Shown piece after piece: positions 1-64,000 of a DNA stretch of 64,000 nucleotides (the first letter of the stretch is position 1; each line of letters begins with the position of its first letter). The stretch is from IMG/VR virus record IMGVR_UViG_3300020380_000001, positions 1 through 64,000 of that record. One strand, given 5' to 3'. Position numbers and translations under genes: made by a program. The notes below the pieces were generated by a model. It was not told where the DNA came from and did not search any database. It saw only the letters and a program-made list of their open reading frames with translations.

Positions 1-77
1 GTCTTGTGTTTGAATGTCATTTTGCTATTATAACGATGTAGGCAATAATGCAGACAAACAAAACAAGGTAACAAAAT

Positions 78-311
78 ATGTCAAAATTACTAAAGAAAAT
101 TAAAAACGCGCAAGTAGCTGACAATAACGGCGTTGTAGTTGGCACAGTACACAACGTATATGACAACGAAGGTCAAACAGTAATTGTGTACAAGCTAGTA
201 AACGGTAATGATGACGAAGCCAACTTGAGCTGGTTGCTTTGGAACAATTACTCGTTCACCCGTAACGGCAAAGTACTTGACAATATGAAAATTTTAGCTG
301 CGTCAGTTTAG
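78..311 (+). CDS. hypothetical protein (77 aa)
   Basis: ORF with AAGGT RBS, followed by a terminator; stop is TAG immediately followed by TAA. Confidence 0.75.
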   Translation: MSKLLKKIKNAQVADNNGVVVGTVHNVYDNEGQTVIVYKLVNGNDDEANLSWLLWNNYSFTRNGKVLDNMKILAASV

Positions 312-329
312 TAAATTATCAATTAAAAC

Positions 330-351
330 AAAGCGCCTACGGGCGCTTTTT
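330..351 (+). terminator. rho-independent terminator
   Basis: AAAGCGCC-TACG-GGCGCTTTTT hairpin with U-tract. Confidence 0.85.
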
Positions 352-366
352 CATGCCTGAGTTTCG

Positions 367-918
367 GTGCTAAATAATAAACACAAACGAGGTTTATTAC
401 ACATGGCAGTGAACGGAAAACAGAAGGGCAACTCCTTCGAAAGAACTATATCAAATATGCTCAGTGAACGCTTCTGCGAGCACTTAGGACTCGAGCAAGG
501 GTTTAGACGTAACCCGGACTCAGGAAGCTTCTTTGGGGGTTCTAATAAGTCTAGGGTGGAAACCCACGACACCGACTTCGCTGTTTATGGTGACCTCATT
601 TGTCCACGTTCCTTTATTTTCAGCATTGAATGCAAATCCTACAAAACGCCACCTACTCTAGATTCCATAGCTAAACAGTCAGTTAAGCAGTGGGATACCT
701 GGATTAGTCAAGCCGAGCAAGACGCTGAGATGGGCAATAAAGAGTCCCTACTCGTCGTAAAATATAATCGTACAGAAATCATGTGCTTCTTGAAAAAGAG
801 CTTCCATGCTACTTCGGATTGGAAAGAAATTGAAGGATTCGCCAAATACAAGGACTATATATTAATGAGTGTTACAGATTTCTTATCAGTTTCTGATGAG
901 AAGTTTTTTAAAGAATAA
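367..918 (+). CDS. Holliday junction resolvase-like PD-(D/E)xK nuclease (likely true start ATG ~403)
   Basis: KQKGNSFER...GD...IECK motif typical of Hjc-type resolvases; CTAAATA motif at 370-376 lies inside the extended ORF start. Confidence 0.75.
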   Translation: MLNNKHKRGLLHMAVNGKQKGNSFERTISNMLSERFCEHLGLEQGFRRNPDSGSFFGGSNKSRVETHDTDFAVYGDLICPRSFIFSIECKSYKTPPTLDSIAKQSVKQWDTWISQAEQDAEMGNKESLLVVKYNRTEIMCFLKKSFHATSDWKEIEGFAKYKDYILMSVTDFLSVSDEKFFKE

Positions 919-920
919 AT

Positions 921-2310
921 TTTTAAAACCGTTGGAATTGCTTACGAGCATGGTTAGTACTAGAGGTTAAATTGTCAACGCTACAATCCCTAGTGATGAT
1001 GGATTCCAACGTTAAAAGGCAGCACAGACTTTACACAATACTGACGGCGTGAACGGGTACTAAAGACACCCAAAAACGTGACAAGATTATTAATCAGTGT
1101 GTAAGGTAATGGCAAACTGTGTGGGCCTTTAGTGAGATAGGCACCTCGGTTCTGTTAAGCTTTACACTCGTGTTTAACGGAATATTGGTTGGAGAAGCCA
1201 ACCCGCATTGAAGACGGCATTGAAGAATGCACCGTTTGGATGAGCTTGCGAGTGCCCCGGGCGAATGGGTAACATAGTGGGTGTTTCGTCCGGTGATATG
1301 ACTTATATGGTCAGGTTCCATCGTGCTTGAGTACTACATTACATAGTAAGAAAGAGAGTATAAAACGAACTACCATAACGGACAAGGCCTCAATAACCTT
1401 GGTTTGTATAGTGAAATTAGACGAGCTTAGAACTTAGATAGCTAATAAGGCTATGAGTAATTATGCAATTTACAGAGATTGGAATACCGGATATAAGTTA
1501 GAGGTAAGAGAGGGACTTGTGGTGTTTTTTAACATGCACTAAGATGTCAACTGTCCGTGAGGGCGGTTTCCCGCACTGTACAAAGAAATTTCTACAGTGT
1601 ATGACCCCTTGAAGGTCTGCTTATAAAACTTAAGTAGAACTCAGTGATGGCCTCGCAAGGTAGTTATTACCCTAGTTAGTAATCTTGACGGGTAATCACA
1701 ACGCCTTGGATGTACCACAAAAGGATATCGCTCTGCAAGAAAAAGAGTTCATCATCCGCAACCTTACGGACGCACGTATATGACGCCAAGTCAACGTAGC
1801 AAATGATGAACGGCAACGATAGCTGCTTAATGGCAACCGCGTTGGTCATTAGGCAGTCGCAATACTTGAAACAATACGACATGGGCTTAGACAGAGGGCT
1901 AAGCAGGCGAATTACATAATGTAGCCTATAAGCAAGTCGAAACCATAGTATGTCACTTCTTTAGTTTATTCTAATCCATTACTTTTGTTAAGAAACTATG
2001 CGCTTCCGCCGCAGGGTAATGTGTTAAGGACCTGCTCGAAATTGAGATGTAGTGATCTCAACGTTAGACAGTTATTAGACAGGGGAAAACGAAACTAGCA
2101 TTCTGTATAAAAATGTGATGTTTTAAAGATTTGGTATATTAGTTTTAAACCAGCGTTTGACGCCGAGAGGTTTAGTTGGGGAATAACACAGCTTCTGATT
2201 AAGTTCTTTAGCTTGTGCCGGAGGATGTTGCAGACTGTAATGTTATAGAGTGAACTCACTTAGTTGGGAGGTGATTTATAATACTGCGCATCGTTATGTT
2301 GATACGATTA
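921..2310 (+). ncRNA. candidate large structured non-coding RNA (~1.4 kb); ends approximate
   Basis: No credible ORF; dense nested helices, e.g. 930-938/1003-1011, 1029-1044/1094-1106, 1517-1523/1714-1720, 1747-1755/1803-1811, 1823-1837/1841-1856; G-U wobbles favour the + strand. Confidence 0.65.
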
Positions 2311-2400
2311 GTAAAAAATTAAACGTAAAAAATGAAGTAAAAAATTAAAGTAAAATATTATTTGTAAAGATTAGACTGTAAATTCCGAACCCAGTAAAAG
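2311..2400 (+). repeat. seven GTAAA-initiated A-rich repeats with 12-16 nt period
   Basis: GTAAA at 2311, 2325, 2337, 2350, 2364, 2378, 2394. Confidence 0.75.
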
Positions 2401-2940
2401 AATTCAAAGATAATCGTATTCAACAAACAAACTCATTTAAAACTAGCTGAAAAGTTATGGCATTGGGAAACGAGCACTCGCACTAGTCAATGGTATTCGC
2501 TAGGCTGCACATCCATAAAAATGCAGTAGAGAACGGGGATCGACGGCGACGGAATGTTCTTATTTTTTTGTTTTTTAAGAATTTTTTGTTAATCTAGTTG
2601 TTTAAGGCTTGCCCATATCGGGCGAGCCATAATCTTCTAACCTTGGAATGCCTGCATACACATAATAGTCACTTCGTGCTATTAATATTAATAACAATAA
2701 TTAAAATATAATCAATCATTCGAAATAATTAATAAGAGTTAAGCTATCGATAGATATTATAGACGCAGCAAGTTCCTTGCGAAGTCTACTAATAGCTAGC
2801 GAGTAACGGCAACGGAGTTGCAGGAACATTACTATCATTCATTATTATAAATGATTCATCATATTCTAGGTTGAATATCAGTAAAAATATCTAAGCGGAT
2901 CGGCTAGAACATAGGACGGGATTAATAGGAATTCAGGCAA

Positions 2941-2967
2941 TAAAAAAGGGCCAATGCTATGACCCTT
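2941..2967 (-). terminator. terminator downstream of the gp26-like gene
   Basis: Minus strand AGGGTCA-TAGCAT-TGGCCCT followed by a T-run. Confidence 0.7.
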
Positions 2968-3129
2968 CCTTGTAGTACTCTTTGAGCTTTTTAACTAATT
3001 GCTGCCGTTCTCGGGATGACATCATCCAACATGTTTCGTAACCAAAGCCACCTTGTCCATAAATAGCCAAGTACTGGATTTCATCAGTTAATTTATCTTG
3101 ATTCTTCTCAAGACCCCGAATCATGGCCA

Positions 3130-4059
3130 TTACCTGTTGTGGGTCGCCTGATCCGAGGAGCGCGTAAAAAAACTCATTTGATCGAAGTTAACATCAATAG
3201 TATGTTCGTGCTGGCAGTTTTGGCATTTCGTATCCAATTTACTCTGCACGCCGTGATTATTCATGTCGTCCACCTTTTCCTTTATCTTCGCTGACGATTC
3301 CCTGTCAATTTCCATGAAGAACTCAGTTATAAATTGCGGCTCAGTAACAACGTTGCCAGCAAGAGATACACTCGCAATAGAGCTCATAAGTATGTCTCGG
3401 TTCAACGTAGACATCTCTTTGTACATTTTACTGAATACAGCTAAGCGCTCATCGTCACTTACGCCAGAATCGGGTGATAAAGCACGCAGACTCTTACTTT
3501 CCTTGTAGCCAATATCAAGTATTTTCTTGTATTGACTAAAGTCGTACGGGTGCAACATCACTTCCAGATCACCATCCAACTCTACAACATTAAAGCCCTC
3601 GCCAAAACGTCTAACACTAGACAACACCATATCTAAATCAAGTGTTTTCTTTTGTACATGGCCGCATTTAGGACAAGTTTCGTCAATGTCATGCTCCTTG
3701 CCGTACGAGTTGCGACGGATTTCAGTCATCAACAATCTAATGTCAATGTGTAAAAGCTTGGTTGGGTCACTAATTGCAGGACAGCAACTCTTTATAACCG
3801 AAACAATGCTTTCGCCATTTAGTAAGCCGTCTGGGTTGTTTAGTAAAGTTTCGTCTGAACCTGTCATGGGCTTAATACCCACTTCAAGTTGATCATTATC
3901 TGCTGTGATGAAGCCTTCAGGATAAGCACCGATGTCAGTGCCTAAAAGACGCACCCAGGATTTAGGCTTCCTGAACGCCCCTGCCAAAGGGTTGTTGGCT
4001 GTCATTTGTGTCATTCTGTTACTCCGTTTTAAGATATACGTGTATTTAGTTAAATTCAA
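3130..4059 (-). CDS. gp26: baseplate hub assembly protein, T4 gp26-like (true start likely downstream, MTQMT/MTANN)
   Basis: NPL..FR.PK..V.L N-terminus, LKPMTGSDE..L..PD.LLNG, CxxC motifs typical of gp26-like proteins. Confidence 0.7.
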   Translation of the reverse strand: MNLTKYTYILKRSNRMTQMTANNPLAGAFRKPKSWVRLLGTDIGAYPEGFITADNDQLEVGIKPMTGSDETLLNNPDGLLNGESIVSVIKSCCPAISDPTKLLHIDIRLLMTEIRRNSYGKEHDIDETCPKCGHVQKKTLDLDMVLSSVRRFGEGFNVVELDGDLEVMLHPYDFSQYKKILDIGYKESKSLRALSPDSGVSDDERLAVFSKMYKEMSTLNRDILMSSIASVSLAGNVVTEPQFITEFFMEIDRESSAKIKEKVDDMNNHGVQSKLDTKCQNCQHEHTIDVNFDQMSFFTRSSDQATHNR

Positions 4060-4083
4060 GCACTGTTTTTAAAGTGCTAAATA
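4043..4083. promoter_or_regulatory. divergent pair of late-type promoters
   Basis: TATTTAG (4043-4049, minus-strand CTAAATA) and CTAAATA (4077-4083) flank an AGCAC/GTGCT inverted repeat. Confidence 0.6.
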
Positions 4084-4113
4084 TTCATATAGGATAAGGT
4101 TTAGTACGGAATT

Positions 4114-6921
4114 ATGGAAGAAGTAAGCCCGGTAATTATTACCGATATAGACAGTGTCGCCATAAGAACACTAGCTCAAGAAGAGACGTTAAAGTCCCTA
4201 ATAAAACTCGTTCAGAAATCCTACAACTTAGACAAAGCACACGGTAAAAAAGTAGAAGATCAGTTAAAACGCATTGCTGACAAGCTTGATGACCCAACCG
4301 GCATGGGCGAGATAGGCGATGTTGTTGATTCCATAGAAGGACTTGACTTCGACGAGCTAAAACAAGAGCTAGCCGATATCGGCGAAACACTCGAAGACAA
4401 TTACAAAGAACAAGTTAAAGAAAACAAGCGCCGCCCGTCTTCAGGACCTGGTCCTGCCAACGCGCCAATGAATAACCGTGAACCTGATTTATCCGGGAAA
4501 TTAGACACCATGTTAGGTGGCTTTATAGGCCGTATGGATATGGGTTTCGGCGGTATAATGGCCAAAACAGGCCAAATACTGAGCGCGTTTTCGATAGCTG
4601 CACTGGTAGGAAACTTGGCAAACCTAGCCGAGAACTCACGATCAGCTGGCGCACTTATACAAAGTTTTGGATCATCTGCAGAAATAGCAGGCAACTTTAT
4701 TTCCAACACTGCTGATAACGTCCTTCGTTTTGGTACAAGTGTTGAGGACTTAAACAGCATTTATAATGAGCACGCCATCGCGCTTAATGCGTACCAAAGA
4801 GCCACAGGAAAAAGCTTCGCCCAAACAGTTTCGGGCATGGCTGATTTTGGTGATATTGTCGGCGTAACTTCGAGACAAATGCTTGAGTATAGCGCAAGCG
4901 AATTCTCCCGTCAACGTCTTTTAGGGCAAATAGACCAACTCAATCAAAACCAAATGCAGAACTTAGCACGCCGCGCCATAGAAAATATGACGGAATACAG
5001 TGCTAGATTGGGTATTGGGATTGAAGAGATAGACAAAGCAGTAAACGGGTTAATGGATGCGCCAGATACTCGTTTTATTATGAGCTCATTAAGCTTAGCT
5101 GGGCAAGAAGCTGTTAAAGAAATGACAATGGCTTTTGCCGACGCGCCTGAGGTGTCTAAAACATTAAGAGACCAACTTGCTAATTTACAACTAGGCCGCC
5201 CGATTGATCAGGAGCTCGTAAGAGGTCTAGCATCAAGTGGTTTAGGTGATGTTATACCAGCGCTAACTGAAGAACTAAACAGCGTGATGTCGGGTGATAC
5301 GACCGCCATTGAGCGCTTGCGTAATACATTAGCAGTTCGTTTCCAGCAAATGACAGACGACCAACGAAAAGCAACTCTAGCAGTAGCACAAAGCGTCGGC
5401 GGAACTTATTTGCAGTTTGCGAATGACGCGCTTTCTTTAACCGAAGATATGCGCAGTAGCATGACTGATGAACAGCGTGCCGCTGAACGCAGAATACGAA
5501 ACCAAGCTGCGTTTATACGTGAGTTCAACAATCGCTTGACTACAATGTTCCAAGGCTTGCTTACTCAAGTACTAAACTATTTCGTTGGTTTTGATGATGT
5601 AAACAAGCTGTTTAATAAGGAAGGCGAATTCACTGAAGAAGCTGTCAACAAGATGAGTAAATTCTTCAGTGACATACGTAGTTTTATAGACGGGTTTGTG
5701 TCCGGCTTCGGTACAGTATTTGACGTCCTAAAAGTGATTGGATCCGGTCTTTTATGGGTGGCTGACACTATTGGGTCAGTTATGTCTGTCTTTGGGATAG
5801 AAACTGAAAATGCGGCTAATACGCTTGGTTACGTAGCGGGATTATTAGTAGGCGGCGTAATGTTATTGGCTACCCCGGTTAGACTATTAGTAGGCGCGTT
5901 TAAAATGGCAGGTCGTGTATTGATGGCTTTTGACATTGTTGGCCTGTTTAAGTCACTACCCTCGATGGTACGTGTGTTTGCTGGTGGTGTAATAAAGGCA
6001 ACGACCTCTGCTTTCAGCACAATATCAGGCGGATTAGCTCGTTTGTTTACTGTGTTAGGACCGCAGATGTTAGGCGGCGTATCGACTTTCCTAAACAAGT
6101 CATTATTCTGGTTAGGCGCGGTCGCACAACGGGCATTGCCTTGGTTGCTGTCTAGAATCCCTGCTTTGTTTGGTCCGGTAGGTATCGCTATTAGTACATT
6201 AATAACCGGCATAATAGACGGCTATATGAACTCTGACGCTGATACTTTTATAGGGAAAGTAATAGACAGCATTATGAGTCTGCCGCGCACTTTTGCAGGC
6301 TGGATTTATGACATGGTCGACACTGTCGCTAGCTGGCTTGGTTTTGACTCTACATCGTTTACTAACGCATTGCGTGATATTAACTCACCACTTGGTATAC
6401 TGTTTGATTTGCTAACTTTTGTTGGCCAACAAATATCAGCCGTGGGCGACTGGGTAGCACAGAAATGGGATGCTGCTAAGTCGTGGTTTACTGGTGACGA
6501 CGACAGCGCAACCGTAATGAAAGACACCGCTAAACAAGTCAATAATGATGTAGTAGAGCACGCGTCCGGTGTTGCCAAAGACTATGCCAATAATGTTAAG
6601 CGTCAAGCCCCTAGGATGAACAGCGGCAATATACAACGCGATGCGCAACTAATTAGAAATGCTTCGGTTTCCAACATAGTAAATAACACTAGAGCCGGTA
6701 ATATAGATAACTCTACATTTACTGAGCAACGAAACTCGCAAATAACTGAGGCAGAGAAATTAAAAGAGGCGGTAGTAACTGCGCAAGAGACTGGCAACAC
6801 AGCTAACCTTGATGCGCTTGTTGAAAAACTAGACCAACTTATAGCTGCTCAGACAGAGAATAATAGATATTCTCGTGAAATAAGCTCTAACACAAAGGGC
6901 ACAATTAAGGGAATAGGTTAA
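4114..6921 (+). CDS. tape-measure-like / baseplate hub protein (935 aa)
   Basis: Long helical Ala/Gly-rich protein with a hydrophobic central segment, next to the baseplate gene and upstream of the portal. Confidence 0.55.
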   Translation: MEEVSPVIITDIDSVAIRTLAQEETLKSLIKLVQKSYNLDKAHGKKVEDQLKRIADKLDDPTGMGEIGDVVDSIEGLDFDELKQELADIGETLEDNYKEQVKENKRRPSSGPGPANAPMNNREPDLSGKLDTMLGGFIGRMDMGFGGIMAKTGQILSAFSIAALVGNLANLAENSRSAGALIQSFGSSAEIAGNFISNTADNVLRFGTSVEDLNSIYNEHAIALNAYQRATGKSFAQTVSGMADFGDIVGVTSRQMLEYSASEFSRQRLLGQIDQLNQNQMQNLARRAIENMTEYSARLGIGIEEIDKAVNGLMDAPDTRFIMSSLSLAGQEAVKEMTMAFADAPEVSKTLRDQLANLQLGRPIDQELVRGLASSGLGDVIPALTEELNSVMSGDTTAIERLRNTLAVRFQQMTDDQRKATLAVAQSVGGTYLQFANDALSLTEDMRSSMTDEQRAAERRIRNQAAFIREFNNRLTTMFQGLLTQVLNYFVGFDDVNKLFNKEGEFTEEAVNKMSKFFSDIRSFIDGFVSGFGTVFDVLKVIGSGLLWVADTIGSVMSVFGIETENAANTLGYVAGLLVGGVMLLATPVRLLVGAFKMAGRVLMAFDIVGLFKSLPSMVRVFAGGVIKATTSAFSTISGGLARLFTVLGPQMLGGVSTFLNKSLFWLGAVAQRALPWLLSRIPALFGPVGIAISTLITGIIDGYMNSDADTFIGKVIDSIMSLPRTFAGWIYDMVDTVASWLGFDSTSFTNALRDINSPLGILFDLLTFVGQQISAVGDWVAQKWDAAKSWFTGDDDSATVMKDTAKQVNNDVVEHASGVAKDYANNVKRQAPRMNSGNIQRDAQLIRNASVSNIVNNTRAGNIDNSTFTEQRNSQITEAEKLKEAVVTAQETGNTANLDALVEKLDQLIAAQTENNRYSREISSNTKGTIKGIG

Positions 6922-6924
6922 TAA

Positions 6925-8529
6925 ATGACTTGGAAAAAGTATTTTAATCAATCGCCGACTAACACGAATCCAGGATCATTCAAATCTTCTGGCGCAAGCC
7001 ATGGGAGCTTCGATAAAGATGCAGCATGGCTACCAGAGTACTACTCCGGTTCACAAGACAGAATACACCGTTACGCGCAATATGACACAATGGACTTGGA
7101 TCACGAAGTTCATTTAGCGCTTAACACTATTGCAGAATTCTGCGTACAGGACGACGAAGACAATAAGCTGCCGTTTGAAGTTAGCTGGGTAGAAGATCCT
7201 ACTGAGAGTGAAACTGAAACTATTAATCGTTTATTGCGCCAATGGTGCGAACTAAACGAATGGCGCAGACGTGCGGTTACTACATTCCGTGGCACTATAA
7301 AGTACGGCGACCAGTTCTTTATACGAGACCCTGAAACTTTCAAGCTTCACTGGGTAGATGTGGCTGATGTAAAATACGTAATTGTTAACGAAGCTGACAA
7401 CAAACGTATTGAGTTTTACGCCATGGCTAATATCTCGTTTAACTTAAAAGACGGTGTTGCTAGTGATTTCGATCCTAATAACACTCACAACGCTAATAAC
7501 CTGTCAGTGCAACATTGGTCTAAATCGGCTAAGACTACAGGTGTTTCGTCAGCTAATACTGATGAAGAGATTACTTACATATCGGCTGACCACGTAGTTC
7601 ATATAAGTATGTCCGAGGGCATGAATATGACATGGCCGTTTGGCGTTAGTGAGCTAGAAAAAGTGTTCAAGATTTATAAGCAGAAAGAACTGCTTGAAGA
7701 CAGTATTTTGATTTACCGTATTCACCGAGCACCTGAACGCCGTGTATTCTTTATTGATACTGGTGACTTACCGCCACACAAGGCAAAAGCTCACTTGGAA
7801 TCAACTCGTATGGAAGTACAGCAAAAGCGCATACCGCAAAAAACAGGTAATGGTGAAAACAATATCATGGACTCGGCGTACAACCCGCTAAGCATGATTG
7901 AAGATTACTTTTTCGCAGTAACAGCGAGCGGTCGAGGCTCTCGAGTTGAAACACTTCCAGGCGGCCAAGGCCTAGGCGAAATTGATGACTTGAAATATTT
8001 CAACAACAAATTAATAAGAGCGTTGAGTATTCCTAGTTCGTATTTGCCTACTGGGCCAGAAGACGGTACGGCGCCTTTCCAAGACGGTAAGGTGTCTAAT
8101 GCGTTTATCCAAGAGTTCAGATTTGATAGATATTGTCGTCGTTTGCAAAATATTGTTATAGACGAATTAAACCATGAATTCAAGATGTATTGTAAGCATT
8201 CCGGTATCCGCGTAGATACTGGTACGTTTGACATCCAATTCTGTGAGCCTCAGAACTTCAGTAACTATCGTGAAGTTGAGATGAATATGCAGTTCGCTAG
8301 CGCGTATGCACAAATGTCGGATTACGAACATATCTCTAAACGATTTGCTATGAAGAAATACTTAGGCTGGGATGATAACGATATACTAGAAAACGAACGT
8401 CTTTGGAAACAAGAAAACGGCATTAAAGACGAGGCTGGTGAAGAAATCGCCAGAACCACAGTTGCACGTGAAGCTGGTCTAACTAGCTCTGCGATTAAAC
8501 AGTACCAAAACAAAGCTAGGGAAGAATAA
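6925..8529 (+). CDS. gp20: portal protein (T4 gp20-like)
   Basis: QKELLEDSILIYRIHRAPERRVFFIDTGDLP, EDYFF...GRGSRVETLPGG, IDDLKYFNNKL motifs. Confidence 0.95.
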   Translation: MTWKKYFNQSPTNTNPGSFKSSGASHGSFDKDAAWLPEYYSGSQDRIHRYAQYDTMDLDHEVHLALNTIAEFCVQDDEDNKLPFEVSWVEDPTESETETINRLLRQWCELNEWRRRAVTTFRGTIKYGDQFFIRDPETFKLHWVDVADVKYVIVNEADNKRIEFYAMANISFNLKDGVASDFDPNNTHNANNLSVQHWSKSAKTTGVSSANTDEEITYISADHVVHISMSEGMNMTWPFGVSELEKVFKIYKQKELLEDSILIYRIHRAPERRVFFIDTGDLPPHKAKAHLESTRMEVQQKRIPQKTGNGENNIMDSAYNPLSMIEDYFFAVTASGRGSRVETLPGGQGLGEIDDLKYFNNKLIRALSIPSSYLPTGPEDGTAPFQDGKVSNAFIQEFRFDRYCRRLQNIVIDELNHEFKMYCKHSGIRVDTGTFDIQFCEPQNFSNYREVEMNMQFASAYAQMSDYEHISKRFAMKKYLGWDDNDILENERLWKQENGIKDEAGEEIARTTVAREAGLTSSAIKQYQNKAREE

Positions 8530-8801
8530 TGCGTATAGATGAAATATACGATCCTGCTAGGGATAGAAGTGTAGTTAGATTATCTACAGACGTTCGCAGA
8601 CCTCAGCTGACACTTAAACACCTACAACAGATGCGCAAGTCTAGGGACTTCAAAAGAATCGAAGAGATTGAGCGTATGAAGCTGATGCAAATAATGTACG
8701 GTGGCGATGTAGGCGGAGGCGGCCCTGGAGGCGGCCTAGGCGGCGGAGGTTTCGGCGGAGAAATTGATTTTGACGACGGACCTGCTTTAGGCGAAGAATA
8801 G
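8529..8801 (+). CDS. conserved small head-region protein with Gly-rich acidic tail
   Basis: Overlaps the portal stop; RPQLTLKHLQQMRK core; stop TAG-TAA. Confidence 0.75.
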   Translation: MRIDEIYDPARDRSVVRLSTDVRRPQLTLKHLQQMRKSRDFKRIEEIERMKLMQIMYGGDVGGGGPGGGLGGGGFGGEIDFDDGPALGEE

Positions 8802-8928
8802 TAAAAATAGTTATAAGTAGTAAGAATGCGCTTTTTGGACCAAAACCAGGCCCCTAGAGCGCATTTTTTTATGCGCTTCATAAATAGAACATAGAAAAAC
8901 TGTGATTTTTCAATAGGAGTGTAAGAAC

Positions 8929-9432
8929 ATGAACAAGCTAGAACAAGTATTTGACCTTCTTATTAACGAAGACAATACTGCTGCTTCGAAACTCTTTCAC
9001 GAAATCGTTGTTGAGACAGCACGTGACATTTATGCAGATGTTTCAAAGGCTGTTGGTGTTTCTGAATCTTCAGATGAAGAAGACGCAGAGGAAGACGATT
9101 CCGAAAAGAAGGACAAAGTAGTTAAAGAAGAAGACATGGGCGATTTGTCTGACGAAGTATCTGACGAAGTATCTGATACTGAAGTAGACGACGAAATGTC
9201 TGACGACGATGTTGAAGTAGACGACGAAGTATCTGACGAAGATGCAGGCGACGTTGAAGACCGCGTCGAAGATCTTGAAGCTGCGTTTGCTGAATTAGCT
9301 GCTGAGTTCGAAGAACTTGCAGGTGATGATGTAGACATGGACGCTGATCCAGAAATGGACGGCGGTGACTTAGACAGCGAAATCGATGATCCAGAAATGG
9401 GTTCTGACGAAGAGCTAGCTGGCACACTATAA
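8929..9432 (+). CDS. acidic prohead core/scaffold-like protein
   Basis: Extremely Asp/Glu-rich, between portal and protease; ATAAATA at 8880 and an AGGAG RBS. Confidence 0.75.
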   Translation: MNKLEQVFDLLINEDNTAASKLFHEIVVETARDIYADVSKAVGVSESSDEEDAEEDDSEKKDKVVKEEDMGDLSDEVSDEVSDTEVDDEMSDDDVEVDDEVSDEDAGDVEDRVEDLEAAFAELAAEFEELAGDDVDMDADPEMDGGDLDSEIDDPEMGSDEELAGTL

Positions 9433-9438
9433 GGGATA

Positions 9439-10074
9439 ATGATGAATAAGCTGTATGAATATATGGGACCTGAACGTTCGCAAATTCGAATTACCGAAGG
9501 CGCAGACGATAATGGTCGTGCTTTTTATATGGAAGGCATCTTCATACAAGCTGACGTTCGAAATCATAACCAGCGCGTTTATCCAATGGACGAAATCAGC
9601 GGCGCCGTTGCTCAACTTAAAGAGCGTATGGAACGCGGAGAATCAGTCCTAGGTGAGCTGGATCATCCCGATGAACTAACAATTAACTTGGATCGTGTTA
9701 GTCATGTTATCACCGACATTTACATGAAAGGCAATAACGGAATTGGCAAACTTAAAGTGATCGAGAATACCCCGTGTGGTAAAATCGTTCATGGCTTGCT
9801 TAGTTCTAATGTTCGTCTTGGTGTGAGTTCGCGCGGTTCTGGTAACGTAGACAACCAGGGCTATGTAAGTGACTTTGAAATCGTAACGGTTGATATAGTT
9901 GCCCAACCTTCTGCCCCGGAAGCATATCCGCAAACAATTTATGAGAGTCTTTTTAACATGCGCGGTGGCGCTGGAATTTATGAAGCTGCTGCGCAAGCTG
10001 CGCACGGTGACAAAGTTGCAGATAAACACCTACCGTCAATGCTAATGGCACTCATAAAAGAGTTAAAACCTTAA
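9439..10074 (+). CDS. gp21: prohead core protease (T4 gp21-like)
   Basis: GIFIQADVRNHNQRVYP, GELDHP, LGVSSRGSG, DIVAQPSAPEA motifs. Confidence 0.95.
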   Translation: MMNKLYEYMGPERSQIRITEGADDNGRAFYMEGIFIQADVRNHNQRVYPMDEISGAVAQLKERMERGESVLGELDHPDELTINLDRVSHVITDIYMKGNNGIGKLKVIENTPCGKIVHGLLSSNVRLGVSSRGSGNVDNQGYVSDFEIVTVDIVAQPSAPEAYPQTIYESLFNMRGGAGIYEAAAQAAHGDKVADKHLPSMLMALIKELKP

Positions 10075-10088
10075 AAGGAGAAAGCCGA

Positions 10089-11204
10089 ATGAGTGTTAAC
10101 AAAGTTTTAAAAAATGCTCAACTAAGTGAGTCTGATCGTAACATGGTTCAAGAAGCATGGGACAAACAGATCGCTGAGGCTCGTAGTTCAATTGGTGCTG
10201 AGCTTCGTCGTGAGTTTGCTCAAAAGTATGAGCACGACAAGTCAACTATCGCAGAAGCTGCTGAAAAATTCGTAAGCGATCAATTACGTGAGTCTATGAC
10301 CCGTATCGCTAATTACGAAAAAGAGCTTAGCGAAGCCAAGGCGAAGTTGCATAAACAGAATGCTAAGCAATTAAAAGCTATGCAGGAATTTGTGCTTCGT
10401 AAGCTTAAAGGCGAAGTTGGCGAGTTGCATGAAGATCGTAAACGTATGAACGAATCAGTTAAGAAAGCGAATAAATTCATTAAAGAGTCTATCGCTAATG
10501 AGTTAACTGAGTTCGCTCAAGATAAGAAAGCACTTAATGAACAGCGCGTCGCGTTGATCAACGAAGGCCGCGCTAAGTTGCGCGAAGCCAAAGCGAAATT
10601 TATCGCTCGTGCGAGTAGCAAGACATCTGAACTAGTAGAGTCAACTCTACGTTCGGAATTGACTGCTCTTCGCCAAGACATTGCCGAAGCTCGTGAAAAC
10701 AAGTTCGGTAGAAAAATATTCGAGGCATTTGCATCAGAATTTGGTGGCTCTCTACTTGTAGAAGGCACTGAGCTGGGCACTGCTAAGAAGGCAAACGCCA
10801 AGGCATCTCAAGCGATTAAAAAACTGTCTGAAGCACAAAACAAGCTTAAGGCGGAATTAGAAGTCACTAAAGATAACCTGGCTCGCACCCGCAAGATGAA
10901 CGAGATGTTATCTCCGCTTAGCGGGCGACAACAATCGGTGATGGAAGGTTTGTTAGAGAGTGTTCAGACTAAAGATCTGGACAAAGCTTTCAAGCGATAT
11001 CTACCAACTGTATTGGGCGAACAACAACAAAAACCGTCAGAAGGACGTTCTAAACTGTCTGAACGCAGAAACCGCAAGTCTACTTTGAGTGCCAGAGATG
11101 GCCGTCGTAGAGGTGCTGAATCTCGTCGGAAGCAAGTAAACGAATCGAATGATGACGTAGAATTGAAAGAGATTACACGACTAGCTGGTATCAGCAAAGT
11201 TTAA
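10089..11204 (+). CDS. gp22: major prohead scaffolding protein (T4 gp22-like)
   Basis: Coiled-coil, Glu/Lys/Ala-rich, located between protease and major capsid gene. Confidence 0.8.
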   Translation: MSVNKVLKNAQLSESDRNMVQEAWDKQIAEARSSIGAELRREFAQKYEHDKSTIAEAAEKFVSDQLRESMTRIANYEKELSEAKAKLHKQNAKQLKAMQEFVLRKLKGEVGELHEDRKRMNESVKKANKFIKESIANELTEFAQDKKALNEQRVALINEGRAKLREAKAKFIARASSKTSELVESTLRSELTALRQDIAEARENKFGRKIFEAFASEFGGSLLVEGTELGTAKKANAKASQAIKKLSEAQNKLKAELEVTKDNLARTRKMNEMLSPLSGRQQSVMEGLLESVQTKDLDKAFKRYLPTVLGEQQQKPSEGRSKLSERRNRKSTLSARDGRRRGAESRRKQVNESNDDVELKEITRLAGISKV

Positions 11205-11241
11205 GTCTCTACACTAATTAAGAATAATCAAGGAGAATAAG

Positions 11242-12426
11242 ATGAGTAAGGTTCTTAATGAGAATTGGGGAGTTACCAAGAACGCTTTGCTGGAAGGCCT
11301 TCAGGGTTCTGTTCGCAAGACTACTGATGTAGTACTGGAAAATGCTCGAAAGCAAGCGCTTAGAGAAAGTGCCACAAGTGGTTCAACCGGTACTGGTAAT
11401 ATCGCCACTGTTAACAAAATTATGCTTCCGTTGCTACGCCGCGTTATGCCTAGCACGATTGCAAATGAAATCATGGGTGTTCAGCCTATGACTGGTCCAG
11501 TAGGCCAAATCCATACTCTACGTGTAAACTACGCAGAAGACGGTGCTGGTTTTAAAGCTGGACAAGAAGCGTTTAACCCGTTTGACATCGCGAAAGCGTA
11601 CTCAGGTAACAACGTAGCGAACTCGTCTACGTCACCACTACCTGGTCCAAGTTCAACTGCCTCTATGGAAGGTGAACCTGGTCGCCGTATGTCTGTAAAC
11701 ATCTTGAAAGAGACTGTTGAAGTTAAATCTCGTAAGCTATCTGCGAGCTGGACTTTCGAAGCTGCACAAGATGCTGAAGCTGTTCATGGCATCGACATCG
11801 AAGCAGAAATCATGGAAGCTATTGCGCAAGAAATCACAGTTGAAATCGACCAAGAACTACTTGGCCGCTTACGCAACCTAGCTGGCGCACCTGCACAGAG
11901 CTACGATCAGAACGCTGTTTCTGGTACTGCTACATTCGTAGGTGACGAGCACGCTGCTCTTGCAACTATGATGAACCTTGAAAGTAACTTGATCTCACAA
12001 CGTACACGTCGTGGTGTTGCTAACTTTGCGGTAGTAAGCCCTGTGGCACTAACTATCCTACAGTCTGCGACTACTTCTGCGTTCGCACGTACTACTGAAG
12101 GCAAGTTCGATGCACCTCTTAACACTAAGTTAGTTGGTACTCTGAACAACGCTATGAAGATCTACGTAGATCAGTTTGCGTCTTCTGACGAAGCTGTATT
12201 ACTAGGTTATAAAGGCAACGAGACTGACGCTGGTGCGTTCTACTGTCCTTATATCCCGCTTCAATCAGTTGGTCCAATCATTGATCCTACTACTTTCCAA
12301 CCAGTAGTAAGCTTCATGACTCGTTACGGATACTGTGAGCTGACTAACACAGCTAACTCTTTCGGTAACGCAGGCGACTACTACAGCCGTATCGGTATCA
12401 ACACTTCTAACTTATCATTCTTCTAA
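11242..12426 (+). CDS. gp23: major capsid protein (T4 gp23-like)
   Basis: MGVQPMTGPVGQI, KSRKLSASWTFEAAQD, EITVEIDQE, AGAFYCPYIPL, FMTRYG motifs. Confidence 0.95.
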   Translation: MSKVLNENWGVTKNALLEGLQGSVRKTTDVVLENARKQALRESATSGSTGTGNIATVNKIMLPLLRRVMPSTIANEIMGVQPMTGPVGQIHTLRVNYAEDGAGFKAGQEAFNPFDIAKAYSGNNVANSSTSPLPGPSSTASMEGEPGRRMSVNILKETVEVKSRKLSASWTFEAAQDAEAVHGIDIEAEIMEAIAQEITVEIDQELLGRLRNLAGAPAQSYDQNAVSGTATFVGDEHAALATMMNLESNLISQRTRRGVANFAVVSPVALTILQSATTSAFARTTEGKFDAPLNTKLVGTLNNAMKIYVDQFASSDEAVLLGYKGNETDAGAFYCPYIPLQSVGPIIDPTTFQPVVSFMTRYGYCELTNTANSFGNAGDYYSRIGINTSNLSFF

Positions 12427-12444
12427 GAGTGATTTGTTGAAATT

Positions 12445-12471
12445 AAAAAGCCGCTTTCGAGCGGCTTTTTT
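12445..12471 (+). terminator. terminator after the major capsid gene
   Basis: AAAAAGCCGCT-TTCG-AGCGGCTTTTTT. Confidence 0.9.
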
Positions 12472-12518
12472 GTTGCTTGGAATTCTGTTAGTATATAAAT
12501 AACTATAAAGGAGGACGT

Positions 12519-12569
12519 ATGAAAATCGTAGAAGATAGAAAACTAGGAAACCCAGTCAGAGAACCGTAA
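12519..12569 (+). CDS. 16-aa peptide MKIVEDRKLGNPVREP (not in ORF track)
   Basis: TATAAATA at 12494-12501 and a strong AAGGAGG RBS 5 nt before the ATG. Confidence 0.5.
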   Translation: MKIVEDRKLGNPVREP

Positions 12570-12603
12570 AGAATTTTCTTGCGGTAATATAAATTGTGCT
12601 GTA

Positions 12604-12981
12604 TTGTGTGTAACACCTGAAAACTATACATGGATTATTACAATGCAGCCTTATGTATATTATGGCTACGGTATTAAACTAAGTGAAGTTACTGAAGAAG
12701 AGTTTGACCAAATAGAAGAGGATGACTTTTTTCAAATTACTTGGTTTAGTGACACTTGCCGTGAGCAAGAATACGGCATTGCATTTATAGACAATGCATA
12801 TCACTCACCATGGGACGAAGACACTACTGAAGATCCTTCCCTGTCTTATGCGGTGGATACTGGTGAAATTGACTCAGCGCGTATGAAGTATTTGCCGGAG
12901 TTACAAAAAGTTCTTGACCATCCGATGGTCAAAAAGTATAATAAGCAGATTAAATTTTACGTTTGTTGTACTGAAGTTTAA
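12604..12981 (+). CDS. hypothetical acidic protein (start probably ATG ~12643)
   Basis: ORF with phage-like composition. Confidence 0.65.
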   Translation: MCVTPENYTWIITMQPYVYYGYGIKLSEVTEEEFDQIEEDDFFQITWFSDTCREQEYGIAFIDNAYHSPWDEDTTEDPSLSYAVDTGEIDSARMKYLPELQKVLDHPMVKKYNKQIKFYVCCTEV

Positions 12982-12991
12982 CAGTAAACGT

Positions 12992-13062
12992 GGCCCTGAT
13001 TTGGCATAAGTAGCCGGTCTCTAAAACCGCGAAAGTGGGTTCGAATCCCGCCGGGGTCACCA
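12992..13062 (+). tRNA. atypical tRNA with CUA anticodon (amber suppressor / Pyl-like)
   Basis: Acceptor GGCCCTG/CGGGGTC + A + encoded CCA; anticodon arm CGGT-CTCTAAA-ACCG; T-arm GTGGG-TTCGAAT-CCCGC; short D-arm, no U8. Confidence 0.85.
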
Positions 13063-13084
13063 ACCTAATTTACAAGGATATATA

Positions 13085-13213
13085 ATGGTAATTCCTGTTG
13101 TCAATATTTATGTCAACAACTCGTCGTTCATATGCTCGTTTGGCGGACTCTGTCAATATACGACATCATCTGGCGGCTGTCATTACCCTGGTCCATGCAA
13201 GTTTAAAGTATAA
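13085..13213 (+). CDS. 42-aa Cys-rich peptide (not in ORF track)
   Basis: AAGGA RBS; MVIPVVNIYVNNSSFICSFGGLCQYTTSSGGCHYPGPCKFKV. Confidence 0.55.
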   Translation: MVIPVVNIYVNNSSFICSFGGLCQYTTSSGGCHYPGPCKFKV

Positions 13214-13228
13214 TTAAGGAGAAACGTC

Positions 13229-13606
13229 ATGCGTTAGAACACTCAAAAACCATCACTTAAAATGTGGCGCTGGGGCAACGATAAGTTCGCCACCGGCTAT
13301 AAAATATTCACTCTATTCCATTCTAAAACACTCGGTATCGACTTGTATCTATTCAGGTATCCCGAGGGTTCATTCATTCCTAAACATAAAGATCCTAAAA
13401 CAAACGGTCCTACTACTCGTATAAACTTAGAACTCCGTAAAGCTCAGCAAGGCGGTGTTTTCAAGTGTAAGCGTAAATGGTCGTTGTTTGATAGATTGCA
13501 CGTCTTTAGAGCAGATAGAGACTATCACTCTGTGTCTAAAATAGAGAAAGGCTCTCGATGGGTTCTGTCTTTGGGGATAGCAAACGTGTTCAAAAAACCA
13601 CAGTAA
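13229..13606 (+). CDS. 2OG-Fe(II) oxygenase-like protein; strong-RBS start at 13229 has an in-frame TAG at codon 3 (track start 13262)
   Basis: HKD...H...R motif (IPKHKDP, YHSVSKI, SRWVL); TAAGGAG 7 nt before ATG-CGT-TAG, in frame with ATG 13262. Confidence 0.75.
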
Positions 13607-13710
13607 TAAAAAGGTACCTTATTCAATATAAATGTCCAGTAATTATGTAGGTTGCGCAGCTTTTGGATGAAAGATTGCTAAATAGACATATATAAAGAAT
13701 AAGGTACCCT

Positions 13711-14361
13711 TTGATGAGATTCCAAGATATTAAAGAAGCCCGTAGAACTGGAGACGGTATTTCTTATAAAGAGAAAAAAGTAAAGGGTGAGCTGGACCGT
13801 GTTATAGCCGAATTGAGCGGTAAAGAATCACAAATGTTCACCGTTGCTGCTAAATACTATCGTAAGATAGCTCAAGAAGAAGAAAAAATTAAAAGAGCAC
13901 GCGATGCTCTAAATGAAAAAATGAAGCAACGGTTCGATACGCTTTTTGATCCAACGGATGTGATCTATACTCGTGTAATCGAAACGGCTAGCTTAACTGT
14001 TTCAATGAGTAAGAAGTCTGAAAAAACCACCCAAACGGTGACAGACGTAGACGGCTTATTCGAAGACCTATTAGGCCTTGCTCCTGAATTAGCTGACAAA
14101 ATCGGTCAGTTACGGGAGCAATACGTGAAAGTTGAGAACAAAGTTACTCAGTCACGTTTAGGCAAACCGAAGTTACACGATCCCAAGGAATCGGTTGACA
14201 ACGGCGAAAGTGCACTCGCGGAAGGAGTGCTTGATAGTATCGTCGACTCTATCAAAGCTTACGCTATTAAACTGATGAATTGGATTAGTGACTGGGCGCG
14301 GGGGTACGACCGCAAGCTTGATTCAATCAAGTCTAGAGCACAGGCCGTCGGAATCCTGTAA
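13711..14361 (+). CDS. late hypothetical protein, possible head-internal protein
   Basis: CTAAATA at 13678; N-terminus MRFQDIKE resembles the T4 capsid-targeting sequence. Confidence 0.75.
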   Translation: MMRFQDIKEARRTGDGISYKEKKVKGELDRVIAELSGKESQMFTVAAKYYRKIAQEEEKIKRARDALNEKMKQRFDTLFDPTDVIYTRVIETASLTVSMSKKSEKTTQTVTDVDGLFEDLLGLAPELADKIGQLREQYVKVENKVTQSRLGKPKLHDPKESVDNGESALAEGVLDSIVDSIKAYAIKLMNWISDWARGYDRKLDSIKSRAQAVGIL

Positions 14362-14393
14362 CGTACCGAATTTACTCTAATCGGTAATATTTA

Positions 14394-14415
14394 GGCCCCC
14401 TTGTGGGGCCTTTCC
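14394..14415 (+). terminator. terminator-like hairpin
   Basis: AGGCCCC-TTGT-GGGGCCT-TT. Confidence 0.6.
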
Positions 14416-14479
14416 GTATCACTTTTCCAGCCTCGCCTAAACTAAATACTATGAAAATATATCAGGGAATGAATAACTA

Positions 14480-17400
14480 ATGTCCTATGAATTTAATATC
14501 AATGGCGGCACTCGTTTTGTACTAACTAACGGTGAGTCATCAGGGATTGAAAACATTCGGTTAGAAGGGTCTGTTATTATAACAGAAGACTTAACTGTGC
14601 TAGGCAATAACACAGTTTTGGAAACATCAACCGTAACAATTGAAGATACAATTATCACTATAGGGCGCGGCACTGCTGAGCTAGACCCAAGTGATGCGTT
14701 TTTGTCTGGCGGCTTGATTGTAGAAAGACCGGCAGGTGAGAATCACAAAGGACTTTGGTACACACCTTCGGCGGGTAGCTTTATATTCGGCGAAACAGTA
14801 ACAGACAGTGAAGACCAAATTACTGAACTAAGCCCGGACGCCTACACTGACGTTTCTATGGGCCATTTAACTGTGCATTATAACGCTGACGGCGCTGCTG
14901 ATGCATATATTGGCGACCCGTCGTCTAAGTTTACTTCGTCAGGCACAGTACAGTTTGGTAAGCTTTCTAACGCTGAGTCAACGAACGTACAAGGCGAAAA
15001 CGCGTCTTTTGACAATCCCAAAGACGTCCGTGTTAAAACGGGCGGGGCTGTGCGTGAAGAAGTTCGCGTAGAAGACTCTAGCTTTGGTGAATGGCGCGTT
15101 CGTACATCGTCACTCGTAGGCGCAGCTGGCTCAGAAATCGTTTATGATCAAGACCTTTACATGGGCAACGGCGAGTTCACTTACAACGGTGACACCGTAC
15201 TTACTATGGGTTCTGGCGACTATGTTGTTTCTATTAATGACTTGCAAGGCGTAGTTGAGTTTAGGTTATTTGACTTACTAGATGTCGAAGGCGATCACCA
15301 AGAGTTTACGGGCGCGCCAAGGGAAGACGGCAAGTACTTGAAATTCAACGCTAGTGAAGGTGTATGGCTACCGTCCTTTATTACGCAAATAAACGAGATT
15401 GAAAACGTTAACGCTAGTGAAATTGAAGGCCATGTGTTGCAATATCGTCTAGACTCAGCAGACGGCGTGTATCGTTGGATGGAGTCTACAGTCGCTATGC
15501 CTGAGAAACTATTCCAGTTATTGGATGTAGACATGGCAACTGAGACAGTAGCAGAACCCGGCCAGTCTCTTATATGGTTTGAAGAAGACGAAGTATCCGG
15601 TGCAGGCTTCTGGCGTCCGTCATTTATCCCTAGTATACATTCAATCTTGGATGTAGAAAGCTCGCTACCAGACGCTGGAGACGAGGGTAAAGCCTTAATC
15701 TGGAATAACACAACAGGCAAGTGGGTTTTAAGCGCTACGAGCTTTGTAGAGGTGTTAGACGACCTTGCTGACGTTAACGGAGTACTTAACCTTGACGATA
15801 AGGCGTTTCTTAAGTATGACTTGGACAATTCGCAATGGGTGCCTGGATTTGTAGACGACATTGGTGAAATTACTAATGTTAGGGAAATGACAAACGGTGC
15901 TACCCAAGACAACAAGATTCTTAAGTACAACTTCAGTGACCAAGTCTGGGAAGCCGGTATAATTGACGACTTAGCTGAAATCGGTAACGTTGATATTGCT
16001 GATTACGGCACAGTAGAAGAAGGCCATACAATAAAGTGGGACGTGGTAAACGCTCGCTGGGTTACTGGACCTGCATTGTCTACGTTATTTGATGTAACTG
16101 ATGTAAAAGAAACTGAAGGCTCCATGGCCGAAGGACGCTTCCTTGTATGGCGCGCAAACGGTGCAGATGGTCCTGGTTGGTATCAGTCTGACATGGGCCA
16201 AGTGCAAGTTCTGGATGATTTGAATGACGTTATTATCGCTCAAGGCGACTTGTCTGACGGAAAAGTCCTGCGATACAATAGTTCTTTATCCCAGTGGGAA
16301 CCGGGTATAATACAGCAAATTACTGAGATCGGCGATGTTACTATTGACTATGATTCGCAGTCAATTAACGGCATTAAAGATCAACACGTATTGAAGTGGA
16401 ACGGTAGTCGCTTTGTAAATGGATTTGTTAGTAAAATTTCAGACATTGAAAATGTTGACGCAGTTGACAACCCGACTGACGGTGACTTCTTACGTTATGT
16501 CGAGAGTACAGGACGCTGGTCTAACAGTCCGATCAACTCAATCGACGAAATAGTAAACGTTGAATTAGGCGGAATCGCTGACGGCAAAGTACTGGAGTGG
16601 GATTCGTCTGCGAACAGCGGGCAAGGTGCGTTCGTCCCTAGTGCAGGAACCCGTGTCGAGTATTTCGGTGATTTAATTGATGTCACTGTCCCGGAAGACC
16701 CTACCCAAATAACTGTTGGTTCTGCACTACGTTTTAACGGTAGTAAGTGGACACCGTACGATTATTCATTCCCGGAGGCTATCGGTGATATGAATAATGT
16801 TATTATCACTGGCCCTACTACTGGTGATGCTCTTTTATTCAACGGCACTGACTGGGTAAACGGCAACATACCTCATCCTACTCGCTTAGAACAGCTACGC
16901 GATGACGTTGATTTAAACACTCCGCTCAATGGCGAAGTGCTAATGTACGATGGTACTAATTGGATTAACTCGACGGCAGTTGTGGTTGATGTGTTAAACG
17001 ACTTAGATGACGTTGAACTAACTGCGCTAAGTGATGATCAGTTCTTGCGTTATGACATTGCCGAAGCGCGATGGAAAAACCAGTCTGTAAAAATTCCTGT
17101 TAACATATTAGATCTTGAAGACGTTAATCCTAACTACAGATTACCGGACGATAACCCTAATTACGAAGAACCCCAAAACGGTGAAGTACTTCGATTTAAC
17201 GGTGTATTTTGGCAAGGCGTAACACTGCCTGTTTACGATCAACTAGATGATTTGCTGGATGTGAGTATTAGTGGTGCAGCCGTTGATCACGTGTTGTATT
17301 ACAATGGCGCTGGCTGGCAAAACCGCAAGCTAGACTTCATATCCAATATGGGTGATTTACTTGACGTTAGCGCTGATTCGCCTACTAATGGATCCATATT

Positions 17401-20400
17401 AATTTATGACGGCCCGACCTCTGAATGGGTTGCAAGCAGTGTAGGCGATTTAAACATCGTAATTGACGATTTAGATGATGTCGACACGCTTAGTGTACAA
17501 GCAGGTCACGTGCTAACTGCTGTGCCTGACGGTGACGGTTTCTCATGGACTAACCAAGCCCCGGCTTATAGTACTTTAGGTTCACTAGATGACGTTAATG
17601 ATGGCTCACGCGCACTAGGCAAATACTTGCGTTATGATGGCACTCGCTGGGTTGCTAGTGAGCTAGTTACTAGTGAAATCTTGGACTCGTTGATTGAAGA
17701 GTTATCACTTGATGAGCTAGGCGATGTCACTATAGACAATACCCTTGACACCGGCGACATGCTTGTTCATGTTGAAGGCGTATGGGTTAATCAAAACGTA
17801 GGTGAAGCTTTCGGTCAATATGCAACCATTGGTGACTTAGGTAACGTAACCGCTGATACACCGCTTGCTGGTGACACTATTGTCTATGACGATGTAACTG
17901 GCAAATACGTGTCTGTTAACTTGGTTCAAGTAGTTAAAACTGGTCTAAACCTTGCAGAACTAGCAGGAACTGAAGACGGCGAACAATATGTCTGGGACGC
18001 AACTGGTGCCGAGTGGGTAGTTAAACACTTAGGTGACCCAACAGGCGCACCTGACGCTGGTAAAGTCCTTACTTGGGATGGCACAAAATGGACCACTCAA
18101 GATTTGCCTGAAGACAAGTTCATCAAACTATTGAGTGAATTAGACGACGTTCAAACCGACGATTTGGCTGCCATACAAAACAACCAAATACTACGCTGGA
18201 ATGCTGCTAGTCAGTTCTGGGAAAACGTAGATTGGCCTAGTATTTCACTGCACATGCTTGAAGACGTTAATTTCGTGACACCTGCTGTAAATGATTTAGT
18301 TGTTTACGACGGTACCGAATGGGTTAATTTAGATTTACCGGTAATTGCAGGTAACGTCCTTGAACTGGATAACTTGTCTAACGTAAACGCTTCTGTTCCT
18401 AGCGATCACCAAGTATTAGCGTATAACACCGCTGATGGCGAGTGGCAAAGTACTGATATTGCTACAGTTGCAAATAACAACTTGAATTTGTCTGACTTGG
18501 CAGATGTGTTCGATGGTGTTTCTCCGAGTGGGGAGACAAAATTCTTGGCTTGGGACTTTGACAATTCTCGATGGAGTGTTAGTTCAGTATCGTTAAACGC
18601 TTTCGCAATTAACGAGTTAAGCAACGTTACAATATCGTCGCCGACGTCTGGTGATTTCCTTAGATTTGACGGCGCAGAATGGATAAATGATAGCGTAGTT
18701 ATCCCAACTACATTAGATAGCTTGTTAGATGTTAGTACAACAAATCCGTCAGACGGCGCGTTCTTAACATACGAAGAACAGTCAAATGAATGGGTTGGTA
18801 GAAACTTTCTAATAGTTGAGTCATTAAGTGATTTAACAGACGTTAATACAACTGGTGTACAAGCAGGTGACACACTAATTTACCAAGGCGGCGCATGGGT
18901 TCCTATCCAAGTTCCTCCAGTAACACTTGAGTCACGTGACTTGACTGATGTGTCGGATACGGCTGCTACTGACGGACAAGTTCTATTATGGAACGAATCT
19001 GCAGGGCAATGGGAACCAAACGACATGCCGGATCCGTTTATTCCTGCGGTCTTAAACGACTTAAGTAATGTTAACGTTCCTGCACCGTCCGCTGATGACG
19101 TGCTTGTTTTTGACAGTGTTAGTGGTGAATGGATAGCCGCTGCTTTTAACACGTTAGTTAACATAGAACTCGGCCAGCTTACTAATGTGTCGTTGTCAAA
19201 CGTTTCTGATTCACACGTACTAGCGTATAACTCAGCAACTGGTGATTGGGAGAACGCGACCTTAGGCTCACTAGGTATTGGCGTGAGTGACTTAGGTGAT
19301 GTTTCCGGTACAGCGAATGCCGACAATCGTTTCCTGATTTATAACGACACTACTGGCCAATGGGATATAACTGTATTCCAAACAATTAGTATGATTGAGG
19401 ATGTCAATGCAGCTGGCGCAACAAGCGGTGATGCCCTTGTGTGGAACGGCACCCAATTTGTTCCTGGCTCTCCGGGCAACGTAAATGCCGAATCACTAAA
19501 TGGACAACCTGCGTCTGCATATTTGCGCTCAGATGAAGCTGATGTTGGTGTGGCTCTAGAACTTAGTGACGTAAGACCTCTTGAGTTCTCTAGCACATCA
19601 GAGGTAAGAATTGGCGCTGCCGCAGCACCGCGACTTGGTATATACGCCCCGCGTGTTAGTGTGCTGGCCGATGGTATATCGTTGGATTATAGTCCGCTTG
19701 ACACAGCTGGTGTCAAACTTGTACCCGACACGGCGCCTGCACTCACTGAAGCTGGCTTCATGTGGTGTGATTCAAGTGATAACTCGTTAATGTTTTATAA
19801 CGGTTCTGAACAGCTTAACATTTCAAATATAGCGACTCAGAATTATATCGTTAATGATACTGACGGTGAGCTTACTAGCCTAACTATTACGGCAGCCGAA
19901 GCGAAAATGTATGTAGAGGGTACGACTAACGAGAATACACGTTTCACGTTCTCTGACAAAGCCACAGACAAAGCCGCACTTGTTGACATGGGCGCAAGCA
20001 TACTAACTGATATCGGCGGCACTAACGGTAACGCTGGCGCTCAGACGGTAGCAGTCGCTGGTAAAACAGTGTTGTATAGTGACGCTGGTGATGTATACAG
20101 ACGTAACGGATCCGGTACTGATCGTTTAGCGACTATCTCTGACATTCAGGCTGAAATCATAACAGCTAACGCAAGTTATACGACAGTAAGTGGTGACTCA
20201 GTAGCGCTAAGTGAAGGTAATAGTCTAGTTCGCTATGCTATTCCGGATAATACAACAAGTGTGATGAACATCTCTGGTATTGATCAATTAGAAACTGGTA
20301 ACTCAGTAGTTATAGCGGCAACGGCAAATACTGTTATATCTAATTGGGGTACTAACTCTAGATTGAGAATGGAGGTTACAGGCTTAACGGGCATGTACGT

Positions 20401-20518
20401 AAACGGCGTTTATACGTCAGGTACTACACATATTATTGACTTAAGTGTTACGCCTAACATTACACTTTACTTCTACGAAGACGGATCCAATAAGTACTTT
20501 ATTTGTCAAGCGTCCTAG
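14480..20518 (+). CDS. giant acidic repeat fibre/whisker-like virion protein (2012 aa)
   Basis: About 37 imperfect LxDLxDV...G..LxW/Y...W repeats; N-terminal DLTVLG..T.....VTIED motif; NAESLNG..ASAYLRSD fibre motif; CTAAATA at 14442. Confidence 0.75.
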   Translation: MSYEFNINGGTRFVLTNGESSGIENIRLEGSVIITEDLTVLGNNTVLETSTVTIEDTIITIGRGTAELDPSDAFLSGGLIVERPAGENHKGLWYTPSAGSFIFGETVTDSEDQITELSPDAYTDVSMGHLTVHYNADGAADAYIGDPSSKFTSSGTVQFGKLSNAESTNVQGENASFDNPKDVRVKTGGAVREEVRVEDSSFGEWRVRTSSLVGAAGSEIVYDQDLYMGNGEFTYNGDTVLTMGSGDYVVSINDLQGVVEFRLFDLLDVEGDHQEFTGAPREDGKYLKFNASEGVWLPSFITQINEIENVNASEIEGHVLQYRLDSADGVYRWMESTVAMPEKLFQLLDVDMATETVAEPGQSLIWFEEDEVSGAGFWRPSFIPSIHSILDVESSLPDAGDEGKALIWNNTTGKWVLSATSFVEVLDDLADVNGVLNLDDKAFLKYDLDNSQWVPGFVDDIGEITNVREMTNGATQDNKILKYNFSDQVWEAGIIDDLAEIGNVDIADYGTVEEGHTIKWDVVNARWVTGPALSTLFDVTDVKETEGSMAEGRFLVWRANGADGPGWYQSDMGQVQVLDDLNDVIIAQGDLSDGKVLRYNSSLSQWEPGIIQQITEIGDVTIDYDSQSINGIKDQHVLKWNGSRFVNGFVSKISDIENVDAVDNPTDGDFLRYVESTGRWSNSPINSIDEIVNVELGGIADGKVLEWDSSANSGQGAFVPSAGTRVEYFGDLIDVTVPEDPTQITVGSALRFNGSKWTPYDYSFPEAIGDMNNVIITGPTTGDALLFNGTDWVNGNIPHPTRLEQLRDDVDLNTPLNGEVLMYDGTNWINSTAVVVDVLNDLDDVELTALSDDQFLRYDIAEARWKNQSVKIPVNILDLEDVNPNYRLPDDNPNYEEPQNGEVLRFNGVFWQGVTLPVYDQLDDLLDVSISGAAVDHVLYYNGAGWQNRKLDFISNMGDLLDVSADSPTNGSILIYDGPTSEWVASSVGDLNIVIDDLDDVDTLSVQAGHVLTAVPDGDGFSWTNQAPAYSTLGSLDDVNDGSRALGKYLRYDGTRWVASELVTSEILDSLIEELSLDELGDVTIDNTLDTGDMLVHVEGVWVNQNVGEAFGQYATIGDLGNVTADTPLAGDTIVYDDVTGKYVSVNLVQVVKTGLNLAELAGTEDGEQYVWDATGAEWVVKHLGDPTGAPDAGKVLTWDGTKWTTQDLPEDKFIKLLSELDDVQTDDLAAIQNNQILRWNAASQFWENVDWPSISLHMLEDVNFVTPAVNDLVVYDGTEWVNLDLPVIAGNVLELDNLSNVNASVPSDHQVLAYNTADGEWQSTDIATVANNNLNLSDLADVFDGVSPSGETKFLAWDFDNSRWSVSSVSLNAFAINELSNVTISSPTSGDFLRFDGAEWINDSVVIPTTLDSLLDVSTTNPSDGAFLTYEEQSNEWVGRNFLIVESLSDLTDVNTTGVQAGDTLIYQGGAWVPIQVPPVTLESRDLTDVSDTAATDGQVLLWNESAGQWEPNDMPDPFIPAVLNDLSNVNVPAPSADDVLVFDSVSGEWIAAAFNTLVNIELGQLTNVSLSNVSDSHVLAYNSATGDWENATLGSLGIGVSDLGDVSGTANADNRFLIYNDTTGQWDITVFQTISMIEDVNAAGATSGDALVWNGTQFVPGSPGNVNAESLNGQPASAYLRSDEADVGVALELSDVRPLEFSSTSEVRIGAAAAPRLGIYAPRVSVLADGISLDYSPLDTAGVKLVPDTAPALTEAGFMWCDSSDNSLMFYNGSEQLNISNIATQNYIVNDTDGELTSLTITAAEAKMYVEGTTNENTRFTFSDKATDKAALVDMGASILTDIGGTNGNAGAQTVAVAGKTVLYSDAGDVYRRNGSGTDRLATISDIQAEIITANASYTTVSGDSVALSEGNSLVRYAIPDNTTSVMNISGIDQLETGNSVVIAATANTVISNWGTNSRLRMEVTGLTGMYVNGVYTSGTTHIIDLSVTPNITLYFYEDGSNKYFICQAS

Positions 20519-21042
20519 ACGCTTGACTTGTAAAACGTGTTACTTATGCACGGGTAAGTAGGATATTCAGGGGCTTCATCAATCATTTGGTGAAGCTTTT
20601 TTATATTCTTTTTAGGCCTAAGAGTGTGCGCTACTCCCTTATGTAAAGGCGTAGGCCATTGACCTATATTGACCCAAGCATAACTTATATGCTCGTCGTT
20701 TAATATTGGTGTGAATTCATTGGGTATTATCCAGACGTAAGTGTAATAGAAAAAGTTACTGTCGGCGCCTTGATAGATGTCAAACGGATGCACTTTTAAG
20801 GCTGTAGGCACTTTGCCTATTTCCTCATGTAGCTCGCGCCTAAGCCCGTCTATTGTAGTTTCGCCGTTTTCAATCTTACCGCCCCAAATACCCCAACCAG
20901 CTCGTTTGGTATTTGCTTTATTGCGTAGGGCGAAAAGAACACGTCGAGTGTCCTTCGCCACAATAATACAACCCGCCGCACTTATTTGATTAGTATTTTC
21001 CATCGTTCCGGTCCGTATTCGTTTAAGTATGTGTAAACCCAA
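20515..21042 (-). CDS. NUDIX hydrolase
   Basis: GGKIENGETTIDGLRRELHEEIG Nudix box. Confidence 0.9.
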   Translation of the reverse strand: MGLHILKRIRTGTMENTNQISAAGCIIVAKDTRRVLFALRNKANTKRAGWGIWGGKIENGETTIDGLRRELHEEIGKVPTALKVHPFDIYQGADSNFFYYTYVWIIPNEFTPILNDEHISYAWVNIGQWPTPLHKGVAHTLRPKKNIKKLHQMIDEAPEYPTYPCISNTFYKSSV

Positions 21043-22364
21043 CCGTTTATTTTATCGTATTTAAGGTGTTTGTTACTGCTAGAGACATAAACAAAATCAG
21101 TTATGTCTTCATTAGCCCTGTCTTCGGCAATTTTGCGATTAAAAACAATAACCCAGCGCCCGTCTTTAAACTCAATGATATCATCAGCTTCGGGTAAAGT
21201 GTGGCAATCAAAAAGCCAATTCTCGCTGTGCTGTGTTAAATCCAATGTCAGTATATAACGCTGCCCTTCAGCTGGATCGGGTAAGCCGTTTCCTGGTTCT
21301 GTTTTATTCGGGTTAACAAGCTTATCAACATTTGGTAGCGTGTTAGTAGGCAACGTCGTTTCGTCTAATTCAATGCCAATAATGTAAGAGTTACTAGGCA
21401 TTTCTGTAAACTTAAAGTAAATGTCACCTTGTTTGTTAGTTGGAAAACTCGCAACGTTTACAACCAAAAATGATTCCAGGCCAGTTTGATAGAATGAATC
21501 CTTCCAATTTACAGGCTTTCCTTCTTGGTCGAATAATCCGGCTTGCATGTCATGTAACCCGTCTACCCCTATTTTGATATAGTAGTCTTCAGCACGCACA
21601 ATTTGAGTCTTACGTTCTTCAAATTCTAATACACCGGCAGCTGGATCGTAAAACTTAGACATCTCTTCTTCTGAAATCTCTTTAGTAACATCCAAGCTCA
21701 ACACAATATCTTCTATTAAACGCGAGCGCGTAACTTTAGCCGGCGGACTGATTTCGATAGGCACGTTGAATGTTAGTGACGCATATTCGCGCTCTTCATC
21801 AATTTGATTGCCTATTGAACGGTTAGTCCAGACAATATCATCCAAGCGAATAGAGGTGATATTAGACCAATCCAACATATTTGAATTTTGTTGAATTACC
21901 ACATCCGGGTTAAACACCATAAGTATTTGCTCAATAATCTGCATCTTAGTGGTTGTGGTATTCGTTGAAATGTCAAGCTGAATAGTCAAGTTATAGGGCG
22001 CTGTCATATGGCGCTCTACGTCTATTTTGTTCCCCTTGCCTGATCTGTCGTACCCGTCCTCTGTATGGCGCTGCTCGACAACAGACACAGTAGATGTGTG
22101 AGTTTGGTGCTTTCTACGCTCAGGCGCTGGCTTTAGGTCTACAATGTAGTAACTCATAATAACGCCGGGCAAGATAGAGTTCTCACTATTCTTGTTAAGA
22201 ATTTGTGCTGCCTGACGTTGCATGTCGCCGTATATGATCGGAACCTCATGTTCAGTGAATATCCCGTCACTGTTAGGCCCTGTCTGATATCTTAGGAAGC
22301 TGAACGTCCTCATAAACTGTATCAGATAACGTCTTATTTGCTTATCATAAAAGAATGTGTTCAT
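20982..22364 (-). CDS. gp15: tail sheath stabiliser / tail completion protein (gp15-like) with C-terminal extension
   Basis: FFYDKQIRRYL.QF.R.FS, VPIIYGD, P.PYNL..QLDI, QI.EQIL..FNP motifs. Confidence 0.75.
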   Translation of the reverse strand: MNTFFYDKQIRRYLIQFMRTFSFLRYQTGPNSDGIFTEHEVPIIYGDMQRQAAQILNKNSENSILPGVIMSYYIVDLKPAPERRKHQTHTSTVSVVEQRHTEDGYDRSGKGNKIDVERHMTAPYNLTIQLDISTNTTTTKMQIIEQILMVFNPDVVIQQNSNMLDWSNITSIRLDDIVWTNRSIGNQIDEEREYASLTFNVPIEISPPAKVTRSRLIEDIVLSLDVTKEISEEEMSKFYDPAAGVLEFEERKTQIVRAEDYYIKIGVDGLHDMQAGLFDQEGKPVNWKDSFYQTGLESFLVVNVASFPTNKQGDIYFKFTEMPSNSYIIGIELDETTLPTNTLPNVDKLVNPNKTEPGNGLPDPAEGQRYILTLDLTQHSENWLFDCHTLPEADDIIEFKDGRWVIVFNRKIAEDRANEDITDFVYVSSSNKHLKYDKINGWVYTYLNEYGPERWKILIK

Positions 22365-23524
22365 TAGTCTTCCTTGGGTTTAACCACGCTACTCAGAGCT
22401 TGACGTTGTTTGATAGTAGTACCGTCAGTCATCTTGTCTGTTTTGTCGTTGTCTATGAAGCTGTCTGTTACACGGTTAGCCGCAGTCCATGGCTTCTTAA
22501 CATAATCGATTGTGATTTTCTTAAACTTTTTGCCTTGCTTTTGGTACAATGTTGCGGGCGAAAAGTCAGTACGCAAAAAGTAGTCGCCGTCTTCCATTTC
22601 TTCCGGGAACTCATCACCCTCGCCAAATACTTCTGTACTGTGAGGCGGAGCACCATCACCTGAACCGTAGTAGAATTTAGGATCGCCGTTATCGTCTTCA
22701 AATATATAAAGGTGTTGTGATGTAGTGACAATTGGATCACTTGGCACGTAGCTTTCTGCTTCTTCGAGTCCTGTTTCTTTTATTTCGTCTAACGTTGATT
22801 TACCGCTAATAATACTAGCGAGAGTTAGGCCGCCGTCATCAACACCTGCAACGTCTTGGTGACTGCCGTGTCCGGACTGGTCAACATCAACTGGTATTTT
22901 GTTGCCGTCTGCGTCTAACACAAACGTAATACCGGACGAACCTATAATGTCAGAGTACAAGTCACTAGCTGAAAGTATTTTGGCTTTAATGCGCCAAATA
23001 TGCGGCCACCATCTCGGGTCGTACCCAGTGTCTGACTTGTAGCCGTCCTGCACAACGAAAAATTTGTTGTACGCGGGTACGTCTTCGCCTAAAGCAAAAT
23101 GCTCGCGTAAGTGCGGCAACTCTAACACGTCACCGTTCATTAGTTTCCTGCCTAGGACGTCAACCATTTGATTGATGTGGAAGTCAATTACAATAGTGTC
23201 GTTAGACAGCATGAAGCCGAACTGGGTTAAGTCAAACTCAGTATCATTCGGCGTATACGATCCTGGCAATTCGTAAATCGCATCATCGTACTTCCTGTTT
23301 CTGTTTTCCATGAAAACAACGTCTTCAATAGTTGACTCGTCTCCCTGGCTAGTACCTGCGTATTTGTGGATAAAGACACCTGTCCCGCCCACTTCAAAGT
23401 TTTCTTTTATAACGCGGTCTAGAAAATGGTAATCGCTAGTCTTTTTAGGATTCCATAGCTTGAGTTTCGGCATTGTAAATTCCTGAATATAATTACAAGT
23501 ATTTACCAAAAAGGTCTTGCACAT
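22364..23524 (-). CDS. gp14: neck/head completion protein (gp14-like); true start likely MPKLKLW at 23473
   Basis: DY.FLDRVIKE...GGTG...HKY, ENRNRKYD, FDLTQFG, GDVLELPHL; minus-strand GTAAATA at 23500-23506. Confidence 0.7.
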   Translation of the reverse strand: MCKTFLVNTCNYIQEFTMPKLKLWNPKKTSDYHFLDRVIKENFEVGGTGVFIHKYAGTSQGDESTIEDVVFMENRNRKYDDAIYELPGSYTPNDTEFDLTQFGFMLSNDTIVIDFHINQMVDVLGRKLMNGDVLELPHLREHFALGEDVPAYNKFFVVQDGYKSDTGYDPRWWPHIWRIKAKILSASDLYSDIIGSSGITFVLDADGNKIPVDVDQSGHGSHQDVAGVDDGGLTLASIISGKSTLDEIKETGLEEAESYVPSDPIVTTSQHLYIFEDDNGDPKFYYGSGDGAPPHSTEVFGEGDEFPEEMEDGDYFLRTDFSPATLYQKQGKKFKKITIDYVKKPWTAANRVTDSFIDNDKTDKMTDGTTIKQRQALSSVVKPKED

Positions 23525-23565
23525 TGGCGGGTAGATGTTAGAGTTAGATTGTAAACAAAAACAAG

Positions 23566-23925
23566 GTGAAACTTATGTCAAAATCGACTAATAAAATTGT
23601 AATACACGGTATTGATGACGCCGAGATTGTAGCCAGACAACTATCTTTAGGGGTAGCGCCGCGCGAAGAGGTCGAAAAATTCAAACTCTTCATTAGCGAA
23701 AAACTAAAAGACGATCCTGAGTTCCTTTCTATTTGCATTGTGCGTTTTGATCCTGTACTGTACGGTACATCAATAACGAGCAAAGAGCACAACGACAAAA
23801 ATGACGTTGTTATTGATGTGAATGTACTACGTGCGCTCGCCGTTGTTATGAAACGTGCCTACCCTGACATTGCCGAAATGCTACGAGCAGAAGCACAAGT
23901 TAATTTCTACAGAGTTGGTGACTAA
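23566..23925 (+). CDS. hypothetical protein (start probably ATG 23575)
   Basis: ORF abutting uvsE. Confidence 0.7.
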   Translation: MKLMSKSTNKIVIHGIDDAEIVARQLSLGVAPREEVEKFKLFISEKLKDDPEFLSICIVRFDPVLYGTSITSKEHNDKNDVVIDVNVLRALAVVMKRAYPDIAEMLRAEAQVNFYRVGD

Positions 23926-24947
23926 TGACAGTTCAGAGAATTGGCTACGCCTGCAAGTTTATTGTGGACGACAGAGCCGAATACAAACGTTTAAATCAGC
24001 GAGCAACGACTAAGAAAAAACTTATGTCGTTGCCTGTACCTGACGCCCGCGCACTAGTGCGCGAGGTTGTCGAACACAATATTAACTCAATGGCGCTACA
24101 GTTTGGTAAGTTAGCGGCATTGCCGCATGCCTTGCGTATGTGCCGTATAGGTTCAGAAGTAATCCCGCTTTACAGTCACGAGTATTTCAGTGATGTTTTG
24201 TACCCTGAAAATGACGAAGCAACGGTCGAATTTAACGAATTCCTATCAGCAGGGCTTTATGCTGTTGGTGAGTTTGCGCGTGCGAATGATATACGCCTGA
24301 GTTTTCACCCAGGCCAATTTACCGTACTTGCGAGTGACCGCCCCGACGTCGTTGAAAAGTCTATTATTGAATTCGAGTACCACGCAACTGTGGCTCGTTT
24401 AATGGGCTACGGCCGCGAGTTTCAAGACTTCAAATGCAATGTTCATTTATCAGGCAAGGGCGGCGTCCCTGTCTTCCGTGAAACATTCGAGCGCTTAAGT
24501 CCCGAAGCACAGCGCATAATTACGATTGAAAACGACGAGTTCACAAGTTCACTTAACCGCTGCCTGGAAATAGCCGATTTGTGCCCTGTCGTGCTTGATG
24601 TGCACCACCATTTTATTAACAGCGGCCAATATATTCAGCCAGAAGATCCGCGCATAGAAGAAGTTATAGCGTCCTGGCGTGGCAAACGACCAGTACTACA
24701 TTACTCAGTATCACCTGAAGAACTCTTCAGTCCTGAAGAATACATGCCTCAGACTACTGGTTTCCCTTCGCTTTCGGAGTTAGTTGAATCCGGTATACCT
24801 CGTAGTAAGTTACGAAAACATAGCGACTTTTACCACAATACTTGTATGAATAAATGGATAGCTAAGTTCAGAGACAAGTTTGATATAATGTGTGAGTCCA
24901 AAATGAAGAATGTAGCGTCGTTCCAGCTTTACGAATCCATAAAATAA
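23925..24947 (+). CDS. uvsE: UV damage repair endonuclease UvsE
   Basis: RIGYACK, IRLSFHPGQFTVLAS, ITIENDE, VLDVHHH, MCESKMKN motifs. Confidence 0.92.
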   Translation: MTVQRIGYACKFIVDDRAEYKRLNQRATTKKKLMSLPVPDARALVREVVEHNINSMALQFGKLAALPHALRMCRIGSEVIPLYSHEYFSDVLYPENDEATVEFNEFLSAGLYAVGEFARANDIRLSFHPGQFTVLASDRPDVVEKSIIEFEYHATVARLMGYGREFQDFKCNVHLSGKGGVPVFRETFERLSPEAQRIITIENDEFTSSLNRCLEIADLCPVVLDVHHHFINSGQYIQPEDPRIEEVIASWRGKRPVLHYSVSPEELFSPEEYMPQTTGFPSLSELVESGIPRSKLRKHSDFYHNTCMNKWIAKFRDKFDIMCESKMKNVASFQLYESIK

Positions 24948-24959
24948 CACGAATGGATC

Positions 24960-26693
24960 TTGGTAAATATAAACAAAAACCAAGGTCCGACAGTGAAATA
25001 TATTGTAAAAGTTGCACAACCCTATACCATTGATGAGGTGGTATCTGAGTTTGGATTATCCGTTGTTAAAATCCTACAAGCTGTCAGTGGCTATTTGATT
25101 ATTGACGAAACGGATAACGACAAAATAGTTGAAATGCGAAAATCAGGGAAGTTTCGCATTATTGATGCTGAGCGTGAAATATCACGTTTCCCCGAAGAAC
25201 ACAACCAACCAATTGAAAACATTGAGTCGCAGGATTCCACGTCTGACTCACAGCTAACCATATTAGAATATTGGCACCTAAACGCAATCAGCAATACTGC
25301 TGGTGCGACTTCGGTATACGAAGAATACGACTTTAGGTTGGACGGATCCGGTACTGACATTTACGTAATAGATTCTGGAATTAACCCCGATCACCCCGAC
25401 ATAACGGGGCGCGTGTTTTCTGTCCCTGGTGTTGATTCAGATATAGATTATAATTTAACTGACACTGATGGTCATGGCACAACCGTGGCCATTTTTGCTG
25501 CTGGGATTAATGCGGGTATAGCACGCGGTGCGCACGTATGGTCAGCAAAGTGGGAATCTACTAATATTCAAATAGCAATTGCGCTCGATGCAGTGTTAGC
25601 ACACCACCAAAATAAAAGTAACGGCCGTCCAAGTATAGTAAACATGAGCTTTGGTACGAGTGTTACTAGCGATAATCCTTATTATTATAGTGACGAGCCT
25701 GACAGTATAAAACCATTTGACGAGTACAGCACTGATATGGCTAAAGCGATGATTGCTGAAGGCATGCATGTTGTGACGGCTGCTGGCAACGGATTTGAGA
25801 ATAAAACCAACGGCACGTTTTTACCGATGTTGGCAGAACTAATCAACCCAGCCCAGGCTAGTATTACCTCGGATGTAATTACCGTAGGTGCTACAAACAC
25901 TGGGACGTACACAATTGCCAACCAAAGCCAAGAAAGTCCTAATAACGAAATGTCAGTGTTTTCTAATTACGGGCGTGCTGTTACTATTTCAGCCCCTGGA
26001 CATCGCTTGCCTCACTTGCGTTACGATCAAACATATCATTTTGACTTTTCCGAATACGTTGTATCAAGTGGCACTAGTTTCTCGGCACCGTTAGTTGCTG
26101 GGGTAATTAGCTGTTGGCTACAAGAAAAACCAAACGAAACCCCTGCAAGCATAAAATCACAATTAGTGAACATTGCGTCAGATGGTCTAATAACCAATTT
26201 AGGCGGCACGCATGAAAACACTGACGGCGTGATTGCATGGGGCGGTGATATAATACAAGTAGAAGACACAAGTGCTACGGACGTTGAATATTCAGTTTAC
26301 GACTACCAAATTGATTTAACTACGCCAAATAAGGTTCTATTCAACCCATGGCAAACGTATACCCCTGTTTATAATAACTCTAATTTAAGCCAGATCAGCG
26401 GGGACACGGACGGGAATATCGCCCCGGTGGATCTTGCAGCCGTATTTCAAACGATACTGGGAGAAGAGCCCTACGGTGTTCAATACAATTATGACGGCGG
26501 CATACCTGGCGTGACTATTGACTCGAACGGTACGTTGTCTGGTACGGCTGTACCCGCCGGTGATCATACATTAGAGATTGAATTCACCAACGGCTATCAA
26601 ACATTTACTCGTGTATTTGATTTGACTATACCGTCTATATATGATGCTGAGTGGGTAACATTCACCGGGCGATTAACTGTGGAGCAAGTATAA
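24960..26693 (+). CDS. subtilisin-like (S8) serine protease with C-terminal Ig-like domain
   Basis: Catalytic triad YVIDSG, DGHGT, SGTSFSAP; AAGN oxyanion motif; GVTIDSNGTLSGT Ig-like repeat; true start may be GTG ~24994. Confidence 0.88.
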   Translation: MVNINKNQGPTVKYIVKVAQPYTIDEVVSEFGLSVVKILQAVSGYLIIDETDNDKIVEMRKSGKFRIIDAEREISRFPEEHNQPIENIESQDSTSDSQLTILEYWHLNAISNTAGATSVYEEYDFRLDGSGTDIYVIDSGINPDHPDITGRVFSVPGVDSDIDYNLTDTDGHGTTVAIFAAGINAGIARGAHVWSAKWESTNIQIAIALDAVLAHHQNKSNGRPSIVNMSFGTSVTSDNPYYYSDEPDSIKPFDEYSTDMAKAMIAEGMHVVTAAGNGFENKTNGTFLPMLAELINPAQASITSDVITVGATNTGTYTIANQSQESPNNEMSVFSNYGRAVTISAPGHRLPHLRYDQTYHFDFSEYVVSSGTSFSAPLVAGVISCWLQEKPNETPASIKSQLVNIASDGLITNLGGTHENTDGVIAWGGDIIQVEDTSATDVEYSVYDYQIDLTTPNKVLFNPWQTYTPVYNNSNLSQISGDTDGNIAPVDLAAVFQTILGEEPYGVQYNYDGGIPGVTIDSNGTLSGTAVPAGDHTLEIEFTNGYQTFTRVFDLTIPSIYDAEWVTFTGRLTVEQV

Positions 26694-27754
26694 GTATGAT
26701 AAACAGAATAAAGAACTTTTTTAAAAGCCTTATATCTCCGCCTAAGAAGGAAGGATTAATCCTAAACGCCAAAGCAGAAATCCTGTCTAATTGGTCGTTT
26801 ATTATTAGTGGCGAGCGTAATCCCAACGAACCGACTAATAATTACGCTGCTGTTCAGTTTAGGACTTCTACCGGGCAAGTGTATGTAAACGACCACACGG
26901 ACTCGGATATGAGTTCTCAAACAGGGTATGTGAGTCGAGCAACATTTATGAACGTTAACGACACTAGTGATTTCAGTGACTATTATATTTGGGTTACTAC
27001 TGAAAATTTCGACACGTTCAGCGACACTGCCCCTGAAGAAGAGAAAACAACTCGTTGGCAGCCGTTAGTTGATTACACGTTCAGATTTAGGTACGACCCG
27101 GAAGTCCATAACTCTAGTGCATTTAATAGTGTTTGTAATGTTTATGTGGTTTACTCGCCGTTTGGTGAGCCTACTTCTGTGCCGTTTGGAATGGATTTTA
27201 ACGGAAGGATAACGTTTAATTATACAGAGGCTAAAACCCTAACAGTTAACCCAAATATAAGAGATCACTACTACGTGACGTCAGAAGGCAAAGAACTACA
27301 ACCGCAGTCTTCATTTTACATTAGTTTGACTGAACTTAATTTTGCAGCACGCGGCCAATACGGCGCTGATTACGGCAATAAAATTGTTGCTGATAATACT
27401 ATTTTGGCTGGCGCTAATGCCAACCGTAGCTCAGCAACATTCAATGAAGAATGGCAAACAAACGAAAACGCCGGCGTAGTGTATTGTTATGTGAAGAAGA
27501 TTAGTGGCGTAACTACTAATATGTCAGTGGGCTCAACAAGAATCAATAAGTGGTTCACACTGCCTGTCACTGGCTCTCCGTATGAATTTACAGTACAAGG
27601 CCAAACTAACGCAACTGGATCTAATATCGAGTTTGAAATATACATATCGACTTCTTCGCCTAATTTTACGCCTGGTACGTTACAGGCACCAGACGAAAGT
27701 AGCGAGTATTTTAAACTATGTAACGCGACAATATATTCGCTACGCCACCAATAA
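26651..27754 (+). CDS. hypothetical beta-rich protein with internally duplicated domain (start likely ATG 26696)
   Basis: ORF; C-terminal FEIYIS..SPNFTPG...EYFKLC motif shared with 28511-29098. Confidence 0.7.
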   Translation: MGNIHRAINCGASISMINRIKNFFKSLISPPKKEGLILNAKAEILSNWSFIISGERNPNEPTNNYAAVQFRTSTGQVYVNDHTDSDMSSQTGYVSRATFMNVNDTSDFSDYYIWVTTENFDTFSDTAPEEEKTTRWQPLVDYTFRFRYDPEVHNSSAFNSVCNVYVVYSPFGEPTSVPFGMDFNGRITFNYTEAKTLTVNPNIRDHYYVTSEGKELQPQSSFYISLTELNFAARGQYGADYGNKIVADNTILAGANANRSSATFNEEWQTNENAGVVYCYVKKISGVTTNMSVGSTRINKWFTLPVTGSPYEFTVQGQTNATGSNIEFEIYISTSSPNFTPGTLQAPDESSEYFKLCNATIYSLRHQ

Positions 27755-27770
27755 AATAAGTGAGTAACTG

Positions 27771-28508
27771 ATGTCAAATCAAAAAAATAAATTAATAAAA
27801 CAACTTAAGCTTGAACTCGGTTCACAGATGATTGATGTCGAGCTAGACAAAGAGCACTATGAGCTGGCAATAGAACTCGCTATTGAGAAAATGCAACAGA
27901 TTTCCGACGGCGGTGTGGAAGAAAGCATCTTGTTCATAACAGTGCAAGAAGATATGGGTCTTTACCAGTTGCCGGATGAAGTAAAGCAAGTTCGACACGT
28001 ACATCGTAGAGGGCTCGGACACGCAGGCCAAACAATTACATTTGATCCGTATGAAGCCAGCTTTATGAATATGTATATATTGAATAACAAACAAACTGGC
28101 GGCCTTGCTACGTGGGAATTAGCACACCACCATTTAGAAACAATGGGGCGACTGTTGGGTGCCGAGGTGCCATTTATATTCAATCGTTCAAATAAGACGA
28201 TTCACTTCCAGCGCAAATTTAGGCGCGATGAAGAACTCATGTTGACTGTGGATAATATTAAGCCGGAGATTGCAGTTTTAAGCGACGGCGATAGTCTGCC
28301 TTTCGTGCGCAAGTATGCACTTGGAAAGTGTAAAGTGATGTTAGGCGAAGCGCGTGAGAAGTTTGCAACAATAGCAGGCCCTAATGGCGGAACCCAGCTT
28401 AACGGTTCTCAGCTTAAGGCCGAAGGCACGCAAATGATGCAAGAAGCAGAAGAAGACCTTAAAAATTTACAAACAGGTAATGCTGGCTTGCCTGTTATTA
28501 TAGGGTAA
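27771..28508 (+). CDS. gp13: neck protein (T4 gp13-like)
   Basis: LG...IDVELD..HY..AI, YA.GKCK.MLGEAR.KF..I.GP.GG..LNG..LK.EG motifs. Confidence 0.85.
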   Translation: MSNQKNKLIKQLKLELGSQMIDVELDKEHYELAIELAIEKMQQISDGGVEESILFITVQEDMGLYQLPDEVKQVRHVHRRGLGHAGQTITFDPYEASFMNMYILNNKQTGGLATWELAHHHLETMGRLLGAEVPFIFNRSNKTIHFQRKFRRDEELMLTVDNIKPEIAVLSDGDSLPFVRKYALGKCKVMLGEAREKFATIAGPNGGTQLNGSQLKAEGTQMMQEAEEDLKNLQTGNAGLPVIIG

Positions 28509-28510
28509 TT

Positions 28511-29098
28511 ATGAAATCAGGTATCATACATAATTCCAAAGACTTGAATAACAACGTAGTGGGCTCCAGTTATGAAGTCTCTACGTTTGTTTTGAGCGGC
28601 GATGCTAACAATTCTAACTCATATACCATGATGCGCTTTTCTATGACTGAGGTGTTATTGGAAGCAGGCGGCATAGGCGAGCGCGGATCTGAACAAGTGC
28701 GCAAAAACGGCTCACAAATTGGCACAACAGAAAACGGCTATAGACAAGCATCAGAGATCTGGAATAATAACTCAAACCCAACCAGCACACTGTGGTACTA
28801 TGTGAAGGTTACTAATGAAGATGAAGCAGGCTGGCACGCAGGTGAAAACCTAACTGACGCTTGGAATCCACTCACAACTACAACCGGGTCTAGGTTTATT
28901 ACCCAGCCTACCAATACAGGCCGCAACTCTAGATCAATAAGTATAGTAGAGCTTGAGGTTTACGTTAGAGCCTCTGCGTCTAAACCAACGTTTACTCCCG
29001 GTGAGTCTGGCGAACCAGCTTTTGATGAAAACTATGTGAAAATATGCGACGTTCTCTTGCGTAATACTTGGGAATACGAAGATAGGTGGCAGTTATAA
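28511..29098 (+). CDS. hypothetical protein, paralog domain of 26651-27754
   Basis: LEVYVRAS.SKPTFTPG...NYVKIC motif. Confidence 0.7.
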   Translation: MKSGIIHNSKDLNNNVVGSSYEVSTFVLSGDANNSNSYTMMRFSMTEVLLEAGGIGERGSEQVRKNGSQIGTTENGYRQASEIWNNNSNPTSTLWYYVKVTNEDEAGWHAGENLTDAWNPLTTTTGSRFITQPTNTGRNSRSISIVELEVYVRASASKPTFTPGESGEPAFDENYVKICDVLLRNTWEYEDRWQL

Positions 29099-29598
29099 TG
29101 AAAGAAGGATTTACGTTTAATTCTAAAGGACCTGCTCGAGTTATGTTGAGTGAGTTTTACACTGGCGACGCTATTTTAGGCGAGCCCGGCAACGGCGTGA
29201 TATTTACAAGCGGTAGAAACTGGGAACCGCAATATCCGGGCGGTGGCGACTATAGAACAAATGGCCGTATCGCAGTACTGGACAATCCTGGTTCTTACAT
29301 CATCTCTGAACAAGTGCAGGGCGATACCATAGAGTTTGCAGCAACCGGTGGTGTAAACGTAAAAGTATATGACGGCGCACGCTTAATCTTTGATGAAGAC
29401 GGGCCGTTTGTAATGAACAACGATATTGTATTTGAAGCAGGCTCCGGGCAATATGCAAACATAAACGAAGAGTTTTACGAGAACTGGACCGAGACAGCCA
29501 ATACTGACTTCCCTTACTCAAGACGCCTTACATACAACACAGACTATCAAGGCGAAGCTGTGAATAAACATTGGCAAGTGGTGATTACTCATTTATGA
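29086..29598 (+). CDS. hypothetical protein
   Basis: ORF coupled to its neighbours. Confidence 0.65.
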   Translation: MAVIMKEGFTFNSKGPARVMLSEFYTGDAILGEPGNGVIFTSGRNWEPQYPGGGDYRTNGRIAVLDNPGSYIISEQVQGDTIEFAATGGVNVKVYDGARLIFDEDGPFVMNNDIVFEAGSGQYANINEEFYENWTETANTDFPYSRRLTYNTDYQGEAVNKHWQVVITHL

Positions 29599-30146
29599 AC
29601 ACTATAGGAACTAAAACAAAATTACAGTTGGCTTCTGGCGAACTAATTAACGCGACTGCCCTTCGTGCAGGTGATGTGTTACGTACTGTTAAAATAAAGT
29701 ACTTGCCTGCTATAGACTCGCCTGAGTTTTTATCATGGCGTACGGGCGAACTTGAATTAGAGTACACTGAAGCAGAAGTAGTCACGCTCAAAACCGTACA
29801 GGAAAAAGTTGAGTTGATTAATATCAATAATGATGTATGGCTTTCGCCTGTTATGTTGGTATTGATTAAGCGCGAAGAACAGTGGATGTGGTCTCTTGCT
29901 TCGTCCCTTGTACCCGGCGACATTATTGTAGGCCATGATCGACAAGATATAAACGTCTTATCAGCCCATACGAGCGAAGAAAACTCGTCCATTAACGTGA
30001 TGACATCCGTAAATAATAGTGCGATAGTTGGGTGTAATGGCTGTTTTGTGATACTTACGCAAGTAGCCGGAGGCAAATTAATGCAGTTTGGCAACGAAGT
30101 ATTAGATCAAGACGCTCTTGCAGCAATGGGAATGACTATCGAGTAA
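29571..30146 (+). CDS. degenerate Hint-domain-like protein (start likely ATG 29595)
   Basis: TIGTKTKLQLASG..I.A..LRAGDVL (Hint block A-like), A..L.PGD.I, NG..V near C-terminus; lacks Cys1 and terminal HN. Confidence 0.55.
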   Translation: MASGDYSFMNTIGTKTKLQLASGELINATALRAGDVLRTVKIKYLPAIDSPEFLSWRTGELELEYTEAEVVTLKTVQEKVELININNDVWLSPVMLVLIKREEQWMWSLASSLVPGDIIVGHDRQDINVLSAHTSEENSSINVMTSVNNSAIVGCNGCFVILTQVAGGKLMQFGNEVLDQDALAAMGMTIE

Positions 30147-30155
30147 ACTTACAAT

Positions 30156-30539
30156 TTGGAGTTCGTCATGAAATTTATGAAACGAGTACGTGTAGACAAT
30201 ACTAATACTGATTATGGTTATATGGTATATGGCGGCGGTACAGTAGTGTACTGTGATGACTTGGACGACTTGAACAGAGAACTTTACACGCCTGTTCAGA
30301 ATGTTAGCTCGTATGATGGCAACGTGCCTTTAGTGACAGACTTGCAGAAGTTTGCAAATCTGAATGACTTGGAGGTAGTTCCAAACTGCGACCCTCATAT
30401 GGATACATACGAACTCCATGATCGTAACAGAAACATAAAATTTGTGTTGACTGATTACGACGATGAAAAGATGTTTATGCACTTGATGTTGACTGGTAAT
30501 CCGTCAGTTAAACTGGAGATGCCTGAAGAAGTGGATTGA
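30156..30539 (+). CDS. hypothetical protein
   Basis: ORF with GGAG RBS near ATG 30168. Confidence 0.7.
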   Translation: MEFVMKFMKRVRVDNTNTDYGYMVYGGGTVVYCDDLDDLNRELYTPVQNVSSYDGNVPLVTDLQKFANLNDLEVVPNCDPHMDTYELHDRNRNIKFVLTDYDDEKMFMHLMLTGNPSVKLEMPEEVD

Positions 30540-30593
30540 CATCCTTTCAAAAATAATGTATAATGGGGCCTAGTTAAGCGGAGAATAATAATA

Positions 30594-31232
30594 ATGATAA
30601 TTGCTTTACTAGGCTTCATCGGTTCAGGCAAAGGAACCGTTGGCGAGTGCCTTGTCGAAGATCATGGCTTCGTCCAAGAAAGTTTTGCCAAACCCCTAAA
30701 AGACGCAGTTTCCATCCTATACAGTTGGCCTAGACATTTACTGGAAGGCGACACAACTGAATCACGTGAATGGCGTGAACAACCCGACGCATATTGGTCT
30801 GAAATAATGGGCCGAGAAACCACCCCGCGTTCTGTTTTACAAAGTTTCGGTACTGACGTCATGCGTGAACATGTGCATACTGACTTCTGGGTCAAAAGCA
30901 TGCAAAAACGTATAGCGGACCTCCCGGAAGGCACGAACGTGGTAATTACTGATTGTAGATTCAGAAATGAAATCAAAGCAATTAGGGAAATGGGCGGCAA
31001 AGTCGCGCACGTTAATGATGGCAAAAAGCGTGACTGGTTTTATATAGCACACCGCGCAGCGCAAGGAAACCGACAAAGTATCAAAGAAATGGCTGAGTTA
31101 GGTATCCATCGCAGCGAGTGGGATTGGATTAATACTGACCCTGATATTATTATTAATAATGTCTTTGAAGAACGCAATGATCGCAGCTTGCAACTCTTTA
31201 AGCAAGAAATAACCAAAAAGATATTCAATTAG
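30594..31232 (+). CDS. gp1: deoxynucleoside monophosphate kinase (T4 gp1-like)
   Basis: IIALLGFIGSGKGT P-loop, FAKPLKD, TPR.VLQ.FGTDV.R, VITDCRFRNE; sigma70-like TTGACA/TATAAT upstream. Confidence 0.9.
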   Translation: MIIALLGFIGSGKGTVGECLVEDHGFVQESFAKPLKDAVSILYSWPRHLLEGDTTESREWREQPDAYWSEIMGRETTPRSVLQSFGTDVMREHVHTDFWVKSMQKRIADLPEGTNVVITDCRFRNEIKAIREMGGKVAHVNDGKKRDWFYIAHRAAQGNRQSIKEMAELGIHRSEWDWINTDPDIIINNVFEERNDRSLQLFKQEITKKIFN

Positions 31233-31291
31233 GTCTTGTGGTTGAGTAGTGCCTGCGCTATATTGTATATGTTAATGAAGTAAAGGTAACT

Positions 31292-31912
31292 ATGATGAAA
31301 GATTTAATTGTTTATGTCCATGGCTACGGCGGTAGTAAAAATTCAAGTACTGCCGCTAAAATTGCCGAACACATGCAAGAGTTAAGCAACGGCGAAATTG
31401 AAGTTATAGCCCTTGATTATGAATACATGAACCCGACTAAAGCGTTGCAGAGCTTGCATGACCAAATAGCTGAGATTGCCGATCAATACAGCAACATAAT
31501 CGTGCTTGGTAATTCTTTAGGTGGTTATTACGCTGACTTATTGGCTAAATTTTATCCTGAGTTAGTTGACATATTATTGTTAATCAACCCAAGCTTAAAT
31601 GCCCCTGAAAACTGTGTAAAATATATCGGTGAAGTAGTGAACTGGAAAAACAACAAGTACACTATTCGCGGTAATTTCGCACAAGAGTTGGCTGACATTG
31701 CGCACGGTGCTCCCGAGAGTTACGCGCCGGAAATGCCAGCTGTGGTGTTCTTGGGAATGGCCGACACTGTCGTTGACCCTAAACACACAATTGCTGTTAT
31801 GAAAGAGCGCGCCGAAATCGTGCGTTTCAAAGGCGAAGGTCATGTGCTAAATATTGATAGAAAAGTAGTTGAAAGAATCTACAAAGAAATCAATATAAGC
31901 CAGACAGTATGA
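31292..31912 (+). CDS. alpha/beta hydrolase (YqiA-like esterase)
   Basis: YVHGYGGS, GNSLGG nucleophile elbow, INP, D and GEGH triad residues. Confidence 0.85.
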   Translation: MMKDLIVYVHGYGGSKNSSTAAKIAEHMQELSNGEIEVIALDYEYMNPTKALQSLHDQIAEIADQYSNIIVLGNSLGGYYADLLAKFYPELVDILLLINPSLNAPENCVKYIGEVVNWKNNKYTIRGNFAQELADIAHGAPESYAPEMPAVVFLGMADTVVDPKHTIAVMKERAEIVRFKGEGHVLNIDRKVVERIYKEINISQTV

Positions 31913-32469
31913 AAATAAACCAAATAATTACCGAAACAACCGATAACCTCTTCAATACAGCGGACGACATGGCATCCCGCAGGGCCATTGCTGATTACGT
32001 CTACGATATGCTTCAAAAAAGTTACAAGCGTATCGGTGGCCTAAAAGGTAGTGGCTTCGCCAGCCCTGAAGATATGGTGAACAAAATCCCTTTCTGGAAA
32101 GTGTTCCGTCGCGGCAGCGATATCAAAGCTGTAATGATGTATAAGGATAAAAACGGCCGTAAACGCGTCGCTACAGGCTCGGACGGTTCAGACGATGCCA
32201 AAGACTGGATTGCCGATCAATTTTTGCAAGACGCCAACGGCCGTTCTTTCGCTGAAATAAGCGGACCTAGTTTAGGCTTCCATAAGAAAACGTTAGGTGA
32301 TACACTCGACGACATAAGCTTTACACATGACCAAGTCCGTGCAGCGTTACCTGGCACTGAGATTCGTCCTGTCCCAGGTAGCAAGTACGAGTATGAACGT
32401 TTCCTTAACGGTGAATGGATAACAAAGCGTATGGTGGGCAAAACCGGTAATAAGCTGTACCGCAAGTAA
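31909..32469 (+). CDS. hypothetical protein, possible head-internal protein
   Basis: N-terminus MKINQIITE resembles the T4 capsid-targeting sequence. Confidence 0.75.
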   Translation: MKINQIITETTDNLFNTADDMASRRAIADYVYDMLQKSYKRIGGLKGSGFASPEDMVNKIPFWKVFRRGSDIKAVMMYKDKNGRKRVATGSDGSDDAKDWIADQFLQDANGRSFAEISGPSLGFHKKTLGDTLDDISFTHDQVRAALPGTEIRPVPGSKYEYERFLNGEWITKRMVGKTGNKLYRK

Positions 32470-32502
32470 AAGAGATTATTTAGTCCAAAACTCCCAAAAA
32501 AG

Positions 32503-32533
32503 AAAAAAGCCCGTTTTAAGACGGGCTTTTGTT
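32503..32533 (+). terminator. terminator before the tail sheath promoter
   Basis: AAAAAAGCCCGT-TTTAAG-ACGGGCTTTT. Confidence 0.8.
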
Positions 32534-32588
32534 TGCCCGGTAGCTAAATACCGGAGTAAAAACAAAACCTAATAGGGAGTAATGAATA

Positions 32589-35500
32589 ATGAGTTTGGTT
32601 TCACCAGGCGTACAAGTAGACATTATTGATGAATCGGTTGGTTCAGGCGCAAGTAACGGCACAGTGCCTTTAATTGTGTTGGCTACCGAGAAAGATAAGC
32701 TAACACCGGCTGGCAGTGAAATCGCCGAAGGTACTACTGACGCATATGCAGGTAAACTGCAATTGTTTACATCACAGCGCGAAATTCTACAAGCAATGGG
32801 CAACCCTAAGTTTCATAAACTTGGCGGCACCTCGTTGCATGGTTACGAGTTGAACGAATACGGCTTGCTAGCCGCTCACTCATATCTTGGTTCTAGCAAC
32901 CGTGTTTATGTTGTGCGTGCGCCAATTGATTTGGCAGAGCTACAACCGCTTGACGAAGCACCTACGGGCGCACCACAAGCAGGCACTCACTGGCTTAACC
33001 TTAATGGTTCCCGTATCGGCATCAGCATTTATGACGGCAATACCGGTTCTTGGATTCCGCAAGAAGTTGAGTTTATTACTGATGCAAGTTCGCTTGACGC
33101 AAATGGCGTTCCACTTTCGTCTATTGAAGGTGATATCGGCCAATACGTTTGTGTTGCTGGTGTAGTCGCTGGCGCAGGCACAGGTCGCGAAGAGAACCGT
33201 ATTTTCCGTAGAACAACTTCTGGCTGGGAATTACTAGACACTTCTGTAATAAGCGAAAAGCTAATTTTCCGTAGCCACACTAAGCCTCCGTTTGTGGATG
33301 AAATGGCTTCAATGACAGTTTCGGCACAGGGTTCAGGCTACGGTGTTGGTGATCGTATCGGTCTTGCTGAATCTGCAGGTACTGGTAGACTATTAATGGT
33401 TGACGTGACTGGCGTTGACTCAAACGGCGCAGTTACTTCGTTTGAAGTTGTGTCTTACGGTCGTGACTACTCTGGCGCCGGTATTGTGTCTACTCAAACA
33501 AGCGCATTACAATCCAACGGCAGCCCGTCAGCTGGTACTGGATTCGAGATTACAGGTGATACTCTTGCGTCTGGCGACATTTGGATTAAGACAAGTGAAC
33601 CTGATTCTGGCACAAGCTTTGACATGAGTCTTTACGACGCGTCTGTAAGTCAGTGGATTGAACTAAGTGTACCTGTACACTTGTCACGTGACGCGGCTAC
33701 TAAAGCAGGTTCTACTCCAGTAGCGGCTGTATACGACTTTAGTAACGAAGCACCAGGCACAGGTACTCTTGTTGCTGACTTTGCTATTATGCGTCACAAC
33801 GGCCAAGGCGAAACAGTGGTTGAAGGTACAGTAACAGCACCTACAATTGGCGCGGGCAGCACATTAACTATCAATGGTTACGATGTAGTGTTAACTGGTA
33901 CCGACGTGGCGTCTGCTGTAGTAGACATTACTAACGCTGGAATTCCTGATATCAAAGCTAAGCACGAAGGCGGCAAGCTTTATATCACGAACAAGAAAGG
34001 CTACGACATTAAACTAGTTAACACCGCTGGTACACCGACTGCTGACCTTGGATTAGAAAACACTTCATTCGCAGTAACTGGCGGATTCGTCCACAGTAAC
34101 TGGGACTACCTTGACTATGTAGCAAGCGACAATGAAGAGCCGTTCCAAAACCCAAGTGACGGTACCCTTTGGTACAGTGAAAACTTCGGTGCTGACATCC
34201 TTGTTAATAACGGCGCAGGCAGCTGGGAAGACTTCCAGGGCACTGTATATATGCAACCAGCACTACCGCAAATTGGCATAGTGCGCGGTGACTTATGGAT
34301 CGATACTGATCAAGTTGAAGATTACCCTGTAATGTATCGTTACAATGGTTCATCATGGGATAAAATCGACCCAACTGATCAGACTACGTCGTCTGGTATA
34401 GTGTTCGCTGATGCTCGTCCAAGTGCTACATTTGGTTCAGCTACTGGCGCAAATAACGGTAACTTAGTTGGTGCACCTGACTTAGACGCTGATGCTCCTG
34501 ATCCGTTACTATATGCACGTGATATGCTGTTATTCAACACTCGTGCAAGCTCACACGTGGTAAAAGCTTGGGTAAACGAGCATGAACATGACGGCGTTCC
34601 TATTGGCGGCAGATGGGTACTAGAAAGTGGTCTGCGTACAGACGGCTCTGCATACTTTGGCAGACATGCGGTTAAACGTGTGATTATTGAAAGCATGGCA
34701 AGTGTGATTGTTAGTAACGAAGTTATCCGCGCTGAATCAGTTGAATACAACTTAATGGCAGCACCTGGATTCCCAGAGTTGTCTGATGAGCTACTTGCAC
34801 TGAATGCTGATCGTAAGTATACAGCGTTTATCCCGCAAGACGCACCGTTCCGCTTAGCGCCTAAAGGCACTGATATCGAATCGTGGGCCAACAACCGTGC
34901 TGGCAGCCCGTCGAACGACGATGCTGGTCTAGTAACGTTCAGCCGTTATATTGGTGTATTCTACCCTGGTTGTGCTTATGCAACTAACGTAGATGGTGAA
35001 GAAGTAGTTGTTCCAATTACCCACAGTGTGTTGCGTACTTACGCGGCAAACGATTCAGTTTCGTATCCGTGGTTCGCTGCTGCTTTCAGTAGACGCGGTG
35101 TTATCACTAACGCGACAAGTGTTGGTTATATTGACGATGAAGGTGAGTACTCTACTGTTGAGTTGAGTGAAGGTCTACGTGACGTGCTTTATACAAATAA
35201 AGTAAACCCAGTTGCGTATATTCCTAACTCCGGCTTAGAGATTTACGGTAACAAGTCACTATACAATCTTTCAAGCTCGCTTGATAGAATCAACGTAGTA
35301 CGACTTGAAAACTACCTACGTCAAAATATGCCTGGTCTAGCTCGTCCGTTCCTTGGTGAACAAAACGACAGACTAACGCGTGATCAAGTTCTTGATGTAT
35401 TCGAAAGATACATGGAGACACTAATCACTCTGCGTGCAATTGAAGACTATGTTGTGATCTGTGACGAAAGTAACAACACGCCGGCTAGACGTGATCGTAA

Positions 35501-35603
35501 TGAGCTATGGATTGACGTTGCTGTTATCCCGCTTAAGACTGTAGAATTTATCTACATTCCGGTACGATTCCGTAACTCAGGTGATAGCTTAAACATTAAC
35601 TAA
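32589..35603 (+). CDS. gp18: tail sheath protein (T4 gp18-like, 1004 aa with large inserted domains)
   Basis: MSLVSPGVQV.IIDES N-terminus; PWFAAA..RRG, LYTNKVNP, LDRINVVRL, ICDESNNTPARRDRNEL.IDVAVIP.K.VEFIYIP C-terminus; CTAAATA at 32544. Confidence 0.93.
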   Translation: MSLVSPGVQVDIIDESVGSGASNGTVPLIVLATEKDKLTPAGSEIAEGTTDAYAGKLQLFTSQREILQAMGNPKFHKLGGTSLHGYELNEYGLLAAHSYLGSSNRVYVVRAPIDLAELQPLDEAPTGAPQAGTHWLNLNGSRIGISIYDGNTGSWIPQEVEFITDASSLDANGVPLSSIEGDIGQYVCVAGVVAGAGTGREENRIFRRTTSGWELLDTSVISEKLIFRSHTKPPFVDEMASMTVSAQGSGYGVGDRIGLAESAGTGRLLMVDVTGVDSNGAVTSFEVVSYGRDYSGAGIVSTQTSALQSNGSPSAGTGFEITGDTLASGDIWIKTSEPDSGTSFDMSLYDASVSQWIELSVPVHLSRDAATKAGSTPVAAVYDFSNEAPGTGTLVADFAIMRHNGQGETVVEGTVTAPTIGAGSTLTINGYDVVLTGTDVASAVVDITNAGIPDIKAKHEGGKLYITNKKGYDIKLVNTAGTPTADLGLENTSFAVTGGFVHSNWDYLDYVASDNEEPFQNPSDGTLWYSENFGADILVNNGAGSWEDFQGTVYMQPALPQIGIVRGDLWIDTDQVEDYPVMYRYNGSSWDKIDPTDQTTSSGIVFADARPSATFGSATGANNGNLVGAPDLDADAPDPLLYARDMLLFNTRASSHVVKAWVNEHEHDGVPIGGRWVLESGLRTDGSAYFGRHAVKRVIIESMASVIVSNEVIRAESVEYNLMAAPGFPELSDELLALNADRKYTAFIPQDAPFRLAPKGTDIESWANNRAGSPSNDDAGLVTFSRYIGVFYPGCAYATNVDGEEVVVPITHSVLRTYAANDSVSYPWFAAAFSRRGVITNATSVGYIDDEGEYSTVELSEGLRDVLYTNKVNPVAYIPNSGLEIYGNKSLYNLSSSLDRINVVRLENYLRQNMPGLARPFLGEQNDRLTRDQVLDVFERYMETLITLRAIEDYVVICDESNNTPARRDRNELWIDVAVIPLKTVEFIYIPVRFRNSGDSLNIN

Positions 35604-35618
35604 TTTAATTAGTTAGAT

Positions 35619-35645
35619 AAAAAGGGGCGCTATGCCCCTTTTTTG
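35619..35645. terminator. bidirectional terminator after tail sheath
   Basis: AAAAGGGGC-GCTAT-GCCCCTTTTTT. Confidence 0.85.
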
Positions 35646-35700
35646 TGCCCTGAAGGCCGTAAATACTTTTGTAATCATTCTGTAACATTGAGGTGTTTTG

Positions 35701-35793
35701 ATGAACTTTAGTAATATGGTTGAAGGCGTTAAGGCGATTGCCGAGTTTGTAACGCCGCTTGTACTGGTAGCGGCTTGTATTCTACTTGCTTAA
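35701..35793 (+). CDS. 30-aa hydrophobic membrane peptide (not in ORF track)
   Basis: GTAAATA at 35659 and GAGGTG RBS; MNFSNMVEGVKAIAEFVTPLVLVAACILLA; bracketed by two terminators. Confidence 0.65.
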   Translation: MNFSNMVEGVKAIAEFVTPLVLVAACILLA

Positions 35794-35804
35794 TATGATA
35801 GAAG

Positions 35805-35828
35805 AAAAGGGGCGCAAGGCCCCTTTTT
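35805..35828. terminator. bidirectional terminator, near copy of 35619-35645
   Basis: AAAAGGGGC-GCAAG-GCCCCTTTTT. Confidence 0.85.
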
Positions 35829-35916
35829 AGTGCGAGAACTAGACTGGTAGCGACACCTACGCCCTCGACGTACCATACCTTAACGGTCCTAAGGCTGGAT
35901 TCTTTTTAAATTATAC

Positions 35917-35945
35917 TTGTATTTAGTGCCTTCAGTTGTTATAGT
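35917..35945 (+). promoter_or_regulatory. sigma70-like early promoter
   Basis: TTGTAT-N17-TATAGT with extended -10 TG. Confidence 0.6.
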
Positions 35946-35969
35946 TACTTTGAACTTAAAAACGACAAG

Positions 35970-36191
35970 GTGAATGATATGTATACTCAAGAACAAGAAC
36001 GAATCAAAGCAAAGACTATCGCAGCAATTAACAGCGCTCGCGAAGTGCTTAAGGCTGCCCGTGAAGGCAAAACCACCCAACGCGAGGCGTTTAACGCTCG
36101 TCAGAGCATAACTTCTGCTTTGATTATTTCTGACGCGGCTAACATTAGTCGTGATGAATACATCGGCTTATATGAGGATTGTTATGAGTAA
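35970..36191 (+). CDS. hypothetical protein
   Basis: ORF in an early operon. Confidence 0.65.
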   Translation: MNDMYTQEQERIKAKTIAAINSAREVLKAAREGKTTQREAFNARQSITSALIISDAANISRDEYIGLYEDCYE

Positions 36192-36543
36192 TACAGCCAA
36201 AATCGGTGTAATTAATGAAATCTTCGGTAGCGAGTTTATTATCAACGCTTCTGCGAAATCAGAGCCATACGGTGTTGATGGCTTGCCTAAAGGCTATGAC
36301 CCGTTAATTACACCCACTTGTACGTTTGAACAGAGAACGTCTGAAACTCATCGCAATGAGCGTCGAACCTTTTTCTTAATCGAACATGGCGGTTTTGTGG
36401 TCGTTGGACGGCTATGCACTGCCATGCCCGGGAGCGGTTATGACGAATACGCTGTGATTCATAACTGCGAGCCTGCTGACACCGAAGACGGTGATATGGC
36501 AAAGCGCCGGTTTTATTCATGGCAAAAAACACTAGGACAGTGA
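36151..36543 (+). CDS. hypothetical protein
   Basis: ORF with GAGG RBS before ATG ~36184. Confidence 0.65.
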   Translation: MMNTSAYMRIVMSNTAKIGVINEIFGSEFIINASAKSEPYGVDGLPKGYDPLITPTCTFEQRTSETHRNERRTFFLIEHGGFVVVGRLCTAMPGSGYDEYAVIHNCEPADTEDGDMAKRRFYSWQKTLGQ

Positions 36544-36791
36544 GCATGACTACACTCAGAGAGTTTGTTCAAGAAGCGGTAATGCGCGACGTCTGGGTTT
36601 ATGAAGAAAAAACTGAATACGACTTTTCGTATGAAAATAAGTACTTTGCTTTAAACCGAGCAGGGCACTTACATGGCATGTATTGCGGCACAACCAACAA
36701 AGCAACATGGTATAGCCGCCCAATGATGCAATTCAGTAAGAGCTATCGTAAATTCCAACGTATTAAATTAAAAGATGTGGAGGCCAAATGA
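36519..36791 (+). CDS. hypothetical protein
   Basis: ORF coupled to the ligase gene. Confidence 0.65.
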   Translation: MAKNTRTVSMTTLREFVQEAVMRDVWVYEEKTEYDFSYENKYFALNRAGHLHGMYCGTTNKATWYSRPMMQFSKSYRKFQRIKLKDVEAK

Positions 36792-38107
36792 GCCAGATTT
36801 TCCCTATACTTGAGCAGCTCAGTTCAAGTCGTTCTCGCTTGCACAAAGAAGCTGTGCTGAAGGATAATAAAGAAAACGTGCTGTTCCGTCGTGTTCTGCA
36901 ATACGCACTTAATGGATTAATGCCATTTTATATGCGTGCCGCTCCTGAATTCACACCTGCTACGACTGACGCTTCTGTTACACTTGACGAGTTTTTGGAT
37001 GTGCTGGATTTGTTATCAGCACGAGTAGTCACCGGCCATGCTGCGCGTGACTTAGTTATTGAGAACTTAAGTAAAATGTCACCCGGTGATGCTGATGTCG
37101 GCGCTCGTGTACTAGCCAAAGACCTGCGCTGCGGGATTAGTCATAAAACAGTAAACAAAATACTAGGCAAGGACTTTGTATCTGAATACCCTGTATTACT
37201 TGCTGAGAAAAAGTCAGACAAGTACATCGCTGAAAATATTACATGGCCTGCATTTTGCCAGAATAAGTTTGATGGTATGCGTTCAAATGCGGTGCTTGAT
37301 ACAGATGGCGCTGTGCTGTGGTTCACCCGTAACGGTAAAACACTGTCGTTCCATAACGTGCTAGACTGTTCAGTCACACAATTCGTTACTCATACAGGCC
37401 GTTCTTCAGGTATGCTGGATGGCGAGCTAGTGGTGCTTGACGAAAACGGCAACGTGCTACCTAGAAAAACAGGCAACGGCATTTTGAACAAAGCAATTAA
37501 AGGCACGATAAGCGAAGAAGAAGCCAGTCGTATCAGATTCCATGTTTGGGACTTTGTTGAACTAAGTGACTACACGATGCGCCGAGGTGAAACCCCGTAT
37601 GTTGCTCGCTTGAATGACCTTGCCAAAATGGCAGAGGCTGACGTGCACGGTATTACAGTGGTAGAGACGAACGAAGTGCAAGACTTAAGTGAAGTTGAAG
37701 AGCACTTCAAGAAAGCTACGTCGAATGGTGAAGAAGGCGTGATGCTCAAAAACAAAACGCACTTGTGGAGTTCTACTCGCTCTAAGGAAATCATCAAATT
37801 CAAGATGGAACTTGAAGCTGACTTACTGTGCGTTGGCTGGGAGTTAGGTACTGGCAAAAACGCAGAGCGTCTAGGTGCATTAGTGCTTACAGATGGCACT
37901 GGCGAACTTAAAGTAAATGTTGGGTCAGGGTTTAACGACACACACCGCGACAATATAAAGGCAGAAGATGTGGTAGGCCAGATAGTCGCTGTTAAGTATA
38001 ACGAGAAAATCCAACGCAACGACGGGTCATGGTCGTTATTCTTACCGATTTTTATTGAGATACGAAGCGACAAATCTGAGCCAAATACTCTTAACGAGCT
38101 GGCATAA
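36788..38107 (+). CDS. gp30: ATP-dependent DNA ligase (T4 gp30-like)
   Basis: QNKFDGMR (KxDG), LDGEL, FHVWD, EEGVMLK, IIKFK, NVGSGF, SLFLPIF motifs. Confidence 0.93.
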   Translation: MSQIFPILEQLSSSRSRLHKEAVLKDNKENVLFRRVLQYALNGLMPFYMRAAPEFTPATTDASVTLDEFLDVLDLLSARVVTGHAARDLVIENLSKMSPGDADVGARVLAKDLRCGISHKTVNKILGKDFVSEYPVLLAEKKSDKYIAENITWPAFCQNKFDGMRSNAVLDTDGAVLWFTRNGKTLSFHNVLDCSVTQFVTHTGRSSGMLDGELVVLDENGNVLPRKTGNGILNKAIKGTISEEEASRIRFHVWDFVELSDYTMRRGETPYVARLNDLAKMAEADVHGITVVETNEVQDLSEVEEHFKKATSNGEEGVMLKNKTHLWSSTRSKEIIKFKMELEADLLCVGWELGTGKNAERLGALVLTDGTGELKVNVGSGFNDTHRDNIKAEDVVGQIVAVKYNEKIQRNDGSWSLFLPIFIEIRSDKSEPNTLNELA

Positions 38108-38188
38108 AATAGTTGCAAAAATAATTTAAGGTACTATAATAAGTAGTACCTTAAAACACTAACTAAAAATAACAACAAAGGTGTTATC

Positions 38189-38404
38189 ATGAGAAACAAA
38201 ACTGCCAAACTAATTCGTAAGAAAGCACGCCAGACAGCACAGCAAGCGAGTTGGCCGACCTCTAATCCGGTTGTGCAATTTACTCGCAAAGTGCAAGTAG
38301 GCGGCGGCATTGTTGAGCTGCCCGGAACTATCGTTGAAGAGAATTCCGAACGTGCTTTGTACAAAACTTTTAAGCGCAAGTATAAAGCGTTTCGAAGTGC
38401 ATGA
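38189..38404 (+). CDS. small basic hypothetical protein
   Basis: AAAGGTG RBS, sigma70-like promoter upstream. Confidence 0.65.
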   Translation: MRNKTAKLIRKKARQTAQQASWPTSNPVVQFTRKVQVGGGIVELPGTIVEENSERALYKTFKRKYKAFRSA

Positions 38405-38458
38405 TTTATTGACGCGCCTCTCCTTTTAGCGCAATGCCCTCCGTAGGGCATCCCCCTT

Positions 38459-38484
38459 AACCCGCCTCCCGGCGGGTTTTTTTT
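38459..38484 (+). terminator. rho-independent terminator
   Basis: AACCCGCC-TCCC-GGCGGGTT-TTTTTT. Confidence 0.85.
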
Positions 38485-38553
38485 GCTCAAAATACAAATA
38501 CTTCTAGACTGCTAAATAGATATGAAGATCTACTTTTAGGAGTTTTAAAACAT

Positions 38554-39171
38554 ATGGCTGATTATTCAAAATTCGGTGTGCCGCTAGATGGTAATAAGTT
38601 AGGTATGCTTCAGCCGAAGTTCCAGTATAGGTTCCGCGTTGTTTTCAAAAACATCGGGTACTCATCTGACTCAAGGGTTCTTACACAGAATATAATTTCT
38701 GCCGAGCGTCCTAAGGTTGAATTCGCAACTGTTGAACAGAATGCATACAACTCGAAGGCGTACTTTGCAGGTAGACACACATGGCAACCAATCACTATTA
38801 GACTATACGATGATATGTCTAACGGTGTTGTATCTCTTATTGGTCAACAAGTACAGAAGCAAATGAACCATAGAGAACAAACTTCGGCAACCGCGGGCGC
38901 GAACTATAAGTTCACCTGCGAAATCCACACACTAGACGGTACAAATAACGATGAAATCGAGCGTTGGGTATGTGACGGATGTTGGATCCTGAACTATACT
39001 ACGCCTGACAGTGAGTACACGTCGAACGAGGGTATGAATGAAGTTTCTATCCAACTTCAGTACGACACGGCTACCCAGTTAGTTGGCCCTAATGACTTAG
39101 GCGGCAACGTACGATCTGGCGATCCTATGCCTAATACCCCTAGTCCGGGTGATTCAATTAGCATCGGATAA
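38554..39171 (+). CDS. gp19: tail tube protein (T4 gp19-like)
   Basis: PKFQYRFRV, YNSKAYFAGRHTWQPITI..YDD, W...GCWI..Y....Y; CTAAATA at 38512. Confidence 0.88.
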   Translation: MADYSKFGVPLDGNKLGMLQPKFQYRFRVVFKNIGYSSDSRVLTQNIISAERPKVEFATVEQNAYNSKAYFAGRHTWQPITIRLYDDMSNGVVSLIGQQVQKQMNHREQTSATAGANYKFTCEIHTLDGTNNDEIERWVCDGCWILNYTTPDSEYTSNEGMNEVSIQLQYDTATQLVGPNDLGGNVRSGDPMPNTPSPGDSISIG

Positions 39172-39174
39172 TAA

Positions 39175-40518
39175 TTGATGGCAAGGCCTGATATTAATAG
39201 CCCTGGTATTGTGATCCAAGATTCCTGGCATGCCGCCAGGATCTTCGATCCTACTGATTACAACAATCCAAATGCGGTAACCTCGCTACCCACTTCTAAA
39301 GATTTATTCTTAGTTGAGTTTAAGTTTAACAACTTAAGCGAAGTAGGAAGGAAGTACGAAGAAGACATCCAGCAATCGTTCCTTATGAGCATCGTTCGCT
39401 CGGTAACAGGCGGCGGCATAAACACTGATGTGGCTTATGCAAAGGATCACCGCAACAAGAAGATAACGTATCATACCGGACTGTCGTATAATGATTTAAG
39501 CCTGACTATTGCTGATAGCGCAGACGGGCGAGCTCGCCACCTATACAACCTTTACCGTCGTTACTATTTCGGATCCGGGTGGGATTCATACAAAAACGGC
39601 GACAAAGAAGAAAAAGAACAAATAGGATCCGGCTTCCACTTCCATGGCTACAAAGTGGACGATGAAGATAACGTACCTGAGTACTTGCTTCAGTATGTGC
39701 GTATAGTGTCGTTATATGGTGGCCCACAGGGTCAAGTAATTGAGTATGTGAATCCACTCATTACAACATTCCAGCATGGTGGCCACAGCTATGATGAAGA
39801 CGGCTTTAACTCGTTTGATATTACGCTTAAGCCGCAGTCTGTAGCATTAAAGACGTTTAACCGCCATGACTTCTTGGCCGTTATGCAAGACAACCTGCCG
39901 TTCTATGATGATAATATTAGATCAGGCGGCAAGCACTATTACCCGGACGGCAGTCCTACTCGCTACATTGGTAATAGATTTGACCTCGCGTCTGCTGCCC
40001 CGACTACTGAGATATTTCTTAATCAGGGCCAGAACACCACTAATGCCGCAGCCCAAGCCGAAAGAAACACGGCAGCTAACGCCATGGCGTCTGCACAGAA
40101 CGCGACTACGACCCCTGCAGGTAGTACCTCGGTATTGTCTGGTGCTGTAGGCACAGGTGCAGTAGGTGGCACCGCTGGTAATACGGCAACCGCCGCAAAG
40201 AAAGCAGTGCAAGAAAAGCAGAAAGAAAAATCGTTTTTGGATAGCTTGCGAGAAAACGTGCCCGGCTTTGACGGATACGTGCAGATAGTAACTGACGCTC
40301 TCCCTGATTTTACTAACATTAATAGTGTTGCTAACTTCAGAGCTAGTGACTTGAAAAATGTACCTGATCGTTTAGGTAACCGCGCTAAGTGGCAAGGCAC
40401 CGGTTTTGTAGAAGAAACAGCAAAAGAAGAATGGAAAGGCGCAGCCGAAAGCGTAAAAGACTGGTACAACTCGGAAGACGAGCCAGAGCAAGAAGATCCG
40501 GGCATCACTAATGGCTGA
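39175..40518 (+). CDS. tail-tube-like baseplate initiator protein (gp48/gp54-like) with low-complexity C-terminal extension
   Basis: Tube-fold hallmarks (Y..ITL...D, Y.NPLIT.FQHG..SY) followed by an Ala/Thr-rich linker. Confidence 0.55.
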   Translation: MMARPDINSPGIVIQDSWHAARIFDPTDYNNPNAVTSLPTSKDLFLVEFKFNNLSEVGRKYEEDIQQSFLMSIVRSVTGGGINTDVAYAKDHRNKKITYHTGLSYNDLSLTIADSADGRARHLYNLYRRYYFGSGWDSYKNGDKEEKEQIGSGFHFHGYKVDDEDNVPEYLLQYVRIVSLYGGPQGQVIEYVNPLITTFQHGGHSYDEDGFNSFDITLKPQSVALKTFNRHDFLAVMQDNLPFYDDNIRSGGKHYYPDGSPTRYIGNRFDLASAAPTTEIFLNQGQNTTNAAAQAERNTAANAMASAQNATTTPAGSTSVLSGAVGTGAVGGTAGNTATAAKKAVQEKQKEKSFLDSLRENVPGFDGYVQIVTDALPDFTNINSVANFRASDLKNVPDRLGNRAKWQGTGFVEETAKEEWKGAAESVKDWYNSEDEPEQEDPGITNG

Positions 40519-40870
40519 TTTTAATTTTACAAGTGATACGAATAAGGCTGCTGAAAAGCGTTTATCGGGCATGCAATATCAACGTGAGTCAGTTGATTAC
40601 CGACGTATATTCCCGTTAGTAAGTATATTCAGAAACGCTGGTGCGAGTAATACGGTTGCTGAGTTCGCTGCCCTGCAAATGTTTAACTTGGCTGAAACAA
40701 CCGGTAAAAGCCCGTTCACTCTTGCACAAGAAACGATAGCCACAGGCAGCCTGTCTCTTGCAGATGATATCATTGATACACTTAATAGACTAGGGTACTC
40801 TGATATGCAATACGGCTCATACAGAGACTCTAGCGACCAAGTAATAGACCGTAACATTAAGAGATTTTGA
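40511..40870 (+). CDS. hypothetical protein
   Basis: ORF coupled to its neighbours. Confidence 0.7.
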   Translation: MADFNFTSDTNKAAEKRLSGMQYQRESVDYRRIFPLVSIFRNAGASNTVAEFAALQMFNLAETTGKSPFTLAQETIATGSLSLADDIIDTLNRLGYSDMQYGSYRDSSDQVIDRNIKRF

Positions 40871-41331
40871 TGAGAAACCGATTTAGTCAAGGTATATACG
40901 AAGTACAAAATACCGAAAAGTATGTCGGTAATAAGCGCCCTACATATAGATCTTCGTGGGAAAGGGGATTCATGCACACGTTGGATCACCACCCATCTGT
41001 ACTTGAATGGGCATCCGAACCTATAAAAATACCTTATGTCAACCCCCAAACTGGCCGCCCCGCTAACTACATTCCTGACTTTCTAATAAAGTATACGAAA
41101 GCTGACGGCTCTGTTGTAGTGGATTTGATTGAAATAAAACCCGCTAGTCAGACACACGAAAGTCGTGCAAAAAGTAAAAACGATAAAACACAGCAAGTTA
41201 TCAATGCAGCAAAATGGGAGGCAGCAAGTAACTTCAGCAAAATGCGCGGAATAACTTTTCGGATATTAACTGAGGATCAGTTGTTCGGGAAGAAGAGTGG
41301 AACAAAAAGAAAAAAACAGGGCTTCGGATAA
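40867..41331 (+). CDS. gp4: head completion nuclease (T4 gp4-like, TnsA-type)
   Basis: YRSSWE..FM..LD, WASEP..IPY, YIPDF, IEIKP, NAAKWEAA, FRILTE motifs. Confidence 0.9.
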   Translation: MMRNRFSQGIYEVQNTEKYVGNKRPTYRSSWERGFMHTLDHHPSVLEWASEPIKIPYVNPQTGRPANYIPDFLIKYTKADGSVVVDLIEIKPASQTHESRAKSKNDKTQQVINAAKWEAASNFSKMRGITFRILTEDQLFGKKSGTKRKKQGFG

Positions 41332-41340
41332 GCCCTGTTT
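41313..41340. terminator. bidirectional terminator between convergent genes
   Basis: AAACAGGGCTT-CGGAT-AAGCCCTGTTT. Confidence 0.75.
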
Positions 41341-41354
41341 TCGTATGTGTATAA

Positions 41355-41975
41355 TTACGCGTTAGTAGTGTAAACTGAATCAAACGCTCGTGATTTACCA
41401 GTACCGGTTGAGTTAAGGCGCTGTGCAGTTTGGCCATTAACTTGGGCGGTAAGCTTACGGGTTTCAACGTTATAAATCATTTCGTCACCGTCGAACTTGC
41501 CTGGAACAGGAACAAACGTATTCGGTGAAATTGTCTCAGACTTAATACGGCGTAGCTTGATGCCAGTAGGACCTTTTAGTCCGGTAACTTCGTAAAATGT
41601 CGCTGGACCTTCTTCGGCTGTATAGAACACTTCACCTTTAGAAATGCCTAGCGGTTTCATGCGCTTAGCACGAGTTTCAAGCTTTTTAGCTTCCTTACGT
41701 GCAACACGCTCGGCTAGTGGCTTGACCCAATCGTTAATACGTGCGTCGCGAACTTCTGCGCTATCATATGCAAAAAACGCGTCAGGTGTTGCACGCTTAC
41801 CTTGGAACATAGCTGCTTGGAATTTTTTGTTTTCTGGGTCGTCAGAAATATAAACCACAGCGTGGATTGATTCAAGCCCAGCAATACGAACAGGTGTTTT
41901 TCCTTCAATATAAGCTGCGCGGTCTTTGATCATTTCGTTAATAACGTCACGTTTTGACATACTATAGTTCCTCAT
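41355..41975 (-). CDS. hypothetical protein (start likely MSKRD)
   Basis: ORF with GAGG RBS, inserted on the opposite strand within the late cluster. Confidence 0.7.
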   Translation of the reverse strand: MRNYSMSKRDVINEMIKDRAAYIEGKTPVRIAGLESIHAVVYISDDPENKKFQAAMFQGKRATPDAFFAYDSAEVRDARINDWVKPLAERVARKEAKKLETRAKRMKPLGISKGEVFYTAEEGPATFYEVTGLKGPTGIKLRRIKSETISPNTFVPVPGKFDGDEMIYNVETRKLTAQVNGQTAQRLNSTGTGKSRAFDSVYTTNA

Positions 41976-42157
41976 GGGATTTGATAAGTTTACAATAAAT
42001 TATTTTGGCATACGAATCCTAATTCTGCGCCAGTTGCATCCTTCGATGCTCTACAACCACAATTAATACCGTAGTTGGATAAGTCATTTCAAGCGTAGTA
42101 TTGCACCAGCCGATCATGTTGTCAACACATTTTAACTAAATAAAAGAAATAAATCTG

Positions 42158-42658
42158 GTGGTAGTAATGCTAAACAAAAAAGTAGAAGAATCCTTAGACA
42201 TGATGCCGGCAAGCGATTTACGAGATATTATAGACGATAAAGAAGTTATATCTAATTCAAAAGAAACCAAGCAAGAGTTGGTTGATCGTTTAAGTGCAAT
42301 GGAGAAACTCGACGTTAGCTTGCCTAATATAAACGGGCTAGAAGAACACGAGGAAGAGATGAATCAGATCTCGGCTAAGGCCATGCAGTCTTTTAAAGAC
42401 TTGATGGACCTAGGCTTGCAAGTAAACGACAACGCTGCTGGGCGTATGTTTGAAGTCGCGGCAACTATGCTAAAGATTGCACACGATAGCTCTTCGGCTA
42501 AGGCAGACAGAAAGCTTAAAATCTTAGACATGCTAATGAAAAAAGCCAAGCTAGATAATGATGTAGACCCTAGTAAGGGACAGGGCGGCGACGGTGTTAC
42601 GTTAGACCGTGAAGAAATATTAAAGCAAATCAGGGATGCTGCGAAGAATGAGTCTTAA
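42158..42658 (+). CDS. putative terminase small subunit
   Basis: Helical protein; F.DLMDLG..V....AGR.FEVA..ML..A..A..RKLK; upstream of terL; CTAAATA at 42137. Confidence 0.5.
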   Translation: MVVMLNKKVEESLDMMPASDLRDIIDDKEVISNSKETKQELVDRLSAMEKLDVSLPNINGLEEHEEEMNQISAKAMQSFKDLMDLGLQVNDNAAGRMFEVAATMLKIAHDSSSAKADRKLKILDMLMKKAKLDNDVDPSKGQGGDGVTLDREEILKQIRDAAKNES

Positions 42659-43295
42659 TTTTACACGAAAATTTTCAGATTACTTGGGTGAATCTAACAA
42701 AACATATGAGGTGCAAGTAAAGCTAGCAAACGTGCACATGGAAGACGATATCGAAGAGGTTATCGAAGCAATAATCTCTAAGCTAGATATCGTTGAATCA
42801 ACTGGGTATAGTGAGACACCAGTAGTTACATGCCATCCGGCATTCCCTAATCTAGGTCCAACGTTTGTTACGCACTGCAAATATGTGGTCAAGTACCCGT
42901 CAACCAATGATGAAATTCGTCGCCATCTTAATCATGCGCTACGAATGGACGAGACCAACTTGCACTTAGTAGTAGACGTGCACGCACGCGCTACACCGCC
43001 AGTTATGTGCGAAGATGACGACAGCGAATATGTACCTAAAGTGTCACACGAAATACAAGACGACGAGATTCCACAAACTGATCCTGAAGTTGTGGAGGTT
43101 GCTGAGTACGAACATCCTGAGCATTTCAAGCTGAGCAAATATGACATGAACAAGGAAACGTCTGGATTTGAGCGTGATATTGCAACATACGACGAAGAGC
43201 GCGACAGCGTAGAAAGTTCTTATACTGCTCGCCCTAATGCGCCTGAAGGCATAAGCCTGTTTTCAAGTGTAGATAATCCTGATCCAGGAGCGTAA
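42636..43295 (+). CDS. hypothetical acidic protein (start likely MSLNF)
   Basis: ORF; RKFSDYLGE N-terminal motif. Confidence 0.7.
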   Translation: MLRRMSLNFTRKFSDYLGESNKTYEVQVKLANVHMEDDIEEVIEAIISKLDIVESTGYSETPVVTCHPAFPNLGPTFVTHCKYVVKYPSTNDEIRRHLNHALRMDETNLHLVVDVHARATPPVMCEDDDSEYVPKVSHEIQDDEIPQTDPEVVEVAEYEHPEHFKLSKYDMNKETSGFERDIATYDEERDSVESSYTARPNAPEGISLFSSVDNPDPGA

Positions 43296-43297
43296 CT

Positions 43298-43717
43298 GTG
43301 CGAATAAGTGAAGTTCTTAATCCGCTATACGAGTTTACCAGCACGCCGCCGGACAGACCTATCACTAAGTCAGAGCTTGATGAGCTTGAAAAATATCTAG
43401 ATCAGCTTTATGCGAAGCATGGTCTAGATATTGAGTTCACTCGCCATTTCCTTGATAGAGTAAACGACCAGCGCAACAAAAAGCAAATAACAACCGGCGA
43501 ACTTTTTAAAATGTTTGGTAAAGCCCAGCGCGACTACGGGTCAGATTTTTCCACGATCCGCAAAAGCGAACAGGGCGTAATACACGACAAAGAAACGGAT
43601 TTAAACGGTCCGTTTGTAATTGACTTTGACCGCCGCAAGAAGCAGTGGACTTTATTCGCTAAGACTGTTATGCGCAAGTCTAATTTCAAAACCACATCCA
43701 AAAAGTACGAGGTTTAA
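43298..43717 (+). CDS. hypothetical protein, possible head-internal protein
   Basis: MRISEVL N-terminus; DIEFTRHFLDRVND.RN core. Confidence 0.7.
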   Translation: MRISEVLNPLYEFTSTPPDRPITKSELDELEKYLDQLYAKHGLDIEFTRHFLDRVNDQRNKKQITTGELFKMFGKAQRDYGSDFSTIRKSEQGVIHDKETDLNGPFVIDFDRRKKQWTLFAKTVMRKSNFKTTSKKYEV

Positions 43718-45253
43718 ATGTCTGATGCGTTAGTAAAAACCCCGCACTCTAAAACGGCCTATACTAAAGCACAGTTAGGTGAGCTTGTAAAGTGCGGCAA
43801 CCCGGATAACGGACATCTTCATTTTATTGAAAACTATTTTCAGATACAGCACCCTACTAAAGGGTCAATGAAGCTTAAGCCTTTTGACTTCCAGTACGGG
43901 TTGATTGATAGCTATCACAACTATCGAAGCTCTATAAGTCTCGTATCAAGGCAGATGGGTAAGTCCACGATAGCGGCTGCCTATCTTCTTTGGTATGCTA
44001 TGTTTGTGCCTGACAGTATGATATTGATCGTATCTAACAAACACGACGGCGCTAAAGAGATCATGCACCGTATAAGATACGGCTACGAAAACTGTCCGGA
44101 CTACGTGCGAAGCGGCGTAGTAGCGTACAACAAGCACTCCATAGAATTTGACAATGGCTCTCGTATCGTGGCGCAGGCAACAACTGAGAACTCAGGTCGT
44201 GGTTTGTCAATATCATTGGTATACATGGATGAATTTGCATTCGTACAGCCCCGTATCGCTAAAGAATTCTGGACAGCACTATCGCCGACGTTATCAACAG
44301 GTGGTAAATGTATAATCACATCTACACCGAACAACGACGAAGACCAGTTCTCTGAAATTTGGCGTCAGGCTAACAAGTTAATAGACGACAACGGCAACGA
44401 GCGTCCAGTCGGTATTAACGGATTTAGACCATACTTTGCTGATTGGCGCGAACATCCTGATCGCGACGAGGATTGGTACCATGAAGAATTCAACAAAATC
44501 GGCGAAGAGCGATTCAAACGTGAGCACGAGAACCAGTTCATATCGTTTGACGAAACTCTTATTAGTCCTAAGTTCATGTTTGACTGGGAGCATATTGATC
44601 CGCTTTATAAAGAAGGCACAATACGTTGGTTTAACACACCGGCCGAGGGCATGGATTACGTAGTTGCCTTGGATCCTAGCATGGGTACTGGCGGCGACTT
44701 CGCTGCTATACAGGTTATTGAGTTGCCGAGTATGGAACAAATAGCTGAGTGGCAATCTAAGCGTACTATAATTGAAAAGCAAGTCGGTATGTTGCGGCAC
44801 ATATGTGAAACACTTGATGAAGCAGGTGCCAACGAGATTTATTGGAGTTTAGAAAACAATACGTTAGGTGAGGCTGGCTTATCAGTAATCCGTGCAATGG
44901 GCGAAGAAAACATACCCGGTATTTTTGTTTCAGCACAAGGCGGCAAGCGTAAAGGATTTACACTAACTAACCGCAGCAAACTAGAGTACTGTGCCAAGAT
45001 GAAGTCGTGGATAGAGAGCGACACGCTTCAGGTGTTTAGTAAGTTCCTTATCGGTGAATTTAAAACATTCGTTAGTTCAGGCGCTACGTACAAAGCCAAA
45101 GACGGAAACCACGATGATCTAGTTCTGTCACTTCTTCTGGCTGTACGTATTATTGACGTAATAAGTAAGTGGGACGACGAGATCATGGATGCTGTCACGG
45201 GCTATATGGACGAAGAATCGTTTGAGGAACCTATGCCCCTTGGGATCTTATAA
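43718..45253 (+). CDS. gp17: terminase large subunit (T4 gp17-like)
   Basis: SRQMGKS Walker A, YMDEFAF Walker B, ITSTPN, ALDPSMG.GGDF, HDDLV nuclease motifs; no intron or intein. Confidence 0.95.
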   Translation: MSDALVKTPHSKTAYTKAQLGELVKCGNPDNGHLHFIENYFQIQHPTKGSMKLKPFDFQYGLIDSYHNYRSSISLVSRQMGKSTIAAAYLLWYAMFVPDSMILIVSNKHDGAKEIMHRIRYGYENCPDYVRSGVVAYNKHSIEFDNGSRIVAQATTENSGRGLSISLVYMDEFAFVQPRIAKEFWTALSPTLSTGGKCIITSTPNNDEDQFSEIWRQANKLIDDNGNERPVGINGFRPYFADWREHPDRDEDWYHEEFNKIGEERFKREHENQFISFDETLISPKFMFDWEHIDPLYKEGTIRWFNTPAEGMDYVVALDPSMGTGGDFAAIQVIELPSMEQIAEWQSKRTIIEKQVGMLRHICETLDEAGANEIYWSLENNTLGEAGLSVIRAMGEENIPGIFVSAQGGKRKGFTLTNRSKLEYCAKMKSWIESDTLQVFSKFLIGEFKTFVSSGATYKAKDGNHDDLVLSLLLAVRIIDVISKWDDEIMDAVTGYMDEESFEEPMPLGIL

Positions 45254-45275
45254 ATAAAGGAAAACGGCAAAAATT

Positions 45276-46379
45276 ATGGTACAATCAGAAATCTCACTTA
45301 AAGTGTTCAAACTATTGCACTCTAAGTACAACAATATATCACTATTTGACCAAGACGGCAAGCAAGTAATGACAGCCGACTCAGCTGTTCGTTTCTTTAT
45401 AGAAAAGCCTAATATTATGGTTTACGTTAGTGAAGACATGGTGGAGTTAAACAAGGGTACTGAGGTGCAGCTTACTGATATAGAAGATATCATTGACTCC
45501 CTTAAAACACTTGCCCACCAAAACAGAAAGTCATTTAACTTAAAAGTATTCGGGAAGAGCATCGTGCCTAAAGACTTCGCACAAGAAATTACTGAATCTA
45601 AAATGTTCAGTAGCATGTACGGCAAGACCAAAACCAGCTATCAAAAAGTTGGCGAAAACACAGTAATCACTTACCGCCATACTAGTGCAGTAAACGACAA
45701 TGCCCAATCACGCATGTCTAAGCTACGTGAGATTGAAATAACGTCACATGGCAAAAAGTACATGATGCCATGGCCACATGTTATGGGCGCACGCGCTATC
45801 GCTAAGCATTTAGAAGTAGGCGGCGAGTACAGCGATGATATAGCTGAATCGTTATACGAGGCGTCTGAGCGCATACGTATGATAGGCCAGTACAGAAACT
45901 TTATCCGCAAAAAGGATCCGGTTGAGTACAACCTTGCGACTAAAGCTGCAAAGGATATCAACGGCCAAATACAAGACTTTTTAAAAGTAGGTACTGACGG
46001 CGAAGTGTCGGATATTATTGCAAGCTTGCAGGAAACTATAACAGCGGGCGCAGTTGCCACAGGCGGCGTAGCTGATAGAGCACCTTATAGTCGCAAAGTC
46101 TCTGGCATCATACGTAGATACAAAACACCTGAAAACATTATTGCTATGGTTAGCGAGAAAGTTAAGAAGGAAAAGAAGGGCATCCTCCCCAAGTCGTTTA
46201 TGTTTGAAGACGCAGGCGACGAGTTCGATTTCGTAATGAAAGAGATGGAAGAATCCAGCGATGTGTTCTACAAGTCCGTACGACAAGCAATCGAAGAAGT
46301 CTGGGACAGTTATGACGAGAAACGTCGTAAAGCAATAGTGTCACTTGCCAAAGGCGAACTAGCAGACAAAGTAAAGTAA
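45276..46379 (+). CDS. hypothetical late protein
   Basis: TATAAATA at 45249-45256; ORF between terL and ssb. Confidence 0.75.
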   Translation: MVQSEISLKVFKLLHSKYNNISLFDQDGKQVMTADSAVRFFIEKPNIMVYVSEDMVELNKGTEVQLTDIEDIIDSLKTLAHQNRKSFNLKVFGKSIVPKDFAQEITESKMFSSMYGKTKTSYQKVGENTVITYRHTSAVNDNAQSRMSKLREIEITSHGKKYMMPWPHVMGARAIAKHLEVGGEYSDDIAESLYEASERIRMIGQYRNFIRKKDPVEYNLATKAAKDINGQIQDFLKVGTDGEVSDIIASLQETITAGAVATGGVADRAPYSRKVSGIIRRYKTPENIIAMVSEKVKKEKKGILPKSFMFEDAGDEFDFVMKEMEESSDVFYKSVRQAIEEVWDSYDEKRRKAIVSLAKGELADKVK

Positions 46380-46460
46380 TACAAGGCAGCTATACGCTGC
46401 CTTTCTTCAATCCACCTCCCTGTTAGAAAAAAGTGAAAACTTTTCTAACAAAAATTATCC

Positions 46461-46490
46461 TTGACAACTAAATAAAGACAGTGCTACAAT
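46461..46490 (+). promoter_or_regulatory. nested early (TTGACA-N18-TACAAT) and late (CTAAATA) promoters for ssb
   Basis: TTGACA 46461-46466, CTAAATA 46468-46474, TACAAT 46485-46490. Confidence 0.7.
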
Positions 46491-46521
46491 GAACTTGCTC
46501 ATTATGGCACTAAATGAAAAT

Positions 46522-46618
46522 GTAAATTTTGAATCGTAAATTTTGAATCGTAAATTTTGTTTCGTAAATTAGATAGCCGTAAATTATAACAATAAAAATA
46601 AATTAAGAGTATCGTAAA
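46522..46618 (+). repeat. GTAAATT tandem repeats in the ssb leader (14-15 nt period)
   Basis: GTAAATT at 46522, 46536, 46550, 46564, 46579; GTAAAAT at 46614 overlapping the ATG. Confidence 0.85.
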
Positions 46619-47662
46619 ATGCCGGATATTAATGAAATTCGTGCACGTCTACAACGTGCTGCCGCTCAAAAAGACAACCAAGGTTCATCACGTGGACCAA
46701 GCCCACTTTATCGTCACTGGGATGCTCCTGACGATTCCCGTATTGAAGTAAGATTCCTTCCTGATGCAAATGCCGACAACGTCTATTTCTGGCGTGAAAA
46801 GCAAATGATCAAGCTTGAGTTTTCTTCGGTGCTTGGCCAACCGGACTTTAACAAGGGTAAACCTTTTATCGTACAGGTTCCTTGTGTTGAAATGTACAAT
46901 GACGGCAGATCTTGCCCTGTTAGTCGTGAAGTATCATCGTGGTTTAACACTGATATGGATAGCCTAGCACGCAAGTACTGGAAGAAACGTTCTTATATTA
47001 TGCAGGGTTTTGTTTTACAAGATCCAACTAATGAAGAACAGCCGCCTGAGAACCCTATCAGACAATTCAATATTAACTCGCAAATATTCAAGAATGTGCG
47101 CGAGGGACTACTTGACCCTGATATGCTTCACACGCCAACTGACTATAACAACGGTACAAACTTTGTTATAAAGAAAACTAAGAACGGCCAATACGCTGAT
47201 TACACCACGTCAAACTGGTCTCGTAACGAGTCTGCGCTTAGTCAAGAGCACATGGATGCAATTCAGAACTACGAGCTTAAAGATCTGAATACATTGCTTC
47301 CTAAGGTTCCGTCTGACGAGGACTTGTTAATCATTAAAGAAATGTTTGAAGCAAGTGTAAGTGGCGAACCGTATGACCCTTCTCGTTGGGGTGAACACTT
47401 CCGTCCTTATGGATTGAAAACTGAGTCGAACAACTCAGAACAAGGTACTAAACAGGCTCCGTCTACGCCAGCTGCCCCTGCTCAGTCAGCTAAAACAGAC
47501 GATGCTCCTCCGTTTAAACCTTCTACTGCTGAACCACGCCAAGAGTCACGCCCAGCACCTGCTGCAAGCGCTACGCCGGCACCAGCTGCCCCGGCTGCAC
47601 CGTCTAGTTCTGACTCTAGCGTAAATGATATTCTGGCTAAGATCCGTTCTCGCCAAAACTAA
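46619..47662 (+). CDS. gp32: single-stranded DNA-binding protein (T4 gp32-like)
   Basis: RFLPD, VPC..MY....CPV, YWKKRSY...FV..DP, FD...G.NF..K, flexible Pro/Ala tail. Confidence 0.85.
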   Translation: MPDINEIRARLQRAAAQKDNQGSSRGPSPLYRHWDAPDDSRIEVRFLPDANADNVYFWREKQMIKLEFSSVLGQPDFNKGKPFIVQVPCVEMYNDGRSCPVSREVSSWFNTDMDSLARKYWKKRSYIMQGFVLQDPTNEEQPPENPIRQFNINSQIFKNVREGLLDPDMLHTPTDYNNGTNFVIKKTKNGQYADYTTSNWSRNESALSQEHMDAIQNYELKDLNTLLPKVPSDEDLLIIKEMFEASVSGEPYDPSRWGEHFRPYGLKTESNNSEQGTKQAPSTPAAPAQSAKTDDAPPFKPSTAEPRQESRPAPAASATPAPAAPAAPSSSDSSVNDILAKIRSRQN

Positions 47663-47730
47663 TATCATGGGCAGGGGTGTAAAAACCTCTGCCGACTTTC
47701 ATACACACAGGTTACAATAAAAACAATAAT

Positions 47731-48828
47731 ATGAAACCTATCGATATCTCCAAATTCAGTAAGGACATTACTAAAGCCGTACCCGGTATTAATACAGGGT
47801 TTCAGGATCCAGTAACGTGGGTATCAACCGGCTGTTACATGTTGAATTATCTGATCTCAGGCAATTTCAACAAAGGCATCCCGTTCGGTAAAATTACCAT
47901 GTTGGCTGGTGAGTCAGGTTCCGGTAAGTCGTATATCGCATCCGGCAACCTTGCGCGTAATGCACAAGCCCAGGGCGCATTCGTAATCTTGTTAGATTCA
48001 GAAAACGCGCTAGATGAAGAGTGGCTTAAAGCAGTAGGCGTGGATACTGACCCTGACAAGTTGTTACGTATCGGCGTGGCTATGATCGACGAAGTTGCCA
48101 AAATTATCAACGAGTTCGTTGCTGGTTATAAGGCAGAACACGGCGACAAACCCGTCAAAGAACAACCACCTGTACTATTTGTTGTAGACAGCTTGGGTAT
48201 GTTACTTACTCCTACAGACAAAGATCAGTTCCAGAAAGGCGATCTTAAAGGCGACTTGGGTCGTAAAGCGAAAGCACTAACCGCGCTTATCCGTACTACC
48301 ACAAACTTGATTGCACCGTATAACGTTGGTGTAGTTTGTACGAACCACGTATACGATTCGCAAGATATGTTTGATCCGGATCCTAAAATTTCCGGTGGTA
48401 AAATGGTTGTTTTTGCGAGTTCCATTATTGTTGCAATGAACAAAATGAAACTTAAAGAAGACGCCGAAGGTAACAAAGTTAGCCAAGTTATGGGTATACG
48501 ATCCAAGTGTCGTGTAATCAAAACCCGCTACGCTAAGCCTTTCGAAGACGTTACGGTCTACATTCCTTATGAGACTGGCATGGATCCTTACTCTGGTGTA
48601 TTTGAGTTTATGGAAGCTCAACAGCTTCTTAAACGATCCGGTGCTTATTACACTGCTGTTGATATGGAAACTGGCGAAGAATTTAAGCTGCGCCGTAAAC
48701 AGTGGAAAGAGCCTGCCAATATGGAACACTTACTTCAGTTGTTCCTTAAAGTGCAAGAACTGGAAGATAAAGCAAGCCTAGCTGACGCTGAAGAAAACTT
48801 TGGCGCCGACGAAGAAGAGCAAGCTTAA
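47731..48828 (+). CDS. uvsX: RecA-like recombinase UvsX
   Basis: AGESGSGKS Walker A, DSENA, VVDSLG, TNHVY, SGG motifs. Confidence 0.93.
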   Translation: MKPIDISKFSKDITKAVPGINTGFQDPVTWVSTGCYMLNYLISGNFNKGIPFGKITMLAGESGSGKSYIASGNLARNAQAQGAFVILLDSENALDEEWLKAVGVDTDPDKLLRIGVAMIDEVAKIINEFVAGYKAEHGDKPVKEQPPVLFVVDSLGMLLTPTDKDQFQKGDLKGDLGRKAKALTALIRTTTNLIAPYNVGVVCTNHVYDSQDMFDPDPKISGGKMVVFASSIIVAMNKMKLKEDAEGNKVSQVMGIRSKCRVIKTRYAKPFEDVTVYIPYETGMDPYSGVFEFMEAQQLLKRSGAYYTAVDMETGEEFKLRRKQWKEPANMEHLLQLFLKVQELEDKASLADAEENFGADEEEQA

Positions 48829-48843
48829 TATATAGGGCACACC

Positions 48844-49206
48844 GTGCCCTATAACCAGAGGTTTATTATGACAGAAGAAATCATGCACAGTCCGTTTCCT
48901 TCAGATTCAACTGAATTCAAAAAAGCGTATTGTCAATTACTTGCTTTCGTAAAGCAAAAAGAGTCTAAAGCGACGGTGATATCACAGCTCGAAGCTTTGG
49001 AAAAAACACTACTAGTTGACATGAATGCCGCTATGTGGGCTAAAACACCTACGAACTTCGAATACACTGTTCGTATGTTTGTTGAGTACGGTATAGACCG
49101 CAAGTTTATACGACTACGACAGCGGTTCCCTAACCCTAAGAAGTTGGCCATCATGTTATTCCGTACCATTAGAGTAGCAGTGGAGCGAATGGATGAGCCT
49201 AACTAA
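48844..49206 (+). CDS. hypothetical protein (start likely ATG 48868)
   Basis: GAGG RBS; ORF in the recombination operon. Confidence 0.7.
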   Translation: MPYNQRFIMTEEIMHSPFPSDSTEFKKAYCQLLAFVKQKESKATVISQLEALEKTLLVDMNAAMWAKTPTNFEYTVRMFVEYGIDRKFIRLRQRFPNPKKLAIMLFRTIRVAVERMDEPN

Positions 49207-49657
49207 CTGGTTTTATGTAGTTAGTAGTGACTTGTCACGCATTCCGGACGCGGTTGCGTTTTACGAGAAAGAGTATGAAGAGGGTAGGAAGTTTCTACCC
49301 TTGGAAGGCGCGATATCCCGTAAGTGTGGCCAGCTTGCTACTGTAGTTGACAAGTACTACGCCTATTACCAAGAGATAGAGGCAATACTGGAACACTTGA
49401 ATATAGAACAGAAAAAAGTTCGTGCGCAAGTGTTTAAGAAATACCTCGAAAATTACCAGCGTTCGTTAAGTTCCCGTGACTGTGAGAAATACTGCGACGG
49501 TGATCCTGCAGTAATTAACGTTGCGATGCTAGTTAACGAATGGTCTCTTGTGCGAAACAAGTACCAAGGATTGCATAAATCTTTGGAAAACATGAACTGG
49601 ATGATCGGGCATGTTGTTCGCTTGCGAGCTGCTGGCCTTGACGACGCTCATTTTTAA
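49193..49657 (+). CDS. uvsY: recombination mediator UvsY-like
   Basis: Helical, Y..Y.R.LSSRD..KY.DGD motif, position after uvsX. Confidence 0.7.
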   Translation: MSLTNWFYVVSSDLSRIPDAVAFYEKEYEEGRKFLPLEGAISRKCGQLATVVDKYYAYYQEIEAILEHLNIEQKKVRAQVFKKYLENYQRSLSSRDCEKYCDGDPAVINVAMLVNEWSLVRNKYQGLHKSLENMNWMIGHVVRLRAAGLDDAHF

Positions 49658-49699
49658 TTTAGGACTAAATATAAGCGTAGGTATTATAAAGGAAATCAC

Positions 49700-49885
49700 A
49701 TGAAAGTTGACCCTCAGATTCGTTGGAGACAAGTAGTACCTTGGATCGAGTCAAAGAGTCAAAAGCGTAACGACTTACTCAGAACATCTGGATCGCCATG
49801 TGTAGATAATCCAATAGAACAAATTTATAAAAGTAGCTTCAAACCGAAACATCGAAAACCGTCTTATATTGACATTTATGTCTAA
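49700..49885 (+). CDS. small hypothetical protein
   Basis: CTAAATA at 49665 and AAGGA RBS. Confidence 0.55.
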   Translation: MKVDPQIRWRQVVPWIESKSQKRNDLLRTSGSPCVDNPIEQIYKSSFKPKHRKPSYIDIYV

Positions 49886-49953
49886 TTACTAATAGATGCA
49901 AACGTAGTTTCAGGTTAACGGGCTTAGATATAATACCTGCGCCGAATTCGATT

Positions 49954-51417
49954 ATGAAAACGGCAATTATAAAAATATTAGACGAAGTAAACGTCAAAAT
50001 AGAAGGCGCTGATCCACTAGTCAGACGTAAAATGGTAGACGCTTGTCGGTTCTTTGTACCGAATGCTCGCCATACACCTGCGTATAAATTAGGCCGTTGG
50101 GACGGGTACAAAAACCTATGTACTATCGGTGGTAGAACTTATCTAGCTATGCTGGAAAGAGTGTTGCCTATTCTAATAGAAGCAGGCTACCACGTTGATA
50201 TAGACGACCAACGCCAAGACTTTAGTTTCATTAAATTCGATGAGCTTAAGTCAGATTCCTACTCTCACTTTATATGGCCTGAGGGACACCCTTTCGAAGG
50301 TCAAGCCCTTTCTCTATATGATCACCAGCTAGACGTACTTAACGGTTGTGGTCAGAACTTACAAAGTGTTTATATTGCGCCTACTGCTGCCGGGAAGACA
50401 ATCGTCACAGCTATACTGAGTGACATGATAGGCAAGTATGGCGGTTCTCTCGTAATAGTACCAACTAAAGACCTTGTAGACCAGACATGTGAAGAATACC
50501 ACAACATGGGTTTGGATTACGGTAAGTTTTACGGGGACGAGAAAAACGTCACAGCGCAACATATAGTAGGCACATGGCAGTCACTTGAACAAGCGCGCCT
50601 TAACACTAAAAAGCAAAATGGCAAAGTTACTATTGAGCAAGTAATGGACGGCAAAGTCGGTGTTATTGTGGATGAAACACACAAAGCAAAAGGCACTGTA
50701 TTACTTGATCTACTTTGTAACGAAATGGCACATATTCCTATTCGCTGGGGACTAACAGGCACCTTACCGGAAGACGAGATTGGTCAGTGCTCGCTAGAGT
50801 GCGCGGTGGGTCCTACCTCTGGTAAAATAGATAACCGTGACCTGCAAGAAAAAGGTATCCTCAGTAAGTGTCATATAGATGTGTTACAGACTGTAGAGCT
50901 ATACGAAAAGATAGGCGACTATCATACGGAGAATAAGTTCTTAACAAGTGATCGTAAGCGTATAGAGAGCATAGTTGAGAAACTTATCTTACCTAAGAAA
51001 GAAGGCCAAAACGCGCTTATACTAGTTGACAAAATACCAACTGGCAAACTACTTGAAGAACTAATCCCGGGTAGTATTTTTGTTCACGGCGGTACCCCTA
51101 AAGACAAGCGTAAGGAAGCATACGACTTGGCGAAAACTAACGACGACATAACGGTAATTGCTACGACCGGGGTAGCGTCAACTGGTATCTCGATTAACCG
51201 TATATTCAAGCTGTTTATGTTTGAGTTAGGCAAATCGTATATCAAAATCATTCAGACGATAGGACGTGGCTTGCGTATTGCTAAAGACAAAGACTTTGTC
51301 AACATTTACGACATATGCGCAAACACCAAGTATTCTAAAAAGCACTTGACTGTGCGAAAGAAACACTATCGCACGCATGGATACCCGCACAAAGTGAACA
51401 AGGTGGAAATCTACTAA
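49954..51417 (+). CDS. uvsW: SF2 helicase UvsW-like
   Basis: APTAAGKT, VDETH, GLTGT, QTIGRGLR motifs. Confidence 0.9.
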   Translation: MKTAIIKILDEVNVKIEGADPLVRRKMVDACRFFVPNARHTPAYKLGRWDGYKNLCTIGGRTYLAMLERVLPILIEAGYHVDIDDQRQDFSFIKFDELKSDSYSHFIWPEGHPFEGQALSLYDHQLDVLNGCGQNLQSVYIAPTAAGKTIVTAILSDMIGKYGGSLVIVPTKDLVDQTCEEYHNMGLDYGKFYGDEKNVTAQHIVGTWQSLEQARLNTKKQNGKVTIEQVMDGKVGVIVDETHKAKGTVLLDLLCNEMAHIPIRWGLTGTLPEDEIGQCSLECAVGPTSGKIDNRDLQEKGILSKCHIDVLQTVELYEKIGDYHTENKFLTSDRKRIESIVEKLILPKKEGQNALILVDKIPTGKLLEELIPGSIFVHGGTPKDKRKEAYDLAKTNDDITVIATTGVASTGISINRIFKLFMFELGKSYIKIIQTIGRGLRIAKDKDFVNIYDICANTKYSKKHLTVRKKHYRTHGYPHKVNKVEIY

Positions 51418-51923
51418 TGATAAAAATGATTGCAGCACACGACACAAATAAAGGCATTGGTATTGACAATAAACTGCCCTGGCACTTGCCCGAAGACCTC
51501 GCTCATTTTAAACGCGAGACTGAAGGCAAATATGTCCTGATGGGTAGAAAAACTTTCGAAAGTATTGGAAGGCCATTGCCGAATAGGCACTCAGTTGTCT
51601 TGACACGTGATACCGAATGGCCTTATAATAGTGACTTGGCTAGTAATGATAACTTCGACACTTTGAACACGCGTGTTGAGCTGCTAGAGTTCTTAAACTA
51701 CGCTGAACAGCGCGGCGAAGATGTCATAGTTATAGGCGGCAGTGAGATTTACCAAATGCTGATTAAGTCAGCAGACGAGCTTATTATCACTGTCGTTGAG
51801 GGCGATTATAAGGTTGATTCTTATTTCCCTGATTACGAGCAACTTTTCGAAGAATACGAAAGAAGTCAGCACACAAGTAAAACTGGCTTAGGCTATACAA
51901 TAATAAGAATGAGAGCCGTATGA
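51417..51923 (+). CDS. frd: dihydrofolate reductase
   Basis: IGIDNKLPWHLPEDL..FK, MGRKTFESIGRPLPNR, IGGSEIY. Confidence 0.95.
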   Translation: MIKMIAAHDTNKGIGIDNKLPWHLPEDLAHFKRETEGKYVLMGRKTFESIGRPLPNRHSVVLTRDTEWPYNSDLASNDNFDTLNTRVELLEFLNYAEQRGEDVIVIGGSEIYQMLIKSADELIITVVEGDYKVDSYFPDYEQLFEEYERSQHTSKTGLGYTIIRMRAV

Positions 51924-52444
51924 AAATACTCACACCCGATAACACACTGTACGACTTGGATCAAATGCCTGACATGGTTGACGATGTCAAGTTCAGCGTG
52001 CTTGACTTCAGTAAAGGTCGCCGTAATATAGATGAGCCTGATTTTTACTTCAGTAGCTTAATCTTTATGGAGCGCTTTTCTACCCCTGCTGCGCTACTGC
52101 AAATAGGTGAATTTGAACTTAAAGTACCACTAAACTGGTCTATTATGATTACCAGTAATGAGTTTGATGAAATGTGCATGGTGCCTATTAACTCAATACC
52201 CAAGCGCAACTTTACCGCGTTCGTGTATAACCCGTTAAAAGGTGGCCTTCCATCAGCACTGCCTGTTGAAATTAAAACACTGTATCGCAACTATGAATGG
52301 CACGCGCCTAAGGTGAACCCGGCTAACTTGATTACTATGCCTATTAGTAATACAGAAAAAGCTATTAGAGGTCCACACTGCGTCTATATCGCACGCGAAA
52401 CAGCAAACGTTCCAAAGACATTCTCACTAGCGGATATACTGTGA
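51920..52444 (+). CDS. conserved hypothetical protein
   Basis: ORF coupled to DHFR. Confidence 0.75.
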   Translation: MKILTPDNTLYDLDQMPDMVDDVKFSVLDFSKGRRNIDEPDFYFSSLIFMERFSTPAALLQIGEFELKVPLNWSIMITSNEFDEMCMVPINSIPKRNFTAFVYNPLKGGLPSALPVEIKTLYRNYEWHAPKVNPANLITMPISNTEKAIRGPHCVYIARETANVPKTFSLADIL

Positions 52445-52445
52445 T

Positions 52446-52913
52446 ATGAGCACTACGAGCAAGCGTAAAATTGATCTTAAATCGATGTTGAACGCAGTTG
52501 CCATGGCTGACTTTGGCTGGTACGATCGCTTAGACGAAGACCAACAAAAAGAGCTCAGCGTTTATGCGCTCAATCGGTTTGTTAGTAATTCGTCAAAATA
52601 CCCTGATATGTCTATTATTATGGTAAATGACTTAGCCAACGTTCATGCGAACGTATTCTATAAGCACAAAGCGATGCACTGGAAGCTCGTATGTGCTGCA
52701 ATCGGCATGGGGCACGCTATGCGCTTTGAATATGTGCCTCCACCGAAGCGTAAAAAACTTGATCCTATGACTTCTATTGTTATGGAAGCCAATCCTTTAT
52801 GGAACGAGACTGAAGCCCAGATAGTACTAAGTAGTATGAGTAAGAAAGAAAAACGCATATATCTTAAAGACAGGGGCTATCAGAACGATGAAATTAAAAA
52901 GTTGGTTAAGTAA
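52446..52913 (+). CDS. putative clamp loader small subunit (gp62-like)
   Basis: Y.LNRFVS...D..I...N.L.N..........HW pattern reminiscent of gp62. Confidence 0.45.
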   Translation: MSTTSKRKIDLKSMLNAVAMADFGWYDRLDEDQQKELSVYALNRFVSNSSKYPDMSIIMVNDLANVHANVFYKHKAMHWKLVCAAIGMGHAMRFEYVPPPKRKKLDPMTSIVMEANPLWNETEAQIVLSSMSKKEKRIYLKDRGYQNDEIKKLVK

Positions 52914-53590
52914 TGTCAGATAAGTTTGAATGTAGATTTTGTAAGAAGAAGTTTTCTAAGGAAAATACTTTACTTGTCCATAAATGCATGAAGAAACAGC
53001 GGTACGAAGATCGTGACACTGTTGGCGCTCGCTTAGGGCTAGAAGCCTATAATTTGTTTCTAAAATCATGTTCAAACCGCAAACAAGAGACACAAGAGTC
53101 GTTTATACACTCCAAGTATTACAAGGACTTTGTAAAGTTTGGTAGAGCTCTGTGCGACTTAAACCCGCTTAGTACCGAGGATTATATCAAATACTTGGTA
53201 AAGGAAGGTGTAGCACTAAGCAAGTGGTGTCGTGCTGAGACGTACGACAAGTACATAATAAATCACCTAGAAACTGAACCGGTGCAGCGTGGACTTGAGC
53301 GCTCCATAACCGTGATGGCTGAATGGGCCGAGCGCAATAATATGGCGTATACTGATTATTTCAATCACGTGTCTACGTTTGAAGCAGTTTCTCATATTCA
53401 ATGTGGTAAAATAACACCGTGGCTTATGTACTTGAGTAACGGCGGACAAGCCCTTATGGAGCGTTTTAGTCAAGATCAGATTAAAATAATACAAGGTATT
53501 ATTAACCCTGGCGAATGGCAGCTTATTTTTAATCAGCGCCGTAGTGATGTTAACTTTGCTTTAGAGATTATAGATTCAGCATCCTTATGA
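52913..53590 (+). CDS. C2H2 zinc-finger-containing hypothetical protein
   Basis: FECRFCKKKFSKENTLLVHKC N-terminal finger. Confidence 0.7.
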   Translation: MSDKFECRFCKKKFSKENTLLVHKCMKKQRYEDRDTVGARLGLEAYNLFLKSCSNRKQETQESFIHSKYYKDFVKFGRALCDLNPLSTEDYIKYLVKEGVALSKWCRAETYDKYIINHLETEPVQRGLERSITVMAEWAERNNMAYTDYFNHVSTFEAVSHIQCGKITPWLMYLSNGGQALMERFSQDQIKIIQGIINPGEWQLIFNQRRSDVNFALEIIDSASL

Positions 53591-54219
53591 AAAGACATGG
53601 TGATATAGACATTGACGTCTGTGATCGAGACACACTGTTAAAAGAATTAAATCACATTGACGCTTCTATGTTAAATCGTAACGGCGCCCTAACCCGACAT
53701 AACGTTGGTGTATATGGGCACGCCGTGCCTGTAGATCCTTTCAGTAACTTGTGTTCACTTACATACACTGAGGCAGAAGAAGCAGGCTTTAAAAAAGTTG
53801 ACTTGCTTAACCTATCCAGTTTAAGCTTCTTTAAAAATAAGCGCCATTTGCGCAACGTCATAGCCAAAGACCCCGACTGGGATATGTTTCTCGATAAGGG
53901 TGTTGTTATGCAGTTGAGCCAGATATCGGGTCACTACGGGCTTCTACGAAAGAAACGCCCGCGATCCGTATTAGAGTTAGCAATGTTCATCGCGCTTATA
54001 CGCCCAGGTAAGAGTCATTTACGAGAAAAATCCTGGTACGAAATGTCTTCGGAAATATGGCAGAAAGGCACTGATGGCTATCAATTCAAAAAGAGCCACG
54101 CCATCGCATATGCCTTGAATATCGTTGCTGAAATGAACCTGATCAAATACGAGAAGGTCAAGCTGAATCAGTATGTAGATGTAATTACTGATCAAAAAGT
54201 TATTATCGACGATTTGTAA
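53587..54219 (+). CDS. miniature DNA polymerase III alpha (DnaE)-like protein (210 aa)
   Basis: GDIDID, RHNVGVY, GFKKVDLL, ALIRPG, YQFKKSHAIAYA match DnaE motifs PDxDxD, HxxG, KxDxL, ALxRPG, FNKSHxxAY. Confidence 0.75.
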   Translation: MKRHGDIDIDVCDRDTLLKELNHIDASMLNRNGALTRHNVGVYGHAVPVDPFSNLCSLTYTEAEEAGFKKVDLLNLSSLSFFKNKRHLRNVIAKDPDWDMFLDKGVVMQLSQISGHYGLLRKKRPRSVLELAMFIALIRPGKSHLREKSWYEMSSEIWQKGTDGYQFKKSHAIAYALNIVAEMNLIKYEKVKLNQYVDVITDQKVIIDDL

Positions 54220-54271
54220 ATTCTACTTGAAATAACATTCATAATTTGTTACCTTAGTTGTAAAATACAAG

Positions 54272-55183
54272 GTGAACCCTATGAATGTAGAAGAAAGACT
54301 GAGTAGAATCAACTCAGTGGTTGAATATTTTCACAACCAATACAGCGAGATAGACACCGCTACTGAGCGCCATAACATTTCGTACGCCAATAAGTTATCA
54401 CCGCGGCCAGCATATGCGGCTGCTTTAGTACTTGACCGCAACGTTATCCCTGTGGGTACCGGGTCATTGTGCTTAGATGGTCGCTATGAAATCAGCTATG
54501 TTATACGGGCTGGCCGCACGACTGGTGAGATACTCGAAATAGATACTCGCCTTCAACAAGAACCAGTGTCTGCAGGCCAAATCGACGTATGTATGCGCAC
54601 GGCAAATTCAGTAAACGGATCTCGCGACTTGGGATATCGTTCTCTGAGCGAAGCTACCGCGAATGTGTTTATTGCCGGCATGCTAGCCGAAGCACGTAAA
54701 ACGTCGCTTGAGTTCCAGTTAATCGTTCTTGACAAGGAAAACGAGACTGAATCTGTGTTTTCAATATCATCCACGGAACCGTCATCAAGTAGAAACTTGG
54801 AATCTTTTGACATCCAGTTTACTAATTTCGCACATTTGGGAATACCTGATTCTTGCATAACTATTGATCTGATGGTAGAAAATTCAGCGTTTACTAGCGT
54901 ACAACATAGCAGGACAATCGCACTAGGTGACGACCCAGTTAGTTACTATAGTGGTCCAACTAAGGTACAAAAAACGTTCAGTGGTTTTACTAATGCTAGA
55001 ACGGGCAACATGATGGTGCCTGATACTGTGCAGGTAATGTGGGTGACTGATGAAGGTGCCACAACATATGACAACTTTTTTGTATTCGTGAAAAAGGAGT
55101 GTCCGGAAGCAATCCCGCATCTTGTCTTGAATTACGGATACCCGGAGGATTTCAATGAACAAAACAATATCATTAAACCGTGA
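54272..55183 (+). CDS. hypothetical protein
   Basis: Long ORF after a promoter-like intergenic stretch. Confidence 0.7.
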   Translation: MNPMNVEERLSRINSVVEYFHNQYSEIDTATERHNISYANKLSPRPAYAAALVLDRNVIPVGTGSLCLDGRYEISYVIRAGRTTGEILEIDTRLQQEPVSAGQIDVCMRTANSVNGSRDLGYRSLSEATANVFIAGMLAEARKTSLEFQLIVLDKENETESVFSISSTEPSSSRNLESFDIQFTNFAHLGIPDSCITIDLMVENSAFTSVQHSRTIALGDDPVSYYSGPTKVQKTFSGFTNARTGNMMVPDTVQVMWVTDEGATTYDNFFVFVKKECPEAIPHLVLNYGYPEDFNEQNNIIKP

Positions 55184-55742
55184 CAATACGTTCTTTACCT
55201 CCGATTGGCATTTTGGTGACAAGAACATCATAAAAAATTGTAATCGTCCTTATAGTGATATGGACGAAATGCACGCTGCCTTAATTGATATTTGGAACGC
55301 AAAAGTTTCCGATGATAGCACTGTAGTTAATATGGGCGACTTTGCTTTCTGGGGACCGTCAAAGTTCAATGAGCTAGGTAACGTGCTTAAGCAGTTAAAG
55401 GGCAAGATACTATTTGTCCCAGGAAATCACGACCGGTTAAATCTATGGCACAATACGCTTGACGCGTATCCTGAGTTAAAAGATAAGGTGCGTATATTAC
55501 CGCCTGTCGCTGATTTTAGAGTCGGTAAACAACATATCGTCGGGTGTCACTACGCAATGATGATATGGAATAAGCAACACTATGGTGCTTGGCACTTATA
55601 TGGGCACTCCCATGATAGACACTTGACTGGTATTGGCCTAAGCATGAATATATGTATTGATGCTCACCCTAATTTTGATCTGTTCACATACGAAGAGATT
55701 GAAGAAAAGATATCAAAGTTAAAGATTTTCCTTCCGTTCTAA
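55155..55742 (+). CDS. calcineurin-like metallophosphoesterase
   Basis: SDWHFG, MGDF, PGNHD, CHY, HLYGHSH motifs. Confidence 0.9.
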   Translation: MNKTISLNRDNTFFTSDWHFGDKNIIKNCNRPYSDMDEMHAALIDIWNAKVSDDSTVVNMGDFAFWGPSKFNELGNVLKQLKGKILFVPGNHDRLNLWHNTLDAYPELKDKVRILPPVADFRVGKQHIVGCHYAMMIWNKQHYGAWHLYGHSHDRHLTGIGLSMNICIDAHPNFDLFTYEEIEEKISKLKIFLPF

Positions 55743-55837
55743 AAAATCAAATTAAACCTTGATTTGGCAGGAAGTAGAAATTATAATACTTTAAAATTTG
55801 GAACCCTTATAAAGTGTAAGGGTGTAAGGAGTATAAA

Positions 55838-57274
55838 ATGACAACACATTTTAACACGCAACACACTCCTGTAGAAGAAGTTACTGAAGTAGAAGCCCGT
55901 ACAACAAACGGCGCAGTAACTAACATCACTTCCGGTGAGAAATCACTTGATTTGTTCTTTGTGGCAGGTGCATCCCGTAACATGAGTGACGACGAAATCA
56001 TCATAATGTTTGATGACGCGCACGACGAAAACCCAGAACTGGCATTCCGTGTCTTGCAATGGGCTCGTGATGTGCGAGGCGGAGCAGGCGAACGTCGTTT
56101 CTTTAAAGTAATAATGAAACACTTGGTTGCTAACCAACGCACTTACGGTGCTAAGAACATCAAGGCGCTGCTGACCAAATCGTCTGAGATTGGCCGCTGG
56201 CGTGACTTACTTGACTTGTTCATCAAGTGCACTGATGCCAACAAAAAGTTCATCGGTAAGTTGTTTAACGAAGCGCTTGATTCAGGCAACGGTTTGGCTG
56301 CTAAATGGCTACCGCGCAAAGGTAAATTCGCACGCGCTGTTCGTACGTCTATGGGCTACAAGGACACGCCGAAGGAATACCGCCGCAAGATCGTTGACTT
56401 GACTAAAGTAGTTGAGACCCAAATGTGCCAGGGCAAGTGGGACGAGATCAATTACTCGCACGTACCGTCGGTCGCGTTTAAGAAATACCGCAAGGCATTT
56501 CAGCGTCATGACCCTGTACGCTTTGAAGCATTCATTCAATCAGCTATTGAAGGTGAAACAAAGGTCAACGCCGGTGCTATATTCCCGCATGAAATATTAG
56601 CGCCGCTTGGTAAGGGTAGAACCTCGTCAAAAACTGAAGTTGACGCCATGCAAGCACAGTGGCAAAACTTGGCTGATTCGATGGTAGACGCGCCCGATGT
56701 ACTGCCTATGATTGACGTGTCTGCGTCGATGAGCGGTGACCCTATGCATATTGCAGTGTCGCTAGGCATGTACTTGGCTGAACGCAACACTGGTCAATTT
56801 AAAAATGCGTACATGACTTTCGAGTCACAACCTAAGTTTGGCTTCGTGAAGGAAGGCGCAAAAATTGACGCTCGCTACAAGGATATTTTACGCGCAGGTT
56901 GGGGCGGTAGCACTGACTTGTCAGCGGCTTTTAAGAAAATCCTTGAAGTTGCTGTAAACAACAATGTTCCGGCTGATCATATGCCTAAAATGTTGCTTGT
57001 GTTATCTGACATGGAGTTCGATTCCTGGGGTAACCGCGGTCTTACATCCAATGTAAAAGACTTGTTTAAAAAGGCAGGCTACGAGTGTCCTACTATTGTG
57101 TTCTGGAACTTAGACGCTCGCCCTGGTAACAACCCAGTAAAAGCTACTGACAAAGACATGGTAATGGTGTCCGGATTTAGTCCGGCTATAGCGAAGACCA
57201 TAATGGAAGGCAAGGACCTGTCACCGATGGGAATAATGCTTGATGCTATTATGAAAGATCGCTATACACTGTGA
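55838..57274 (+). CDS. TROVE/VWA (Ro60-like, DUF2828-type) protein
   Basis: WARDVRGGAGER, GRWRDL, AAKWLPR, YS.VPS.A, MIDVSASM MIDAS, VLSDMEFD, IVFWNL, VSGFS motifs. Confidence 0.8.
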   Translation: MTTHFNTQHTPVEEVTEVEARTTNGAVTNITSGEKSLDLFFVAGASRNMSDDEIIIMFDDAHDENPELAFRVLQWARDVRGGAGERRFFKVIMKHLVANQRTYGAKNIKALLTKSSEIGRWRDLLDLFIKCTDANKKFIGKLFNEALDSGNGLAAKWLPRKGKFARAVRTSMGYKDTPKEYRRKIVDLTKVVETQMCQGKWDEINYSHVPSVAFKKYRKAFQRHDPVRFEAFIQSAIEGETKVNAGAIFPHEILAPLGKGRTSSKTEVDAMQAQWQNLADSMVDAPDVLPMIDVSASMSGDPMHIAVSLGMYLAERNTGQFKNAYMTFESQPKFGFVKEGAKIDARYKDILRAGWGGSTDLSAAFKKILEVAVNNNVPADHMPKMLLVLSDMEFDSWGNRGLTSNVKDLFKKAGYECPTIVFWNLDARPGNNPVKATDKDMVMVSGFSPAIAKTIMEGKDLSPMGIMLDAIMKDRYTL

Positions 57275-57299
57275 GGCGTAGTGCGCCCTAGTATTTAAA

Positions 57300-57323
57300 G
57301 AAGGGGCTTTTGGTCCCTTCTTT
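57300..57323 (+). terminator. terminator-like hairpin
   Basis: GAAGGGGC-TTTTG-GTCCCTTC-TTT. Confidence 0.6.
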
Positions 57324-57361
57324 CGCATTGCGAATAAATACATAAAAATACAGGGAGACAC

Positions 57362-57649
57362 ATGTACACGAGCTTTCAACTAAAGAGTTGCACAAAAACT
57401 CGATACTATATCAGAACAGTGAACATAAGTACGCATTGCATGTTGACTGACGAGTTACGGACGATATACGGTGAAGAGTTGTGTGAGGAAAAGTATGAAC
57501 CGGGCGTTGCCTTACTAAAAGGCTTTCGTGTTGAGTTTTATGAACTTGATGATTTTCTCAACACAGATATGGCCATAGACATAGACAACAATAAAAAGGA
57601 AACAATACGTGAAAGAACGCTATCAGGCATTGATTGCCCCGCTGCTTGA
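57362..57649 (+). CDS. hypothetical protein
   Basis: ATAAATA at 57334 and GGGAG RBS. Confidence 0.55.
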   Translation: MYTSFQLKSCTKTRYYIRTVNISTHCMLTDELRTIYGEELCEEKYEPGVALLKGFRVEFYELDDFLNTDMAIDIDNNKKETIRERTLSGIDCPAA

Positions 57650-58190
57650 ACTCGATCCTGGATTTCAAGAGTATTTTGATTTCGCATACGACGCGCATAG
57701 TGATCGAAAAAGAATCGGGACAAACGACCTATATATTATTCACCCTATTAACGTAGCGTTAAACGTCCTAGAAACGGGCTTGTCGCATGATGATAAGGTG
57801 ATGGCAATCCGTGTAGCAGTAATGCACGATGTAGTGGAAGACGAAGACGTAGAGCTTGTTACGGTAATTAATAAATTCGGTACTGAGTTTGCGTATCATC
57901 TGTATTACACTTATACAGAGATAACCAAGTCTTCTGGTAACCGCAAGTTTAGAAAAATACTTGAAGCCAATCACTATGCTGCTGGTACCCGAGTATCACA
58001 GACCGTCAAAGTGTGCGATGCTGCCGATAATATAATGACGATTCATTTGAAGTCGGGCCGCAAGTTTGCATATGATTATATGAATGAAAAAGTTACACTT
58101 CATCATAAACTTGCATTGGCCGATCCAATGGCTCTCAAGTTATTTGTTAAAAGAATGTCGATTGTTAAACAAGCGCTAAAGGCTGCCTAG
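57609..58190 (+). CDS. HD-domain hydrolase, RelA/SpoT hydrolase (Mesh1)-like
   Basis: AH...R......Y..HP..VA, AVMHDVVED, VKVCD..DN motifs. Confidence 0.8.
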   Translation: MKERYQALIAPLLELDPGFQEYFDFAYDAHSDRKRIGTNDLYIIHPINVALNVLETGLSHDDKVMAIRVAVMHDVVEDEDVELVTVINKFGTEFAYHLYYTYTEITKSSGNRKFRKILEANHYAAGTRVSQTVKVCDAADNIMTIHLKSGRKFAYDYMNEKVTLHHKLALADPMALKLFVKRMSIVKQALKAA

Positions 58191-58558
58191 CCCATATTAG
58201 TTACTAGTTTAACAACGCGCTTTTTACCGAATTTCTTCTGACACATTTCGTCTAAACTGACGTAGGGTCCGAACAAGACTTCTACGTCTTTTTCCCTGTA
58301 TGTTCGTACAGTATGCGAAAACGCTTGCATCTCTTCAAATAAATACACACCGATCGGGATTGATCTGTTTGTTTCCCACCACCAGTTCGAGCCAAGTTTA
58401 AGGAATAACACCTTTTCAGCGTGGTCCGTTAGTGCTTCGAAATCATAGAACGTAACGGCCTTACTCGCTACATTTTCAATAATTCCTAAATATTCGTCAT
58501 CTCCTATTTTTAAGCCAGTTAGGAAAGGAAATTTTTTAGTTAGTTCGTCTTGGGTCAT
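58187..58558 (-). CDS. conserved hypothetical protein
   Basis: FPFL......EYLGII.N, WWWETNRSIPI; convergent with the HD gene. Confidence 0.75.
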   Translation of the reverse strand: MTQDELTKKFPFLTGLKIGDDEYLGIIENVASKAVTFYDFEALTDHAEKVLFLKLGSNWWWETNRSIPIGVYLFEEMQAFSHTVRTYREKDVEVLFGPYVSLDEMCQKKFGKKRVVKLVTNMG

Positions 58559-58598
58559 TTTGTTACCTGCTAAATATCTTTAAAAAGGCATATTTGTT

Positions 58599-59420
58599 GT
58601 GTTGTACACCATATATTTATGTAACCATGAAAGTACCGTTTTCGTGGGAATACCGAGGACTTATAGCATGAATGACAATGATACCATCACCCTCCACCGC
58701 GGTGTTGACAATACTCATTATTTTAGAGTCCGTAACCGTGACATGAAACGCCAGAATGTGAGCGGGCTTGTGGTTATGGCGAAGATTGTAGATCGCATGA
58801 ATGGCGATAAAGTATTTGAAAAAAGATTAGTACAAACTGACGATGATCAGTTTTCATTAAGTGTACTCGAAGGTGAGCTACTAGAGGTTGAGCCTGGCTA
58901 TTACGAGATGGTTCTTGAGTCTATGGAAATGTTCGACACTAACAATTACGAACATAACCCGCGCCAACCTCTTTACCGTGACTTGAACGGCGAGATTCGC
59001 TTCGAAGTAGAGGTAACAGGCCACGCAGATAGCACACCGCGCCCTAGTAGAGAAGAGATAAAACCGTTTGAAAAGTGGCTTCCTACTTTAAAAGACGGCG
59101 TAACTGTGTATAGTAGCTCAGCCATACCCTGTAACGCTCTAAGAAACCACAGAAACAGTTTGCACACGATGTCTATCCAAGCAGATAACTTTAGTGGAAC
59201 GCTAGAGATATACGGTACTCTGGAGTTAGATCCGCCGCCGGACAATAATTCTTGGTTCCCTGTTACCATACAGGATTTGCCAGTAAATGAGATACAAATG
59301 GATAAGTTCACAGGTACACACGCGTTCAACGTAGTGGGTAATCTTTACTGGGTGAAGTTCATTCTCAAAGGCGATTTGGAAAACATGGGAACTTTTGACA
59401 AACTGACTTGGCGATCTTGA
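58599..59420 (+). CDS. hypothetical, probably virion structural protein
   Basis: CTAAATA at 58570; beta-rich; LHRGVDN..F.V.N.D.K motif. Confidence 0.65.
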   Translation: MLYTIYLCNHESTVFVGIPRTYSMNDNDTITLHRGVDNTHYFRVRNRDMKRQNVSGLVVMAKIVDRMNGDKVFEKRLVQTDDDQFSLSVLEGELLEVEPGYYEMVLESMEMFDTNNYEHNPRQPLYRDLNGEIRFEVEVTGHADSTPRPSREEIKPFEKWLPTLKDGVTVYSSSAIPCNALRNHRNSLHTMSIQADNFSGTLEIYGTLELDPPPDNNSWFPVTIQDLPVNEIQMDKFTGTHAFNVVGNLYWVKFILKGDLENMGTFDKLTWRS

Positions 59421-59478
59421 TTATTTTGGTAGCCGGTATTATACTACTGCGCATAAAAGCCAAAATAATAAGAAGAAT

Positions 59479-60687
59479 ATGAGCTGGGATCAGAAGTTAC
59501 TAGATACTATACTAGAGAATTTCGGGCCACATAAAATATCAAGAAAAGGTTTCAGGACTAGAAATTGCCCGATGTGTGTTACTAAAGGACACACGCCTGA
59601 CACCAAGAAACGATTCGGTATGAAAGTCGATCATAAAGGCTTCGGTGGGTCGTGCTTCAATTGCGGCTTTAAGTTCAAATACGAATATCACAAGAAACAG
59701 CTGAGCAAGCCGCTCAAGTCATTTATGCGCCAACTCGGCGTTAAAAAGCAACTCATAGATGAGATCAAGTACGGGTTATTTGAAGACCTGCACAGTGGTG
59801 TCATCTCTGACTTGATGCTTGAGCCGGAGCCCGAAGAAACAGAAGTTCCGTTTGCTGAACTATTCAAAGACAAGAAGCCCAAACTCAACGAAGTTGCACA
59901 AAGTCTTATTAAAGACGAGAAACAAATACGTCAAATACTCAGAACAAGGATAACAGATAATGTCATGCCTGAGTTTAACGAGTTTAGTACCCGTTACGTG
60001 CAAATAACAAAGCGCTGGTCACGCGAGCATAGTTATCCGGGTGATGCTAAGCCTATGAGTTATTACCTTGATAGAGCTGAGCTGGGGCATCCTATTCCTG
60101 CTGATGTGAATGAGTGTTTGCTTTATATGTACGAACGTGACTTGCTTGAGTTCGACGACATATGTTGGAGTTACGCTGTCACTAAAGAAGCAGGCAATCG
60201 TATAATACTTCCGTTTGAATTTGGCGGTAAACGGATCGGTTATACGGCGCGTGCAGTAAATGACCGCGCTGCAAAGATTAAAAAGTATCATTCAATGATG
60301 CCGGACGATGCGATATTCAATTACCACTTATTCCATAACAACTACAAACGAACGTTTGCGGTGTTGTATGAAGGTGTTATTGACGCGTATGTTATGCAAG
60401 GCATGGCATGTGGCGGAAGAAACATTAACGATGATCAAATATACATGATCAAAAATTTAGGCATGCCTGTAATTGTTGTGCCTGATAACGACAAAGACGG
60501 CGACGACTTGATCGACATAGCTATAAGGGAAGGCTGGTCAGTATCGTTTCCGCCTTGGAAACATAAATTTAAGGACGCGGCGGCTGCCGCTGCTAAGTAC
60601 GGTAGGATTTACACAATCCAAAGTATACTAGCTAGCGTAGAGACTAATCCACTAACAATAAATCTAAAAAAGGATATGAATGTCTGA
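59479..60687 (+). CDS. gp61: DNA primase (gp61-like)
   Basis: N-terminal CPMC...H..CFNC zinc ribbon; GYTAR; TOPRIM YEGVIDA and PDNDKDG. Confidence 0.85.
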   Translation: MSWDQKLLDTILENFGPHKISRKGFRTRNCPMCVTKGHTPDTKKRFGMKVDHKGFGGSCFNCGFKFKYEYHKKQLSKPLKSFMRQLGVKKQLIDEIKYGLFEDLHSGVISDLMLEPEPEETEVPFAELFKDKKPKLNEVAQSLIKDEKQIRQILRTRITDNVMPEFNEFSTRYVQITKRWSREHSYPGDAKPMSYYLDRAELGHPIPADVNECLLYMYERDLLEFDDICWSYAVTKEAGNRIILPFEFGGKRIGYTARAVNDRAAKIKKYHSMMPDDAIFNYHLFHNNYKRTFAVLYEGVIDAYVMQGMACGGRNINDDQIYMIKNLGMPVIVVPDNDKDGDDLIDIAIREGWSVSFPPWKHKFKDAAAAAAKYGRIYTIQSILASVETNPLTINLKKDMNV

Positions 60688-62080
60688 TTACATCCAAGAA
60701 TATACTCCGCAGGTCGAGGAGTTATTCATTCAATTTTTCTTAAGCGATCCTGAATTATTTGTGCGCTGTCGTAATGTGATTAAGTCTGATCACTACGCCT
60801 CTGAGACAAATAAAAAGACTGTCGATTTCATGGTAAAATATGCTGATGAATACAGCGCATTGCCTGACTTAGATCAATTAAAAGCGGTGGTGGGCAAACA
60901 ATTCAACGTAACAAAGGACCTGCAAGATGAGCACAAGGAATGGTTCCTTGATAACTACGAAAAGTTTGCTCGACACAAAGAAATTATCAAAGCTGTCCTT
61001 GATGCTCCGCGCTTAATTGAAAAGAAAGAATACGGCAGCGTTGAACAACTAGTTAAAGAAGCAGTGCAAGTAGGTCTTGTTAAAGACTTGGGTACTGATT
61101 ACTTCGACGATCCGTTAGGCCGTTTGCGGCGCATGAAAGAAAAGAAACCTCTTGTGTCCACCGGGTATAGGGATTTGGACCACGCGTTGTTTGGTGGTGT
61201 TGAAGTAGGTTCACTTAACATTTACGCAGGACAATCCGGTACTGGTAAGAGTATTTTCCTACAAAATTCTGCAAGAAAGTCTGTCATGCGCGGTGAAAAT
61301 GCGATGTACATATCACTGGAACTGTCGGAGGACTTGTGTGCGTTGCGTCTAGACGCTATGTTTGCGGGGTTGAGTACACAAAACGTGATGAGAGATAGTG
61401 AAGACGCTTCGACTCGTATTGCTATGTTTGCTAAAAAGTACGGCGGCTCACTACAAATAAAACGTTTTCCGTCCGGTACCACTGCTGCTGAGATTCGTGC
61501 TTACGTTAAAGAGTATCAGATCCAGACAGGCCGCAAAGTAAACAAACTGTGTGTTGACTACTTGGACTTATGCTCGCCTTACCGTACTAAAGTAAATGCT
61601 AGTGACGTATTCACCAAAGACAAATATGTGTCGGAAGAGTTGCGTGACTTGGCAGCTGAATTAGACGTTGTGTTGGATACAGCCTCGCAGCTTAACCGTG
61701 ACAGTCACGAAGCAGTTGACTTTGGGCACCAACACATTGCAGGCGGTGTATCTAAAATTAACACAGCCGATAACGTGTTCGGCATTTACGTAACAAACAC
61801 CATGAAAGAGAACGGCCGTTATCAGTTACAACTTTTGAAGACACGCTCTTCAAGTGGTGTAGGTAAACGTATTGATTTAAAATACAATCCTGCTACTATG
61901 CAAATGGACGATCTTGAAGAAGGCGAGCGCGGAAGTATTGAGACACAAACCAGTTCTATTCTAGATTCTATAAATAAGAAAGGGACAATGGGCAAAGAGC
62001 CGCCCGCACCTACGCAAGATGCGTCCAGTACCGTGGATGCGTTCTCTAAAGTTAGGAATAGTTTGCGTAGAAGTGATTAA
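60680..62080 (+). CDS. gp41: replicative DnaB-like helicase (gp41-like)
   Basis: AGQSGTGKS, ISLELSE, VDYLDL, SEELR.LA, TASQLNR, LLKTRSS. Confidence 0.92.
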   Translation: MSDYIQEYTPQVEELFIQFFLSDPELFVRCRNVIKSDHYASETNKKTVDFMVKYADEYSALPDLDQLKAVVGKQFNVTKDLQDEHKEWFLDNYEKFARHKEIIKAVLDAPRLIEKKEYGSVEQLVKEAVQVGLVKDLGTDYFDDPLGRLRRMKEKKPLVSTGYRDLDHALFGGVEVGSLNIYAGQSGTGKSIFLQNSARKSVMRGENAMYISLELSEDLCALRLDAMFAGLSTQNVMRDSEDASTRIAMFAKKYGGSLQIKRFPSGTTAAEIRAYVKEYQIQTGRKVNKLCVDYLDLCSPYRTKVNASDVFTKDKYVSEELRDLAAELDVVLDTASQLNRDSHEAVDFGHQHIAGGVSKINTADNVFGIYVTNTMKENGRYQLQLLKTRSSSGVGKRIDLKYNPATMQMDDLEEGERGSIETQTSSILDSINKKGTMGKEPPAPTQDASSTVDAFSKVRNSLRRSD

Positions 62081-62104
62081 CTCTAGGATAAAACAGGCAG
62101 GATA

Positions 62105-62398
62105 ATGAAAGTATCTGATTTAGATAATTATGATTCGATACCAGAGAGTCGTAAATCGCTACAAGATATTCTTGGGCAGTTTGCAGACATTCCCGTAGAT
62201 CATATGTCTGACGAGCACACTGAACGCGGTATCAAGGTGCTCGAAGCCGCACTGAATTTTTTCAATTCACTAGAAGCTAACTATGGCGAAGAAGTTGCAG
62301 TAGTAGTGGAACGGAAATTCTGTAACGCAGTAAAAGCGAAGAATACTGACAAGTTTGAACGTCAGTTAAAGGAATCCATCAATGGCCAGAAAAAGTAA
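62105..62398 (+). CDS. hypothetical protein
   Basis: ORF with AGGA RBS. Confidence 0.7.
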   Translation: MKVSDLDNYDSIPESRKSLQDILGQFADIPVDHMSDEHTERGIKVLEAALNFFNSLEANYGEEVAVVVERKFCNAVKAKNTDKFERQLKESINGQKK

Positions 62399-62546
62399 AG
62401 TTTGGCTTAACCCGAACGGCTCAGCCGACAAGGAAACGGTAGACCCGAAAGCGGAAGCTGTCTACAATAGTCTAAAAAGCACAGAGAAGACCGTTTTTGT
62501 AAAGGCATTGCATGATGAAAAAAGAAAAAAACGCCTTGACCGGTAA
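62382..62546 (+). CDS. 54-aa hypothetical protein (not in ORF track)
   Basis: MARKSKVWLNPNG...KRLDR; AAGGA RBS; overlaps its neighbours. Confidence 0.45.
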   Translation: MARKSKVWLNPNGSADKETVDPKAEAVYNSLKSTEKTVFVKALHDEKRKKRLDR

Positions 62547-64000
62547 GCTTTTGCAGGTTTTAGAACCTCGTGATATATCTATATCGCGCAAAGCCGGCGA
62601 GATTATAGAACAGGCGGTGACTACTAACCTGCAGATGATTAACCAAGTTGCTGCGTCAAGCAACGTGTCTGCCAAGGATGTAGTGGACCTTTGTGTGCAA
62701 CTATCAGCACAACCGGAAACATCTGTTCTTTCAACTCTACGATATGTATCGTCGTCGTACTTTCTTAGCAATGAAGCGAACCGCGCTTTTAAGTACGTTA
62801 TTATGACGGGTTTAGATTCAGATGTGATTCGCACACATGATGGTCAAACTGCAATTGGTGACCCCGATCTTAACCCGGATTTGGTCTTATCACAGCACGA
62901 CGAATGTGCATTTATAACCATGCTTTCGTTAGCAAATTACCCGTACAAGCACGCAACCACGCCGCAAGTACAGGATTATTGGCAACTATTACTGGGCGAA
63001 ATACTTTCGCTTTACGGTGGTTCATTATTGCCAACCGCGTATATGGTACTATCCGAGGCAGTGGGTGTCGTGTCTACTATGTTTGATTCTGCGCCACGTA
63101 TATACCGCAGTATTATTCGTCAAAGTACACTAAGCCCTGAATACAAGCATTCACTGATTAACGAACACGCCGCGCCGGTTGATAAGAAGCGTGGCATCAC
63201 GCATTTAGAAGATTTAGACGATGCTCTGTTTCACCGAGCAATTAATGATTTGGAACTATGTGTTGTAACTGAGAAACTGGACGGAAGTAATATGCGATTT
63301 GGCGTAGAAAACGGCCAGATGTATACCGTGTTTGGGAATCTGGATAAGGTATATTCAGTTGACGAACATCCCGAAAACTTCAGTAGCAACTATCGGATAT
63401 TTGCTCACCGCGCATTGTTAACTCGTGAAAGCGAAGTGACATCGCTGGGCGACTTTGAAATAGAAGTAGAAGTGCTTTACGACGAGATACCCAACGTAAT
63501 TCGTTACGACGATACAGTGAATGACATCGTGTTATTAAGGCAGTTAAAGGGCGACCCGCACATACTGCCTAAAGTCGCTGAGATTTACGAGTCAAATGGT
63601 ATCACTAGTGTCGAGCATGATTGCTTAGTTAGTAGAGACGGCAATACTGCGCTAAAAGAAAAGCGAACATCTAAAGTTATGTTCAGTGAAGTTCCGCAAA
63701 TGTCACAGAAGTTCTTACAAGAGTCCTTGGCTAAAAGCGACTTAAGTACTGCAATTGAGCAATACAACGCAAATCTAGGTGAGACAGACGCAGAGACAGG
63801 TATGTCAGTAAGCGAAGTTGCAAACTTTAAACTGAACGGCAAACGTCCCGAAGATACTGACCAAGATACTTGGAATTCTTTAAAACAAAAAGTCAAAGAC
63901 TCAAGAAACCCGTGCCGTGACAAGATCAAAAAAGCCAAGCAAGAGGTGAAGAAACACCTCTTATCTGCGCTGGTTCATTCTAGTACAAGTAAGTTTTCTG
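62512..64000 (+). CDS. partial large protein with ligase-like KxDG nucleotidyltransferase domain (runs off the window; not in ORF track)
   Basis: Frame open from ATG 62512 to the window end; GITHLEDL...VTEKLDGSNMRFG at ~63193-63303. Confidence 0.75.
   Translation, partial: MMKKEKNALTGKLLQVLEPRDISISRKAGEIIEQAVTTNLQMINQVAASSNVSAKDVVDLCVQLSAQPETSVLSTLRYVSSSYFLSNEANRAFKYVIMTGLDSDVIRTHDGQTAIGDPDLNPDLVLSQHDECAFITMLSLANYPYKHATTPQVQDYWQLLLGEILSLYGGSLLPTAYMVLSEAVGVVSTMFDSAPRIYRSIIRQSTLSPEYKHSLINEHAAPVDKKRGITHLEDLDDALFHRAINDLELCVVTEKLDGSNMRFGVENGQMYTVFGNLDKVYSVDEHPENFSSNYRIFAHRALLTRESEVTSLGDFEIEVEVLYDEIPNVIRYDDTVNDIVLLRQLKGDPHILPKVAEIYESNGITSVEHDCLVSRDGNTALKEKRTSKVMFSEVPQMSQKFLQESLAKSDLSTAIEQYNANLGETDAETGMSVSEVANFKLNGKRPEDTDQDTWNSLKQKVKDSRNPCRDKIKKAKQEVKKHLLSALVHSSTSKFS

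What the first reader, a model, noticed from the sequence alone, without database searches (positions are those of the whole stretch)
921..2310. Candidate giant (~1.4 kb) structured non-coding RNA in an otherwise densely coding jumbo phage
Seen: this is the only long ORF-free block in 64 kb, and it folds by eye into nested multi-helix domains. Domain 1: CGTTGGAAT 930-938 pairs with ATTCCAACG 1003-1011 and encloses TGCT-TACG-AGCA and ACTAG/CTAGT + ATTGT/ACAAT. Domain 2: AAAGGC 1015-1020/GCCTTT 1125-1130, GCACAG/CTGTGT, and a 13-bp helix 1029-1044/1094-1106 with an AAT bulge. Other helices: GGTTGG-AGAAG-CCAACC (~1187-1203); long-range TTGTGGT 1517-1523/ACCACAA 1714-1720; GTCC-GTGA-GGGC GNRA hairpin (~1553); CACTGTA/TACAGTG; ATTACCC/GGGTAAT; three-way junction closed by GTTCATCAT 1747-1755/ATGATGAAC 1803-1811; 15-bp hairpin 1823-1856; GCTTAG/CTAAGC; TTGAGAT/ATCTCAA; GCC-GAGA-GGT. 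TTAGACAG recurs at 1887, 2064 and 2075. Non-Watson-Crick pairs are mostly G-U on the + strand, the signature of selection on RNA rather than DNA palindromes. Established: phages encode large ornate RNAs of unknown function (GOLLD, ROOL), generally well under 1 kb. Inference: this may be a new or larger class, co-transcribed with the resolvase from the late motif at 370 since no terminator intervenes.
Basis: partly seen in the sequence, partly recalled or inferred. Interest (0 to 1): 0.92.

Follow-up and report, generated by a model that had tools for sequence, protein, structure and literature searches.

The report
New large structured RNA in jumbo phages
The gene-free stretch after the phage's resolvase-like nuclease gene encodes a real, heavily folded non-coding RNA from a family absent from the RNA-family library, and this phage carries an unusually enlarged copy of about 0.8-1.1 kb rather than the proposed 1.4 kb.

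Summary
The ORF-free gap is larger than stated (919-2956) and is not coding under any single stop-codon reassignment. No Rfam 15 family, tRNA or tmRNA matches.

The + strand folds far better than shuffled sequence (z -4.3; - strand -1.0), but only in 921-1262 and 1511-1860. The stretch 1861-2310 is no better than chance.

The decisive evidence is comparative. About 45 related uncultured jumbo-phage contigs carry a roughly 320-nt RNA at the same place and on the same strand, between the PDDEXK nuclease gene and the converging baseplate-hub operon. Its helices and one pseudoknot are strongly supported by compensatory changes: 95-96% of cells pair, against 30-50% in slid controls.

Models built without the window find two of its modules here. 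The 5' domain is at 1188-1251 (20 bits). The H4/H5 module is at 1705-1885 (26 bits, E 3e-7 over all 64 kb). They are separated by about 460 nt of lineage-specific expansion. The canonical pseudoknot module is missing.

A sister haplotype differs at only 6 of 1102 positions in 919-2020, all predicted unpaired, against 4-8% in flanking genes.

Verdict: a real RNA of a new family, in an expanded variant. Function, transcript ends and single-transcript status are untested.

The parts
369..379 (+). GCTAAATAATA, this phage's late-promoter-like motif upstream of the nuclease gene. It is a possible promoter for a nuclease-plus-RNA transcript.
   Evidence: CTAAATA recurs just upstream of about 10 genes in the window and is absent from 919-2956 on both strands. 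Its function as a promoter is inferred.
403..918 (+). It is the syntenic anchor of the RNA.
   Evidence: Pfam PF24608, 82 bits; PHROG 244, RusA-like resolvase. The RNA follows this gene in all family loci.
856..863 (+). ACTATATA inside the 3' end of the nuclease gene. It resembles the (G)ATATATA(G)TAGTA motif that precedes the RNA in relatives and is a possible own promoter.
   Evidence: The motif is conserved right after the nuclease stop codon in most relatives. The match in the window is partial and lies in coding sequence, so this is inference only.
930..1011 (+). Domain 1: a lineage-specific multi-helix domain closed by CGUUGGAAU/AUUCCAACG.
   Evidence: Coordinates verified. It is present in the MFE fold. 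No substitutions against the sister haplotype. No homologue in relatives.
1015..1130 (+). Domain 2: a lineage-specific domain closed by AAAGGC/GCCUUU, with a 13-bp bulged helix 1029-1044/1094-1106.
   Evidence: Segment 921-1135 gives z -2.1 on the + strand and -1.2 on the - strand. No substitutions against the sister haplotype.
1140..1256 (+). Family 5' domain. It comprises a closing helix GGCAC/GUGCC (1140-1144/1252-1256), an extra hairpin 1149-1183, hairpin GGUUGG-AGAAG-CCAACC (1187-1203), P2 CGCA/UGCG (1204-1207/1247-1250), the conserved UUGA (1208-1211), P3 (1212-1237) and the conserved GGAU (1238-1241).
   Evidence: Model R2 (25 relatives, window not included) scores 1188-1251 at 20.2 bits, E 0.008 over the whole 64-kb window, with the next hit at 12.4 bits. 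R1 also finds it. The closing helix is assigned by eye.
1257..1718 (+). Lineage-specific expansion of about 460 nt at the site between the 5' domain and H4. It contains UUGUGGU/ACCACAA (1517-1523/1714-1720), the GUGA hairpin at 1553-1564, and hairpins at 1574-1599, 1616-1638 and 1666-1696.
   Evidence: One clade of relatives ('group A': L008, L009, L012, L056, L095, L096) has a different expansion of about 230 nt at the same site. 1511-1722 gives z -2.9; 1263-1510 gives z about 0. Only 3 substitutions, all in predicted unpaired positions.
1726..1821 (+). H4: stem UAUCG/CGAUA (1726-1730/1817-1821) and inner UG/CA pairs. It carries the family's most conserved loop (CUCUGcaAGAAAAAG...CAA), interrupted by a 68-nt three-way junction (1746-1813; stem GUUCAUCAU/AUGAUGAAC).
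   Evidence: R3 alignment, R1 alignment, and blastn of the loop motif to L008, 24 of 28 identical.
1823..1862 (+).
   Evidence: R3 gives 26 bits, E 3.2e-7 over 64 kb on both strands, with the next hit at 9.8 bits. The one substitution (1839) is in the loop.
1863..2020 (+). 3' region. It contains the UACGACAUGG motif shared with relatives (about 1873-1885), hairpin GCUUAG/CUAAGC (1885-1904), a small hairpin (1913-1923) and a tail, CCUAUAAGCAAGUCGAAAC, that resembles the family tail by eye. The canonical H6/H7/pseudoknot module is absent here.
   Evidence: R3 collapses 54 model positions to 3 nt. The segment is still highly conserved, with 2 substitutions, but z is +1.4.
2021..2956 (.). AT-rich non-coding remainder of the gap, probably spacer or regulatory sequence. 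Features: TTAGACAG x2 (2064, 2075); a 12-nt tandem repeat at 2311-2348 with a one-unit indel between haplotypes; T-runs at 2562-2590; a strong hairpin at 2606-2628; and the - strand terminator of the hub operon at about 2939-2970.
   Evidence: Divergence of about 3% including the indel. No folding signal in 2021-2500. Repeats and hairpin folds. No remnant of the 190-210-aa ORF that relatives carry here.

Best explanation
Window positions about 919-2020 encode a + strand, highly structured non-coding RNA. It belongs to a previously uncatalogued family found in a clade of uncultured jumbo phages. The family always sits between the PDDEXK nuclease gene, at the end of a gp46/gp47-like recombination gene cluster, and the converging baseplate-hub operon.

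In most relatives the RNA is a compact fold of about 320 nt. It has a 5' domain (P1-P2-P3 with conserved UUGA/GGAU internal-loop residues), a hairpin H4 with an almost invariant loop (CUCUGAGAAAAAGCAA), a long hairpin H5, an H6/H7 pseudoknot module and a 3' hairpin H8.

The window's phage carries a much enlarged and rearranged version. It has two extra 5' domains (930-1130), the 5' domain at 1140-1256, a roughly 460-nt expansion, H4 with a 68-nt three-way junction inserted in its loop, and H5. It has no canonical pseudoknot module.

Shown: the family and its structure, the homology of two window modules, the strand, and the purifying selection.

Inferred: it acts in trans as a folded RNA. Its invariant loops and junctions would make tertiary contacts or bind a phage or host partner, while its expansions are peripheral, as in other large 'ornate' RNAs such as GOLLD, ROOL and OLE. 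It would be made either by read-through from the late-type motif at 370 or from a TATATA-type motif at the end of the nuclease gene. Its biochemical activity is unknown.
For: 1. No coding potential, even with one stop codon reassigned.
2. Strand-specific excess folding: z -4.3 on the + strand against -1.0 on the - strand.
3. The family has about 45 loci, all on the + strand and all syntenic.
4. Covariation in 11 compact members: 54 pairs, 96% of cells paired against 33-42% in slid controls, and 29 pairs with two-sided changes against 4-11.
5. Covariation in 25 members, 5' domain: 12 of 15 pairs compensatory.
6. Covariation in 21 members, H4-H5-pseudoknot: 95% paired against 30-50%, and 19 of 25 pairs compensatory.
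7. Many conserved G-U pairs that would be A-C mismatches on the other strand.
8. Models built without the window hit it in the right order, strand and place. R3 hits 1705-1885 at 26 bits, E 3e-7 over 64 kb; R2 hits 1188-1251 at 20 bits, the top hit in 64 kb.
9. The sister haplotype has 6 substitutions in 919-2020 against 4-8% in flanking genes. All 6 fall at MFE-unpaired positions, where only 37% of positions are unpaired.
10. Relatives in group A (L008, L009, L012, L056, L095, L096) also have an expansion at the same site, so size variation there is a family trait.
Against: - No transcript data of any kind, so the ends and the single-transcript status are unknown.
- The window copy scores weakly against the compact-member model R1: 12.7 and 10.8 bits, close to the noise seen in an unrelated locus.
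- The window copy lacks the family's pseudoknot module.
- The window-specific domains (930-1130, 1257-1718) have no homologues, so they cannot be tested by covariation. Only two haplotypes exist, and there are no intermediate relatives among 5.8 billion proteins.
- Low divergence could partly reflect a recent recombination tract, because 1-500 is also little diverged.
- 1263-1510 and 1861-2020 show no local folding excess.
- A second, weaker 5'-domain-like motif at about 1606 and a weak promoter-like GATATAAGT at 1489 leave room for a two-unit reading.
Confidence: 0.8

Rival explanations
1. The block is composite rather than one giant RNA. The family RNA would be only about 1140-1950, or even about 1500-1950. 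Domains 1-2 (930-1130) and/or 1257-1500 would be a separate small RNA or a diverged tandem duplicate, and 2020-2956 would be spacer.
For: - Compact relatives need only about 320 nt.
- 1263-1510 has no folding signal.
- A second CCCUUGAgGG-like motif lies at 1606, and GATATAAGT at 1489 resembles the relatives' upstream motif at a family-like distance.
- No homology was found for 919-1140.
Against: - R2 scores the 1188-1251 site and not the 1606 site.
- The distance from the nuclease stop codon to the 5' domain (222 nt) is in line with group A relatives (140-175 nt). Those relatives also have a long insert before H4.
- Conservation is uniform across 919-2020.
- No promoter or terminator consensus occurs inside the block.
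Confidence: 0.3
2. It is a cis-acting 3' untranslated element of the nuclease mRNA, acting as a stabiliser, a processing site or a transcription insulator at a convergent gene junction. It would not be a trans-acting RNA.
For: - It lies directly after the stop codon, and no terminator separates it from the gene.
- In L097 it starts 52 nt or less after the stop codon.
- The arrangement is convergent, with the hub operon's terminator nearby.
Against: - A pseudoknotted multi-domain core of about 320 nt with near-invariant loops, conserved at 50-60% protein identity, is far more than such roles need.
- Relatives have their own conserved upstream motif, distinct from their late-promoter motif GATAAATA.
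Confidence: 0.1
3. It is a DNA-level element, such as a replication origin, a packaging site or a recombination hotspot, at the border of the recombination and structural gene modules.
For: Its position between gene modules; AT-rich flanks and repeats in 2020-2956.
Against: - Folding excess is strand-specific.
- Conserved G-U pairs and compensatory changes maintain single-strand helices and a pseudoknot.
Confidence: 0.04
4. It is a degenerate or ORF-less self-splicing intron or other known ribozyme or RNA (group I or II intron, RNase P, tmRNA, GOLLD, ROOL, OLE).
For: Its size, multi-domain fold, pseudoknot, and peripheral expansions around a conserved core.
Against: - No Rfam 15 match at gathering thresholds in the window or in 9 relatives. 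Only noise appears at E up to 10 in 300-3200.
- ARAGORN finds no tRNA or tmRNA.
- The nuclease ORF is complete and ends before the RNA, and no split gene flanks it.
Confidence: 0.03
5. It is non-functional spacer or a decayed gene whose helices arise by chance.
For: This holds for part of the block. 1861-2310 folds no better than shuffles, and 2021-2956 diverges at about 3% with a variable tandem repeat.
Against: For 919-2020 it is excluded by homology, covariation in relatives, strand asymmetry and roughly 10-fold reduced divergence. No remnant of the relatives' neighbouring ORF is present.
Confidence: 0.02

Closest known systems
GOLLD and ROOL RNAs (large 'ornate' RNAs, often in phages or prophages)
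   Same: A stand-alone non-coding RNA of several hundred nt or more, encoded by phages. It has many helices and pseudoknots supported by covariation, conserved loop and junction sequences, no adjacent regulated gene, and unknown function. My own knowledge plus the abstract of bioRxiv 10.1101/2024.12.08.627333 say these RNAs form RNA-only multimers.
   Different: No sequence or structure match to any Rfam model. Different hosts (uncultured jumbo phages with T4-like baseplate and recombination genes). The core is only about 320 nt, with lineage-specific expansion to about 1 kb. It is not next to tRNA genes. Multimerisation was not tested.
OLE RNA
   Same: A large, highly conserved multi-stem RNA thought to work as a ribonucleoprotein scaffold.
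   Different: OLE is chromosomal in extremophilic Firmicutes and is linked to the oap genes. No Rfam match here, and no conserved protein partner gene stands out. The neighbouring 190-210-aa ORF of relatives is absent from the window.
Group I and group II introns and RNase P RNA (RNAs with a conserved core and variable peripheral expansions)
   Same: The architecture principle: a conserved pseudoknotted core, with insertions tolerated at fixed sites (the P1-to-H4 linker and the H4 loop) that vary from 0 to about 460 nt between lineages.
   Different: No match to their covariance models. The RNA is not inserted in a gene. No intron-encoded protein is present. No catalytic signature was identified.
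phi29 pRNA and T4 'species 1 and 2' stable RNAs
   Same: Phage-encoded stable RNAs that are not tRNAs or mRNAs. pRNA shows that a phage RNA can be a structural part of a machine, in that case the packaging motor (my own knowledge).
   Different: Those RNAs are 120-174 nt and unrelated in sequence. Nothing here links the RNA to the portal or packaging genes.

Membership tests
Any Rfam 15 family (including GOLLD, ROOL, OLE, HEARO, group I/II introns, RNase P, tmRNA, 6S, SRP, riboswitches, self-cleaving ribozymes) | Covariance-model score at or above the family's gathering threshold | tested here: not met
   0 matches in the 64-kb window and in 9 relatives. With E up to 10 on 300-3200, only 4 noise hits appear, none in a relevant family. 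I did not check by name that each listed family is in the library.
tRNA / tmRNA | Cloverleaf or tmRNA detected by ARAGORN | tested here: not met
   0 genes in the window.
Self-splicing intron (group I or II) | Interrupts a gene whose exons flank it, often with an intron-encoded protein | tested here: not met
   The nuclease ORF aligns end to end with relatives and stops at 918. The next gene is on the other strand. No ORF lies inside.
New family: nuclease-downstream RNA of jumbo phages (defined here) | Location and strand: directly downstream of the PDDEXK_15 nuclease gene, same strand, converging on the baseplate-hub operon | tested here: met
   Window: nuclease 403-918 (+), RNA, hub 3130-4059 (-). 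The same arrangement holds in all family loci.
New family: nuclease-downstream RNA of jumbo phages (defined here) | 5' domain: P2 - UUGA - P3 - GGAU.. - P2' inside closing helix P1 | tested here: met
   R2 hits 1188-1251 at 20.2 bits, E 0.008 over 64 kb, the top hit. The P1 equivalent, GGCAC/GUGCC, was assigned by eye only.
New family: nuclease-downstream RNA of jumbo phages (defined here) | H4 hairpin with loop CUCUGAGAAAAAG..CAA, followed by long hairpin H5 and the GUCGC junction | tested here: met
   R3 hits 1705-1885 at 26 bits, E 3.2e-7 over 64 kb. H4 carries a 68-nt insertion.
New family: nuclease-downstream RNA of jumbo phages (defined here) | H6 hairpin, H7 hairpin and the pseudoknot GGCAU/GUGCC | tested here: not met
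   The R3 alignment collapses these 54 model positions to 3 nt in the window. No equivalent was found by eye. The window copy is therefore a divergent member and not a typical one.
New family: nuclease-downstream RNA of jumbo phages (defined here) | 3' hairpin H8 and the tail CUCAUAAUCCAUCAAC | tested here: inconclusive
   No model hit. By eye, a short hairpin at 1913-1923 plus CCUAUAAGCAAGUCGAAAC resembles it.
Large ornate RNAs forming RNA-only multimers (GOLLD/ROOL-like behaviour) | Homo-oligomeric assembly of the folded RNA | not testable with these tools
   Needs in-vitro transcription with native gels or cryo-EM.

The most novel reading that the evidence does not exclude
The whole constrained block (about 919-2020, 1.1 kb) is one transcript. 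That would make it a giant member of a new class of phage RNA whose roughly 320-nt pseudoknotted core is a ribozyme, or the seed of a higher-order RNA or RNP assembly. Lineages would have enlarged this core up to more than three-fold by adding peripheral domains, making it larger than the well-known ornate phage RNAs.
Probability: 0.3. Interest if true: 0.85.

Novelty: new variant of a known kind. Interest (0 to 1): 0.72.

Why it matters
Large structured RNAs of unknown function are rare, and each new class has so far revealed unexpected biology or architecture. This one has unusually clean comparative support. It is confined to a clade of uncultured jumbo phages and has a fixed genomic address next to recombination genes.

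It also shows a natural size series: about 320 nt in compact members, about 550-590 nt in group A relatives (estimated from locus coordinates), and 800-1100 nt in the window. That series marks which parts are core and which are dispensable.

This gives structural biologists a ready set of constructs. It gives phage biologists a candidate essential RNA to test once a member is cultured or the RNA is synthesised.

Tried and rejected
- **Known RNA families:** Rfam at gathering and permissive thresholds, and ARAGORN, found nothing.
- **Cultured phages:** blastn of the window block and of a compact member against 50,697 phage records found no match. The nearest cultured phage with this nuclease, Atu_ph07, has a different gene order and no model hit above noise.
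- **Cellular genomes:** a GTDB genome scan with the H4-loop pattern gave only a chance 18-nt match.
- **Alternative genetic code:** rejected. All six frames are full of all three stop codons.
- **Decayed copy of the relatives' 190-210-aa ORF in 2000-2956:** no tblastn trace.
- **Direct sequence homology of 919-1500, 1860-2400 and 2400-3130 to relatives:** none found. HMMs of group A's own expansion and upstream region do not hit the window.
- **Intermediate relatives of the window lineage:** none exist among 5.8 billion proteins. Identity drops from 98% to at most 60-68%.
- **My first nhmmer seed:** it included the window sequence, so its window hits were circular. MAFFT also mis-aligned the window's H5 to the pseudoknot motif. 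I replaced this with models built without the window (R1-R3).
- **Conserved small ORF starting at the AUCAUGG motif of relatives:** rejected, because the frames and stop codons are inconsistent (by eye).
- **The 1606 CCCCUUGAAGG site as the window's 5' domain:** not scored by R2.
Full report
**What is in the window**

The window is the start of a roughly 306-kb uncultured viral contig, IMGVR_UViG_3300020380_000001. Position 403-918 (+) encodes a PDDEXK_15 putative endonuclease, PF24608, listed in PHROGs as a RusA-like resolvase. Position 3130-4059 (-) encodes a T4 gp26-type baseplate hub, PF12322.

Between them no ORF exceeds 75 aa. It is by far the longest gap in the window; the next are 750 and 547 nt. 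All six frames carry many TAA, TAG and TGA codons, so reassigning any one stop codon does not open a gene.

**Is the folding more than chance?**

For 921-1920 the + strand gives z -4.34 (0 of 20 shuffles as good) and the - strand z -1.03. The signal is uneven.

| Segment | + strand z |
|---|---|
| 921-1135 | -2.1 |
| 1136-1262 | -2.8 |
| 1263-1510 | -0.06 |
| 1511-1722 | -2.9 |
| 1719-1860 | -3.4 |
| 1861-2020 | +1.4 |
| 2021-2310 | -0.3 |

A sliding-window scan agrees.

**Known families**

Rfam 15 gives no match at gathering thresholds in the window or in nine relatives. At E up to 10 on 300-3200 only noise appears. ARAGORN finds no tRNA or tmRNA. blastn against 50,697 phage records finds nothing.

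**Comparative evidence**

Searching viral and metagenome contigs with the nuclease protein gave 98 loci.

In one large clade the gene order is conserved: a gp47-like ORF of about 340 aa, a gp46/SMC-like ORF of about 590 aa, the nuclease, a 480-1200-nt gap, usually an ORF of 190-210 aa on the other strand, and then the hub.

In about 45 of these loci (roughly 25 distinct sequences) the gap holds a conserved element, always on the nuclease strand.

In compact members the element is about 313-326 nt. An alignment of 11 compact members (A4) supports nine helices including a pseudoknot:
- 54 pairs, with 96.0% of cells paired against 33-42% when the partner is slid by 1-3 columns.
- 29 pairs with changes on both sides, against 4-11 in the slid controls.
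- 0 of 500 shuffles reached the observed covariation score.

Wider alignments confirm this. In the 5' domain, 12 of 15 pairs show compensatory changes across 25 sequences. P1 switches between CAGC/GCUG, UAGC/GCUA and CAAC/GUUG. For H4, H5, H7 and the pseudoknot, 95% of cells pair against 30-50% in controls, and 19 of 25 pairs are compensatory across 21 sequences.

Many conserved pairs are G-U, which would be A-C mismatches on the other strand. The folded molecule is therefore the + strand.

Unpaired sequences are nearly invariant: the H4 loop CUCUGAGAAAAAGCAA, the UUGA and GGAU(A)CU sides of the P2/P3 internal loop, GGGUCGCGGCAU, and GGUCAAUG.

**Does the window belong to this family?**

My first nhmmer profile included the window, so I do not use its window hits. 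Three covariance models built only from relatives were searched with filters off.
- R3 (H4-H5-pseudoknot region, 21 sequences) hits 1705-1885 (+) at 26 bits, E 3.2e-7 over the whole 64-kb window on both strands. The next hit is 9.8 bits.
- R2 (5' domain, 25 sequences) hits 1188-1251 (+) at 20.2 bits, E 0.008 over 64 kb. The next hit is 12.4 bits.
- R1 (11 compact members) finds the same two places, but only at 12.7 and 10.8 bits. That is close to the 7-11-bit noise it gives in an unrelated phage locus.

- GGUUGG-AGAAG-CCAACC is the variable hairpin inside P1.
- CGCA/UGCG is P2, and 1212-1237 is P3.
- The 'three-way junction' at 1747-1811 is a 68-nt insertion in the H4 loop, exactly where some relatives insert 1-3 nt.
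- The '15-bp hairpin' at 1823-1856 is H5.

Between the 5' domain and H4 the window has about 460 nt, where compact members have about 20. Group A relatives (L008, L009, L012, L056, L095, L096) have their own conserved, unrelated expansion of about 230 nt at the same site.

The H6/H7/pseudoknot module is missing from the window copy: 54 model positions collapse to 3 nt. The window RNA is therefore a divergent, expanded and rearranged member.

**Selection within the window lineage**

Only two haplotypes exist, 97.8% identical over 400-3200. Flanking genes differ at 4-8% per 250 nt. Position 919-2020 has 6 substitutions in 1102 nt, about 0.5%. Position 2021-2956 has about 3%, plus a 12-nt indel that is one unit of a GTAAAAAATKAA tandem repeat.

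All six substitutions fall at positions unpaired in the MFE fold, and five of them have P(unpaired) of at least 0.88. Only 37% of positions are unpaired, so chance is roughly 0.003. This supports constraint on helices across about 919-2020.

Two caveats apply. The structure is predicted. And 1-500 is also little diverged, so a recombination tract cannot be excluded.

No relatives of intermediate distance exist in the 5.8-billion-protein collection. Identity drops from 98% to at most 60-68%. The window-specific domains (930-1130, 1257-1718) therefore cannot be tested by covariation now.

**Transcription (inference only)**

The phage's late-type motif (G)CTAAATA lies upstream of about ten genes, including the nuclease gene at 370. 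It is absent from 919-2956 on both strands. No terminator-like site lies between 403 and 2956 on the + strand.

In relatives the late motif is GATAAATA. The RNA there is preceded by a different conserved motif, (G)ATATATA(G)TAGTA, placed right after the nuclease stop codon. The window has only ACTATATA at 856-863, inside the gene.

The conserved module downstream of the relatives' RNA reads as a hairpin plus T-run on the - strand. It is probably the hub operon's terminator. The window's equivalent is at about 2939-2970.

**Distribution**

The family was not found in any of these:
- Atu_ph07.
- Cultured phages.
- One genome per GTDB species, scanned with the H4-loop pattern.
- The other nuclease-bearing clades, although some of those have other long gaps.

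**Conclusion**

The finding is real and interesting, but it needs reshaping. It is a new family of structured phage RNA with a core of about 320 nt. The window holds its largest known version.

About 750 nt (1140-1885) is tied to the family by homology. About 1.1 kb (919-2020) is under strong constraint.

The function is unknown. The most likely mode of action is a trans-acting folded RNA or RNP scaffold in the manner of other ornate RNAs. A ribozyme core or a multimeric assembly are the more exciting possibilities that the evidence does not exclude.

Noticed in passing
window 12990-13065 (+): A tRNA-like cloverleaf with a 7-9-bp acceptor stem, a GGGUUCGAAUCCC T-arm and a ...CACCA end. Its anticodon loop, CUCUAAA, would give anticodon CUA, an amber-suppressor type. 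Neither ARAGORN nor Rfam called it.
   Followed up: partly
window 2311-2348: Three tandem copies of GTAAAAAATKAA. The sister haplotype lacks exactly one unit (2325-2336), so copy number varies.
   Followed up: partly
window 2606-2628: A very stable hairpin, GGCUUGCCC-AUAUC-GGGCGAGCC (z -5.3), just after long T-runs at 2562-2590. Its role is unclear; it could be a + strand terminator or a processing site.
   Followed up: partly
window 1887, 2064, 2075: TTAGACAG occurs three times within 200 nt, two of them 11 nt apart. The copies are kept in the sister haplotype. No explanation found.
   Followed up: no
window 2701-2900 (- strand): A 200-nt sliding window gives z -5.2 on the - strand, next to a sigma-70-like TTCGCA-16-TATAAT at 2783-2756. 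Folding 2740-2850 alone gave only z -1.5. It may be a small - strand RNA.
   Followed up: partly
L040 about 2860-2950, and the equivalent in L025, L078, L059, L009, L056 and others: Downstream of the relatives' RNA lies a covarying long hairpin with a conserved loop, CGAAGCGAAGCGAAG, and then a second hairpin. On the - strand it is followed by a T-run, so it is probably the hub operon's terminator. The loop conservation is unusual for a terminator.
   Followed up: partly
L008 7255-7860, L012 7687-8310, L009 7292-7945, L025 1364-1912 and others (- strand): A conserved ORF of 190-210 aa with no Pfam or PHROG match lies between the RNA and the hub gene in most relatives. It is absent, with no remnant, from the window.
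   Followed up: partly
relatives, first about 10-45 nt after the nuclease stop codon (for example L030 719-735, L087 3983-3998): A conserved motif, (G)ATATATA(G)TAGTA, distinct from these phages' late-promoter-like GATAAATA. It is a candidate for a second promoter class or a processing signal.
   Followed up: partly
window 46560-46600: About four tandem copies of CGTAAATTTTGAAT-like units lie upstream of the ORF at 46619.
   Followed up: no
L097 1730-3181; L101 5588-7078: Some relatives carry a purF-like gene (glutamine amidotransferase plus phosphoribosyltransferase) between the gp46-like gene and the nuclease gene.
   Followed up: no

Follow-up and report, generated by a model that had tools for sequence, protein, structure and literature searches.

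In the code 15 crAss-like and Lak phages (preprint 10.1101/2021.08.26.457843) a tRNA(CUA) is encoded by phages of standard-code hosts, many genes (structural and lysis) are recoded, many late genes carry in-frame stops, coding density under code 11 collapses, and in-frame TAG codons have been proposed to act as a post-transcriptional gate on expression; the same authors noted that suppressor tRNAs occasionally appear in standard-code relatives, and that non-canonical phage tRNAs escape detection. Suppressor-anticodon tRNAs have also been reported in standard-code jumbo phages without an identifiable target: for XacN1, which carries two tRNA-Sup(CUA) genes, read-through of 18 amber stops revealed none (PMC5852040), and the tRNA-Sup(TTA) of phiKp24 was left unexplained (PMC8386662). 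Here, a stripped-down, apparent amber-suppressor tRNA was found in a standard-code marine jumbo phage next to the one gene that appears to need it, a small oxygenase-like gene whose third codon is a stop, and the same pairing recurs in dozens of divergent phages, which may explain why such phages carry orphan suppressor tRNAs.

The stretch of DNA analysed (the window) comprises the first 64,000 nucleotides of IMGVR_UViG_3300020380_000001, a complete 306.5 kb jumbo-phage genome with direct terminal repeats, recovered from marine metagenomes. Its T4-type major capsid protein is 60-67% identical to those of the PA5oct, Rak2 and 121Q-like jumbo phages. The element lies just downstream of the scaffold-like and capsid genes, after a strong terminator-like hairpin (Table 1). 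A covariance model built from the single sequence (R1) found nothing next to the capsid gene of 76 more distant relatives, in which the flanking genes were absent as well, indicating that the locus is a lineage-specific accessory island rather than a conserved feature of the capsid module. Near and distant DNA searches of the phage collection with the locus and the element gave only generic tRNA-arm matches.

Table 1. Coordinates of the features at the locus (positions of the window).
Position	Strand	Feature	Observations
10089-11204		Scaffold-like gene	
11242-12426		Major capsid gene	Matches phrog_138
12445-12470	+	Intrinsic-terminator-like hairpin with a T run	11-bp stem and T tail, after the capsid gene; marks the upstream boundary of the accessory island
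12914-12942	+	Near-consensus sigma-70-type promoter, candidate promoter of the cassette	TTGACC-N17-TATAAT, 11 of 12 matches, about 50 nt upstream of the element; a consensus match only, not shown to be functional
12992-13062	+	Compact tRNA-like RNA with anticodon CUA	Acceptor 12992-12998 / 13052-13058; mini D hairpin 12999-13011; anticodon stem-loop 13015-13029; anticodon 13021-13023; T arm 13035-13051; discriminator A 13059; encoded CCA 13060-13062
13085-13213	+	42-codon Cys-rich ORF	Between the element and the gated gene in this lineage only; mostly synonymous differences against the loci L003-L005; probably a real small gene and not a conserved part of the cassette
13216-13221	+	Shine-Dalgarno (SD) AAGGAG	7 nt before ATG 13229
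13235-13237	+	Gate codon, in-frame TAG at codon 3	ATG CGT TAG AAC, followed by A; identical in 5 strains
13229-13606	+	Stop-gated gene, small Fe(II)/2OG-oxygenase-like protein	125 codons including the gate; phrog_13746 at 5e-34; annotated in databases from internal Met 13262 or translated with TAG=Q

The original prediction had described a complete tRNA-like fold with a CUA anticodon at this position, and this observation was confirmed. The sequence has a 7-bp acceptor stem with two G.U pairs, A at position 8 instead of U8, a 13-nt mini D hairpin (ATTT-GGCAT-AAGT) in place of a normal D arm, a canonical T arm (GTGGG-TTCGAAT-CCCGC), discriminator A and an encoded CCA. The anticodon loop (CU-CUA-AA) is canonical, although the stem has 4 bp plus a bulged C instead of 5 bp, so that the anticodon arm could be scored neither as typical nor as atypical of a tRNA. 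ARAGORN, one of the detectors suggested in advance to check the call, found nothing in the window at default settings, whereas it found 23 canonical tRNAs clustered at 173-197 kb on the other strand of the genome; the element was reported only at an 80% threshold (-ps80), among about 140 spurious calls, or in mitochondrial mode. The Rfam tRNA model (RF00005) aligned end to end, skipping the D arm, but scored 26.2 bits, below the gathering score of 29 (E = 0.0014 on a 251-nt search). The thermodynamic fold of the single sequence was unremarkable (z = -1.0), and on this genome alone the case would be weak. Among four near-identical strains, the only substitution inside the element converted the U6.G67 wobble into U6-A67.

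The neighbouring coding sequence is a partner that the original prediction had not noticed. The gene following the Cys-rich ORF is annotated from ATG 13262, but 33 nt upstream, and in frame with its body, lies AAGGAG-N7-ATG CGT TAG. Homologues keep an 11-residue N-terminal extension, and the Q at the third position in the public protein collection turned out to be a TAG that gene callers had read as Gln. The DNA of divergent homologues showed the same design each time: an SD-like motif, an ATG, zero to six codons, an in-frame stop, and a conserved leader (..K-P-T-L-R-L-W-R-W-G) running into the enzyme body. In a census of non-redundant homologous loci all had this arrangement (n = 39/39), with the stop at codon 2-8 and always in frame with the body, being TAG in 36 and TAA in 3; the locus L099 has ATG TAG as well. 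The position equivalent to the window's Met12 is a CTN or TTA leucine codon in many loci, so no ordinary start codon is available there downstream of the stop, although the window and the loci L088 and L148 do have an ATG further downstream. In contrast, a more distant sister subfamily of the protein (RP12, FLC9, Phabio, Lu11, D6 and Vp_R1; 35-47% identity) has an ordinary start and no gate.

The gated protein was predicted by AlphaFold (AF2; pLDDT 93.3) to be an all-beta jelly roll with a DSBH fold, with the leader modelled at pLDDT about 94 as part of it; the alignment used left out two rows from annotated GenBank records. The best Foldseek matches were AspH and prolyl-4-hydroxylases (P4H) at TM about 0.6, and the HxD...H iron triad and a basic residue (H50, D52, H97 and R107) are invariant, supporting its placement in the Fe(II)/2-oxoglutarate oxygenase superfamily, although the Pfam PF13640 hit was below its cut-off (19.2 against 27) and catalysis was not assayed. 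The body of the gene is under purifying selection.

To determine whether the element travels with the gate, CUA elements were sought in the 1.5-5 kb fetched around each gene by eye, by a strict pattern scanner, by ARAGORN and by two covariance models. They were found in 92% of the TAG-gated lineages (n = 34/37), in two preferred placements, either ending 25-40 nt before the gate codon, directly in front of the SD, or abutting or overlapping the last 15-31 nt of the coding sequence, including its stop codon; in the window's lineage the 42-codon ORF has been inserted between the two parts. Of the three other lineages, one (G002, a complete 344 kb genome) has a canonical tRNA(CUA) 60 kb from its gated gene, and two sit on very short contigs. 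In L099 the pattern match was a tRNA-Arg(UCU) according to ARAGORN, and the CUA element was found with the family model R2. The strict scanner gave exactly one hit per genome in G000 and G002, so chance adjacency is excluded. Two cultured phages carry the cassette, with the element unannotated in both: Xanthomonas phage XaC1, where the coding sequence is annotated from the internal Met as 2OG-Fe(II) oxygenase, and Vibrio natriegens phage nt-1, with ATG TAG and the element starting right after the gene's stop.

A formal count of base pairing was performed on a 15-member alignment of the short class (68-71 nt), the only alignment used for counting, since MAFFT alignments of all the elements mis-registered the 5' acceptor strand. 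Standard pairs were formed in 92.0% of helix cells, against 54.1 +/- 2.0% in shuffles (0 of 500) and 28-44% when partners were slid, 18 of 20 pairs changed on both sides, and the covariation score was 0.98 against 0.21, indicating that the element is far beyond chance. A further control on 13 lineages gave a T stem with 63/65 cells paired against 44.3 +/- 3.4 (0 of 2000), with acceptor-stem bases only 33% identical between lineages. The acceptor helix (99% paired, all 7 pairs covarying) and the T stem (98.6% paired, 4 of 5 pairs covarying) behave as in tRNAs, and A73 is present in 14 of 15 members, although some relatives have a divergent T loop (ATCGTGT). The inner anticodon stem has three solid pairs and a conserved mismatch at positions 31-39 (unpaired in 13 of 15), whereas CUA in a YU-CUA-R loop is kept in every member while the stems drift. 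Most members have no D stem; instead, a 4-bp outer helix, which was never a search criterion, joins the 3' part of the D region to the variable region, is 90% paired and covaries at all four pairs. The window's copy and that of the locus L087 lack this helix and keep a mini D hairpin with a 5-nt GG-containing loop, while a few lineages (the locus L100, G002 and XacN1) have full cloverleaf tRNA(CUA) genes with the same anticodon-arm signature. The R2 model separated members (42-76 bits) from ordinary tRNAs (34 bits or less), and scored the window element, which was in its training alignment, 49.2 bits against 25.3 or less for the 23 canonical tRNAs of the genome.

The use of TAG across the genome, the statistics of tandem stops and the presence of a phage aaRS or release factor had been put forward beforehand as tests of the suppressor idea, and all three were examined. 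Under the standard code the genome is 91.9% coding and TAG ends 56 of 391 ORFs. Frames of 100 or more codons on both sides were split by TAG in 2 cases, against 2 for TGA and 19 for TAA, and the single TAA that splits a frame of about 4,800 codons is just two adjacent genes (TAA TTT ATG), so that genome-wide amber read-through was rejected and the earlier statements on the code hold. The gene at 13229 is the only convincing SD-ATG-early-TAG gene in the genome. Both tandem TAG-TAA stops pointed out originally exist, but back-up stops are not enriched after TAG genome-wide (p = 0.26). No RF-1-domain protein was found, nor any PylRS/PheRS-type class II core (PF01409) in the complete genome, with positive controls; pylBCD and other aaRS families were not searched. 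The base after the gate is A in 35 and G in 4 of 39 loci, whereas genuine TAG stops of this genome are followed by T (19), G (9), C (7) and A (4). In E. coli a 3' purine favours amber suppression and a 3' U favours termination, an effect not tested here, although the A after the gate could simply reflect a leader rich in Lys, Asn, Thr and Ile codons.

The original interpretation, a conditional suppressor rather than genome-wide recoding or else a decoy, was thus partly supported: the first part fits the evidence and can be made specific, whereas the decoy is not supported and the resemblance to tRNA-Pyl is superficial. The reading favoured here, with moderate confidence, is a structurally reduced amber-suppressor tRNA forming a two-part cassette with a stop-gated client gene. 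What our comparisons demonstrate is a covarying, tRNA-shaped RNA with an invariant CUA anticodon, physically coupled to a gene with a conserved, in-frame, early UAG whose post-stop leader is conserved as protein; the steps that follow are inferred. The RNA and the oxygenase mRNA lie on the same strand a few dozen nucleotides apart behind a promoter-like site (TAA-gated homologues have TTGACA-N17-TATAAT in the equivalent place), and are presumably made as one transcript, from which RNase P and 3' trimming would release the tRNA; charged by a host synthetase, it would have to outcompete RF1 at the gate for full-length protein to be made. Contigs from four metatranscriptomes cover the element and the gene, which is only suggestive, since they show presence in RNA libraries and may include DNA carry-over; transcription start, processing, aminoacylation and read-through were not measured, and for aminoacylation and use by the ribosome the conserved matching stop codon in the linked gene is indirect support only. 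Decoding competence without a normal D arm is assumed by analogy with D-armless mitochondrial tRNAs and tRNA-Pyl. The gate lies 7-13 residues from the W-R-W-G motif, a variable distance suggesting that the identity of the inserted residue probably does not matter; a comparison with the nearest isoacceptors was uninformative (at most 0.71 identity), and A73 plus U35 would only weakly suggest Lys or Gln by E. coli identity rules. The enzyme is a minimal Fe(II)/2OG hydroxylase whose substrate was not identified; its usual home inside phage tRNA arrays makes a target in the translation apparatus or in tRNA possible, but this is not shown.

More speculatively, because tRNA and mRNA would share one promoter, protein output would depend on transcription twice, making a coherent feed-forward or delay gate that keeps the enzyme off until the phage's own tRNA has accumulated, and where the element overlaps the end of the coding sequence, RNase P cleavage would remove the mRNA's stop codon, so processing and translation of any one transcript would compete. 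This regulatory purpose is conjecture. Some observations do not fit easily. No UUA or family-type tRNA was found within +/-10 kb of the three TAA gates, no copies of which were present in the viral collection, and their full genomes were not examined; these lineages may use a distant suppressor or near-cognate read-through, or may have reverted to an internal ATG where one exists. Moreover, 42 ORFs of at least 80 aa end in TAG without enriched back-up stops, and efficient suppression would extend them. XacN1 carries tRNA(CUA) genes without this client, so CUA tRNAs must have other uses as well. In its broadest form, judged about as likely as not, the cassette would be a natural, mobile, self-contained single-gene code-expansion unit, with a minimal suppressor tRNA, D-armless in most members, licensing translation of the gene with which it is co-transcribed and which it sometimes overlaps; it could be the seed from which wider stop-codon recoding in phages evolves, and would give the first identified client for the orphan suppressor tRNAs of standard-code jumbo and T4-like phages.

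Among the alternatives, a general-purpose suppressor survives best, although it is considered unlikely. The tRNA would then act mainly on other UAG stops, of host or phage genes, for example to extend proteins or disturb host termination, with the oxygenase as a secondary passenger or sensor. XacN1 has two tRNA(CUA) genes and no detectable homologue of the gated gene, so the oxygenase cannot be the only reason such tRNAs exist; in L100 and G002 the tRNA(CUA) is canonical and lies 1.9-60 kb from the gene, and many ORFs of this genome end in TAG. However, this reading does not explain the universal gate in the subfamily and its absence in the sister subfamily, nor the tight physical coupling in at least 26 lineages, and there is no back-up-stop adaptation after TAG genes. 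Slightly less likely, the element could be a tRNA-like processing or stability signal, an RNase P substrate as with mascRNA or T4 tRNA-like RNAs, that shapes the mRNA end, with ATG-N-TAG as a minimal leader ORF and the main ORF translated by re-initiation or non-canonical initiation. Its position in the 5' UTR or over the 3' end of the mRNA, a weak mascRNA-type Rfam match (22.4 bits), the missing D arm, the unmatched TAA gates and the downstream ATG of a few loci are compatible with this view. Against it stand the invariant anticodon, the in-frame mini-ORF in every locus of the census (one in three expected for re-initiation), the conserved and predicted-structured residues between stop and body, the many lineages without a start codon there, and the canonical, clearly tRNA-type CUA genes that replace the compact form in L100 and G002.

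A decoy against anticodon nucleases or other tRNA-targeting defences is very unlikely: phage tRNAs can replace host tRNAs cleaved by defence nucleases, and the element is non-canonical, but no known anticodon nuclease targets a CUA anticodon, and a decoy would not require a conserved in-frame stop in the linked gene. A tRNA-Pyl-like carrier of a non-canonical amino acid is at least as improbable; the CUA anticodon, small D region, short variable region and the ARAGORN label tRNA-Pyl, which only reflects the anticodon, are outweighed by the lack of a PylRS/PheRS-type core in the genome, by the canonical T loop and GG in the D loop, the discriminator A and an anticodon stem that is not 6 bp, and by the variable position of the gate, which argues against a catalytic special residue. 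Decay, a tRNA pseudogene beside a gene knocked out by a nonsense mutation, is effectively refuted, despite the sub-threshold detector scores and a TAG that in this lineage alone could be a single C-to-T change from CAG, because both features are conserved, with covariation, across dozens of lineages whose proteins are only 38-64% identical.

The cassette, if it works as inferred, would show that stop-codon reassignment in phages can exist at the scale of one gene in an otherwise standard-code genome, a plausible first step toward the block-wise recoding of crAss-like and Lak phages. It also defines a family of very compact suppressor tRNAs, apparently functional in bacteria and missed by current tRNA finders, that could be useful as orthogonal parts for genetic-code expansion. 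For annotation, public pipelines either truncate this gene at an internal Met or translate it with TAG=Q, and so mislabel short contigs as code 15. The presence of the cassette in nt-1 and XaC1 makes the idea directly testable.

Full-text literature searches found no description of a conserved suppressor-tRNA plus stop-gated-gene cassette, which does not prove that none exists, and the closest framework is the recoding of code 15 phages, from which this locus differs in that the genome is standard-code, a single convincing gene is gated, the stop is always at codon 2-8, and tRNA and client are physically joined in a mobile cassette found in several phage families. The tRNAs of XacN1 share the anticodon-arm signature GAGC-CUCUAAA-ACUC with a C31.A39 mismatch, but a target is identified here that a read-through screen of annotated stops cannot see, because the stop lies in an unannotated N-terminal extension. 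tRNA-Pyl, mammalian mt-tRNA-Ser(UCN) and D-armless mitochondrial tRNAs have a short or absent D arm, a short variable region and an extended anticodon arm, and show that such shapes can still decode; the family described here keeps a canonical T loop and a GG in the linker, with an interrupted outer helix below a 3-4 bp inner anticodon stem, A73, and no dedicated synthetase found in the genome, where aaRS families other than the PylRS/PheRS type were not searched, whereas tRNA-Pyl has a 6-bp anticodon stem, no G18G19, a non-canonical T loop and G73. In Streptomyces, bldA tRNA-Leu(UAA) likewise makes specific genes dependent on one dedicated tRNA, but it reads a rare sense codon in many unlinked genes, rather than a stop codon in one linked gene. 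The nearest functional analogue is a synthetic feed-forward leak dampener (PMC7969014), in which amber codons placed early in a gene, together with a co-regulated suppressor tRNA, form a coherent feed-forward loop that suppresses leaky expression; that system is engineered and uses canonical suppressors, whereas the one described here is natural and uses a D-arm-reduced tRNA, its regulatory role being inferred.

A 42-codon Cys-rich ORF with its own SD was found between the CUA element and the gated gene, in this lineage only. When compared with the close strains L003, L004 and L005, it showed about 12 synonymous and 3 non-synonymous differences, indicating that it is probably a real small gene, although no family match was obtained. 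Close strain variants carried an insertion of about 340-416 nt between the gated gene and orf13711, which was also seen in a metatranscriptome contig. Further along the window, a 2,012-aa protein that ends in TAG was detected, built from dozens of degenerate repeats of about 30-40 residues (..L.DV......G..L.Y......W..), which is probably a fibre or decoration protein. The coordinates of these and the other features are listed in the table.

Coordinates of additional features in the window, in the complete genome of this phage (G000) and in the loci of other phages
Sequence	Position	Strand	Feature
Window	13085-13213	+	Cys-rich ORF between the CUA element and the gated gene
Window	13599-13676		Place of the strain insertion between the gated gene and orf13711
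L003-L005 (close strains)	about 7363-7811		Locus of the insertion between the gated gene and orf13711
Window	14480-20518	+	Repeat-built protein ending in TAG
G000, outside the window	189501-189597	-	ARAGORN call 'tRNA-Stop(tta)'
G000, outside the window	291908	-	TAA between two open frames
L109 (Vibrio phage nt-1)	1292-1451		Phage tRNAs with leucine anticodons
G002 (complete genome of another phage)	37.7-40.8 kb		Phage tRNAs with leucine anticodons

The annotation of the gated gene was examined in the public ENA/Logan contigs L082 to L087, where public gene callers had translated it with TAG=Q on short contigs; standard-code phage fragments are therefore being labelled as genetic code 15 because of this single codon, whereas elsewhere the gene is truncated to its internal Met. 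The 3' ends of the gated gene were inspected in seven loci with the downstream arrangement (L140, L143, L144, L150, L153, L161 and L173), in which the tRNA-like element overlaps the last 15-31 nt of the CDS, including its stop codon, so that RNase P cleavage would leave a non-stop mRNA. In the TAA-gated lineage (L183 to L190), the neighbourhood of the ochre-gated variant holds further oxygenases (PF13640 and PF05118), radical-SAM/SPASM and QueC-like genes, RNase T and a tRNA array, and the gated genes there have perfect TTGACA-N17-TATAAT promoters. A possible read-through site was also considered in G000, where one TAA separates open frames of 1,320 and 3,505 codons in the same frame; inspection showed the sequence TAA TTT ATG, revealing that these are two adjacent giant genes and not a read-through site.

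Phage tRNAs of about 77 nt in the nt-1 locus and in G002 carry leucine anticodons (UAA, CAA, UAG) but lack the long variable arm of bacterial tRNA-Leu. The nt-1 tRNA(CAA) just upstream of the gated gene scored 38.8 bits with the CUA-family model, above ordinary tRNAs. In the main tRNA array of G000, ARAGORN called a 97-nt 'tRNA-Stop(tta)' between two tRNA-Ser genes. It looks like a class II tRNA but has a weak anticodon stem (three G.U pairs) and A33, so the anticodon assignment is doubtful; the related phage phiKp24 has a similarly unexplained tRNA-Sup(TTA).

Follow-up and report, generated by a model that had tools for sequence, protein, structure and literature searches.

How is a gene translated when its reading frame is closed by a stop codon almost directly after its start? 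In a stretch of 64,000 nucleotides from a large marine phage (IMGVR_UViG_3300020380_000001:1-64000, hereafter the window), a small gene for a 2OG-Fe(II)-oxygenase-like protein carries an in-frame TAG as its third codon, and a tRNA-like gene with anticodon CUA, potentially able to read TAG, lies next to it. An initial annotation of the sequence alone proposed that full-length expression may depend on this adjacent suppressor tRNA, with a Met-Arg minigene allowing reinitiation at a downstream ATG, a recent nonsense mutation or a sequencing error as alternatives. In this study I examine the locus and its relatives by comparative sequence analysis. The description given in the initial annotation is exact, and the comparative data support its interpretation and argue against its alternatives, although the evidence for decoding of the TAG is indirect throughout.

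Results

The window is part of a jumbo myophage, of which the gp23-type major capsid protein (11242-12426) is 67% identical to that of Pseudomonas phage PA5oct and 61% to Rak2/121Q-type phages. No GenBank phage matches it at the DNA level, but near-identical contigs of 306-310 kb come from marine metagenomes, and many marine runs hold the region. Downstream of the capsid gene, on the + strand, a consensus scan shows a sigma-70-like promoter consensus at 12914-12942 (TTGACC-17-TATAAT, 11 of 12), about 50 nt upstream of the tRNA-like gene at 12992-13062. This is a candidate start of one transcription unit comprising the tRNA, a small ORF and the oxygenase, as no terminator-like site was found between 12992 and 13606; a metatranscriptome contig spanning 12615-13599 is in line with this, though it is weak evidence. 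The small ORF (13085-13213, + strand) encodes 42 amino acids, is Cys-rich and has no PHROG match. It is specific to this lineage and not part of the conserved cassette; in other lineages the tRNA lies 20-40 nt from the gate. It is followed by the Shine-Dalgarno (SD) sequence TAAGGAG (13215-13221), a spacer of 7 nt, the ATG at 13229-13231, CGT at 13232-13234 and the TAG at 13235-13237, all on the + strand. The post-gate reading frame (13238-13606, + strand) consists of 122 sense codons and the TAA at 13604-13606. The first eight of these codons (N T Q K P S L K) precede an in-frame ATG at 13262-13264, which gene callers use as the start, even though no SD-like purine run precedes it.

The protein encoded after the TAG is predicted to be a minimal double-stranded beta-helix (DSBH). 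Its match to PF13640 is weak (E=0.0024, 19.2 bits against a gathering score of 27), whereas its match to PHROG 13746, of unknown function, is strong (E=2e-34). However, the residues H50-x-D52, H97 and R107, numbered from the codon after TAG, are invariant in 24-26 sequences, as expected for the iron triad and the basic residue of the 2OG-Fe(II) oxygenase superfamily. The AF2 model is all-beta with a pLDDT of 88.6. The best Foldseek matches are AspH, P4H, PHD2 and cupins at TM 0.5-0.6, VIA-align gives a Z of about 10 to cupins, and neighbours in the ESM Atlas are named 2OG-Fe(II) oxygenase. These fold matches, including those in AFDB Swiss-Prot, are generic for cupin/DSBH proteins, so that no substrate can be inferred from them, and a sequence-profile search of the PDB found nothing significant.

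The TAG is not an assembly error. Six independent assemblies representing two strains are identical from 13202 to 13293, TAG included, while the same strains differ by 4-13% in the flanking genes: at 17 of 129 nt in the small ORF, at 17 of 369 nt in the oxygenase and at 17 of 378 nt in the upstream gene. Contigs from two DNA runs and two metatranscriptome runs of other studies show no variant in the leader. The 17 nucleotide differences in the oxygenase cause only 2 amino acid differences, so this gene is under purifying selection; in the small ORF, 17 nucleotide differences cause 3 amino acid differences. The tRNA-like gene, likewise under purifying selection, differs between the strains at 1 of 71 positions, and that change turns G-U into A-U in the acceptor stem.

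In order to discern whether the early stop is a recent mutation, I collected relatives together with their DNA from IMG/VR, metagenomes, GenBank phages, a representative search of 1.8 billion proteins and bacterial genomes. This gave 32 distinguishable lineages of one subfamily, 39-61% identical to the window protein and characterised by the motifs W[KR]WG.D, S[FY]IPKHKDP, FRAD..YH and R..LSFG, among which are the cultured Vibrio phages nt-1 and CZ01 and Xanthomonas phage XaC1. Every one of these genes has an in-frame stop 5-13 codons upstream of the W[KR]WG motif, preceded by an SD-like motif and an ATG plus 0-6 codons. The stop is TAG in 30 lineages and TAA in 2 (numbered L040 and L043 among the lineages collected here), even though TAG makes up only 6 of 64 stops in the window and 37 of 283 in nt-1. 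More distant homologues (about 35-45% identity, motif SSIPPH.D), found in phages RP12, FLC9, Vp_R1, Phabio, D6 and Lu11 and among many proteins from the representative search, start normally 1-5 residues before the W motif and have no such gate. In a maximum-likelihood tree the gated genes form one clade (support 92/97) with an internal length of about 9 amino acid substitutions per site, the ungated genes lie outside it, and the two TAA cases are sisters nested within it. So the gate arose once, together with a short N-terminal extension, and has since been kept as a stop; no sense codon was seen there in any lineage, tRNA-bearing relatives included, and it changed to TAA only once. This is selection for the stop itself rather than tolerance of a nonsense mutation, and a pseudogene or recent mutation is excluded.

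Alternatively, ATG-CGT-TAG could be a two-codon upstream ORF, after which ribosomes restart at the ATG at 13262, with the tRNA-like gene being unrelated or only modulatory. About half of the lineages indeed have an ATG or TTG 5-9 codons after the gate, and some tRNA-independent initiation cannot be excluded there or in the window. However, at least 14 lineages have no ATG, GTG or TTG between the stop and the invariant W-G-D residues, with TTA, CTC and the like at the position of the ATG at 13262, so that reinitiation cannot be the general mechanism. The residues between the stop and the core are moreover conserved as amino acids, in the pattern x-K-x-K-P-[ST]-L-[KR]-[LM], and a mini-ORF would accept any stop, in contrast with the observed prevalence of TAG over a background of 9-13%. 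I therefore consider this explanation unlikely, although the two TAA lineages, which have such an ATG and no CUA tRNA nearby, may work this way. In 27 of 29 TAG gates checked the next base is A, as in the window, a context that probably favours amber suppression. Folding of the leader mRNA (13195-13320) gave no structure beyond shuffled controls (z = -0.8), hence a structure-stimulated readthrough signal is not supported.

The tRNA-like gene at 12992-13059, with an encoded CCA at 13060-13062, lies 166 nt before the ATG at 13229. It has a 7-bp acceptor stem (GGCCCUG/CGGGGUC), a 3-bp D-stem directly abutting a weak anticodon stem of 3-4 bp with a C-C mismatch on top, the loop CUCUAAA, a canonical T-arm (GUGGG-UUCGAAU-CCCGC) and discriminator A73, and the cloverleaf is its minimum free energy structure. 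However, ARAGORN at default settings calls no tRNA anywhere in the window and reports this gene, with anticodon cta, only when thresholds are lowered to 80%, while the Rfam tRNA model (RF00005) gives 26.2 bits, below its gathering score of 29. Among relatives only L055 (41.7 bits) and L027 (29.5 bits) pass the Rfam threshold, and L016 and L068 are called by ARAGORN at default; most of the others are not found at E<=1.

As standard finders miss these genes, I wrote two scanners, one requiring 7/7 acceptor pairs, a T-stem, CCA and U-CUA-R, and one requiring 5/5 T-stem pairs, CCA and the loop motif. A more permissive version (6/7 acceptor pairs, 4/5 T-stem pairs, no CCA) produced mostly noise. 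A CUA tRNA-like gene is present on the same strand as the oxygenase, within 2 kb, in 25 of 32 lineages. It lies 20-170 nt upstream in the window, XaC1, L006, L008, L015, L016, L020, L021, L041, L042, L046, L045, L049, L055, L059 and Allohahella, 0.7 kb upstream in L023, 2 kb upstream in L019, and immediately downstream in nt-1, CZ01, L022, L027, L036, L037 and L038. In the sequence available for the other 7 lineages no such gene was found; three or four of these are short contigs, two are the TAA lineages, for which no UUA tRNA was found either, and L007 had none within +-10 kb. None lies near the six ungated homologues in RP12, FLC9, Vp_R1, Phabio, D6 and Lu11.

These RNAs share the loop [CU]-U-C-U-A-A-[AC], a GG in the 5' linker, a canonical T-arm, mostly A73 and an encoded CCA. 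UCUAA is invariant in the 17 aligned sequences, whereas one relative, L068, has C33. As MAFFT left the 5' acceptor strands out of register because the D-regions differ in length, pair statistics were taken from anchored parsing and from RNAalifold on the 3' two thirds. Acceptor, T- and anticodon stems differ in sequence in every lineage while staying complementary, with covariation across 19 sequences, but complementarity of the acceptor was a criterion of my own scanner for 17 of them and is not independent evidence for those. Two architectures are apparent. The window, L045, L049, L055 and L068 form a cloverleaf, whereas about two thirds of the family (about 12 of 19 relatives) lack a D-stem and instead have an extended anticodon arm, in which the 22-26 region pairs with the variable region. 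This extension shows clear covariation, with 7-11 of 17 sequences changed on both sides at each of four pairs. Most have a C-A or A-C mismatch at positions 31-39.

Is the tRNA dedicated to this gene? I scanned both strands of the complete 247,511-bp genome of nt-1, the only complete genome analysed in this way, for an SD, an ATG, up to 8 codons, any stop and at least 90 open codons. There was exactly one hit, the oxygenase with TAG, and none with TAA or TGA. Same-frame ORF pairs separated by a single TAG occur at the background frequency and are simply adjacent genes. In the window the oxygenase is the only TAG case, the one other case being a TAA followed by an ordinary start 8 codons later, and the CUA gene is the only tRNA-like gene found. 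Genome-wide reassignment of TAG to a sense codon, as in code-15 phages, could be suggested by the presence of a suppressor tRNA, by TAG being the rarest stop and by gene callers having translated three relatives with TAG as Q. However, the window is densely coding under the standard code, including an ORF of 2012 amino acids, and several genes, the 2012-aa one among them, end in TAG, which makes reassignment very improbable. The few genuine TAG terminators in the window are followed by another in-frame stop within 4-16 codons, and some readthrough there would therefore cost little.

Discussion

The observations are best explained, with fairly high though not complete confidence, by a two-part translational cassette consisting of a phage-encoded amber suppressor tRNA and one client gene, interrupted by UAG at codon 3 (codon 2-8 in relatives). 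In this model ribosomes start at the strong SD-ATG at 13229 and, with the phage tRNA(CUA) in the A site, insert an amino acid at UAG and make the full oxygenase, including the conserved N-terminal K-P-S/T-L-K/R segment, while without it host RF1 releases a di- or tripeptide at almost no cost, a sensible reason for a gate at the very 5' end. Oxygenase output would thus be set by the activity of the co-encoded tRNA relative to RF1, a natural AND gate needing both mRNA and working tRNA. That the RNA is processed, charged by a host synthetase and used by the ribosome is inferred, and D-stem-less tRNAs with weak anticodon stems have apparently not been shown to work in bacterial translation. As acceptor stems are not conserved, identity probably rests on the anticodon and on base 73; Gln or Lys, which amber suppressors usually seem to accept, are my guesses for the inserted residue. 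Since both parts appear to be co-transcribed, the variable sensed is probably tRNA maturation, charging or integrity, or RF1 activity, and not transcription, and my preferred reading is that the gate ties synthesis of the oxygenase to the supply or integrity of phage tRNA. The gene frequently lies inside phage tRNA clusters, so the enzyme may act on the translation apparatus, but this hint proves nothing and its substrate is unknown.

Alternatively, the early UAG may be read at a low level by near-cognate host tRNAs, with expression reporting host RF1 activity and the RNA serving as a processing signal, a decoy for anticodon nucleases or the substrate of the oxygenase. UAG is the only RF1-specific stop, the tRNA-likes are structurally aberrant, and the gene frequently lies inside phage tRNA clusters, while in phage D6 the ungated homologue lies between RlmN-like and RtcB genes, which hints at a link with RNA metabolism. 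However, the only invariant stretch of the RNA outside the T-arm is the anticodon loop with CUA, the encoded CCA, 7-bp acceptor stem, T-loop and conserved GG are what a decoding tRNA needs, and no CUA RNA was found in the available sequence where the gate is TAA. A decoy or processing signal would not need the anticodon matching the neighbour's gate, and I regard this possibility as doubtful. A T-box-like pairing of the leader UAG with the anticodon was rejected, as the leader is only about 15 nt and the stop is in frame in every lineage, and so was an amber-initiator tRNA, as positions 1-72 are paired, the anticodon stem lacks a run of three G-C pairs and an SD-ATG precedes the gate. More speculatively, and rather unlikely on present evidence, the cassette may be a sensor of tRNA integrity or RF1 activity in which the oxygenase, made only while phage tRNAs are matured, charged and left uncut, hydroxylates EF-Tu, RF1, a ribosomal protein or a tRNA, closing a feedback loop that helps the phage when hosts attack or deplete tRNAs. 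These 65-68-nt RNAs would then be the first D-armless tRNAs shown to work on bacterial ribosomes.

Phage suppressor tRNAs, genome-wide TAG recoding and early-stop regulation are all known, but I found no description of a conserved single-gene amber gate physically linked to its own tRNA in standard-code phages, in a literature search that did not cover subscription journals. The tRNA is missed by ARAGORN, tRNAscan and Rfam in XaC1 and nt-1, the nt-1 and CZ01 records annotate only a truncated ORF, and the XaC1 paper lists eight tRNAs, none a suppressor, and guesses that the oxygenase is a DNA-repair enzyme (PMC11273794). The jumbo phages XacN1 and RsoM2USA, of standard-code hosts, also carry a tRNA with anticodon CUA; for XacN1 the authors read through all 18 amber stops and could not identify any target gene (PMC5852040), and RsoM2USA is similar (PMC8504454). 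Neither has a detectable homologue of this oxygenase subfamily. The present cassette could give an answer, for one phage group, to what such tRNAs read; its gate lies at the 5' end of the ORF, where read-through of annotated stops would miss it. In gut phages with TAG-to-Gln recoding, such as crAss-like and Lak phages (bioRxiv 10.1101/2021.08.26.457843; PMC10879173), a phage suppressor tRNA also decodes in-frame TAG in a standard-code host, and a role in regulating translation has been proposed, but there dozens of late genes carry many in-frame TAGs, whereas here a single gene carries a single TAG and the tRNA is physically linked to it.

In pyrrolysine and selenocysteine decoding, a dedicated and structurally unusual tRNA likewise reads an in-frame stop in a few particular genes and is often encoded near them, and ARAGORN labels the present tRNAs 'Pyl' because of their anticodon. 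However, 2-9 residues separate the gate from the P-S/T-L motif, so no special residue seems to be needed, the T-loop and the GG are canonical, unlike in tRNA-Pyl, and no dedicated synthetase, biosynthesis genes or recoding element were seen nearby, though without a specific search for PylS or pylBCD. The cassette thus suggests that gene-specific stop-codon decoding by a dedicated tRNA exists outside these systems and can be a purely regulatory device. In prfB, an early in-frame stop read by only one release factor also makes expression depend on competition between termination and recoding, but there the event is a +1 frameshift at UGA and the product is the release factor itself. Minigenes and start-stop upstream ORFs, such as the lambda bar minigenes, resemble the literal ATG-TAG found in nt-1, L022, L037, L039, L041 and L047, but are apparently not continuous with a conserved protein and show no preference for TAG and no linked tRNA. 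D-armless mitochondrial tRNAs, for example mt tRNA-Ser(AGY), also lack a D-stem, as do about two thirds of the RNAs described here, but the latter are phage-encoded, would act in bacteria and keep the GG of the D-loop and the canonical T-loop. The logic appears to be the same as that of the synthetic AND gate built from the supD amber suppressor tRNA and an amber-containing T7 RNA polymerase gene (Anderson, Voigt and Arkin 2007), in which output also needs both the mRNA and a suppressor tRNA. That device is engineered with its two inputs on separate promoters, while in the phage cassette both parts are natural, adjacent and probably co-transcribed, so that the second input is more likely tRNA maturation, charging or integrity, or RF1 activity.

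In the window, a 42-codon Cys-rich ORF (13085-13213, + strand) lies between the tRNA-like gene and the predicted oxygenase gene, and as it shows 17 nt but only 3 aa differences between strains, it is a real small gene; it has no family match and is absent from the cassette in other lineages. Just after the oxygenase stop (13599-13676), a metatranscriptome contig of the sister strain replaces 76 nt with 416 other letters, a strain-level indel. Further downstream, at 14480-20518 (+ strand), I observed a 2012-aa ORF made of dozens of degenerate ~30-residue repeats (L.DV...G..L.Y......W). This ORF ends in TAG followed by A, with a TAA four codons later, so that suppression would add only five residues.

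Public gene calls for three relatives (proteins P0002, P0003 and P0005, from loci L059, L058 and L060, respectively) show Q at the gate (the early in-frame stop), because the short contigs were translated with TAG as Gln, whereas the DNA has TAG. Database proteins of this family therefore carry either a false Q or a truncated N-terminus. In the relative L022 (1491-1545), the gate reads ATG-TAG, but one G is also lacking in the TGGGG run of the W-G codons, which shifts the frame; this is either an assembly error in a homopolymer or a decaying copy. The sister lineages L040 and L043 show a different pattern: in both (L040:857-1231 and L043:2486-2869) the gate is TAA instead of TAG, an ATG is located three codons before the W motif, and no CUA tRNA is found nearby, while downstream (L040:1437-1525 and L043:3781-3869) lies an odd 86-nt tRNA-like gene with anticodon UCU, no D-arm and a long variable region.

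Of 185,579 bacterial species representatives, only the genome of Allohahella sp. A8 holds the gated subfamily. Its chromosome (NZ_CP172312.1) has two copies of the cassette of tRNA(CUA) and TAG-gated oxygenase, at about 770.9-774.2 kb and 823.3-826.6 kb, 52 kb apart and with different flanks, which may be the ends of an integrated or co-assembled large phage. In Pseudomonas phage D6 (19.6-22.9 kb), the ungated homologue of the oxygenase sits between an RlmN-like rRNA/tRNA methyltransferase gene and RtcB RNA ligase, a hint that the enzyme family is connected with RNA repair or modification. In Vibrio phage nt-1, the tRNA nucleotidyltransferase (CCA-adding enzyme; 146453-147555, minus strand; 46453-47555 of the piece L083) is annotated as two adjacent CDSs, separated by 26 nt and out of frame, which could be a frameshift, a sequencing error or a programmed event.

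Unusual phage tRNAs are also encountered next to the cassette. Phage nt-1 has two 77-nt tRNAs with Leu anticodons (UAA, CAA) but no long variable arm (L028:1292-1451), and the annotated tRNA-Ser of Xanthomonas phage XaC1 (L009:2667-2754) has anticodon ACU, with A at the wobble position. The canonical-looking tRNA(CUA) at L068:8013-8087, 2 kb upstream of the gated gene of the phage of lineage L019, has C instead of the near-universal U at position 33. About two thirds of the CUA tRNAs are 65-67 nt long and have no D-stem, as in XaC1 (L009:2884-2953) and in the relatives L006 (2878-2946), L008 (2880-2948), L016 (1394-1463), L027 (1820-1888), L041 (454-523) and others. In these, the 22-26 region pairs with the variable region to extend the anticodon arm, with covariation, while the GG and the T-loop are kept. 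This would be a D-armless tRNA class in phages of bacteria.

What the first reader, a model, noticed from the sequence alone, without database searches (positions are those of the whole stretch)
52913..54219. Miniature C-family (DnaE-like) polymerase retaining the catalytic aspartates, coupled to a zinc-finger protein
Seen: 210 aa carrying in order GDIDID, RHNVGVY, GFKKVDLL, ALIRPG and YQFKKSHAIAYA, with no PHP, OB or clamp-binding domains. It overlaps the upstream C2H2-finger gene (ATGA) and lies near clamp-loader-like, primase and helicase genes. Established: DnaE is >1000 aa and uses DxD plus the KxD Asp as its catalytic triad. Inference: a minimal palm-only nucleotidyltransferase, or one piece of a split polymerase, with unknown function (priming, repair, or protein/RNA modification).
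Basis: partly seen in the sequence, partly recalled or inferred. Interest (0 to 1): 0.6.

Follow-up and report, generated by a model that had tools for sequence, protein, structure and literature searches.

The report
Half of a split mini-polymerase
This 210-residue phage protein is the C-terminal half of a stripped-down bacterial-type (Pol III alpha) DNA polymerase whose other half is encoded 200 kb away; the arrangement was predicted computationally for this group of giant phages in 2021 and has never been tested at the bench.

Summary
ORF 53587-54219 (210 aa) carries all five DnaE motifs in order and overlaps the upstream zinc-finger gene by ATGA.

It is not a palm-only enzyme. It is the C-terminal half (DxD strand, KxD strand, core fingers) of the split minimal Pol III alpha that Iyer et al. 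2021 described for group 2.2 (Rak2-like) jumbo phages.

- **Other half:** the N-terminal half (GRGS nucleotide-binding motif) lies at 254.5 kb of the same 306.5-kb marine phage genome. The two pieces abut at E. coli alpha residues about 393 and 397.
- **Conservation:** the catalytic Asp residues are invariant in 49 homologues.
- **Structure:** the model (pLDDT 90) matches only C-family polymerases (Z 8-10; next unrelated fold Z 3.3).
- **Assembly:** a complex prediction passes its controls (0.87 against 0.44), and one natural 375-aa fusion of both halves exists.
- **Genome context:** a 978-aa family B polymerase is present. No PHP, Pol A or Pol Y gene is detected.
- **Zinc-finger partner:** it is a C2HC finger on a helical domain with no known fold. 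It lies upstream in 66 of 68 informative relatives; its role is unknown.
- **Correction:** the clamp loader is not near this gene. It lies next to the N-half.

This is a new member of a known, biochemically untested kind.

The parts
53587..54219 (+). C-terminal half of the split minimal Pol III alpha (210 aa). It holds the DxD metal-binding strand (D6, D8, D10), the KxD strand (K70, D72) and the core fingers with the RPG (R139) and KSH (H171) motifs. Its partner, the N-terminal half, lies outside the window at G000:C1:254517-255077 (-).
   Evidence: phrog_11778 E 1.6e-60. Invariant residues. PDB profile hit to M. tuberculosis DnaE1 in four colinear pieces, E 7e-4. AF2 model pLDDT 90.4. VIA-align top 14 rows are all C-family polymerases, Z 6.4-10.0, with the next fold at Z 3.3; the model spans E. 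coli alpha about 397-795. Complex with the N-half scores 0.87 against a best control of 0.44.
52913..53590 (+). Conserved upstream gene, translationally overlapped (ATGA). It encodes 225 aa: a single N-terminal C2HC zinc finger (C7, C10, H23, C25) followed by an all-helical domain with no known fold. It belongs to phrog_11058, function unknown, and is a candidate accessory subunit.
   Evidence: phrog_11058 E 3.3e-62. 93 phage records. Upstream on the same strand in 71 of 80 IMG/VR loci, and in 66 of 68 loci with at least 2 kb upstream. Invariant ligands. AF2 pLDDT 94.7. No PDB fold match: Foldseek best E 0.8, VIA-wide best Z 4.1. ESM Atlas matches only its own viral family.
52446..52913 (+). 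Conserved neighbour of unknown function (155 aa, phrog_11758), in the same run of overlapping or abutting genes.
   Evidence: phrog_11758 E 3.9e-20. Found upstream in 36 of 80 loci by tblastn.
51920..52444 (+). Conserved neighbour of unknown function (174 aa, phrog_11279). It is the first gene of the tightly packed run after DHFR.
   Evidence: phrog_11279 E 3.5e-39. Found upstream in 59 of 80 loci.
59479..60687 (+). DnaG-type primase (402 aa); conserved downstream context of the C-half.
   Evidence: phrog_47 E 2.7e-21. Weak Toprim_2 match. Found downstream within 6 kb in 57 of 80 loci.
60680..62080 (+). DnaB-like replicative helicase (466 aa); context.
   Evidence: phrog_19 E 1.2e-68.

Best explanation
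The 210-aa protein is the C-terminal half of a two-gene minimal C-family (Pol III alpha-like) polymerase of a marine Rak2-like (group 2.2) jumbo phage.

**What each half supplies.** The N-half (about 184 aa, encoded about 200 kb away) supplies the first palm elements and the GRGS motif that holds the triphosphate of the incoming nucleotide. The C-half supplies the next palm strand with the two metal-binding Asp (D6, D8, equivalent to E. coli D401, D403), the strand with the Lys and third Asp (K70, D72, equivalent to K553, D555), and a trimmed fingers domain with the Arg-Pro-Gly and Lys-Ser-His motifs.

**How it assembles.** The two proteins associate non-covalently, strand against strand, into one Pol-beta-like nucleotidyltransferase centre. 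No intein is present.

**What it lacks, and what follows.** The enzyme has no PHP, OB or clamp-binding domain and probably no thumb. It is therefore expected to be a distributive DNA polymerase doing short-patch synthesis beside the phage's 978-aa family B replicase. The likely jobs are extension of primers, gap filling or repair within the replisome.

**Status of each step.** Shown computationally: homology, residue conservation, fold, the complementary half, a predicted interface with controls, a natural fusion, and conserved replisome neighbourhoods. Inferred: catalytic activity, DNA as the substrate, and the cellular role.
For: - **Family:** phrog_11778 'DNA polymerase', E 1.6e-60.
- **Conservation:** the catalytic and substrate-binding residues are invariant in 49 homologues.
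- **Sequence homology to solved structures:** the profile hits M. tuberculosis DnaE1 in four colinear pieces.
- **Fold:** the AF2 model (pLDDT 90.4) aligns only with PolC and DnaE. PolC 3f2b gives Z 10.0, rmsd 4.4, 199 residues aligned. The model spans E. coli alpha 397-795. The next unrelated fold scores Z 3.3.
- **N-half:** it is found in the same genome as phrog_11127, with PF07733 over its cut-off. GRGSS is invariant. Its profile aligns to E. coli alpha 316-393, so the two halves abut.
- **Complex:** score 0.87, best of 3 controls 0.44. That mark was reached by 58 of 80 solved complexes and 2 of 110 mismatched pairs. The runs agree in at least 85% of contacts and the partner's pLDDT is 84. 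N-half residues 140-143 pair with C-half residues 9-13.
- **Natural fusion:** the 375-aa protein P0241 carries both halves in one frame.
- **Co-occurrence in phage records:** 96 for the C-half and 92 for the N-half, with near-identical genus counts.
- **Neighbourhoods:** the C-half sits with primase and DnaB (57 of 80 loci). The N-half sits with the clamp loader (68 of 80 loci).
- **Other polymerases:** the genome has a family B polymerase but no Pol A, Pol Y, PHP or HhH domain.
- **Literature:** the same reading was published by Iyer et al. 2021 (PMC7824862).
Against: - No biochemical or genetic data exist for any member; none was found in six literature searches.
- The complex pass may partly reflect the model's memory of the single-chain DnaE fold, and my own alignments were used.
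- The fusion is known from a single 2.4-kb metagenomic contig.
- Pfam's own models barely see the C-half (DNA_pol3_finger E 0.047).
- About half of the DnaE palm-fingers span has no counterpart here, so loss of templated synthesis cannot be excluded.
- The contigs from RNA libraries do not prove transcription.
Confidence: 0.75

Rival explanations
1. The C-half works alone as a miniature palm-only nucleotidyltransferase.
For: It holds all three catalytic Asp and folds confidently on its own.
Against: - It lacks the preceding palm strand and the GRGS triphosphate-binding motif. These are invariant in the separate N-half and abut it in DnaE coordinates.
- The N-half co-occurs with it across the clade.
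- The predicted interface buries the DxD strand against the N-half.
- A natural fusion exists.
Confidence: 0.05
2. The reconstituted enzyme is a nucleotidyltransferase with a non-replicative substrate, for example tailing or modifying RNA or DNA ends, or making a nucleotide signal. It would not be a template-directed DNA polymerase.
For: - The Pol-beta-like superfamily includes many non-templated transferases.
- Thumb, clamp-binding and OB domains are absent.
- RNA-repair-type genes (a TROVE/Ro-like protein and an RNA-ligase-like ORF) lie within 10 kb.
Against: - The only structural relatives are C-family DNA polymerases.
- The fingers motifs RPG and KSH are invariant. H171 aligns with E. coli alpha H760, which from memory is proposed as the sugar gate.
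- Both halves sit in replication neighbourhoods: primase and DnaB for one, the clamp loader for the other.
Confidence: 0.12
3. The two genes are decaying remnants of a captured host dnaE, or a non-catalytic structural relic.
For: Extreme reduction and splitting can accompany gene decay.
Against: - Hundreds of intact homologues of uniform length (180-220 aa) exist across very diverse phages.
- The catalytic residues are invariant at 40-50% overall identity.
- Both model confidently.
- In the neighbouring zinc-finger gene, 9 of the 11 listed differences to a related strain fall at third codon positions.
Confidence: 0.03
4. The halves are joined after translation by a split intein, as in cyanobacterial DnaE.
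For: A split dnaE joined by trans-splicing is a known precedent (established knowledge).
Against: - Only about 11 residues follow the last DnaE-like position of the N-half, and only 4-5 precede the DxD of the C-half. That leaves no room for intein halves.
- The split site differs from the cyanobacterial one.
- The natural fusion joins the halves directly.
Confidence: 0.01

Closest known systems
Split minimal DNA Pol III alpha of group 2.2 jumbo phages (Iyer, Anantharaman, Krishnan, Burroughs and Aravind 2021, Viruses 13:63; PMC7824862)
   Same: - Two standalone proteins from distant genes: an N-terminal NTP-binding part and a C-terminal Mg- and template-binding part.
- No other Pol III domains.
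- Coexists with a family B polymerase, DnaG, DnaB, an RFC-like loader, a gp32-like SSB and UvsX/UvsW in a jumbo myophage-type genome.
- Homologues are found in Rak2, 121Q, PA5oct, CBB, Atu_ph07 and SCTP-2.
   Different: - This is a new, uncultivated marine member, at most 52% identical to anything but near-identical copies of itself.
- That paper does not mention the conserved upstream zinc-finger gene, a natural fused form, or a tested interface. Those are added here.
Bacterial replicative Pol III alpha (DnaE1; E. coli, T. aquaticus, M. tuberculosis) and PolC
   Same: - Pol-beta-like palm with the Asp triad, the GRGS motif, and the RPG and KSH fingers motifs.
- Structural alignment Z 8-10 over about 200 residues.
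   Different: - About 390 aa in two chains instead of more than 1100 in one.
- No PHP, OB or clamp- and tau-binding domains; the thumb is probably absent too.
- About half of the 397-795 span has no counterpart.
- It is not the main replicase here.
Intein-split DnaE of cyanobacteria
   Same: A C-family polymerase encoded by two distant genes.
   Different: - The cyanobacterial enzyme is a full-size polymerase rejoined by protein trans-splicing, split at a different site.
- Here there are no intein halves.
Split family B polymerase of chimalliviruses (bioRxiv 2026, PMC13648687, seen)
   Same: A jumbo-phage polymerase built from separately encoded pieces.
   Different: It belongs to a different polymerase family (B) and a different phage group (nucleus-forming), and it is the replicase itself. 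I saw only the title and the start of the abstract.

Membership tests
C-family DNA polymerase catalytic core (Pol III alpha / DnaE / PolC) | Pol-beta-like palm with three catalytic acidic residues (DxD plus the Asp of KxD) | tested here: met
   D6, D8 and D72 are invariant in 49 homologues. They align with the PDIDID and KMD motifs of M. tuberculosis DnaE1. The model superposes on PolC and DnaE at Z 8-10.
C-family DNA polymerase catalytic core (Pol III alpha / DnaE / PolC) | Triphosphate-binding GS motif (GRGS) on the palm element before the DxD strand, in the same polypeptide | tested here: not met
   It is absent from this ORF. It is present and invariant in the separate N-half at G000:C1:254.5 kb. 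The feature is met only by the two-protein assembly.
C-family DNA polymerase catalytic core (Pol III alpha / DnaE / PolC) | Fingers domain with the conserved RPG and KSH motifs | tested here: met
   R139, P140 and H171 are invariant. The matching stretch aligns to E. coli alpha 751-767. The fingers are trimmed, and the model ends at about E. coli residue 795.
C-family DNA polymerase catalytic core (Pol III alpha / DnaE / PolC) | N-terminal PHP domain | tested here: not met
   PF02811 has no match anywhere in the 306.5-kb genome, while the control finds it in 14 of 14 reference genomes.
C-family DNA polymerase catalytic core (Pol III alpha / DnaE / PolC) | Thumb, HhH / beta-clamp-binding and OB C-terminal domains | tested here: not met
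   PF14579 has no match in the genome. The protein ends at the equivalent of E. coli residue about 795. About 200 of the 400 DnaE residues in the aligned span have no counterpart. Absence of the thumb itself is inferred from lengths, not shown residue by residue.
C-family DNA polymerase catalytic core (Pol III alpha / DnaE / PolC) | Template-directed DNA synthesis | not testable with these tools
   This needs primer-extension assays with the purified N-half and C-half.
Split minimal Pol III alpha of group 2.2 jumbo phages (Iyer et al. 2021) | [quoted passage not shown] | tested here: met
   The C-half is at 53.6 kb (+) and the N-half at 254.5 kb (-) of one 306.5-kb record. No C-half lies within 6 kb of any of 80 related N-half loci, and no N-half within 6 kb of any of 80 related C-half loci.
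Split minimal Pol III alpha of group 2.2 jumbo phages (Iyer et al. 2021) | Jumbo phage with a family B polymerase and T4-like replisome parts, and no other Pol III domains | tested here: met
   The record is 306.5 kb with terminal repeats. It has a 978-aa Pol B, SSB, UvsX, UvsW, primase and DnaB and an RFC-like loader. PHP and HhH are absent.
Split minimal Pol III alpha of group 2.2 jumbo phages (Iyer et al. 2021) | Sequence kinship with the Rak2, 121Q, PA5oct, CBB and Atu_ph07 proteins | tested here: met
   tblastn finds 96 records, all such jumbo phages, at 33-49% identity with E down to 2e-48. The N-half is found in 92 records.
Intein-split DnaE | Intein halves at the split ends | tested here: not met
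   Only about 11 and about 5 residues flank the junction.
Classical C2H2 zinc finger (upstream gene) | C-x2-4-C-x12-H-x3-5-H ligand set reaching the Pfam threshold | tested here: not met
   The ligands are C-x2-C-x12-H-x-C. The zf-C2H2 families score below their cut-offs, with a best E of 1.2e-4 among 38 members. It is C2H2-like in form and C2HC in ligands.

The most novel reading that the evidence does not exclude
The minimal polymerase may really be a three-part machine. In this reading the conserved upstream C2HC-finger/helical protein, which has no known fold, is an obligatory third subunit. It would replace the missing thumb or clamp-binding parts by gripping the primer-template or tethering the enzyme to primase and DnaB. 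The assembly would then act as a dedicated primer-extension (hand-off) polymerase between DnaG and the family B replicase, as DnaE does for PolC in Bacillus or Pol alpha does in eukaryotes. This would give the smallest natural C-family polymerase and a working model for the ancestral Pol III core.
Probability: 0.15. Interest if true: 0.8.

Novelty: new member of a known kind. Interest (0 to 1): 0.45.

Why it matters
If the roughly 390-residue, two-chain enzyme is active, it defines the minimal catalytic core of the C-family polymerases and offers a simple system for asking what the PHP, thumb, OB and clamp-binding parts add. It is also a concrete model for how the bacterial replicase could have been assembled from smaller parts, as Iyer et al. 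proposed.

It would also show that a T4-like replisome with a family B replicase uses a second polymerase of bacterial type.

The family is large and widespread in marine and other metagenomes. Word search gives 1129 proteins; the profile search gives 672 clusters at 50% identity. It occurs in cultivable phages of E. coli, Klebsiella, Pseudomonas and Agrobacterium, so bench tests are within reach.

- the exact junction between the halves;
- a controlled interface prediction;
- one natural fusion of the two halves;
- the conserved neighbourhoods of both halves;
- the nearly constant zinc-finger neighbour.

Tried and rejected
- **DNA search of isolated phages.** A megablast of the region against phage records found nothing. 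The phage is known only from metagenomes.
- **Pfam on the C-half.** Only a sub-threshold fingers match came back. PHROGs and profile or structure comparison were needed.
- **Foldseek on the C-half model.** It ranked DnaE first, but only at E about 1e-3 and TM about 0.4, because of the large DnaE insertions. VIA-align gave the clear separation.
- **Zinc-finger protein.**
  - The word search found only 3 relatives, so I built the alignment from neighbouring ORFs of 80 loci.
  - Neither Foldseek (best E 0.8) nor the wide VIA search (best Z 4.1) found a known fold.
  - T4 gp59 appeared at Z 3.5, which is noise level. It is not claimed. Pfam T4_Gp59_C finds nothing in the genome.
  - The ESM Atlas returned only the protein's own family.
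- **Promoter and terminator scan of 51-56 kb.** Counts were no higher than in shuffled sequence.
- **Intein trans-splicing.** Rejected for lack of room at the junction.
- **Clamp-loader proximity to the C-half.** Rejected.
- **RNA libraries.** Contigs 93-100% alike cover parts of the operon, but they cannot show transcription, strand or level.
- **Not tested.** Binding of the zinc-finger protein to the polymerase halves was left untested, because the single complex job went to the likeliest pair.
- **Literature.** Searches for experimental work on the family found none.
Full report
**1. What is there**

The window is the first 64 kb of a 306.5-kb virus record with direct terminal repeats. ORF 53587..54219 (+) encodes 210 aa and carries, in order, GDIDID, RHNVGVY, GFKKVDLL, ALIRPG and YQFKKSHAIAYA. 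Its ATG overlaps the stop of ORF 52913..53590 as ATGA. That upstream ORF overlaps the stop of the gene before it. Genes 51417 (DHFR), 51920, 52446, 52913 and 53587 therefore form one tightly packed run on the same strand.

The surrounding genes are those of a T4-like replication and recombination module:
- ATP-dependent ligase (36788)
- gp32-like SSB (46619)
- UvsX (47731)
- a weak UvsY match (49193)
- UvsW (49954)
- DHFR (51417)
- a metallophosphoesterase (55155)
- a TROVE/Ro-like protein (55838)
- DnaG-type primase (59479)
- DnaB-like helicase (60680)

No clamp-loader-like gene was found in the window. The RFC-like loader lies at 251.2-252.2 kb.

**2. The protein is a real, conserved DnaE-like piece**

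PHROGs places it in phrog_11778 'DNA polymerase' at E 1.6e-60. Pfam gives only a sub-threshold fingers match.

tblastn finds it in 96 phage records. All are Rak2-, 121Q-, PA5oct-, CBB-, Atu_ph07- or SCTP-2-type jumbo phages, at 33-49% identity, annotated variously as 'DNA polymerase', 'DnaE-like DNA polymerase III alpha' or hypothetical. The word search returns 1129 metagenomic relatives. The exhaustive profile search returns 672 clusters at 50% identity, almost all 180-220 aa long.

In an alignment of 49 homologues at 40-50% identity, D6, D8, D10, H38, K70, D72, R139, P140, K142 and H171 are invariant. A profile of that alignment hits M. tuberculosis DnaE1 (5lew, E 7e-4) in four colinear pieces: PDIDID, GLLKMDFL, ALYRPG and YAFNKSHA. 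It also hits E. coli alpha at 751-767.

By the motif alignment, D6, D8 and D72 correspond to E. coli D401, D403 and D555, the established catalytic triad. That correspondence rests on established knowledge of Pol III alpha.

**3. Structure**

The AlphaFold2 model built on the alignment has a mean pLDDT of 90.4. Foldseek ranks DnaE chains first, but weakly (E 1.5e-3, TM about 0.4), because DnaE carries large insertions.

VIA-align gives a clean result. The top 14 rows are all C-family polymerases:
- PolC 3f2b: Z 10.0, rmsd 4.4 A, 199 residues aligned
- T. aquaticus 3e0d: Z 9.3
- E. coli 4jom: Z 8.4

The model spans E. coli residues about 397-795. The next unrelated fold scores Z 3.3. About 200 model residues therefore cover a 400-residue stretch of DnaE. 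The second part of the palm and the core of the fingers are kept. The rest of that span, which by my recollection of the DnaE domain map includes the thumb, has no counterpart.

**4. The other half**

A genome-wide scan with PF07733 found one more DnaE-like stretch, at 254.5 kb on the minus strand. This ORF is 186 aa from a GTG start or 184 aa from the nearby ATG (G000:C1:254517-255077). It matches phrog_11127 'DNA polymerase' at E 1e-35 and PF07733 positions 22-95 at 24.4 bits, against a cut-off of 23.9.

In 50 homologues the motif WGVGRGSSVSSY is almost invariant. This is the GS motif of the Pol-beta-like transferases that binds the triphosphate of the incoming nucleotide (established knowledge).

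The N-half profile aligns to E. coli alpha 316-393 (E 1.2e-5), and the C-half begins at about 397. The gene is thus cut between the GS-motif element and the DxD strand, with nothing missing at the junction. Only about 11 residues trail the N-half and 4-5 precede the DxD, so there is no room for intein halves.

**5. Do the halves work together?**

Four lines of evidence bear on this.

(a) Co-occurrence. The C-half is in 96 phage records and the N-half in 92, with nearly identical genus counts. This is weak evidence, because the clade shares many genes.

(b) Complex prediction with controls. The score is 0.87 and the best of 3 controls is 0.44. That mark was reached by 58 of 80 solved complexes and by 2 of 110 mismatched pairs. 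The runs agree in at least 85% of contacts and the partner's pLDDT is 84. N-half residues 140-143, the strand before GRGS, pair with C-half residues 9-13, the DxD strand. This is what a rebuilt palm sheet requires. Two caveats apply: my own alignments were used, and the model may remember the single-chain DnaE fold.

(c) A natural fusion. The exhaustive search found one 375-aa protein, P0241. Residues 7-184 match the N-half profile (hhalign probability 99.5%, E 9.5e-23), and residues 189-371 match the C-half profile. It is a single open frame on a 2.4-kb metagenomic contig, with all motifs intact. It is one contig only.

(d) Neighbourhoods. Both halves sit in replication neighbourhoods that are conserved across 80 loci each.
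- The C-half has primase downstream in 57 of 80 loci.
- The N-half has the clamp loader nearby in 68 of 80, a GroES-like ORF in 75 of 80, and a 120-aa ORF immediately downstream in 73 of 80.
- Neither half was ever found within 6 kb of the other in these sets.
- In Stenotrophomonas phage RAS14 the N-half, the zinc-finger gene and the C-half lie within 15 kb on one strand.

**6. Genome context of polymerases**

The genome has a 978-aa family B polymerase at about 141-144 kb. It has no detectable Pol A, Pol Y, PHP or HhH domain. The mini-enzyme is therefore the only second polymerase candidate, and it is not the main replicase.

**7. The zinc-finger partner**

ORF 52913..53590 (225 aa) belongs to phrog_11058, of unknown function, and occurs in 93 phage records.

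Its position relative to the C-half varies with the phage:
- PA5oct: adjacent, 23 bp away
- Rak2, 121Q, CBB: about 0.4 kb upstream
- Phosso, Atu_ph07: about 1 kb
- SCTP-2: 3.6 kb
- RAS14: about 10 kb

In 80 IMG/VR loci it lies upstream on the same strand in 71. Among the 68 loci with at least 2 kb of upstream sequence, it is present in 66. Two loci with 6 kb of upstream sequence lack it.

C7, C10, H23 and C25 are invariant, so the finger is C-x2-C-x12-H-x-C. R30, W105, E122 and W170 are also invariant. 37 of 38 members give weak zf-C2H2 matches.

The model (pLDDT 94.7) is a finger followed by about 14 helices. It has no PDB match, and in the ESM Atlas it matches only its own viral family.

The published description of the split polymerase does not mention this gene. 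Its linkage is the tightest of all the neighbours. Because the whole block is syntenic in this clade, linkage alone does not show a shared function.

**8. Habitat and expression**

The stretch is held by marine and seawater metagenome runs from several studies. Contigs from four metatranscriptome runs, 93-100% alike, cover parts of genes 51920, 52446 and the zinc-finger gene, the zinc-finger/C-half junction, and C-half positions 53659-53920. Such contigs do not prove transcription.

The listed differences to the related strain in the zinc-finger gene fall at third codon positions in 9 of 11 cases. That fits purifying selection (my count).

**9. Comparison with what is known**

Iyer et al. [quoted passage not shown] They suggested it cooperates with the family B enzyme in synthesis of one strand or in repair. 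This finding is a member of that family.

I found no experimental study. A 2026 review of jumbo phages and a 2026 survey of bacterial polymerases do not treat it. Isolate papers merely list 'DnaE'.

**10. Verdict**

- **Observation:** confirmed, with two small corrections. The finger is C2HC, and there is no clamp loader nearby.
- **Interpretation:** partly supported. 'One piece of a split polymerase' is right, and 'palm-only' is wrong.
- **Novelty:** a new member of a known, computationally described kind.
- **Interest:** moderate. The object is remarkable and testable but already published.
- **Added here:** the junction mapping, the controlled interface prediction, the natural fusion, the two conserved neighbourhoods, and the near-constant zinc-finger neighbour of unknown fold.

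Noticed in passing
P0241; L088:1066-2193 (+), ENA metagenome contig of 2415 bp: A natural single-chain fusion (375 aa) of the N- and C-halves of the minimal Pol III alpha, with all motifs intact. It is the only such form among the 150 best of 672 cluster representatives. It has just 1 kb of upstream sequence, and no zinc-finger gene is seen there.
   Followed up: partly
G000:C1:254171-254530 (-), outside the window: A 120-aa ORF (phrog_14844, unknown function, charged low-complexity tail) overlaps the end of the N-half gene and is conserved downstream of it in 73 of 80 related loci. A GroES-like 123-aa ORF (252440-252808) is conserved in 75 of 80, and the RFC-like clamp loader (251231-252166) in 68 of 80.
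   Followed up: partly
window 51600-51629 (+): A perfect sigma-70 consensus, TTGACA-18 nt-TATAAT (12 of 12), lies inside the DHFR gene, 290 nt upstream of the run of overlapping genes that ends with the C-half. The scan as a whole found no more promoter-like sites than in shuffled sequence.
   Followed up: no
window 55838-57274 (+) and 62512-63999 (+, runs off the window): A TROVE/Ro-like RNA-binding protein (phrog_850, E 3e-129) and an ORF with a weak RNA-ligase match (PF09414, E 5e-4) flank the primase-helicase pair. This may be an RNA-repair module of the kind discussed for jumbo phages.
   Followed up: no
window 40867-41331 (+): A TnsA-like endonuclease domain protein (PF08722, E 1.2e-19) lies between tail-tube and terminase genes. 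It may be a homing or mobile endonuclease.
   Followed up: no
window 57609-58190 (+): A 193-aa ORF that, read by eye, carries an H...HP...HD..ED pattern like HD-domain (SpoT/Mesh1-type) hydrolases. It was not scanned against any family.
   Followed up: no
OP752703.1 (Stenotrophomonas phage RAS14) 189807-205048; L089, L092: In this phage the N-half (189807-190358), the zinc-finger gene (193644-194333) and the C-half (204467-205048) lie on one strand within 15 kb. In the window's genome the halves are separated by about 200 kb.
   Followed up: partly
window 51400-55200: The stretch is held, nearly whole, by marine and seawater metagenome runs from several studies. A strain about 93-97% alike appears in contigs of marine metatranscriptome libraries.
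   Followed up: partly
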